DNA of 64,000 nt from Tubiluchus corallicola. Taxonomy: Eukaryota > Animalia > Priapulida. Of this stretch, positions 1 through 64,000 are shown piece after piece; position 1 is the first letter of the stretch, and every line of letters starts with the position of its first letter. The notes below the pieces were generated by a model that was not told where the DNA came from, ran no database searches, and was given only the letters and a program-made list of their open reading frames with translations. The DNA lies in assembly GCA_030141605.1 (NCBI GenBank), contig JAQGDQ010002381.1, positions 1 through 64,000 of the forward strand. The letters are read 5' to 3'. Both the position numbers and the translations under genes were made by a program.

Positions 1-2780
1 TTTGTAAATACACAATTAGTGCATAATTTACTGTATCAATTTCTTTACAAGTCTCCTTATTCATTACCTATTTGGCTTTTGTAAATACACAATTAGTGCT
101 TAATTTACTGTATTAACTTCTTTACAAGTCTCCTTTATTCATTACCTATTGGGCTTTTGTAAATACACAATTAGTGCTTAATTTACTGTATTAACTTCTT
201 TACAAGTCTCCTTTATTCATTACCTATTGGGCTTTTGTAAATACACAATTAGTGCTTAATTTACTGTATTAACTTCTTTACAAGTCTCCTTTATTCATTA
301 CCTATTGGGCTTTTGTAAATACACAATTAGTGCATAATTTACTGTATCAATTTCTTTACAAGTCTCCTTATTCATTACCTATTTGGCTTTTGTAAATACA
401 CAATTAAGCACTAATTGTGTATTTACAAAGCTTGTAGTAATAGAATAAAATTATAAGAAATTTAATACAAGCACTATTACAAAAGCTAATAAATAACCTA
501 GCGTAAAAATAATAGATAATGAATAAAAAATGATACAGTAAATTAAGCACTAATTGTATTTTACAAAAGCCAAATTAATGAATAAAGACACTTGTAAAAG
601 TTAATACAGTAAATTAAGCATATTGTGTACAAGCCTAATAGGTAATGAATAAAGCAGACCTGTAAAGAAGTTAATACAGTAAATTAAGCACTAATTGTGT
701 ATTTACAAAAGCCTAATAGGTCATGAATAAAGCAGACGTGCTAAGAAATTAATACAGTAAATTAAGCACTAATTGTGTATTTACAAAAGCCTAATAGGTA
801 ATGAATAAAGGAGACTTGTAAAGAAGTTAATACAGTAAATTAAGCACTAATTATGTATTCACAAAAGCCAAATAGGTAATGATTATGGAGACTTGTAAAC
901 AAATTGATACAGTAAATTATGCACTAATTGTGTATTTACAAAAGCCCAATAGGTAATGAATAAAGGAGACTTGTAAAGAAGTTAATACAGTAAATTAAGC
1001 ACTAATTATGTATTTACAAAAGCCAAATAGGTAATGAATAAAGGAGACTTGTAAAGAAGTTAATACAGTAAATTAAGCACTAATTATGTATTCACAAAAG
1101 CCAAATAGGTAATGATTATGGAGACTTGTAAACAAATTGATACAGTAAATTATGCACTAATTGTGTATTTACAAAAGCCCAATAGGTAATGAATAAAGGA
1201 GACCTGTAAAGAAGTTAATACAGTAAATTAAGCACTAATTGTGTATTTACAAAAGCCCAATAGGTAATGAATAAAGGAGACTTGTAAAGAAGTTAATACA
1301 GTAAATTAAGCACTAATTGTGTATTTACAAAAGCCAAATAGGTAATGAATAAGGAGACTTGTAAACAAATTGATACAGTAAATTATGCACTAATTGTGTA
1401 TTTACAAAAGCCCAATAGGTAATGAATAAAGGAGACTTGTAAAGAAGTTAATACAGTAAATTAAGCACTAATTGTGTATTTACAAAAGCCCAATAGGTAA
1501 TGAATAAAGGAGACTTGTAAAGAAGTTAATACAGTAAATTAAGCACTAATTGTGTATTTACAAAAGCCAAATAGGTAATGAATAAGGAGACTTGTAAACA
1601 AATTGATACAGTAAATTATGCACTAATTGTGTATTTACAAAAGCCCAATAGGTAATGAATAAAGGAGACTTGTAAAAAGTTAATACAGTAAATTAAGCAC
1701 TAATTGTGTATTTACAAAAGCCCAATAGGTAATGAATAAAGGAGACTTGTAAAGAAGTTAATACAGTAAATTAAGCACTAATTGTGTATTTACAAAAGCC
1801 AAATAGGTAATGAATAAGGAGACCAGTAAAGAAATTAATACAGTAAATTAAGCACTAATTGTGTATTTACAAAAGCCTAATAGGTAATGAATAAAGGAGA
1901 CCTGTAAAGAAGTTAATACAGTAAATTAAGCACTAATTGTGTATTTACAAAAGCCCAATAGGTAATGAATAAAGGAGACTTGTAAAGAAGTTAATACAGT
2001 AAATTAAGCACTAATTGTGTATTTACAAAAGCCCAATAGGTAATGAATAAAGGAGACTTGTAAAGAAGTTAATACAGTAAATTAAGCACTAATTGTGTAT
2101 TTACAAAAGCCAAATAGGTAATGATTAAGGAGACTTGTAAACAAATTGATACAGTAAATTATGCACTAATTGTGTATTTACAAAAGCCCAATAGGTAATG
2201 AATAAAGGAGACTTGTAAAGAAGTTAATACAGTAAATTAAGCACTAATTGTGTATTTACAAAAGCCCAATAGGTAATGAATAAAGGAGACTTGTAAAGAA
2301 GTTAATACAGTAAATTAAGCACTAATTGTGTATTTACAAAAGCCAAATAGGTAATGAATAAGGAGACTTGTAAACAAATTGATACAGTAAATTATGCACT
2401 AATTGTGTATTTACAAAAGCCCAATAGGTAATGAATAAAGGAGACTTGTAAAGAAGTTAATACAGTAAATTAAGCACTAATTGTGTATTTACAAAAGCCC
2501 AATAGGTAATGAATAAAGGAGACTTGTAAAGAAGTTAATACAGTAAATTAAGCACTAATTGTGTATTTACAAAAGCCAAATAGGTAATGAATAAGGAGAC
2601 TTGTAAACAAATTGATACAGTAAATTATGCACTAATTGTGTATTTACAAAAGCCCAATAGGTAATGAATAAAGGAGACTTGTAAAGAAGTTAATACAGTA
2701 AATTAAGCACTAATTATGTATTCACAAAAGCCAAATAGGTAATGAATAAGGAGAATTGAAGAAAAGAAATTGATACAGTA
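1..2780. repeat. 77-78 bp satellite with a 233-bp trimeric higher-order repeat and an orientation switch at ~401-412
   Basis: The unit tttgtaaatacacaattagtgc...cctatttggct recurs every 77-78 bp. The variant gtaaacaaattg ends at 900, 1133, 1366 and 1599 (233-bp spacing). After ~410 the units are reverse-complemented. Confidence 0.95.
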
Positions 2781-3181
2781 ACAAATAGGTAAGTGTTTGA
2801 GAATAGAGTTAAATGACGTAAGCCTTCCGTTAATGTACAAAGCATTTCAGTTCCCTTAACTTTATACATGTTTTTATGTACCTGTGATAAATTATTCACT
2901 GATTATGTATTTACAAAGACTTAAATAGGCAATGATTACTGGCTCCATGTAAAAAATTACCCCTAATGATGACAGCAGTAGCTCTGTCAAAACGATTTGC
3001 ATGGTTTTTTAGCTCTGTAAACTAAAAGTTTTAATAAAGTTGTGGTGTTGTTACTATAAAGGCAACTATAAATTTTAACTATATTTTCCTAAGTTTAAGT
3101 GATGACGTTAGGTTAAACCCAACATACAGAGTGACTTGTTGTTTCCTTTAAAAACAGTAATAAACTTTGTTGACTACTCAC

Positions 3182-7263
<4,082 letters not shown>

Positions 7264-7699
7264 ATCTGCAGTAGTTTAGCTTTGATACAGTGTAAAACTT
7301 TGATATGTGAAGTTGAAGACATTCCACGTGTTTGGAATAGCGACCATAAACAGGGAAAACTAATGTGGTTGCTGTTCAAGTTACATACTGGCTTTTTGTC
7401 ACTCTGGGGTAAACGAACTGAAGTGCAATGACACATTTTGCCCGGCAGCATTTTAACGTGTTATGTCTTCTAAGTTGCTACTGATCTTGTTTACTGTCCC
7501 ATTGTAAAGAGTGTAGGTAGACTGTATATGTAACTGTAATCACTAATCAATTAACCATTGCGTGTTTTGTTAATTACAGAATTAACTACTACGTAAATTA
7601 TGTATGTATTACTGTATTTATAATGATAGTAGAAATAATAATAGTAGAGTAATAGTAATAGAAATCTTAAAAGTAATAGTAATGATAGTAATAGTGATA

Positions 7700-8383
7700 A
7701 TAATAATAACTAGCGAAACCCCGCAAAAGAATTTTGCGCATAAATGAACACACAAACTACACTACACCACCCACACCATACCACCCCACCGCACTATCCA
7801 CACTTGCCACACCACTCACACCACATCAGCTACACCATGCAGCTTTGTAAGTAAGGAACCTGAAGTGAGGCGTACAATTATTTCCAATCTTGTCACCTGT
7901 GGTCGTAGTGTTTCTGAGTTACTCAGGTCATCATGTAGTCCAGTTCCTCCTCTTTCTGAAAAGCTTTCCTATAAGAACTCCACTAATTATTGTTCGAAAC
8001 GTTATTTTCTGCAACAGTGCTTATAATGCCAGAGGGAGTGCTCACCTTTTGTCACGGCTTGCAACGTGCTAGATCTAAATGCAGTCAACAAAATATGCAT
8101 TTAGATCTAGGCAGGTTTACCCCCTGTGGCTCCTGTTTTTACTTACCGTTTTTCTCAAAGCAAAACGAACAGTATATCACTAACCCCAATAGATTAGTTT
8201 TCTATTATAGAGAATCGTGGCTATAGTATTTTTTCTAACATCCTATGAAATTATTCAAGATAAGTCACCAATTTCTGTGAAGAGCTTACTTCAGCCAGCA
8301 ATACAGGTTTTAATTTTGATTTACCAAATAAAGTAAACCATACCAACAGAGCAGCCAGGCAACGTCGAATAGCAACACTAGTT
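7700..8383 (+). mobile_element. Possible non-autonomous Helitron-like remnant
   Basis: Ends in ...ggcaacgtcgaatagcaacaCTAGT followed by a T-run. Contains an internal CAC-rich array and a weak FCHG..ARS echo of the helicase FSHGQLYVALSR motif. Confidence 0.35.
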
Positions 8384-9675
8384 TTTATTTATTTGAATAG
8401 CTAGTTTGCATCTGTTGTTTGATGCTTTGTAACATTGTTCCAGTACTGCATTTTTCTAAACGTATTTGTCATGTTTTGCAACCTCGTCAGAATTTTTCTT
8501 TTTTTATGACATGCATTTTTGCAATTTTTGAGCAGATCTGAAGTGGATTGGTGCACGACAAATGCTCACTTCTGATCGAGTATTGTGGCATATTATTTTT
8601 TCATTTTTTTCTCTGTTCTTCCCGCCAACAGCACACCCCATCAGAGACAGATCCAGTTCCTAGACATTCCCATGAGAGGCTCACTTAATCATTAAAGGTT
8701 CTTCAACTAACTATTAACAACTCAAAGAGCACAAAGATCAGTCTGGCAAGATGCAATTGTTCAACTTCTTTTTATATTCCCATCATTTGAAAAGTTATGT
8801 TTCCATTTTTCATTTGACTGTTTAAACCTTTCCAGCCAATTTGTCGAATGGTTTTGTTTTTGTTTTTTTAAAGACGTTTTTTTAGAAATTCCGGGTAGGC
8901 ATGAAGCCGCTCATGGTGAAGTGGTACAGGATTTGCGCTTGACTCTGACAGAGAGCGGTGGCAAGCAATTGGATACCTGGAAATATTCCAAGAAATATTC
9001 TTCTCGCCAAGCTACACACCCAATCACAAGTTTCTCCATGCCTCCCTATGAGAAGTTCACTTTCGCAGCAGGGGCATTTTTAGCTGTACTTTTCAACTGA
9101 TCATGAACAACACCAACAGCTCAATGATCAGGCTACAAACAGCTATAATTGGTAGCTATAACAAAATTAAAATCACTAATATTAACCAGTATGACAACAT
9201 ACACACTAATTCAGAATTTATATATCAACGGCCATATTAATTAAATCACAATTTTTTAATATTAATGAATAGTTGTAATTAAGGCACAGTAGTTTAGATT
9301 GCACTGACGCATTTGCCTTTAGCAGTGTGAGCTTCTTATTAACTAACGCTGATTGATCATCTCTGTAAAGTCGTTATTCAGTGATTATCAATGTATTTTA
9401 AAAGCAAATAAAAATTATTATATGCATTGATCTGAATAAATTTTATTTAAATTTCTCCTGCTATTTCCTCAAGCAAATTCAGTAATTTAAAACTCATTAT
9501 GTCAATACAAACTTTTGACTCTTGATTTCATACCAATATAATAGTGTACAACAACGTACATGATGTACATAACTTTCGTATGTTTTGAAAAGTAGAACCC
9601 TTGTGCTACGTGATTTTTGCAAGGAAGAGGGTGAGCCGCTGCTAACGTGGAATCAGGGCTTGCAGGGGACCCTAT

Positions 9676-10964
9676 TGTTATGAATTTATTTTAAAATAGG
9701 AAATTAATTGATGAGAATTTGGAATTAGATTAATTACAGCCGATTAAATCTTGAACGAAGATTGTACCGTTCAACCATGATGACTCGCTCAGCTTGTAGC
9801 TTGAATTTAATGCGTAAAGGGATCAGAGGTTGATAGATTGCAAAGATCTGAGATATTAAATAAATTCGGTACACCTGTAACGTTAAATGAACTTTGAGAG
9901 TCATGAAGAATCATTAGCCCACATTTGATAGGAGTACACTGGTACGACAAGAGAGCTAACTTCCGAATTCAATGGCTACTGGTCAAAAGCTCATTTGTAT
10001 AAGCCAAATTAGTGGTAGGCGACTGTCACCGTCCTATCAATAATTAGCCCAGAGATGCAGGCTATATGCTATCAGCACAAGTACAATAAATCGCTGTCCT
10101 CTTTGAATCAATGGGTACCATCTTGGATGAGTAGTAGTACACTCAGCCAAGTAGCTCTTAACGTGTCACTGACAAAATGTCATGTCAAGTGACCTTCGAT
10201 TCAAAAGACAGTGCAGAGAGCTTTTGAGTGGTTGTTGACGATTGGGCTGCAAGACGCAAGGAGCTGACGAGAGCTGCGAGGTCTATCAGAGAGACGTTCT
10301 TGGAGAAGAGACATTTTCTATAGCTCAGCGTGGAGGAGAAATCTACGTCGTTTGTCTATCAAACCTCTGATGCTTAGAGTCTCGATTAGGAGTCTGTATC
10401 TGGCCAATTACAGTTGTTAGATTGGCCAGGCCGCAAGTTAAGTAATCTTACGATTATCTTAGTTTCGATAACGGATCAACTTAATTGTAATAACATGTAT
10501 TTTGTGTACAAGAAGTACGAGCGTAACAGTTTAGTATTTTGAATTAATCGGTATATCATTGGCGATATATCTCTTCTAGTTGTAAGCACCCTCAAGCACA
10601 TAAGTTAAATATTTGTAAAAGTATTGATTCATCTCTTGTTAATCGTTTTGGTAATTGTATAATAAAAGCTGTTACTGATTTGTTGAATCATCACTGTTAC
10701 TGCTTTGTTGAATTACTTTACTGAATTAGAAGTAACTGTAAGTGCATTCTCGTTAAAGACGCTATCTGCTTTACGAACCTAGAGTATTCACATTGCGAGT
10801 TACTGTCCAGTGTGAATGGCACCGTGTGAACGAACTTTCCAGTTACTCTCAACACTTGTGGCTGTGAATTGACAAGGGAAGGTGTGCAGCAAGTTTTGAA
10901 CCCATTACCTGACAAGAAAACTCGCTTATCTGAACGCAGCTTTAGGCTATTATGAAGTTTTACA
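9676..10964 (+). mobile_element. Solo LTR (probably Ty3/Gypsy-type)
   Basis: TGTTA...TTACA termini, a 4-bp direct flank CTAT (9672-9675 and 10965-10968), an internal AATAAA at 10661, and no ORF. Confidence 0.6.
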
Positions 10965-11242
10965 CTATTCGGTTTTTGCTTTTAGCATGGAAACTGTTGT
11001 GTTTTGTTTCTCTCGGAAGGCTCGTAGAGAAAACCAGAAAACACGTGTCAAATTAAGCTAGTTTATTATGCGAGAATTCTACAACACAAAAGTATGAAGG
11101 AACGTGAAATGTTTACAGTAAATGTGATAATCTGGAAACGAGAAAGCGTATCTGAGAATACGAGGATACAAGAGAATGTGAGAGAATAAACATTAGCAGC
11201 CAGCTCCGCCTCATATATCAGTGCCAGGGAACAATCTAGAAA

Positions 11243-11573
11243 TATAGGTTTTACACGTCAAATGTAGACACAGGAAAGTTCAAATGTGTTTTGGTAACTC
11301 AAATGTGACTTAAGTAAGTCAAATCTAGACACAGGAATTTCGAATGTGTTTTGGTAACTCAAACGTGACTAGGTAAGTCAAATGTAGACATAGGACATTT
11401 GACTTGACATGTTTCTACATTTGACTTACCAAAAAACGCTTAAGATTTGTTGAAAAGCATTGTTAACACATTTGATATGCCTAAGTCTACATTCGAGTTA
11501 CCAAGACACATTTGAATTACCTAAATCTACATTTGACTTAACGTAGGTCTACATTTGACGTGTAAAACCTATA
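11243..11573. mobile_element. MITE with ~28-bp perfect TIRs and internal subrepeats
   Basis: tataggttttacacgtcaaatgtagac ... gtctacatttgacgtgtaaaacctata; internal tcaaatgt/acatttga repeats are mirrored. Confidence 0.8.
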
Positions 11574-13149
11574 GAAAGTTCTCGAAACTTCTACAAGATA
11601 AGAAGATTGTTCTACTATACTATAGAACATTCCACAATATTCTATTTAATTCTAGTGGATCTCCACAACAGAAACCTCGCATGTAATGACGTCACAAACA
11701 AACAAGTGTGCGTGAACAATACGAAAACTCTTGCAAACGAGAACCATTCTTGCATCCTTTGCACAGTATTCCAAAATCACTTTAGAACGTTACAAGTCAG
11801 TTTGACGGCTGGAATTTCACCATAATTTAAATTCCAGATCAGACGCCATAAAGGTTCATTTTCCTTAAATTAAGAATTTGTGAAGATTTTGTTACAGACA
11901 AGTTGAATTTTTTACGCAGCTAGTCAGATTGTAATAGCAATATAGTCAAATTTCATCAACTTTTTGACTCATTCCTAGAAATTCGTTTGACTACAACAGA
12001 CTGTTGGGTGATTTTCACATGGCTTTTACATACAGTATAAACGTATCCTGACCATCCTTCTTGTCACGATATTGTCGAGTTCGGACGCGTGTTCTTATAC
12101 AACCAAGAATGAGTACTTGTTTAAAAAAGAAATAGGTCGTTGTGCGAGGAGCACCCTCGTAGGGATACACTAGACGGAGAGATGCGTTCTGTGCGTAAAA
12201 GCAATCGTAGTGGACAGTAACGCAGGAGAAACGGTTTTTCACAAAAAAAAAATGGTATGAAAGTAGACGTGACGAGGTATGGGAAGAGTGTTGCACGGGG
12301 ACGCACTCTCTTAAATATTACAAGGATTTTTGGGAAGGAGCTGCTGCTAACGAAAGATGCCGTCGTGAACAAGAATAAGTACCCGTTGTTTGTTCATCAT
12401 CATTGTTTTACTCATTATTTGCTTTTTGTCATTTTTAAGAAATTGAACTACAACATTTTAACTTTCAGGTGTCTTTGATGAAACTACGTGATACAATCAT
12501 TATTTTTATTCATAAAAGAATAAAACAACCAATCAAATTTCACGATATCGCTATTTGTTTATCCATAATGTGAGTGTATTTAGATTATTATTTATTTACA
12601 CAGCTAAATCATAAATTACATCAAAATACACGCACAATTACAAGTACATTTACAATTATGAAATACAAAAAATTTTTAAAATACAATCGGTAAAATAAAT
12701 CAGAAAATGTTTATTAACAGAGAAGAAATCACTCTTCATAAATGAAGCGTAATAATTCACCTTGAAAGGTAGAAATTTTCCACCAGTTAGATGCTGTCTT
12801 GTTGCATACAGAGCTTGCGTTAGCAATATCGCTGTATATAATTTACAATTTTAAAGAAAACCGGACCCAATCTCAAACTTAGGTCAAAACAACCTAGTCC
12901 TTAAAATATTGAAAGAGAACATAATATTTTTTTCAAAAATGACTTACGTGAAAGAATTACATACCACCCCACCACACTATCCACATCACATCACATAACT
13001 CACACCACACCACACTGACCAGACTACACCACAACAACCACAGCACACCAACTGCACCACGCTACACCCACCTCACAAAATCCACAGATGATAATAGACT
13101 ATCAGACGATGATAGACTAAAAGAACTTAATTATAATGTACATTCTATT

Positions 13150-13341
13150 ATACATGTAGAAGACAGCTCCGAAACGACAAAGAACGCAATGCCTATCAAG
13201 GTACACCGTTCACATGTGCTCATTGCAGGAGGAGGTTCTCAGCAAGAATCGGGCTTATAAGCCACCTCCGTACCCATCCTACGAAGTCAAAATGAAGCCA
13301 TGATCCTCTTCGACTACGAAGGACGAACAACAACAACAACA
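13150..13341 (+). mobile_element. 5'-truncated RTE-type retrotransposon 3' end
   Basis: Translates ...FTCAHCRRRFSARIGLISHLRTH...stop (C-terminal C2H2 knuckle), followed by a short UTR and an (ACA)n tail. acattctat lies on both sides as a possible TSD. Confidence 0.7.
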
Positions 13342-14508
13342 TTCTATAACGCTGTACAACAGTGGGTGAAGACAATGCCTGGAACAGCCACGAAAGTTTT
13401 CAAACTCAAAGACAATGGATGTTCCAAACAGCGTGCAGCACGGGGAGTTGAAAAAGAACTTCTAAATACACCTTTCCTGTTTCGTCCACTGGGCATCTCT
13501 TAAAGCAAAACCTTTATGAATTGTACACCACTTCGTCCTCTCTCGGGCTCCGGGACATGTGTATTGGTCCGAGAAACCATGGCCCTCCTGCGAATACTAA
13601 ATGATTATAACACCCAACGTTGAATTAACTGTTTATTCAAACATTATTGGTACCGTGCTTGGCATATTTCTGTTCTCCAGAAATAAGAGATGTAAGTTTA
13701 GCATTTTTTTGCGAAAAATGGGCAAAAGGCACCATTTTAGGAGGTTATTCGCTTCTCGTTCCTCCCTGTGGGCTTGATTCGAAAAATAAACCCCAATGGT
13801 AACTCTGTACCTTCCCTACAGTGGCGGCTCGTAGCTAAAATTAGTGGGGGTGCTGAAAATTTTTAAAAAAATAAGCCATTGTTTTAATGCTGTGTAAAAC
13901 GAAACAAACATATGTAATTTTAATGTTGTAATTTAAATTTTGAACAAACGAACAAATTTATACATAAATTTGATAAACTCCTAAACAAAACGTATTGTTT
14001 TCTTACGAATAGCCTAAATTGTCGCTGTTCAAGAACATGCCGATACGCGGCTTTTAGACACGTGACAACTGACAACACGTACTGCAGTGAACGACAGTAC
14101 TTTTTCTACCTAAACCACAGCGTGTTATCTCTGACATCTGCGCATGTAGACATGATGGAATGAAAAAATAGTAAGATCAGGGATAGGAAAAGGGAAGGAA
14201 GGGGAGGAAATGACTGCAGTGGGTGTTTTCATTTACATAGAGCTATATTACAATAATGATGTATATTACAAATAATGGGAGGTCATAGATTGCGACTGCA
14301 TGAGACATTTATTCATTGAACCTTCTAAAATGATATTGGTAAATGGATTTGCAAAGGAAGTGGAAAGTGGAAACAAGTTGTAGTATGTTGATACATAACT
14401 AAGTCTTTGAGAATTAAAATACCACATTCATTAAGTACGGACGTACCAACAGTGGTACATTTGGATAAATTGTATCATATAACCATATACTACTAAACTG
14501 CATTATCG

Positions 14509-15816
14509 TTAAACGAATGAATCTGATTCCGACTCGGGCTCTGATTCCGACTTGGGCTCTGATTCGGACTCGAACTCGTCCGATGAGGACTCAACTACTT
14601 CACTGTCAGTTTGTGGTTCAATTGTTCTTTTTCTTCTAATAATATATGCCCCCAGCCCTAACAGAGCAGCTACAGCGACTCCAACTACAATGCCAACTAT
14701 TACTAATTTGTGAAACTTGAAATCCGTTGTTGTTTTTGAAGTGGTGTCTTCCACTGTATTTATTTCGGTCACAGTTGTTGATGCTGCCGTCGATGTTGTA
14801 GATGCTGCCGTTGATGTTGTAGATGCTGCCGTCGATGTTGTTGATGCTGCCGTCGATGTTGTAGATGCTGCCGTTGATGTTATAGATGCTGCCGTCGATG
14901 TTGTTGATGCTGCCGTCGATGTTGTAGATGCTGCCGTCGATGTTATAGATGCTGCCGTCGATGTTGTAGATGCTGCCGTTGATGTTGTAAATGCTGCCGT
15001 CGATGTTGTTGATGCTGCCGTCGATGTTGTAGATGCTGCCGTCGATGTTGTAGATGCTGCCGTCGATGTTGTAGATGCTGCCGTCGATGTTGCTGATGCT
15101 GCCGTCGATGTTGTAGATGCTGCCGTCGATGTTGTAGATGCTGCTGTCGACGTTGTTGAAGCTGCCGTCAACGTTGTTGATGCTGCTGTCGATGTTGTTG
15201 ATGCTGCCGTCGACGTTGTGGATGCTGCCGTCGATGTTGTTGATGCTGCAATCGATGTTGTTGAAGCTGCCGTCGACGTTGTTGTTGCTGCTGTCGACGC
15301 TGTTGTTGCTGCTGTCGACGCTGTTGATGCAGCCGTCGACGTTGTTGAAGCTGCCGTCGACGTTGTTGATGCTGCTGTCGACGCTGTTGATGCTGCCGTC
15401 GATGTTGTTGATATTGTTGTCGTCGTTAACAGTTCATCACAGTCAAAATCATCAGCTGTTGCATCTTGAACATTTTTAGGCCACACACAATCAACACGAG
15501 TGAGATTATTGAGCGACCAGGGAGGTAGAACAATCCAGGTCAAGTTGCAGTCGCATCTCAATTGTCCATCTAAAAAATAGGAAACCATTCAGAAGCCAAG
15601 ATTAGACTACCAGTCTACAGCAAAAGAATACTATTATTTGTCAGCCTACAATAGACACGCTAGAAATGTTCACTTTCATTTGACATGACCCAGGTACCGA
15701 AATCAGTTTTCTGCATTTTGATAAATACATTGTTTTAAGTACTTACCTTCTGAATACTTCAACAGTGGTAACAATACATTTTGAAGTGCACTCAGTTCAA
15801 TAGTAAGAATGCAGTG
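14509..15816 (-). CDS. LRR C-terminal cap + Thr/Ser/Ala mucin stalk + transmembrane helix (type I LRR receptor, 3' exons only)
   Basis: The last exon 15569-14509 (acceptor ttttttag) encodes LRCDCNLTW...DCVWPK...FDC (LRRCT), about 30 STAASTT 7-aa repeats, the TM LVIVGIVVGVAVAALLGLGAYII-RRKR and an acidic tail. A probable upstream exon ends at 15747 (gaag/gtaagt, phase-compatible). Confidence 0.75.
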
Positions 15817-15929
15817 CTAAACAAATTTAGCCACACAGTAAATACAATTCACAGTGAAACGTTCGACTTGCATTAATTTGAAATCAGATTTCGCTTGCTA
15901 TTATTTAGCCCTATAAGTTCATGATTTGT

Positions 15930-16156
15930 GAGATGTTTTGAAATGTTTAGTAAAGTGCACGTACAATTTTGCCGTATCCGTATCCGTATAGTTTACAAAG
16001 ACAAATGTCATTACGTTGATGAAAGCACTGATACAAACCTGCGCACATTATGTATTCTTTTGAAATGTTTAGTAAAGTGCATGTACAATTTTGCCGTTTC
16101 CGCATCCGTATAGTTTTCAAAGACAAATGTCATTACGTTGATGAAAGCACTGATAC
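15930..16156. repeat. ~120-bp tandem repeat interrupted by the LINE; continues at 21183-21330
   Basis: gaaatgtttagtaaagtgca...gcactgatac occurs twice before and once after the LINE. Confidence 0.85.
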
Positions 16157-16453
16157 TTACTGAGTAATTGGCGCTGCTGCAGTTCATGGCGCACGTAAAT
16201 TTGATAGTCTCTCGTACATTTTTGTACAAAAGTAGATTTTATATTCTGACAAAATAATTTTGGACCTCGTATGCAGTTGACATTTATAGTGTTAGATCGT
16301 CTGTGCACTGGCAAGCTGTTCATTTTACCGGCAGTCTGTATAATTTTGACAAATTGATGGTATTGCGGAGACTTCGTTCAAGTTTTCCCGCCATTTGGAG
16401 CTTCACAAAGGAATTCGGTTACCGGTAAACACAGACATACACGAGCGTACAGA

Positions 16454-17329
16454 ATGACTTCGACAAGCGATCACAACATTACCCTGGATGAGTTTCGACT
16501 GTTAAACCCAAAACAAAGAGAAAAAGTCAATAAAAGTGAATTACTGAGGCTACTATCAGAATCAGAAATGACACCGCAAGCAGAGTCAGGTCTCGAGGAC
16601 AGCAGTAAAGGCACTGAACTAGAAAGTCAAGCAGCTATGGAAACAAGGATTATTCAACAGGTTAGATTATTAATTTTTCCATTATCCAAGGAAATCTCTG
16701 AACTAAAGCAGCTCACAGATCAAGTTAAATCTAGCCAGGACTTTATAAGCAGCAAATTTGACCAATTTAAAATGGAGACAGATGCTTTAAAAAAGACCAC
16801 CAATGATCTTACTAAAAAATTAAACGAGCTAGAGAGAAAGCAGGATGATTTAGACCAGTATGGGCGACGGAACACCCTCATTATCTCCGGTATACCCCAA
16901 GCTAGTGATTATGAAAATACTGACGAAATTGTTTGTCAAGTAGGTCAAGCCCTCAAGGTGAACATCTGTAAAGAGGACATCTCGATCTCCCATCGATTGC
17001 CACGAAAAGAAAGTGCTACAAGACCACCTCAGATTATTGTGAAATTTATAAAACGGAAAGTAAGAGACTGTTTGTGGCAAAACAAACCCAAGAGAAATGG
17101 ATCTCTTAAGGCTAGTGATTTAGGGTATGTTTCACATAATCTTGTGTACATTAGTGAAAGTTTAACTAATCGTAGACGTGTATTACTTAACAAATGTCTC
17201 GAACTAAAAAGAAACAAAGTAATCTTGTATGTTTGGACTAAAAATGGCCAGATTTTCATCAGGAAAACTGAAACATCTGAACCCTTCCCTGTAAACAATT
17301 TTGATGATGTAGATAAATTAAAACACTAA
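16454..17329 (+). CDS. LINE ORF1 (coiled coil + L1-ORF1-like RRM/CTD)
   Basis: 291 aa with DDLDQYGRRNTLIISGIP, HRL...PPQIIVKF, YISESLT and VWTKNGQIFIRK motifs typical of CR1-group ORF1. Confidence 0.88.
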   Translation: MTSTSDHNITLDEFRLLNPKQREKVNKSELLRLLSESEMTPQAESGLEDSSKGTELESQAAMETRIIQQVRLLIFPLSKEISELKQLTDQVKSSQDFISSKFDQFKMETDALKKTTNDLTKKLNELERKQDDLDQYGRRNTLIISGIPQASDYENTDEIVCQVGQALKVNICKEDISISHRLPRKESATRPPQIIVKFIKRKVRDCLWQNKPKRNGSLKASDLGYVSHNLVYISESLTNRRRVLLNKCLELKRNKVILYVWTKNGQIFIRKTETSEPFPVNNFDDVDKLKH

Positions 17330-17366
17330 TCCCTTCTTCACTCGTTTGAATCAATTTCTCATTGTA

Positions 17367-20300
17367 ATGGTTAGCTTTAATTGTACTAAGTGTAATAAAA
17401 CTTGCAAAGCAAATCAAAACTCAATTCAATGTGATGTGTGTTCCCTCTGGACACATCTAAAGTGTACAATGTTGTCTCATCATGAATTTGTAAATTTAGC
17501 AAATTCTAATGACAGTTACTTCTGCCAGCAATGCATTAATGATGTGCTTCCTTTGCAGTTCATTGATGATGATGAATTTATGGAAATGACTAATCACTAT
17601 CAATTTTCTAATTTTGTAAAAGATTTATCTTGCTTTTCATCAATTTATGACTCTTCTTCGCTAGTCCACTGTAATAGAGATGATACAGACATCGACAATT
17701 ATAGACTTCAGTATGACAGCAAATACATTAATCTTGCAAATCTGAGTAGTGATAAATCCACAGATAAAGCAAACAATGACACATTTATAATACACTTTAA
17801 CACATCAAGTTTGAGGAAATACTATTCAGACATGACTGATACATTAACACAATTTCAAAAAATGCCTGAGTTAATAGCGATCTCGGAAACCAGAATTCAC
17901 GAATCTGACACTTTTTTATGTAACATTCCAGGATATTCTTTCTTACACTATGATTCCAATACAGCTGCTGGTGGCGTAGGTGTGTATGTAAAATCTAGTC
18001 TCAATTTTAAAATTAAACCTGAATACAAAATAAGAACTTGTAAAAATGTTATTGTTAATGGGATTAGTACAACTAGTAGACTAGCACTTGAGGACCTGTG
18101 GCTCGAAATTGCTTCCACCGATAACAAAAAATCTTTCATATTTGGAGTAATATATAGGCATCCAAACACCCCAGTCGAGCATTTTCATGACGAATTAGAA
18201 TCAGTTCTTTGCACTATCAACTCCACAGGCAAACCAGCTTATATATGTGGAGACATTAATATAGATTTATATCAACATGATAACAAGCCATTTATTAATA
18301 AGTATCTCAACATGCTCTTCTCAAATCAATTTACACCAATTATCACGCGACCAACTAGAATTACTCCAACGTCACACACCTTAATTGATCATATTTATAC
18401 TAATAATCTTTCTACACCCATCACATCTGGCATCATTACTAACCCCATTGCGGACCACTTGCCAATATTTGCCATTATAAGAAATACTAATCTCCTGCAC
18501 AACAAGATTAAAAAATCAGTCAGATGTACGAGATCATTCAATCAAGGTAACTTTTTAAGCGAGCTTCAAGTTAATATAAGTAACCTAACACTGAATGATG
18601 GCGAAGCAGACATACACTCTTACTGCTCACAATTCATGGACTCGTTTAAAACATTACTTGATAAACATGCCCCACTCAAAACGTTATCAAGGAAAAACTC
18701 AAAACTATAGCTAAACCATGGATCACTCCCGGCATTCTTAATTCTATTAAAACAAGAAGCCGTATGTATACAACACACAAGTTATCCAACTCGCTGTATA
18801 AGCAAAATTTATATAAAACATATTCTAACAAACTTAATCACATCAAACATGCATCCAAAAAGAAGTATTACTCCCAGATCTTGGTTGCAAACAAAAATAA
18901 CATGAAACAAACTTGGAGCACTATCAATGAACTTCTCAAAATTAAAAAAAGGACAGCTAGTATAATGCCAACTAAAGTTCGTTACCAAGGCACAACCTCG
19001 TGTGACCCGCACCATAAAGCTAATGCTTTTAACAGTTTTTTTGCAAACATTGGTATATCACTGGCATCACGCATAACACAACCCCAAAACTGTAAGTATA
19101 CAGACTATTTAATGCATCCCCAAGAAAATTCTTTCTATATCACACCAGTTAGCGAAATCGAGATGTCCCAAGCTATTGATAGACTAGATCCCAATAAAGC
19201 AAAAGGCCCTTATGACATCCCAATTACATATTTTAAAATGTCTAAAAACATAATTTTAGCTCCGCTTACAAATCTGTTTAATGCGTCAATTCTGACTGGG
19301 ACATTCCCCGACACTTTAAAACTGGCAAAAGTAATCCCCATATATAAAAAAGATGATCCAAATGAGCTGAACAACTACCGACCTATCTCACTCATATCAC
19401 CCATTGCCAAAATTTTTGAGTCAATTTTATATAAACGTCTGATGACATATTTAATCAAAAATGATACAATATCATGTTTTCAATTCGGTTTCCGCAAAAA
19501 TCATTCCACAATATTAGCAACTGCTGAAATCATAGACAATCTTCTGACAAACCTAGACAATAAATTACTTACCTGCGGCATTTTTCTTGATTTAACAAAA
19601 GCTTTTGACACCGTTCAACACGACATTTTACTCAACAAAATGGACTATTATGGTATCCGTGGAATCACGCAAAAACTATTCCAGTCATATCTTACAAACA
19701 GACACCAGTTTACGGTTGTTGACAATTTTGCCTCTGACCGATGCTCAATTCAGTGTGGTGTACCCCAAGGATCCACCTTGGGTCCACTTCTTTTCCTGAT
19801 ATATATAAATGACCTCCCTCTTTGTACTAACATGCAAACACGACTTTTTGCTGATGACACTAACCTCTTCTTAGCAGACAACGATACGCAAAATCTTGAG
19901 CTTAGAAGTAATGAAGAATTGATCAAAATTAACACATGGATGCGTACAAATAAGTTAACAGTAAACTATAATAAAACAAAATTTATGATCATAAGAAATA
20001 AATTTGAAAACAATGAAAACTCCATTATAACAGTATCCATGCAAGACTGTTTATTAGAACAAGTATCAGACATAAAATATCTGGGCGTCTACATAGATGA
20101 CACCCTTAATTGGTCAACACACATAAAAATATTACCTACAAAGTAAGCAAAGTTACAGGTATATTTTTTAAATTGAGGCATTACTTGAGCACGGATATAC
20201 TAAAAATGATTTACTTTGCCATTGTGTACCCACACATTAACTATTGTATCTTATCGTGGGGCACAGCAAAAAAATCTGTTTTGAAACCTCTTACATCAGC

Positions 20301-20685
20301 ACATAACAAAATTATCAAAACAATGACTTTTGCTGGGTTCCGAGATCATGCTACCCCTTCCTATTATGCTTTGCAATTATTAAAAATTAATGAAATTTAT
20401 AAGCTTGAGTTAGCGAAATTCATGTTCAAGTATAAAAAGTGCATTCTACCTAAATTATATGGCAATTATTTCAAAAAGATTAGTGACGTTCACCAGTATT
20501 CTACGAGAGCAGCTACCAAACAAAACTATTTTCAGGAAAGATTTAACACAACAAAAGGTCTACAAACTTTAAAACATAATGGTACAATTCTATGGAATAC
20601 TCTTTCAGATGATCTTAAGCAATCGACTAGTATCTATCAGTTAAGTAAATTATATAAATGTCAACTCTTGCAAACTTATTATTGA
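17367..20685 (+). pseudogene. LINE ORF2 (PHD finger, AP endonuclease, reverse transcriptase) with two frameshifts
   Basis: PHD C..C...CDVC..W.H..C...YFC..C; APE ISETR, GDINID, LIDHIY, DHLPI; RT YRPISL, QFGFR, FLDLTKAFD, GVPQGSTLGP, FADDT, KYLG. The frame shifts at ~18700-18712 and ~20125-20130, both at A-runs. Confidence 0.92.
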
Positions 20686-22421
20686 GATAAGCGTACAGTA
20701 TTTTGCCTATCTATCTGCCTCTTCATTTTACATCAGATCATCAAAACTCGCTCTGTATTTATTTATTTTTTTTTTTACATTATGCTTGTGTTATAAAGTA
20801 AATTTCAGTTACCATTGTTATTATGTTTCTGATGTCAGATTTTTATTTCAGTCCTTATTTCAGTTATGTTCAGTTTGATTTTTTTTTATTATTATTATGC
20901 ACTTATTATTACTGTGTATGAATTGTACTAACACATTATAAGCATATCATTATCAATTTTATGTCATTCGTAACACTTTATTTATTATAAGCAGTACTAA
21001 CACTAATACACTAGCATAGCGCCTATAAAAAATGTTCATCACTAACCAAAGGGCAGCTGACTAGATGACCAATTGGTCTTTCGCTGCCCTTTCTTCACAT
21101 TTTTGTTGCTAAATTAATTGTATTGTGACTGTGCGTGTGTTAAAAGATAAATAAAAGATTATTATTATTATTATTATTATTATGATACAAACCTGCACAC
21201 ATTATGTATTCTTTTGAAATGTTTAGTAAAGTGCATGTACAATTTTGCCGTATCCGTATCCGTATAGTTTACAAAGACAAATTTCATTACGTTCATGAAG
21301 GCACTGATACATACCTGCGCACATTATATATCCTTTGTTTTGGAAACCACGGATGTGTAAAACTGGAAACCGTGTACGTCAGTAGGATAGATGTTACACC
21401 TCTGGCCGATTTCCCGGGGGGGGTGGGGATTTCCCCGGGGGGGTGGGGAAAAACACCCCTAAAAAAGTGCGAAAATCCACGAAAACCCCTAAAAAAGTGT
21501 GAAAACCCGTGTGAAAGTGTGCACGTGACCGAAATCGACGAAAAAGCGCGAAAAACAAAGAAAAACAAAGAAAAGGCGTGTGAAACGAGGTAAAAATTTT
21601 CCAGTTTTTCCCTCCCGCATGGCTTCATTTGGATCGAATGACCTTGAACTCTAGGTCACGTGACCAAAGTTCATTGACCCCTGGCCCCTGGATGGCTTCT
21701 TTTTTTGACGCCCCATTTTAAACCGCGCGAAAGCGCTCGAAAGCGCGCGAAAGTGTGTGAAAGCGTGTGAAAGCGCGTGAAAGCATGTGAAAGTGTGTGA
21801 AAGTGTGTGAAACGAGGTAAAAAGCGCCTCAAACGAAGAAAAAGGGAGAAGTGGAGTTCCCGCCGTGGACTAATTAGTGCTAATTGGCGCTAATTGGCGC
21901 TAATTGGGGAGCCCCTGCCACCCCTCCGCCGCATACAAACGTCCGTCCCGGGGGTCGGGGACCCCCCCCCCCCTGCAACCCACCCCTCCGTCGCGTGGAA
22001 TCGTCCACTGCAGGCAATGAGGGAAATCTTTTTCCCGCCACTCGCGCAGTGCCGGCCCTTTTCCGCGACCACTTCTCTCTCTCTCGGGTGTCCTCCCTTT
22101 TCCGCGACCACTTCTCTCGCGGGTTTAGATGTGTGTGTGTGTGGAGATTTATTTCAAATGCCAAAGTTCGATAAATGCATTTTCACAAATCTTTTTTATT
22201 GATGGATTACAGGTGTGGAGATTTATTTCAAACGCCAAAGTTCGATAAATGCATTTTCACAAATCTTTTTTTATTGATGGATTACAAAAAATTTTTTTAC
22301 ATTTTTTATGCAAAATACATACGTGCTAAAACTAGATTATTATTATTATTATGGTGACATGATAGTTCTACATTTTACGTTTTTTTCGCAAATTACACAA
22401 ATTATGCAAATTACAGTAAAA

Positions 22422-23012
22422 CTACACTAATGACGACGAGCGAGTACATGGATTGTCGTCGCCGTCGTCGATGTGATACAGACAAACGTTATTGTTGTTA
22501 AAAACGAATTCGTTAAATTTGCGGAAAACGCGAGAGAAATCCTCGACCTTTGTCCCGCCCATCATTATTATGCTTCCGGTGTGAAAAATGTTCAGAGTAA
22601 TTTGCTCGCATTTGCAAGTTAGTTTGGGAAATAGTTCCACTTCGTAAAACACTTCTCTAAAAGAATGCGTCGAAGGACGAACGAGTTCTTCGTACAGTGC
22701 ACCCAGTTTCAATCTGCAGCGAATTTTGGCTCTGGCGGTGATGGTGCGAATTGCGATCCCGTCGGCGGGCGTCAGTCCGAGACCTTTCGAGAGTTCTTCG
22801 ATCGCATTGCGTAGTACTTTTTCCTCCGAAAAACCGTTGGCCACCACGGAGCCGGAGGCAAAAATCATCAGCGTCCTGCCCAGTCGCTTTAGCAGAAGCA
22901 TTTGCGGTTTTCTTTCGTAGCGTCTTCCGCCCGTTCTCCGCCGGAGTTCGTTCAGATCGAAGCGCTGCGAGAACGAAGCCGTGGCGACGATGTTGACCGT
23001 TTGGACTGACAC
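22422..23012 (-). CDS. TBP-like protein, left-arm copy
   Basis: Mirror of 24637-25227 with three amino-acid differences seen (G/R, H/R, D/G). Confidence 0.75.
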   Translation of the reverse strand: MSVQTVNIVATASFSQRFDLNELRRRTGGRRYERKPQMLLLKRLGRTLMIFASGSVVANGFSEEKVLRNAIEELSKGLGLTPADGIAIRTITARAKIRCRLKLGALYEELVRPSTHSFREVFYEVELFPKLTCKCEQITLNIFHTGSIIMMGGTKVEDFSRVFRKFNEFVFNNNNVCLYHIDDGDDNPCTRSSSLV

Positions 23013-23453
23013 GTTAGAACATAGTTGGCAATCGTTTCGGACGCCCGAACCGCTCTGCCTCGTCCGTTGCTCTGCCAACGTATGGCGGGCGGTGGGTGGT
23101 CGCTTTCCAGATCCTCTACGCGTATGACCACGCGATTTTTGGGGAGATGTTTTTTGACGAAATCGTACATCTCTGCTCCCTTGACGTAGNNNNNNNNNNN
23201 NNNNNNNNNNNNNNNNNNNNNNNNNNNNNNNNNNNNNNNNNNNNNNNNNNNNNNNNNNNNNNNNNNNNNNNNTTAGGTAGTTGTAGGTGGATCGCTTGTG
23301 CTGGGGAACGCGATTCCAGGGGTGGGGCGGTTTGAAGGTGTAGTTGTGATATATGCCGGTCTCTATTTCGCGAATTACCAAATTTTTGACCAGGTATTCT
23401 TCTTTTCCGCACTGGAAGGCATCTACGGTGAGAACTATGCTCGATTCAGACAT
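22952..23453 (-). CDS. Exonuclease-like protein, left-arm copy (spans the N gap)
   Basis: Mirror of 24185-24697. Confidence 0.6.
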
Positions 23454-23676
23454 CTGTGACGATGGGGGGTCCTTCTACGCCGTCGGCAACGAGTTTTCCT
23501 TCGATGACGATTTGCTTGTGATTGTTCACAAATTCCAGAGACTTGATTTTTTCGAAGGTGTATTTTTTTATGACCTTGTTGGGGGCACTCTTGCGTGCGT
23601 TGGCGCGCTTGCCGCCCCGCGTCCCCGCTTGTTGTTGTTGCTTGCGAGGAACGGTGGTTAGAGGTTGTTTGAAATC
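23446..23676 (-). CDS. Small basic protein (terminal exon) of the element; partial mirror at 23985-24192
   Basis: Acceptor ttcttcttctcttgcag precedes DFKQPLTTVPRKQQQQAGTRGGKRANARKS...PPIVTDV*. Its stop overlaps the next start (gATGtcTGA). Confidence 0.45.
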   Translation of the reverse strand, partial: DFKQPLTTVPRKQQQQAGTRGGKRANARKSAPNKVIKKYTFEKIKSLEFVNNHKQIVIEGKLVADGVEGPPIVTDV

Positions 23677-23727
23677 CTGCAAGAGAAGAAGAACAATAGT
23701 TATAGTATTGTTGTTCGCTAACGACAA

Positions 23728-23984
23728 CTAGGCATTTTTGATGAGCCATTCTTTCAGATTTCTAGGTTTTTTGGGGGCAGTGGGGGTGAGCACCATCGGC
23801 GGCGATGGAGGGGGCGTCGCGGAAATTACGAGTTTGTCTTCTTCTTTATCATCATCTTTCTCCTCTTCCTCCTCCTCCTCTCGAAAGATGTCCATTCGTG
23901 TCCCTCTCTCGCGTCTGCTTTTACACGGAGGGGCGGAGGTGCCGACGTCCGTGTCTGGCAGACTTCTTTCCGTCCAGTTTGTCC
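23728..23984 (-). CDS. C-terminal fragment of an acidic, Pro-rich protein in the unique spacer
   Basis: ...MDIFREEEEEEEKDDDKEEDKLVISATPPPSPPMVLTPTAPKKPRNLKEWLIKNA*; truncated by the arm junction. Confidence 0.4.
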
Positions 23985-24184
23985 AGTTCCTCGCAAGCAA
24001 CAACAACAAGCGGGGACGCGGGGCGGCAAGCGCGCCAACGCACGCAAGAGTGCCCCCAACAAGGTCATAAAAAAATACACCTTCGAAAAAATCAAGTCTC
24101 TGGAATTTGTGAACAATCACAAGCAAATCGTCATCGAAGGAAAACTCGTTGCCGACGGCGTAGAAGGACCCCCCATCGTCACAG

Positions 24185-24697
24185 ATGTCTGAATCGAGCA
24201 TAGTTCTCACCGTAGATGCCTTCCAGTGCGGAAAAGAAGAATACCTGGTCAAAAATTTGGTAATTCGCGAAATAGAGACCGGCATATATCACAACTACAC
24301 CTTCAAACCGCCCCACCCCTGGAATCGTGTTCCCCAGCACAAGCGATCCACCTACAACTACCTAATCAGACACATACACGGCATCTCGTGGGAGGAGGGA
24401 ATGATCGAGTACGCAGAATTGGAAAACATTCTACGACAGACCACCAGAGGCAGGATCACCTACGTCAAGGGAGCAGAGATGTACGATTTCGTCAAAAAAC
24501 ATCTCCCCAAAAATCGCGTGGTCATACGCGTAGAGGATCTGGAAAGCGACCACCCGCCGCCCGCCATACGTTGGCAGAGCAACGGACGAGGCAGAGCGGT
24601 TCGGGCGTCCGAAACGATTGCCAACTATGTTCTAACGTGTCAGTCCAAACGGTCAACATCGTCGCCACGGCTTCGTTCTCGCAGCGCTTCGATCTGA
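24185..24697 (+). CDS. Putative DEDD/RNase H-fold exonuclease-like protein of a type recalled from animal Polinton cargo
   Basis: 170 aa with an ATG start. The pattern VDAFQ..YLVKNLVI...YTFKPP..W......YL.RHIHGISWEEG..Y..L....YVKG.E...F......VEDL matches the recalled family. Both arm differences seen in this ORF are synonymous. Confidence 0.6.
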   Translation: MSESSIVLTVDAFQCGKEEYLVKNLVIREIETGIYHNYTFKPPHPWNRVPQHKRSTYNYLIRHIHGISWEEGMIEYAELENILRQTTRGRITYVKGAEMYDFVKKHLPKNRVVIRVEDLESDHPPPAIRWQSNGRGRAVRASETIANYVLTCQSKRSTSSPRLRSRSASI

Positions 24698-25227
24698 ACG
24701 AACTCCGGCGGAGAACGGGCGGAAGACGCTACGAAAGAAAACCGCAAATGCTTCTGCTAAAGCGACTGGGCGGGACGCTGATGATTTTTGCCTCCGGCTC
24801 CGTGGTGGCCAACGGTTTTTCGGAGGAAAAAGTACTACGCAATGCGATCGAAGAACTCTCGAAAGGTCTCGGACTGACGCCCGCCGACGGGATCGCAATT
24901 CGCACCATCACCGCCAGAGCCAAAATTCGCTGCAGATTGAAACTGGGTGCACTGTACGAAGAACTCGTTCGTCCTTCGACGCATTCTTTTAGAGAAGTGT
25001 TTTACGAAGTGGAACTATTTCCCAAACTAACTTGCAAATGCGAGCAAATTACTCTGAACATTTTTCACACCGGAAGCATAATAATGATGGGCGGGACAAA
25101 GGTCGAGGATTTCTCTCACGTTTTCCGCAAATTTAACGAATTCGTTTTTAACAACAATAACGTTTGTCTGTATCACATCGACGACGACGACGACAATCCA
25201 TGTACTCGCTCGTCGTCATTAGTGTAG
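24637..25227 (+). CDS. Divergent TATA-binding-protein (TBP) core-like protein, intronless
   Basis: Two TBP repeats: VNIVATASFSQRFDL...TLMIFASGSVVANG and ...FYEVELFPKL...LNIFHTGSIIMMG, versus recalled TBP QNIVSTVNL..LDL, TALIFSSGKMVCTG, YEPELFPGL and LLIFVSGKVVLTG. No in-frame ATG precedes the domain; the start shown is a GTG. Confidence 0.8.
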   Translation: MSVQTVNIVATASFSQRFDLNELRRRTGGRRYERKPQMLLLKRLGGTLMIFASGSVVANGFSEEKVLRNAIEELSKGLGLTPADGIAIRTITARAKIRCRLKLGALYEELVRPSTHSFREVFYEVELFPKLTCKCEQITLNIFHTGSIIMMGGTKVEDFSHVFRKFNEFVFNNNNVCLYHIDDDDDNPCTRSSSLV

Positions 25228-26839
25228 TTTTACTGTAATTTGCATAATTTGTGTAATTTGCGAAAAAAACGTAAAATGTAGAACTATCACGTCACCATAA
25301 TAATAATAATAATCTAGTTTTAGCACGTATGTATTTTGCATAAAAAAATGTAAAAAAAATTTTTTGTAATCCATCAATAAAAAAGATTTGTGAAAATGCA
25401 TTTATCGAACTTTGGCGTTTGAAATAAATCTCCACACACACACACACACACACACATCTAAACCCGCGAGAGAAGTGGTCGCGGAAAAGGGAGGGCACCC
25501 GAGAGAGAGAAGTGGTCGCGGAAAAGGGCCGGCACTGCGCGAGTGGGGGGGGGGAAGATTTCCCTCATTGCCTGCAATGGACGATTCCACGTGACGGAGG
25601 GGTGGGTTGCAGGGGGGGTGTCCCCGACCCCCGGGACGGACGTTTGCACGCGGCGGAGGGGTGGCAGGGGCTCGCCAATTAGCGCCAATTAGCACTAATT
25701 AGTCCTCGGCGGGAACTCCACTTCTCCCTTTTTCTTCGTTTGAGGCGCTTTTTACCTCGTTTCACACACTTTCACACGCTTTCGCGCACTTTCACACACT
25801 TTCACGCGCTTTCACACACTTTCACATGCTTTCGCGCGGTTTTGCGCGGTTTAAAATGGGGTGTCAAAAAAAGAAGCCATCCAGGGGTCAATGAACTTTG
25901 GTCACGTGACCTAGAGTTCAAGGTCATTCGATCCAAATGAAGCCATGCGGGAGGGAAAAACTGCAAAATTTTTACCTCGTTTCACACGCCTTTTCTTCGT
26001 TTTTCTTTGTTTTTCGCGCTTTTTCGTCGATTTCGGTCACGTGCGCACTTTCACACGGGTTTTCACACTTTTTTAGGGGTTTTCGCGGATTTTCGCACTT
26101 TTTTAGGGGTGTTTTTCCCCACCCCCCCGGGCAGCCAAAGGGGGGGTGGGGAAATCGGCCAGAGGCAAAACATCTATACTACTGAGGCCGAAATACCTGG
26201 GAAAGTTAAAGTTGTCCAAAAGTCCTGTAAGACCTTCACGACCTGGTAGAACCAGTACTTGACAATAATTATTGAAATTATCTCTTTTACTGCATTTGTC
26301 ACAGACTGGCAATGTTTAAAGCATGTGACGCAAATTGTGGCCTTCAACTATAGGTGACAGTAGGAAATTGTAATAAAACCCATCGACCTGTTTTTGTGAC
26401 TTGATTATAGCTTTTTAATATAAGGCTTAGTTCTAAAAATCCTAACGTTGATTGGGATAATATGTACAAAACATCCAGGTTACAGAATTCTTGAGATTCG
26501 AACACCAAACTATCACTGTCCGTTTGTTTTGGATTTTTTTTTGTAAAAAATAAACCAAAACAGGTACACCAGGGGAAAGTAATTTTTGTTATTATAATGG
26601 TTATTCTCGCGGTGATTTCCAAATAGTTGTTTTCTTTTTATAGTTTGAGAAATCTGGTAGTCGAAAAGAAGAATTAGTACTGGAAGATTTTCTTGCCAGT
26701 TTAAAAGAGACTGAGTTTATGGATGCACATTTTGCGAAGTACAAGGTATAGGCTGTGCTTTCTTTAAATATCAAATAATTCATTGTTTAGTATAAGTGAC
26801 CCAGTCAACATTTTCTTCTTTTTTCTCTTGCTCTTTCTC

Positions 26840-27260
26840 CTTATTATCACCATCACCATCGCCATCACCATCACCACCATCACCACCACCACCACCAACA
26901 TCATCACGACCATCATCACCACCACCACCACCACCACCACCACCACCATTATTGTTAACATCATGATTATCCGTTGCTGTGGTCATCACATCATCATCAT
27001 CATTATCGTCGTCGTTGTCGTCGTCGTCGTCATCATCAACCATCATCATCATCATCACCACCATCACCATCATCATCGTCGTCGTCGTCGTTGTCGTCGT
27101 CGTCATCATCATCAACCATCATCGTCATCATCACCACCATCACCATCATCATCATCATTATCGTCGTCGTCGTCGTCATCATCATCATCAACCATCATCG
27201 TCATCATCACCACCATCACCATCATCATCATCGCCATACGCTTAACCGTCATCACTGTCA
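26840..27260. repeat. Compound (CAT/CAC/CGT)n trinucleotide array with internal duplication
   Basis: Directly visible. Confidence 0.9.
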
Positions 27261-27337
27261 TTATTTTTATCATCAGTATTTAACCAGCCTAATTTGATAA
27301 TTGTGAAGGAGAAAATGTTTAATTAGTTGAATTAAAG

Positions 27338-27669
27338 CAGTGGTTCCCAAAGTAGGGGTAAATTACCCCCCCCCCCCGGGTAATATGGTTTTGGGGGGGG
27401 GGGTAACGGGTACCCATCTGAAAACTTCGCTCGGAATGCATTTTACGTAGTTTTCTTCTTGAAGAGACTGCCTCCGGCAGGAAACACTGTGTCATGGGGT
27501 CCATCATTCGCACGTTCTCACGATCTCTGGTGCGATCCTGGAGAGAAGTCAAAGTTCACGATTGTTTCTTTGGTTTCGAGTTGGAGAAGCAGTACTAGGT
27601 GGGGGGGTAATGGACACGACCGGGTTTCCCTATTTGGGTAACGGTCCGAGAAAAATTTGGGAACCACTG
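27338..27669. mobile_element. hAT-type MITE
   Basis: TIR cagtggttcccaaa/tttgggaaccactg; 8-bp flanks aattaaag/acttaaag. Confidence 0.8.
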
Positions 27670-27762
27670 ACTTAAAGTGACTTAGTTCAGTCAGAACAAG
27701 AATAAGAATAAGAATGAGGATAGGAACAAGAAAATGCGTTATGCCAATTTTTTACATTTCAG

Positions 27763-40746
<12,984 letters not shown>

Positions 40747-41539
40747 ACAGATTAATTTTTGATGTAAACTGTCTGTGATGAGATATGTAAATAAATTTTA
40801 TTGTTCAGTAAAACAGTAGCTTTTAATTGGCTTTTTTCCTTTTTAACTTATTGTTCAAACTAGCGATATTATAATCAATATTGCACATGCAAAAGCATTA
40901 AAAGAACCTTTCTAAGATGATTAGCACTATTGGCACTAATTGGGAACTCTTCGCTCTCCGTTTACTAAATGTAGTGTTCGGCTAACTTCGTTTATTTTTA
41001 GATACAAATTGTCTCAAACAAGGCCATTAGCTACTCAGGGAAAGAGTTACAATAGGAGTGGAAATATGAGTACATTTCCAGAACAAAAGTATTCTTGTAA
41101 GTTGAAAGGGAAACAATTTTATAGCAGGAGGTTTCACTGATAACTTGTGCATACACAGTCCATTTGAAGAGTTCCACTATTACCTGGTATAGACTGGAAA
41201 GCGAAGTTGACAAAGCACGCAGAAAAATATTATCATTGGTAGAGCATTCCAAGCTAACGGATATTCTTGAAAACTTTAGATTTCCTTGGAAATCAAATCT
41301 CACAGTTTTCCGTCATCTGCAGAAGCTGTATTCCTCATATCTGTATAACCTCAAAGGCCTGTCTCCAAGAGGTGGATCTCGTGGGACTCATCGATACTTA
41401 TAGCCCCTTTTTGCCCTTCATTCCAATGCAGAAATCGAAGTTTTAACAATGAGGAGATCATCCTTGTCAATGGCGGTTCCGATCTTTTAGAACTGGCGAC
41501 CATTTCAAATACACTTGTGGGAAAATCACCAGTGTTATG

Positions 41540-41590
<51 letters not shown>

Positions 41591-42465
41591 ATGCGTGTGT
41601 CCAAAATCTTTCAACCAAGAGCTGTGTGTGTGCGTGCGTACGTGCGTGCGTGTGTATGTCCAAAATCTTTCAACCAAGAGCCGTTGAATTTAACAAAATT
41701 CACTAACTGGAATAGTCAATAGAGTGATATAATTCACAAGTACTGCTGAGATGAACTAATAGATCATGCGACTACAATACTGCAAAACTATCCGCTTGTT
41801 ACAGAATAATTTTTTCGAAAGCTCACAATGACTTGGTCAAACCTAACATTAAAATTTCGTCTTCTGTCTGGATCCTCAGGACTTTTTCTTCTGTCTTTTT
41901 GAATTGTCTTTCACAAAGCCAGTTCAGTCAAATTCTGTAGATGTTTCATGAAATCGCGCGTTTGTGTTTGAAGCAACCCTTCCCTATTCAGAATATGCTG
42001 GCCGACAGTATGGCTTCAAACAGTTCCATAAGATCAGAGAGTTATTCAACGTGTTGGGTTTTGCAAGGTTACACGTGTATGATACAGATTTCTTGTGACG
42101 TATCAGCACGACGAATAGGCCACCAATACCAGGTAAGAATTAAACATTTTGTAAATTAATTTCTCCCAATTTTCATTTACAGAATTTTGTAGTTTGTAAA
42201 TTTTTGGAAAATTTGTTGATCGTGTTCACACTTATAAAAAAAGTTTTCATGAAATTATATATTCATTGCATTATAGCTACTGTAGTCTCAGTGTATTTCA
42301 AGAAATTAAGATTACGTGTATTTTAGAAGTGAACTAAGTTTTACACCTAAATGTTAGTGGATTCTCACCTAGCATTAACGATAACCTACCATTTCTCTAG
42401 TTAACGTGCATTGTAGAACAACTTTAAAAAACGTTTTTTATTTGCCATCTGACAAAAACGTTTTT

Positions 42466-44814
42466 AGTGTGCATGTCACGTTTAATTTTAGGTTATTGAG
42501 GCAAACATCACTTAGACTAGTACAGCAGTTTTTATTCGTTAATTTATAAAAGAGGTATATTTAAACTTTAGTCAATTATATTCAAAACATTAACGCAGTT
42601 ACGTACTTAAGGCCTAAACTAATTGTAAGAGAGAAATTTTTAGACGATGCCACTGCATACATAAACCATAGGGAATACAGTAATATCAAATTTAATTATC
42701 GTCTTTTTATTCAGATTTTCAATTTAGAATAAACACTTGGCACTCACGACCAAGTGGTCACTAAGCTAACTGTGTTAAACCAATGACACACGGCCGCCAA
42801 AACACACAAACCCGCCGACGTCGGCCATGATAACTCTCCTTAACAGGGCTGTCTCTCCCATTAATGCAAACCAGGCAGTTGCGCAGGGCACCAAATTTTG
42901 GTTGGCGTCAAATTCTGGAAGTAATTATTTCATTTTGAAGTTTAGCTTAAGTAATAACATAGCGTATGTGTAATAACATAGCTTAAGTAATAACATTGTG
43001 TATGTGTAATAACATAGCTTAAGTAATAAAATTGTGTATGTGTAATACCATAGCTTAAGTAATAACATTGTGTATGTGTAACATAGATTAAGTAATAGCA
43101 TTGTGTATGTGTAGTAATATAGCTTAAGTAATAACATTGTGTATGTGTAATAACATAGCTTAAGTAATAACATTGTGTATGTGTAATAATATAGCTTAAG
43201 TAATAACATTGTGTATGTGTAATAACATAGCTTAAGTAATAACATTGTGTATGTGTAATAATATAGCTTAAGTAATAACATAGCGTATGTGTAATAACAT
43301 AGCTTAAGTAATAACATTGTGTATGTGTAATAATATAGCTTAAGTAATAACATAGCGTATGTGTAATAACATAGCTTAAGTAATAACATTGTGTATGTGT
43401 AATAATATAGTTTAAGTAATAACATTGTGTATGTGTAATAATATAGCTTAAGTAATAACATTGTGTATGTGTAATAACATAGATTAAGTAATAACATTGT
43501 GTATGTGTAATAACATAGATTAAGTAATAACATTGTGTATGTGTAATAACATAGCTTAAGTAACAACATAGCGTATGTGTAATTCTTTAAGTGCGCAACA
43601 CTAATCAAACGAAACGAACCATAATCTTTCTGTCGAAATGGATAATTCATCGATGCTAGGAAGTTAATTCCTACAGCAAAACACTTTCTAGTTTAGTTTT
43701 ATTTGTATTTCTAAGATTACATCATTCCACTCAGACATTTCTTGCGCGTGATTTTGCAAGCATTTTCTATTCTATGCATCGAGCAGCCTCGCTACGTAAG
43801 TGCTTATTGTAATGACCCTTACGTTAATAAACACTTCTTTCTATAGCATTTGTCTAATTATGCCAAATAAACTTACAAGAGTCGAAGTGTTTAGGAGCGG
43901 AATTATACAGGAAATGAAAAGCAAGAAAGCTAGCGGGTGACGGGTGGCGGGTGGCGACAATGAACAGCAGAAAGATTCGCCAGTGAAGCATTTGCAACAA
44001 AACCAGAGTTATGAAGCAGATGAAGCTAGTGAAATGGATGTACACGAAGAAAGAAGTTAAAGTTTCAAGGATTTCCTGACGAATAGCTGAGGGAAAATCT
44101 AAACAAGAAGAGCTGAAATCACAGAAATTTGATTGCTCCTGTAATAGGGTTATAAAGTCAGTTTCAAATTTAGTCAACACAATACAAGCTGTAGATAGGT
44201 AATTGACCACACTTAATTAGTTCACTATCACACATGCATAAGTCTAACACACAGGTACCATTATACTTTATTATAATATCATACAAGAAAAATTCAAATT
44301 TGCTGATGCTGTGTGAACCGGGGTGGAAGGGGTTGACCGTTGTTCAAATTCCGTCAACACAGCACAAACTGTAGATCTATCACACATGCATAAGCCTAAC
44401 GCACAGGTAGCATTATACTTTACTATAATATTATACAAGAAAAATTCAATTTTGCGGGTGCTGTGTGGACCGTGGAAGGGGTTGACCGTTGAAGAGGGGG
44501 CGCTAAAACTAATTTTCCCTAAGGCCTACTAAGGAAAATTGTGTTAGCCATGACCCCTTAGATCTGAATAAAAAGACGATACTTCAATTTGATATTACTG
44601 TACACCACATGGTTTATGTATGTATTTTAAATTTCTCTCATGCAATTAGCTTAGGTCTTAAGTACGTAATTGCGTTAATGTTTCGAACAGACATCAAAAA
44701 TAATTCACTAAGAGTTTAAATATACCTGTTTTATAAATTAATAAATAAATACTGCTGTACTAGTCCAAGTGATTTTTGCCTCTGTAATTTAAAATTAAAC
44801 GTGATATGCACACT
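42466..44814. mobile_element. 2.35-kb non-autonomous element with ~250-bp diverged TIRs enclosing a 30-bp minisatellite
   Basis: 42466-42717 is an inverted match of 44562-44814 (agtgtgcatgtcacgtttaatttta / taaaattaaacgtgatatgcacact). Confidence 0.7.
42942..43582. repeat. 30-bp minisatellite, about 21 copies
   Basis: Unit tagcttaagtaataacattgtgtatgtgtaataaca-type. Confidence 0.9.
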
Positions 44815-45258
44815 CAGACTACCTAGAGCCCACCCTGCTCGTTAAATTATAGAAGCCATTGAAAAGATTCACACTTGTGAAACTACTAGCTGTTCGCGTC
44901 TGTAGTGTAATGTAACTACAAAAACTTATAAATTAAGTATCTTAGCGCATTATATCGTTGTATGTAAAAATGTCCTACCGAAGAGAGACACTGCCAGTTC
45001 AAGCATTTTTCGTTCTTTGATTTGATACAGTGAGTTATCATTGATAGACGGTGCTATACTTAATTTCTCTAAGGAAAAAGCCAGAAAGGCACTTAGTATA
45101 TATGCTAAACAGTCCGTTCATCGCTTATGTTTTCCTTTATTGCTATTTTGATGATTGCTGTTCATTGCTAGTTTTGCTGCTAGCTAAAATACTCGTGTTT
45201 ATCTAACTGTCTTTCATGTTTGGCATCAAAATTTCATCAATTGTTGGTTTTTTCCATC

Positions 45259-45864
45259 CTTAAAGGAAGACAGGGTGATTTTTTTATATACCAGCCCATT
45301 TCAAGTCCGATAAAAGGGATACATTTTAACACAATTAATACCGCAAAAGTAGTTCTCATAATTAAATAATAGATTAAAAATTTAATTAACGGCGGGCTAG
45401 CCCACCTATTGATGACATCACCAATTAACATAATTTTCAAAGGCAAAAATACTCCACTAGCTTGTTTGAACTGTTTGAAAAGTACAGTGGTATTCAGTGT
45501 GTTGTATCAAAGCAAGGCAAGTTTTAATATAAAAATTCAAATTTCAGAATAAGTGCTGTGCTCACGCATGAGCTGTCGAATGTTTGTAGTTCGTCGCAAA
45601 CTAACGCATCTGAACAGAGAGGCACAGCACCTGTTTTTTGTGCATTGCGTTTCTGAAATGCAGGCGCTAGTGCCCGTCTAGCTAACGAATGGCGAAATGC
45701 ATGTAACAGCGAAGAACTAGTGGCGCGAACGTGAAATTGTATTTCTGGGGTATTAATTATTTCACGTAAGTCATTTTTGAAAAAAAGAGTATGTTTCCTT
45801 TCAATATTTTAAAGAGTAGATTGTTTTGACCTACAGTTTAAGATTAGGCCTGGTTTTACTTTAA
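45259..45864 (+). mobile_element. Kolobok-like non-autonomous element, second full copy
   Basis: ttaa-aggaagacagggtg ... cctggttttact-ttaa; homologous to 5897-6520. Confidence 0.65.
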
Positions 45865-47077
45865 TAATAATAATCTTGATTCTAGTTACTCAATTAAGTC
45901 ATTAATTTTCCACAGAAATTTCAGGATCAAAATTGATGTTAATTGTTAGATTCACTCCAGTGTAAGAGGTCTAACAGTGGAAATGCTGAAATTAGTTTAC
46001 CAAACAAAAAGAATGAACTTTGGGCTGCTTTAATCATTGGAAATAGGGAAATAGGGAGACAAAATCCAGGCTGTATCCCATCTATTTTCAAATTTCCTGT
46101 CTCTGGGCTTTAGTATCAAAATTTAATTTACTGTATCTTTGTTCCATCATTCATGTTCTGTCATTGTTTTAATTTTGTCGGAAAAATTTATTTGACCCAA
46201 CATCTTGGTCTGTGGATAGTTTTTTCCTAGAAACGGAGAAGGGTTTTTATGGGATATGAAAAAGGGTGGTTATATTTTCACTGTTTGTGACGTTTTTCTG
46301 CCTAGACCCGAAGTCTCATTTTCATTTTCTTTTCGGGACTGTGCAGTGATTGTAAAATGCTTAGCAAGAAAAACATTTTTACGTTTTAATTTGGTTTTCC
46401 CACAAAAATAAATCTGTGTATACGAGTTACGTGCCTATTCCGACAGAACTATAACTACAATGTATTACCGGTTTATTTCCTAAACGCTATTTCGCCAACT
46501 TAAACATCGAAATTTTAAGTTTCGAAGTTTTACAAACGACGAGTAAAATCATCAGCAATACAAGTGCACTAATTCTCAGATTATTTTCCCACTAAACTGT
46601 GAATTTTACTCTTGTTGTTGGAGTGTGTCCCATTCTTTTGTGCTTGCTAAACTATTTTGGGATAAATTGCGCTAAGCATTCTTTCATGTAAGTCATTTTT
46701 GAAAAAAAATAGTATGTGTCCTTTTAATATTTTAAAGAGTAGATTGTTTTGACCTACAGTTTAAGATTGGGTCCGGTTTTACTTTATATAGTATGTTTCC
46801 TTTCAATATTTTAAAGAGTAGATTGTTTTGACCTACAGTTTAAGATTGGGTCCGGTTTTACTTTATATAGTATGTTTCCTTTCAATATTTTAACGAGTAG
46901 ATTGTTTTGACCTACAGTTTAAGATTGGGTCCGGTTTTTACTTTATATTATACTTTATATATTTTACTTTAATTTATAACACGGAATTATATAGAATAAT
47001 TTTTGCTTGCATTACAATTTTTTTCTACTAATGATTGATAACTAACGATCATGAAAATACTCGATTATTTTTGCAGT

Positions 47078-48256
47078 ATGCAGGGGATAGGTGTTTGCCT
47101 GGTATTGGTATTACTGGCAGGACTATCATCTACTGAAACTCAGCCAGGTAAGTATTAATTTGGTTTCACATTTTAAATACAGTTTGACGTCGGTTAGTTA
47201 AATTATTTCGCCATTATTAGGTGTAAGACATTAAGAAAATGAACATATCTGTATCTCTATAAGTTCAGCAGTTGTTTCACTGATTGTTTGATTGGTTTTT
47301 TTCAACATGAAATTTTGACAGCAAATGTCTGGAGAATCTTAATTAACGCTGGCGCAATTTTTGGCAAATTCTTTTTTTCATTTACGGTTTGTGTGGGATT
47401 TTGATAAAAGTAAATCAAATGTTATTGATATGAACCTTTGTTTCCGTGCCTGTGCCGTTAATGAAACACCATTGTTTAGTAGCCAAATTAGCGATGTTAC
47501 TATGTTTTAAATGTGTTAATCAGAATTTAACAATCCATTGCGATTCCTTCCATCTACGATTAACAGCTATCTGTTGGTGAGCATAAACCGCAATCGTTTG
47601 TTAAATTCTTTGTTTTCACACTACAATCAAAGACTAATTATCCAAAACACCATATTATGGTTAGGTAATTAGTAATTACAGTAAACAGTTAAGTGTAAGT
47701 AAACTAACAGTTCCCTTGGTTGGTGACCTAATATTATGCAATAATGAACGCTAATCCTAAAGAATTTTAAGATACTTTTCTTTCAACTCTTTTTTTTCAT
47801 AACTAAACATACATGTTTATCCACTTTTGCTAGCTTCAAGCGGAAAATTAATTTTTTTTCTTCCTTTGACTCTAGGTCCTCATAATATTAATTTTAAATA
47901 CGTAAAGGTTAAATTATTATTAAAAGATAGGCACGTGTGTCTCTTCTTTCCCATTATTGAACATTATTTTATTATAAACTAACACATTCGTATAACGTTC
48001 AATTTTCATTCGTCTTAAATGCAAAATCTGATAATTTTTTATTATCTGATACATGCGCATTAACTAATTAATTATATTAGTAACAATTCTGAGAGGGTGG
48101 CTGACCTCGATGACTTATAGTTCTTTCGCCACCCTTTCACCACTAATCAATAATTACTTTTGCACTTTGTAATGTTGTATTATTGTATGTTGTATAGATT
48201 TATAAATCTGTTAGTTATGTATTTTGCTATTTTAAAAATGGTGATAAACTAATAAA

Positions 48257-48302
<46 letters not shown>

Positions 48303-51300
48303 TACTCATGGGATTGAATTAAGAACGCCCGCGTTCACACGTGTCTGTGTTGTCTAGTCATTGGTTTGAATTCCAAAGGTTTCTGGTTCAAATATATTGT
48401 GTTCACTTTACCAATAACTGATAATCTCGAATTTAAACTTATAACTAATTAGCTAATTATTTTATTTAATTACTTTCCAGAAGTTCCAAGTCATCTTCAT
48501 GACTACGATTCCTACGTGCGGTTCTGCTTTTACCCGGGGGAGGCAGCTCGACGTCCCGCGCCAGCCACGTTCTTACCAGAAGACATCGACCCCTCAACTT
48601 GCACGCACATCGTGTTTGGATACGCCACAATATTGGATAATGAGCTGACGGCCAAGTCAGAGTCAGATTTAGGTAAGTTGCTTGTTGCAAAGTGCTTTTG
48701 CCAATATGGTGTTATTGTTTACCATCCAAAGAAATTTCTGTGCTCATTGCGATGATGATGATGATTATGGCGACGACGACAACGATGATGATTCAGCTTT
48801 AAGTAGAACAGACAAACAAAGCTGCAATGAGATTTTTTATTGCCCACGATAAATTACGAATTACAACTACATAACAGAGATTAGTCACACAGGGCAACTA
48901 CACGTAGCATTTTTTAATTTTTTTATATGACTGTCTTTCGTATCGAACACGCAACCTCCTGTACGGAGCTCGGACGTTTTACCTATCAGGCTACGCAGCC
49001 ACTGTATTTGCCTAAGTGTTTGAAGAGAGACAGTACGACGTGACTATTAAACGAATACACAACATTGTCGTTCTGGCTATTGAGATTGCAAGCTGAGGTA
49101 AAAAGGTATCGAGGTTTAGGGACTGAAGTCGTGGACACTGGGTAGTGGGTTTTGAGTTTAAACAGGTACTGTGGGTAGAAATACCAAAAAACGTCAGGTC
49201 TATTTTATACACTCCCGAAATACTTTTCAGATTGCACGCAAAGTGTTAAAATTACTTGAAGATCACCAGTCGAATATTCATTCACGAAAAAAGGTTTATA
49301 AATAGAAGTAAATAAGTATAATCATTTTACTAGTTTTACAATCTGTTCACAAACCTACTAAATTGACAATATGATAAAAATCATGGTTTTTTGGTTCTTT
49401 TCTTAGAGAAGCGGTACGAAATCTCGACTTCACACTTAATCGCATTTAGATATAGATCTAGTAACTAATTTAATCTACAGCCAAAGGGAAGAAATAAAAT
49501 GAGGTCTGCAACATCTTGATGGCTCTGCTTGTTAAATGGTTTCAGCTTATCGTAGCCCCGAATGCACCACTCATATTTTACGCCTAGCACACGAACGCAG
49601 CGCACCCTGTGCTTAACTCCCCAGCCTGTGGTATCATTGATGACTTTCTTTTCTGGCTAATTATCACATTGGACACAATTCAATTCAATTCAATAATTTT
49701 TTATTTGGCTGATTTGCAACACAAAACATTAAACTATATACGTAATGATAGCAACAATGCGATAACAAAAACAGGTATGGTTTGAAAATTCTACAGAGTA
49801 GGATCGTGAACTTTCCAGACTCACCCCGAGACATGTCTTCTGTTCCTGAAATGGTAACTCGCGTAATTTCGTAACTTTGAAGCTCGTAGCTCTAATTTTA
49901 AATGCTTTTACTCACTTTCTGCATATAGTATTTTTTAGCACTTCTAGTTTTAGTCTAGGTAAATTTTAATTGTATGTTTTTGTGGCTTTTATGCTGAAAT
50001 AAATAGTACAATGAATGGATCAATCATAAATCAATCATTCTGACATGCTCTTCTCCTCACTTCTTAGCTTAACAAACCCAAATGAGGTTCAGTTTTAGTT
50101 ATTTCAATGGCAAATAAAAAAAATTGATTTAATTTTGCTTTAATTTTGTTGCGTTTTTCCAACTTTTTTGTTAAATGATAAAGCACATAAAAATTGACGA
50201 TATAAAACACATTGAAAAATCCCTGGTAAAGACCTACTTAACAATAACCAAGGTACACGGTGCAAGAAAGCAACAAACTGAACAAAGACCTGATCAAGTA
50301 AAAGTGCATTCAAAGCTGTGGTACAAGGAAAAAACCTAATGAAGCAATGAGTATTGAAGTAACTTTCCACAAATTTTATATTTTGTCAGAATTTCAAGAG
50401 GCCATTTATGCACTTTAACCCATGTCACAAAAATGATGTGTCGCATTCATTGTTAAACCAAATTTTGAGCTAAACGTTTTTTAAAACATCGTTATTGCAT
50501 TGTTTAAGACGCTGGTTGGGCTTTAAATTGCTATTTGCAGTAATACCTAACTAAAAAATCCGTTTGCACTAACTGTTTCTGTCGAAGCATTTAATAAAAT
50601 TCTTTTTTAGAATTGTTTCAGAGAATCCTGGCCCTAAAAAACCAAAATCCAGATCTGAAGGTACTGCTAGCAGTAGGCGGTTGGGCAGAAGGTTCACAGC
50701 GTTTCAGCAATATGGCGTGGTCTCTCAACTCACGTCTTACCTTTGTTAATTCTGTACTTCATTTCCTGAGACAATATGGTTTCGATGGACTAAATGTCGA
50801 CTGGGAGTTTCCGGGCTACGAACGAAGAGGTGGACATCCTTCAGATAGAGACAATTTACCACTGCTCTTAGAGGTATTGATATAAAAATATTAGTAGTAT
50901 TTGACAGGCTATAACACTCTAACTGCTTTGCTCTTGAAATTCATCTTTTCAAGCATTTTAAAGCAGGTTGTTAGTTCTGCTAGTTGACCGTCGGTTCTTC
51001 GTGTCTATATGGTGTAGTTTTGGCTTGAACAAATTAATGCAAAGTGAGGACTCTTCTTACCCAATATCTCTGTGTCAATTTTAAATTTATGTACAATTGT
51101 GTGTTTAATTTTTAGGAGCTTCACAAGATCTTTACGATGGAAGCCAAGTTTTCCGGCAACAATCAACTAATCTTGGCCACCACGATACCGGGCGCTAAAT
51201 ACTGGATAGATTTGGGTTACGACATCCCGAAAATCTCTTCGTGCGTTTATAAATACGTTTCTTATTTTTGATGAAAATAATTGGTACTAATAACGCTATT

Positions 51301-54300
51301 TAAAAGTTGAATTATCAGTGAATGATAAATTATTATGTAGAAGATAACCGCCCTGCAGGTCAAGTGACTAACCTCAAAATTGTCCTTGAAATCTATCATC
51401 TACTACCATTAATCCTTGCAAAGCGCCTTGTGTAAAAAACATCTCTGGTTATTTGTGCTCAAAGAGAAAAAGCTTCTCATAATATTCTTGATTTCTAAAT
51501 GCAGGTTTAGTGATTATTTACCAATGATGACTTATCACCTTAATGGAATATGGAACAAACACGCTGGTCATGGAAGTCCTTTGCATCCTCACTCCTACGA
51601 TGTGGACAAAACTGCGAATATTGTAAGTGAAGAGGTCGCCTTTGAAATATCTTTGTTTTTAGTAATTTCAGTTAAGTGTAAGACAACTTGGAAAATCACA
51701 CACAAGCAAGGGCAGCATTTTTGTGTCATGTGTGTGAAAGGGATAAATTATTGGAAAATCACGGAAGCACTTTTGAGACTAATAGCTATGAAGATGCGGT
51801 ATGATCGTTTTCCTTAGATAACCTAGTAATCTTCCATGCCATATAGTGTTCCTTGGTTTTTAGGGTACTTGGATAACCTAATAATCTTCCATGCCATGTA
51901 GTGTTCCTTAGTTTTTAGTGTACTTGGATAACCTAATAATCTTCCATGCCATGTAGTGTTCCTTAGTTTTTAGTGTACTTAGATAATCTAATAATCTTCC
52001 ATGCCATATAATGTTCCTTAGTTTTTAGTGTACTTAGATAACCTAATAATCTTCCATGCCATGTAGTGTTCCTTAGTTTTTAGGGTACTTAAATAACCTA
52101 GTAATCTTTCATGTCATATAGCGTTCCTTAGTTTTTAGTGTACTTAGATAATCTAATAATCTTCCATGCCATGTAATGTTCCTTAGTTTTTAGTGTACTT
52201 AGATAATCTAATAATCTTCCATGCCATGTAATGTTCCTTAGTTTTTAGCGTACTTAGATAATCTAATAATCTTCCATGCCATATAATGTTCTTTAGTTTT
52301 TAGTGTACTTAGATAATCTAATAATCTTCCATGCCATGTAGTGTTCCTTAGTTTTTAGTGTACTTAGATAATCTATTAATCTTCCATGCCATGTAGTGTT
52401 GCTTAGTTTTTAGTGTACTTAGATAATCTAATAATCTTCCATGCCATGTAGTGTTCCTTAGTTTTTAGTGTATTTAGATAATCTAATAATCTTCCATGCC
52501 ATATAACGTTCCTTAGTTTTTAGTGTACTTAGACAATCTAATAATCTTCCATGCCATATAGCGTTCCTTAGTTTTTAGTGTACTTAGATAATTTAATAAT
52601 CTTCCATGCCATATAGCGTTCCTTAGTTTTTAGTGTACTTAGATAACCTAAATCCTATTATCGTTGCTTTTTTTTAAGGAATTCATCGTCCAATATTGGA
52701 TAAACCATGGAACGGATCCAAAGAAATTGCTGCTGGGAATTCCTCTTTTTGGACAGACTTACACTCTCCAAGACCCATCTGACCACATGTTAAATGCACC
52801 TATTGTAGGAAGTGGCAAGGCTGGACACATGTATCAACAGGAAGGAATGATGCCGTACTACGAGGTTTGTGCCCACAAAACTTTGCTTGAGCTTATTCTT
52901 ATTAAGATTTTCGGCTTCTTGTGGATTGGTAAACACCAATCTTATTACTGCTTAAGTGATAGATTTAGCCAACTGAACAACTGATAATGCTTCTTGCGAA
53001 TATTTTTTGAATGACTTACAGATCTACGTCTTCACTCATAATAAATGAATAAATTACGACAAAATTTGCAGATTATAAAGATTCGCAAATCTGTTTCGGA
53101 AAATTCACAAACATTTTAATGGTACCAATGTGCGGCATTTGTCACATTTGCAAATAAATAAAAATTGTGGTTTATTTCTATTAATTTTAATGACTTGCAT
53201 TACTTAAATCTTTTGTAGGTGTGTTCTGAAGTGATGCCAAGCTATGAAAGCTTTTGGGTTGAAGATCAGCTTGTTCCATTTGCTTACAAAAATGACCAAT
53301 GGATTGGCTACGAGGATTCAAGGAGTATTAGTGAAAAGGTAACAATCCTTTGCAGTATATTTGGACAAGTTCTAGAACTTCCATCACCAAACTTTCACTA
53401 ATTTTTTTGTACGTATTGTTGACCACAGTTAGCATTCAACTGGTTACTGATCACCAACTTTTGTAATTTTTGCAACGCATTTGCATGTTATCAACGGGCC
53501 TCATTTTTCCCTGACTGACAATAGGGTTCGTCTAACTAGTTTTTGTTTGTAGGTCAAGTATGTGATCGACAATCACCTTGGAGGCGTTATGGTCTGGGCA
53601 TTAGGTTTTGATGATTTTAAAGGTCATTGTAATCATGGAAGGAATCCTCTGTTGACCACAATAAAAACAGAATTGCTGGAAGTGACACAGGTGACCTATG
53701 TAATCCACACAAAATCTTCAAATGTTTTACAGCAGTTGCCGCACAAGTATGAAACGGGTGCAGTAGAACCACATTATGCAACATCACATCACGGTGAGAC
53801 GTACAGGCGTCATACTGTGCAACATCGGCGACACTACGTACAACATGTATCCCATCAGCAAGAAGGACAACACCCTGTTCATGGATATGATGAGCACCAT
53901 GCCTACCATGGGCACAGTCGCAGTCGCAGAGTGGAGTCATCATATTCACGGCACGGGAATTATCACGATGCGTATCCTCATCAAACACAAGGAAGTTACA
54001 TACCATATCAAGAACACGAAATGATTCCCCACGAAACGTACAATTACGAAACATATCCACACAGAGATGCATATGAAGTCTACCCTAGCAACAGCTATCC
54101 TTATGACGCTCACAATTATGTAATATATCTGCCGGAGCAGTATGACGTGCACCCTCATCAAACACATGAGAATTACGGTGCATATTCAGCACATGGACAG
54201 TATGATGATTTCGAAGTACATCCTCGTGAAAGTTCTGAAATATATCCAGTAAACGAGCCGCATGCGTACCCTTATGAAAAAAGCAATTATTACGATACTT

Positions 54301-56705
54301 ACCCTGGGTCTGAACTCTATGAAGTTCATCCTTATGAAAGTTATGGTTATGAAACACACCCTGATGAACTGTATGCTGAACATGGACATTATGAAGGGCA
54401 TCCTCGTGAAACATACCCTGAACATGGACATTATGAAGGGCATCCTCGTGAAACATATCCTGAACATGGACATTATGAAGGGCATCCTCGTGAAACATAC
54501 CCTGAACATGGACATTATGAAGTGCATCCTCGTGAAACATACCCTGAACATGGACATTATGAAGTGCATCCTCGTGAAACATACCCTGAACATGGACATT
54601 ATGAAGTGCATCCTCATGAAACATACCCTGAACATGGACATTATGAAGTGCATCCTCGTGAAACATACCCTGAACATGGACACTATGAAGTGCATCCTCA
54701 TGAAACATACCCTGAACATGGACATTATGAAGTGCATCCTCGTGAAACATACCCTGAACATGGACATTATGAAGTGCTTCCTCATGAAACATACCCTGAA
54801 CATGGACACTATGAAGTGCTTCCTCATGAAACATACCCTGAACATGGACACTATGAAGTGCATCCTCATGAAACATACCCTGAACATGGACACTATGAAG
54901 TGCATCCTCGTGAAACATACCCTGAACATGGACATTATGAAGTGCATCCTCGTGAAACATACCCTGAACATGGACATTATGAAGTGCATCCTCATGAAAC
55001 ATACCCTGAACATGGACATTATGAAGTGCATCCTCATGAAACATACCCTGAACATGGACATTATGAAGTGCTTCCTCATGAAACATACCCTGAACATGGA
55101 CACTATGAAGTGCATCCTCATGAAGCGTACCCTGAACATGGACACTATGAAGTGCTTCCTCATGAAACATACCCTGAACATGGACACTATGAAGTGCATC
55201 CTCATGAAACATACCCTGAACATGGACACTATGAAGTGCATCCTCGTGAAACATACCCTGAACATGGACATTATGAAGTGCATCCTCGTGAAACATACCC
55301 TGAACATGGACATTATGAAGTGCATCCTCATGAAACATACCCTGAACATGGACATTATGAAGTGCATCCTCATGAAACATACCCTGAACATGGACATTAT
55401 GAAGTGCTTCCTCATGAAACATACCCTGAACATGGACACTATGAAGTGCATCCTCATGAAACATACCCTGAACATGGACATTATGAAGTGCTTCCTCATG
55501 AAACATACCCTGAACATGGACACTATGAAGTGCATCCTCATGAAACATACCCTGAACATGGACACTATGAAGTGCATCCTCATGAAACGTACCCTGAACA
55601 TGGACACTATGAAGTTCATCCTAATGAATTATATCCTCATGAAGAGTATCCTGAACATGGACACTATGAAGTGCATCCTCATGAAACGTATCCTGAACAT
55701 GGACACTATGAAGTGCATCCTCATGAAGAGTATCCTGAACATGGACACTATGAAGTGCATCCTCATGAAACGTATCCTGAACATGGACACTATGAAGTGC
55801 ATCCTCATGAAACGTACCCTGAACATGGACACTATGAAGTGCATCCTCATGAAACGTATCCTGAATATGGACACTATGAAGTGCATCCTCATGAAACGTA
55901 CCCTGAATATGGACACTATGAAGTGCATCCTCATGAAACGTACCCTGAACATGGACACTATGAAGTGCATCCTCATGAAACGTACCCTGAACATGGACAC
56001 TATGAAGTGCATCCTCATGAAACGTACCCTGAACATGGACACTATGAAGTGCATCCTCATGAAACGTACCCTGAACATGGACACTATGAAGTGCATCCTC
56101 ATGAAACATACCCTGAACATGGACACGATGCATATGAAAGCTATCCAGGCCACTATGATACGTATCCATCACATGTTTCCACAGTTGGTATTCCATTTCC
56201 ACACCATACAGCTTATTCTTATGAAGGGTATCCTACAAATCAATCCTATGAACAATATCCACGTAATACTTACAACGATTATGAATTACCTGGTACTGTT
56301 GGACACGAGACATATCCCAGTAATACTCATGGGGGCGAAAGCCTTGGCCCAGTAGTTGCCCAGGAAGAGCAGAGGCCATATAATCCAGAATTGGAGGAAA
56401 CAAAACTTTCGGATTCCGGTTCATCTGCTTCTGGAAGAAACGGCGCTGTGGGAATGGCTACAGAAAGTACGCAATGTGAGGTGAAAGGACCAGGTCCCTC
56501 TTGCTCCGGACATTCGCACATGGTAATGGCAAATCCAATAAACTGTCGCAAGTACTATCTATGTCTGTGGCAGAACACACCCAATGAAATGCGTGTTCCA
56601 ATGAACTGCCCGGAGGGAACAGTCTTTCATCCATTCAAATACATGTGTGATGATAAGGAAAATGTTGATACATCCGTAATATGTAAATGTGGAGAAGAGT
56701 CGTGA
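47078..56705 (+). CDS. Secreted GH18 chitinase(-like) protein with a His/Tyr/Glu repeat linker and a C-terminal CBM14
   Basis: Exons 47078-47147 (signal peptide), 48481-48672, 50611-50873, 51116-51240, 51505-51622, 52679-52864, 53219-53338 and 53553-56705. Motifs IDPSTCTHI, KVLLAVGGW, FDGLNVDWEFP, LLLGIPLFG, WIGYED and GGVMVWALGFDDF; C-terminal NCRKYYLC...CPEGTVF....CD. Confidence 0.92.
48790..49000 (-). mobile_element. Probable tRNA-derived SINE
   Basis: The minus strand begins ggctgcgtagcctgatagg (A-box-like) ... gtgttcgatac (B-box-like) and ends near a simple-repeat tail. Confidence 0.45.
51812..52650. repeat. 55-bp intronic tandem repeat, about 15 copies
   Basis: Unit gataatctaataatcttccatgccatgtagtgttccttagtttttagtgtactta. 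Confidence 0.95.
54378..56127 (+). repeat. Coding 42-bp tandem repeat (ETYPEHGHYEVHPH), about 40 copies
   Basis: Directly visible and in frame within the chitinase last exon. Confidence 0.95.
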
Positions 56706-57906
56706 TATGTAGCAGTAGACTAATTTGTTTTTGTGTGCCAGTCCTTGCTGTTTACCTGTGACCATGTTTAATCCCTTTTCAAAAGTGGGAGGAATAGTGT
56801 CCTAGTAATGCTTAGCAGTATCTTTTTATTACCTAGATCATTGGAAATAAATGTAATTGACTAAAGCAGCAACCGAATTGCAACAGCGGAAAACTGATAA
56901 TTTCATTTCTGCCTTTTTGAACATCATCGATCAGGTTTTATTACTTGAGGTAATATTTTTTTTAAAAGGAAACACTTGTTTTGTAGCTGAGCAGAACTTC
57001 CTTAGCCTTTCGTTTAAGACTTTGGTGCTCGGTACTCTTGCTGCTTATGCCCAAAACAACTAGACCTGCTACTGCCGGCAAAAGTATATTTTTTCCAAAG
57101 TTACTAGTAGAAGCTTTAGTGTAGTTCTATAGCTTTATTTACAGTATGTTTTAGTGATAGTATTTATGTTGCTAGTAGTTGATTTAGGCCAAAGCTACAG
57201 AGCTATAATCTGGTTTTTTTCCTTCATTAGCTGGTTCTGTTTCGATTACTTTATTCCTCAAACTGATTTTAAAAACAAGTGATTTTCTCAACATTATTAT
57301 CTGTATATTCGTGCCAAAATTTGGGCATCGTTAACTTATTGATTATAATGATTTCAGTTTATAATTCCTAATACAATTTAAATTACGCGTAAGTTCAAAA
57401 TTTAAATAAAAAGAATTTTTGTGCATGAAATTAATGTTATGTTGTTATAGCAACGTTCACTTTGTTGTTGATGTTTTGTCGTTTATTGTTAAGACAGAAT
57501 GCATCTTTTGCATACCGTTGTTGTTATCCTTGTTAATAGTATTGTTATTATTTTTGCATAAAATTGATTTTGAATTATGCACATTCTAAAGCGAGCAAAA
57601 TGACATTAAGATTGGAGTACACTGTAAAAATGAATAAAAATTATGCCCAATAGCGTAATTTTTGTAATTCAGTTTTATTAATAAAGCTATAATGCAAAAT
57701 CGTTGAGTATTATGATAATTTTTATTATTTGTACAAAAACTACATGTTGTTATCGCAATTGTGACATTTTAAGGCCGTTTTTATATATTTGTAATAAATC
57801 TATATACAAAACTAATTCTAAGGACTTAATCCAACAGTAAAATTTAACATTGCAATTTTTTGATAACCGGAAGTAAGTAATGCTTCATGCATGCCCTGAA
57901 TTTAAC

Positions 57907-60238
57907 TTAATAACAATAACATCGTTGGCCACCTACTGGACGATGTAAAGTGTTATCATGGCGAATCGGACTCGTTGAATATCCATGCTGTCGGTATTTA
58001 CTGGGATGGCCGTAGCTGTAATCGTCGTTAGCATATCCGCCATTGTGATAAGTTTTCGTTGATGGATAATCGTAGCCGTAGCCGTCGTAAGAATGGCTTA
58101 ATATTGGTCGAACTATGTCGTACTTGTATAACGTTTCTGGTTGATAATATTCATGGCCTTCCCTAGGACAAGAAGCAAAGCATTTAATTATGTTCATCGA
58201 CTTGTTAATTAAACTATATTAACCCCGATGTATATACTCGGTGTAGCAATAGATGCATTTCAAAAAAAGAGTTAAAATTCAAGCGAGACCACGTGACTAA
58301 AATACACATGCAATCGCTGCAGTTGGGTGTTTAAATAAACTTGTTATTCTTTATAGTAAAATATTTCGTTAAAATATTTTTATAGTAAAAGAGAAATAAA
58401 AAGCGGTTTCTACTGAAAAATTTTCGTATGTCTACGATTTAACTTCTAATAAAGTCATAACTTACTTTACTGATATTTTGGTAATTGGTTAAAAATATAT
58501 TAACATAGCTTCTGTTTTAATAAATTTAATAATTTTACGAAGTGCACTGTAGTGACATCTATTAACGAATAAGTTAATTAATCAGTGTTCTGTGCCCACT
58601 GCGAACCTTACAAACTGGTTTTAGGCATGATTGCGTTATCCATCGTTAAACAAGAAATTTAATAATCACGATCAAGTGAATTTAAACAAGTGAACAGCTG
58701 TTTTAAAAGCAAACAAACTAAGTATGATTTCAGTAACACTTGATTTCAGACAATGTTGTTCATATAATTTGCCAGATAATTACTATCAAAACAATTTGTT
58801 ACTTTTTGGCGCTTGTTAAATTGCAAAACAATATAATAAGTTTCAGCCGTTTTGAATTATAACTTTAGTTTAGTTTTGTTTAGTTTTGTCTGTATGCTTA
58901 CTTGTAATCGTAGTCGTAACCTCTAGATTTTGCTGAGGTCTCCTTCGCGTAGGATTTATCTTGACTAGTCAAAGTTCCGTGAGCCCGACCAGAGCGAGAA
59001 AATGAGGTTTCGCTACTTTTCTGCCCATCTCCTTCCAACTTGCCTTTGCTCACCGGTCCGTACGTTGTGGTGTGAAAATAAGTTTTTGGAGCTGGTGCTA
59101 CTTTGTGATAGGCTGCTGTGTTGCCCTTATAGCCGTGTGGAACAGCACCTCCGGGAGCAAACGCCACATCGTTCCGGTACGATGGCCCACTGGCGCTTAC
59201 CATGCTAAGTACAGCAACGGCTAGAACGGCAACAAGAATCGTATCCCTGCAACGAAAATTTGCATTAGCCTTGTGTTAAGTGCACAGGTAAGAAGTGTAT
59301 CATCATCATGATCATCGCCGTCGTCTTCATCGTAGTTGCATTCATCATTCGTCATTATCATCATCAAAACAGCAGCAGCAGCAACAGCAATAGCAACAAC
59401 GACAACAACAACAACAATTACTTCTACAACTACATTACTATTACTGCTACTGCTACTAAAACTACAACAATAATTACAACAACAGTAGCATGATTAACAG
59501 TAACAACGACGGTAGCATCAGCAACAAGCAACATCAACATTATAACTACCCGGAACTGGTATTTGCCAGATGATAAAGTTCCCAACTCTTACAAGCATGG
59601 GTCTAAATTCAACTTAAAATTTGAAACAAAAACTTTTGCAAAATTTAGATTTACAGTTTAAGAACGTGGTCCTAATTCTGAATTTTCGCATCTTTTTAAC
59701 ATGTTTATTTAAAAAATCAATTAATTGAATAAGCTTTGAAATCAGTAATGAGCATAAGTATCCACTTTTTTAAAGAAAATTGCACAAACGTGGATGTAAA
59801 AATACGTCAAAAGCTTGTTGTGCGCTTCAGTACTAAGTTCGCACTATAATTTGCAAATTTTACAAATAAATTTACATTTCATTATTAACAAGAAGATAAT
59901 ATTATTAGATAACATTATTGTAATCCTTTTATAGAATATTTCAATTACAAGCTGTTATTTCGATACTATTTTTGTAGTTTTAAACTTCAAATCAAACGTT
60001 TGCACATTTTTTTTTAAATTGATTATTTATGCTGACTGCTGAATTGAGCAAATTAGACTAGACTGCTGATCAAAAATTTTAAACTTGCTAATAAAAAACA
60101 TTTTCAGAAAATGAATAGGACTCTGTGCATCGTTAATTTATAAAGCTAGCAACTAAATGACTTTTTACAGATTTATCAAAATCATTCAAACGTTTACATC
60201 AAGTTTTGAAATAAAAAAACAGTTACTCGCACTTACAT
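57907..60238 (-). CDS. Small secreted Tyr/Gly/His/Ser-rich protein
   Basis: Exons 60238-60237 (AT), 59246-58902 and 58162-57907 splice to MDTILVAVLAVAVLSMVSA-SGPSYRND...GYDYDYK-EGHEYYQP...YDGYGYDY...QRCYCY*. Confidence 0.7.
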
Positions 60239-60289
60239 TTTGAAGTTTTGCTCTCTGACCGTAGGCCTGCGATTGTGGAACAATTTGAC

Positions 60290-60327
60290 AACTGTGGCAG
60301 TCGGGAAAATGTGGAAAGCATTTATAG
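60290..60327 (-). promoter_or_regulatory. TATA box and initiator-like motif for the Tyr-rich gene
   Basis: Minus-strand cTATAAAt at 60326-60321, a CAGTT about 30 nt downstream, then a short leader ending caaaAT/gtaagt. Confidence 0.5.
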
Positions 60328-62456
60328 AGGCCAATTAGAAACGTCCTCCAAATGATAGCGGTCATGGCGTAAAAACTGGGTGCCAATTTCAGGAAAATGC
60401 ACTAGTTTCTGGGCGGAAAATTACCATCGTTAGCGTATATACAGGATATTAAGCCCTACATTTATAGACAATAACGCTGTGTTAATGTTTAAAGGTTTCC
60501 AGCAAGAAACACGGGTTAGTTGTTCGTTTTTTTCTATTTTTATGTGTTAGGCAAACGTGGACACCAAAACTTTAGTATAAATTATCGAAACTTCAGTATA
60601 ATGACGAATTGGTTTATGACAATTTATAAGTGACTCCTCAATTAGACATATTACGTACGTTGTGTTTCAGGAAATGATAATTCGTTGTATTTTCTAAAAA
60701 ATAATCATATGTATCTGTAAACTTAATAAAGATTTAAATTGTTTATTACAGAAAAATATCCGTTTCATAGACAGATCATTGTATAACAAGTTTCAATAAA
60801 TTTTTATTAGAAAAATGCAGTGTTTCTACTACATCATTTCCGGCCACCCGTCTTACTTGAATACACAGTTACTTTGCAAACCTTTCAATTATTATGTCTT
60901 TTTTCGCTATATTACATCAACCCATATACATTTGTACCTCTAATGATATCGAAAAAGCAAAATATTTAATGACGACTACGTGTTTTAACAAGCTCGGTTA
61001 TACGTGTTAGCAACTTGTGCAACTTAGCAACAACGAACATGATAGCAACTTTTTGACATTTGTTTTAAACTTACGAATTCTAATTAATATTACTCTAATT
61101 AATAGCAGTTGTGAATTGAGTTCGATTCCTCCAATGTTCACTGTTTAAATAAGTACTTGACTGTGGTTACGTTGTGCTGATGCTTTGCTGCTGTTATTCA
61201 CTATGAGATTTTGCAGTATTATTTGTTCACTTAACATGCTTCATTCAATAGGACTTTCTGGACAACCCAATGCCCATTCTTAAAAGTTACGTCTCTTTGC
61301 GGTGTAGAAGGTATTGGGTTCGACTCTTCAGTCCCTTATAAGCATCTCGTTGACAAAACTAATGTCTAATGTGTCTAGACATAGACATAGACATAGACAT
61401 AGACATAGACATAGACATAGACATAGACATAGACATAGACATAGACATAGACATAGACATAGACATAGACATAGACATAGACATAGACATAGACATAGAA
61501 CATTTATTTTCTCCAATTAGTTTAACATCAAACGTTTTTTAAATATTAAGTAATTATAATCATGGAGCAGGGCAGGGAAGGACCGTAGGGTCTTCTAGTC
61601 TCCTGCCATTTCTTATAAATAGATTAAGACATTAAAAATTAACGGTGATGCTGCAGATAACAAAAACAAAAACAAATAAGAAAAAAATAATAATAAAAAC
61701 AGTATAAATGATACAAATTATTCAAAAAGAACTGAAAACAAAAAATAATAAAGTTAGATCTAAACAAAACAATACAATTATTCAGTAATTAGGATTATTA
61801 TATGTAGTAGTTTCAAATGGGGTCTTATTAACAGGGGAATTTGGCCAAGGTTAGTGAGTAAAGTTAAAAACTGAGAGTACGGAAAGAAAAAAATAAGCAT
61901 AAAAAGTGTAATATAGAAAAATTTATGAGAAAAAGTAACTATGAGAAAGAGCAACAATTACTTAGGAGATGAGTTTACTCTAGGTAAACTAATGTGTGGA
62001 ATTATAGTACTAGTTACAAATTAGTCAGTGCGTGCCCTTGAGATGTATGCAACTAAGCAGAGTAGGACTAAACCCAATAATTATTTGTAAACCTGTAAAT
62101 TGGTGAGCAAGCTTCGCAGTAAACCGTTTGCCGTAAAAATAGATGCGCATATTATGAACAATACCAAGTTTTAAATACGAATACAGAATTTGGAGATTCT
62201 AATGTGAATTAAACGAAAAATTCAAATTTTCAAAAAATATCTTTTATCCATTAAGTTAAATCATTACTGACTTTAAAAAACTGTTCGATACCTTTCTGAC
62301 ACTTTAAATCGTTTTCTCTTGATTGGAAGTTGAAGTGGTGAGAGCGAGTATCTGTGCACTATCCTGATTTTTTTGTATTTTTAATTTCAATGCCAAAAAT
62401 GTTTGCTTGTTCATGTACATCATATCTATGTTAACTCGTCTTAAGAAACTGCTAAT

Positions 62457-62575
62457 GTCTACGGCCATATCACATTGAATACACCGGTTCTCGTCTGATC
62501 ACCGAAGTTAAGCAATGTAGAGCGTGGTTAGTACTTGGATGGGGGACCGCCTAGGAATACCACGTGCTGTAGACT
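62457..62575 (+). rRNA. 5S: 5S rRNA gene
   Basis: gtctacggccat...tgatcaccgaagttaagc...agtacttggatggg.gaccgcct.ggaatacc...gtgctgtagac followed by a T-run terminator. Confidence 0.93.
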
Positions 62576-63279
62576 TTTTAGCTAGTGACTATTAACTATC
62601 AAAGTGTGTGCACAACACGACCGTTTCATTTTGACAGTATTGTTTTTGATTTTTGGAAGTTGAAGTGGTGAAAATAAATGTCTGTCTCGACATTATGTTG
62701 ATTTTTTTTGCATTTTAATGTGAAAGACTATCTACTTGTTGCATTTCTCCAATATTATACAAAGTAAGGAAAAATGAAAATAAAACTAGAAAATCAGCCA
62801 CTGTCCTTCAAAAATGATTTTTGATTTTCATAAAAAATCAAAACAGATACTTTGTTACTACGTTCACCTTCATCTATCTATTATTTCTATATTATCTGTC
62901 TATAACAAAATGCAGAAGTTAAGCAACCTCAAACCTGGTTTTGCGTTTGAATGGGTGACTGCCCGGTACTTACATTTTTCTAAATGATCAGGAAGGGTGA
63001 TGACAAATGCTGTAAGATCTTTTTCACCACTCAAAAATGGATTTTTGTTCTGACAAATATTTTTAAATGAAGAATCTTTTTGCTTGTTCATGCTTGATCA
63101 TTCCCATGTTTAATTATGTCATATCTAGAAGGTAATATACTTAAGCACGGTATTCAACCTCCCTGACATTTTATAATTTCATGTGATATTTCTGTTTATA
63201 CTTTGCATTAAAATGCTAAAAAGGTTTACTTGTTCATGTACATCATTTCTATGTTAACTCATCTTAAGAAACTGTTAAT

Positions 63280-63398
63280 GTCTACTGCCATATCACATTG
63301 AAAACACCGGTTCTCGTCTGATCACCGAAGTTAAGCAATGTAAAGCGTGGTTAGTACTTGGATGGGTGACCGCCTAGGAATACCACGTGCTGTAGACT
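63280..63398 (+). rRNA. 5S: 5S rRNA gene, second tandem unit
   Basis: Same sequence with four substitutions; flanking spacer shared; unit about 820 bp. Confidence 0.9.
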
Positions 63399-63563
63399 TT
63401 TTAGCTAGTGACTATTATCTATCGAAGTGTGTGCACAACACGACCGTTTCATTTTAACAGTATTGTTTTTGATTTTTGGAAGTCGAAGTGGTGGGAATAA
63501 GTGTCTGTCTCGACATTATGTTGATTTTTATTTGCTTTGCATTTTAATGTCTAAAACTATCTA

Positions 63564-63819
63564 GTAGTAGTAGTAGTAGTAGTAGTAAAATCTTTATTCG
63601 CCATTATAAAACATTGACCATCATATTAAAAGACAGACAATCAGTGTTAGTCCATATAAAAAACATACACTGTTCTAGGCAAATGCGTCTGGTGCAAGCT
63701 AAACTATAAGTGCAACTAGAAATTCAAAAAATAAAATATAAACTAGTTTAGTAAGGTCTAGGAAAAATGAAATTATGATTTGAGTAAGTATCATCGTGTT
63801 CGTATGTCGGATAATGTCA
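63564..63819 (-). mobile_element. Short retroposed insertion in the second 5S spacer
   Basis: TSD aaaactatcta (63553-63563 and 63820-63830); minus-strand AATAAA plus a (TAC)n tail; absent from the first unit. Confidence 0.7.
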
Positions 63820-64000
63820 AAAACTATCTATTTGCTACGTTTCTCGAATATTACACAATGTGAAGAAAAATGAAAATAAAACTAGAAAATCAGCCACTGC
63901 CCTTCAAAAATTATTTTTGATTTTCATAAAAAATCAAAACAGATACTTTGTTCCTACGTTCACCTTAATCTATCTATTATTTCTATATTATCTCTTTTCA

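Follow-up and report, generated by a model that had tools for sequence, protein, structure and literature searches.

Giant viruses and herpesviruses are well-known carriers of viral TATA-binding proteins (TBPs) (PMC7221094, PMC12529657; both as far as their text was available). According to the accessible part of PMC7221094, TFIIB binding is assigned to two glutamates of the C-terminal lobe, and a basic cluster of the first lobe serves TFIIA, TAF1, Brf1/2, Mot1, and NC2; in viral TBPs this cluster is lost and the TFIIB site has mostly diverged. TBPs of large dsDNA viruses keep the DNA-binding Phe residues and often accompany a viral TFIIB (same part of PMC7221094). The TBP mimic ORF24 of beta- and gammaherpesviruses is a TBP-fold factor directing host Pol II to viral promoters; it is a multi-domain protein, works together with further viral factors, and is predicted to be incompatible with direct TFIIB binding (available part of PMC12529657).

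Polinton/Maverick elements are characterized by ends of the type 5'-(AGT)2//(ACT)2-3' (PMC8097293), terminal inverted repeats, and intronless accessory genes near these ends (accessible sections of PMC8097293 and PMC6431247); for vertebrate Mavericks, no particles were seen (accessible sections of PMC8097293). A TBP-like gene in Polinton-related viruses is already labelled in print, namely in the legend of Fig. 5 of Starrett et al. 2021 (PMC8502044), where MELD viruses with an adintovirus-like PolB carry a gene named "TBP". In the available part of that paper the gene is given as a label, without residue analysis, family survey, promoter, or mechanism, and "TBP" and "TATA" are absent from the one supplement that was text-searched. 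The available part of PMC11071296 contains neither of these words, and in a search of freely accessible literature none of the papers listed was devoted to Polinton TBPs.

Here we describe a TBP-like ORF of the priapulid Tubiluchus corallicola, located in a window of 64,000 nt (the whole stretch analysed, positions 1 to 64,000 of contig JAQGDQ010002381.1). Similar to cellular TBPs (PF00352; yeast 1ytb, human 1cdw), the encoded protein has the two-lobe saddle, the first-lobe Asn, three intercalating Phe, and the YExELF stirrup. It differs from them in a shortened first stirrup lacking Phe, the replacement of the second-lobe Asn by Thr, the absence of the basic helix-2 patch and of an N-terminal extension, the absence of a visible intron, and its location on a mobile element. 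Like the TBPs of large dsDNA viruses it has kept the DNA-binding Phe and lost the first-lobe regulatory signature, but it retains both glutamates at the adapter site, where those proteins diverge. Provided that the role proposed below holds, it would be comparable to ORF24, although as a stand-alone core of 196 aa. The carrying element resembles Polintons in its ends, its terminal inverted repeats, and the position of intronless accessory genes; in contrast to complete Polintons, the copy in the window lacks core genes and the 6-bp target-site duplication, and one of its ends is duplicated. The protein is genuine and a divergent representative of the under-described group of Polinton TBPs, carried by a defective fragment. 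Since this copy is defective, it contributes a divergent member and a residue pattern and not a mechanism.

Structure of the palindromic element

The TBP-like ORF is part of a palindromic element with the following features:

21381..26183, no strand: palindromic element of 4.8 kb carrying one Polinton/Maverick-type end twice (self-alignment)
21381..22211, minus strand: left terminal region, starting with AGTAGG, 90% like the right one
22139-22286: 74-bp duplication joining the left terminal region to the inner arm
22422..23012, minus strand: left-arm copy of the TBP-like ORF, differing in 3 of 591 bases from 24637..25227
22952..23453, minus strand: left-arm copy of the 170-aa ORF, interrupted by the N gap
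23190..23272, no strand: N gap of 83 bases, a scaffold join in the left arm
23653..23985, no strand: unique spacer of 333 nt, in which the left arm continues naturally in the direction of the element interior
23986..23994, plus strand: 9-nt microhomology at the fold-back junction, joining the spacer to the right arm
23986..24192, plus strand: 3' portion of an ORF located upstream; its stop codon and the ATG of the 170-aa ORF overlap (from the sequence)
24185..24697, plus strand: 170-aa ORF, overlapping the start of the TBP-like ORF by 61 nt
24637..25227, plus strand: TBP-like ORF of 196 aa plus stop, opening at a GTG codon
25365..26183, plus strand: right non-coding terminal region, ending in ACTACT (self-alignment and end motif)
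25376..25381, plus strand: AATAAA, a putative poly(A) signal downstream of the three ORFs in tandem

With a GC content of 49% the element is set apart from the rest of the window (35%), and read depth drops sharply past 26183. Its right junction with the unique flank is bridged by one contig with no difference, and another contig leaves at the same base. The Maverick end motif is exact on the right side (ACTACT) and present with five of six bases on the left (AGTAGG). Terminal inverted repeats are present, their natural length not being readable from a fold-back copy. Within 3 bases of either end, flanked by TACGTC and GAGGCC, no duplication of 4 to 10 bp was found, where one of 6 bp is expected.

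The inner arms are 99% alike, as compared to only 90% for the outer 800 bp. One contig passes unbroken from the left arm into the spacer, and contigs of runs X1, X3, and X4 depart from the window sequence after 23994, which indicates that other copies continue into an interior that the copy in the window lacks. None of the listed contigs spans the fold-back junction or crosses the N gap. The copy in the window, one element end folded back on itself, is defective and cannot function autonomously. A template switch would account for the inner joint; for the left outer part, another copy or the scaffold join may be the source.

In run X3 the contig with the whole TBP-like ORF has a depth of 536 versus 3.9 for the unique flank contig, a rough ratio of about 140 that is not a copy count. 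The family was found in four runs of two studies and represents a high-copy mobile element in an animal-like genome. Tandem CCAATTAG/CTAATTAG units occur in the terminal region at 25676-25702 and 21871-21908 and are candidate sites for host factors or an origin.

Neither neighbour of the TBP-like ORF on its 5' side could be assigned to a family: no family match was obtained for the upstream ORF, and none for the 170-aa ORF in Pfam, PHROGs, NCBIfam, or homolog searches. The model of the latter reached a pLDDT of 37.5, and 13 of its 23 listed read differences are silent. This ORF may be RNase H/DEDD-exonuclease-like. No RNA data set was listed as containing the element; one contig of a putative RNA run overlaps only two short stretches of the 170-aa ORF.

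The TBP-like open reading frame and its copies

The initial annotation described an intronless ORF of about 196 aa with both TBP repeats, present in both arms, and translation of 24637-25227 recovered all of its quoted motifs (YERKPQM, IFASG, ELFP, and IFHTG, with Thr at the second-repeat Asn position). The second copy is real, but due to the duplication of one element end the two arms are not independent evidence, so that the presence in both arms does not count twice.

In the TBP frame the first ATG appears only from residue 38 on, and the length of 196 aa depends on the GTG start 61 nt inside the 3' end of the 170-aa ORF, which has an A at position -3. Read contigs reveal a rarer subfamily, approximately 85% identical, that has a canonical start codon in this position and thereby supports a start at 24637; the dominant subfamily starts the frame with GTG. 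Near 24627 an ATG occurs upstream in another frame, which we disregarded because nearly all read depth differs there.

A 753-nt contig of the second study spans the TBP-like ORF without gaps; the contig is deep and the whole frame is open. In run X2, single-base losses at 24785 and 24827 affect about 13-14% of the depth. Together with the GTG start of the dominant subfamily, these frame-breaking losses suggest that many copies are decaying. In the part that is TBP-coding only, 9 of the 17 listed read differences (the list being the best-supported subset) are silent versus an expected fraction of 0.24, with p 0.009 against a null of all changes and a weaker p of 0.10 against transitions only.

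Fold and residue anatomy

The assumption of a TBP fold was borne out. The Pfam family PF00352 matches the ORF in two stretches (E 4e-22, 78 bits versus a cut-off of 22.9), and sequence matches were obtained to 35 distinct PDB sequences, all of which are TBPs or TBP fusions, the best covering residues 6-167. An AlphaFold model based on a 13-row alignment has a mean pLDDT of 88.8. Foldseek against the PDB gave 44 matches at E<=0.001 (best E 5.8e-11), those listed being all TBP-containing, and superposition on solved TBPs resulted in TM values of 0.7-0.76 (about 0.75) at 22-26% identity. The best viral structure matches, in BFVD, are giant-virus TBPs. The region 24637-25227 thus encodes a two-lobe TBP homolog.

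Asn7, Thr47, Phe51, Phe128, Phe143, and the stirrup Tyr123-Glu124-x-Glu126 are kept. As proposed initially, three of the four intercalating Phe are retained and the KRF position of the first repeat is replaced, PKRF being aligned to RKPQM; the canonical eukaryotic set of four Phe is therefore incomplete. The conserved Phe of the IF-x-S/T-G turn is present in both lobes (Phe51 and Phe143), and these residues probably correspond to position L5.1 of PMC7221094.

On the DNA face, the first Phe is lost and Asn59, Thr90, Thr92, Lys130, Asn141, and Met151 are altered. In TBP structures, these positions are taken to face the DNA. P0002, which is 59% identical, keeps Phe51, Phe128, Phe143, Glu124, Glu126, and all six altered residues, and the latter are also partly constant across the subgroup with KP-Q in place of PKRF. 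Glu124 and Glu126 are the two acidic C-lobe stirrup residues of canonical TBP, and these TFIIB-contact glutamates are kept in 14 of the 14 rows compared. Helix 2 has a net charge of -1 versus +3 and +5 in two eukaryote-type TBPs, and the basic N-lobe patch that serves TFIIA, TAF1, Brf, Mot1, and NC2 in canonical TBP is lost.

Relatives, gene context, and phylogeny

P0002, from a Logan data set, is the only close protein in the collections searched; it and the other nearest relatives, P0003, P0004, and P0008, are all without gene context. Gene context was provided by more distant proteins. An initial metagenome scan gave no matches; a six-row alignment used as query retrieved 20 loci, in which the relatives located next to core genes are 21-34% identical. 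In 15 of these 20 loci, which are not independent since eight come from three related data sets, a short TBP (about 145-190 aa) is situated beside at least one Polinton core gene. L012-L016 were excluded from this number, as they are short AT-rich contigs with cellular-type TBPs and without Polinton genes. The core genes comprise an rve integrase with chromodomain, a protein-primed PolB, an A32-like ATPase, and an adenain-like protease. In L004 and L022, polymerase, integrase, and ATPase occur together with a common capsid-sized ORF of 419-424 aa, which has no Pfam match and is read as the major capsid protein by size and place.

In the window itself, tblastn with 12 Polinton proteins from L004, L019, and L022 detected no pPolB, integrase, ATPase, protease, or capsid gene at E<=0.01. 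Thus the proposed linkage of the TBP gene to pPolB, integrase, and capsid genes was observed among the metagenome relatives, but not for the window copy.

Two arrangements recur among the Polinton loci. A PLA2-like gene is followed by the TBP gene and then, where the contig reaches, by the ATPase gene in L010, L019, L021, and L022 (e.g., L022 3994-5912). In a second group (L003-L009 and L011), the TBP gene follows immediately after a PC4-like coactivator gene and precedes the integrase gene (e.g., L004 1302-2731), and the TBPs of this group keep a basic helix 2. In L003 and L004, the TBP gene is preceded by a TATATATA run. P0005, a protein of 702 aa, matches TBP lobes four times and continues with a hydrophobic segment and a tail of unrelated sequence. 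A TFIIB-like gene was not found among 34 chosen proteins of Polinton loci.

When viral contigs were scanned, neither the window protein nor the six-row alignment nor the 170-aa ORF yielded relatives; two loci from one scan were rejected as phage tail regions with chance matches. Viral scans with alignments of Polinton-locus TBPs gave 19 loci, none of which matched the Polinton proteins tested, and no phage match was obtained.

A first, quick tree comprised 109 unlabelled rows. A second one was calculated from 48 chosen rows, labelled eukaryote-like or archaea-like by motif and by their place in the 109-row tree; neither contained a labelled TRF2/TBPL1 sequence. In the 48-row tree the window protein belongs to a starred set of 18 rows (99/96), together with six TBPs of Polinton loci and ten short TBPs that lack context, and lies outside of a separate set of 22 cellular-like rows (99/98). 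Another three TBPs of Polinton loci group apart. A forced clade of the window protein with 11 eukaryote-type TBPs was marginally rejected (p-AU 0.045), all branches being long. The shortened first stirrup and KP-Q instead of PKRF are common to the window protein, L010, L017, L019, L020, and L022.

The initial annotation had set an element-borne gene against a retrocopy nesting with host TBPs, and the grouping with Polinton-locus TBPs apart from the cellular ones, the identity of about 25% to cellular TBPs, the open frame, and the KP-Q mark speak for the former. The ORF is very probably cargo of a Polinton family. That a foldback element other than a Polinton picked up a retrocopy or fragment of a host TBP/TRF gene, which is now in neutral decay, is highly improbable and largely refuted: the lack of a core gene and of a target-site duplication in the window and the absence of labelled TRF2/TBPL1 rows would be compatible with it, but a frame that is open and a fold that is intact at such low identity, the stirrup deletion and grouping in common with Polinton-locus TBPs, and the Maverick end motif are at odds with this explanation.

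A candidate promoter box in the relatives

The motif YATAAAC was picked by eye from three (L010, L017, and L022) of seven related loci of the KP-Q subgroup, in which it occurs no more than 120 nt before 23 of 31 non-TBP genes versus 0 of 7 TBP genes. Its position is mostly 35-60 nt before the ATG, and 46 sites on the plus strand are opposed by 4 on the minus strand. In the four loci outside the motif choice, 7 of 17 sites are located within 110 nt of an ATG, with 0 minus-strand sites. For loci of the L003/L004 type no enrichment was observed (1 of 12 sites near an ATG). Some sites overlap the stop codon of the upstream gene, and one precedes the polymerase gene (L019). YATAAAC resembles a TATA box so closely that host TBP could read it. 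The motif is absent from the window element, in which the interior genes are missing.

Proposed role and alternative explanations

Considering residue pattern and gene context, we lean slightly towards the view that the TBP-like protein provides the element family with a promoter-recognition factor of its own for host Pol II. Synthesis of the protein would be weak and would start from a GTG codon, in the last of three overlapping ORFs. The altered DNA face of the protein may read an element-specific TATA variant, the kept YExE glutamates may recruit host TFIIB and hence Pol II, and the loss of the basic patch may free the protein from control by TFIIA, TAF1, Mot1, and NC2. As a result, interior genes, e.g., those of ATPase, integrase, and capsid, would be switched on. 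The initial annotation had considered a redirection of Pol II or Pol III as well as competition with host TBP; of these, Pol II is favoured, and a Pol III role or simple competition is less likely because the basic patch is lost and the TFIIB glutamates are kept.

Under a different explanation, which we consider unlikely, the gene is a passenger, i.e., once-functional cargo whose TBP frame is no longer translated and is kept by hitch-hiking and by the overlap with its neighbour. The GTG start of the dominant subfamily, the frame-breaking copies in run X2, the defective fold-back copy in the window, and the weakness of the silent-site excess under the transition-only null would fit such a fate; on the other hand, the frame is open throughout in the deep contig of the second study, the GTG is preceded by an A at -3, and the protein is conserved relative to P0002. 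Rather unlikely as well is a decoy or repressor, by which the Polinton cargo would bind host TFIIB or TATA without a working initiation complex and thereby dampen host or element transcription. Such a protein might be expected to keep the TFIIB glutamates and to lose the TFIIA/TAF1 surface, as observed, and a weak GTG start would suit a factor harmful at high level. However, the constancy of the altered DNA-face residues between the window protein and P0002, and in part within the subgroup, and the gene-linked TATA variant of the relatives fit an activation of the element's own genes better.

Improbable, in our opinion, is a role at the element ends or in replication, with the protein binding and bending terminal-repeat DNA instead of acting in transcription. 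This idea arises from the location of the gene, which borders the terminal repeat in the window and has PC4-like and integrase genes as neighbours in L003/L004. Within L010-L022, the TBP gene is instead an interior gene between the PLA2 and ATPase genes, and the invariance of the TFIIB-contact glutamates is hardly expected for a protein of this kind.

Returning to the promoter-recognition factor, it is tempting to speculate that several Polinton lineages, including this one, run a minimal self-encoded switch, although we put this forward only tentatively: a stand-alone TBP, altered on its DNA face and deaf to the host TBP regulators, would recruit TFIIB and Pol II to an element TATA variant before the packaging, integrase, and capsid genes. 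If true, no smaller viral take-over of basal transcription would be known, and the switch would offer a way into the question of how endogenous Polintons activate their particle genes. The element-encoded TBP and the candidate box represent a directly testable switch for particle-gene expression of integrated Polintons, and a short TBP that keeps the TFIIB surface while shedding the regulatory patch is a natural dissection of TBP surfaces.

Other features of the window

A LINE-like retrotransposon is located at 16454-20685 (plus strand), with an ORF1 containing a baculovirus FP-like domain, followed by PHD and endonuclease and by reverse transcriptase. It occupies three separate frames, has an ATT-repeat tail near 21160-21186, and sits in a local repeat; its ORFs are unrelated to the palindromic element. 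At 1-2890 a 78-bp satellite array occurs, the first 400 bp of which are inverted relative to the rest. An ORF of 1038 aa at 53589-56705 (plus strand) consists of 42-bp repeats with a C-terminal chitin-binding peritrophin-A domain and is mucin/peritrophin-like. A Thr/Ala/Ser-rich exon of 21-bp repeats with a transmembrane segment at 14509-15588 (minus strand) probably forms the terminal exon of a mucin-like membrane protein gene of the host.
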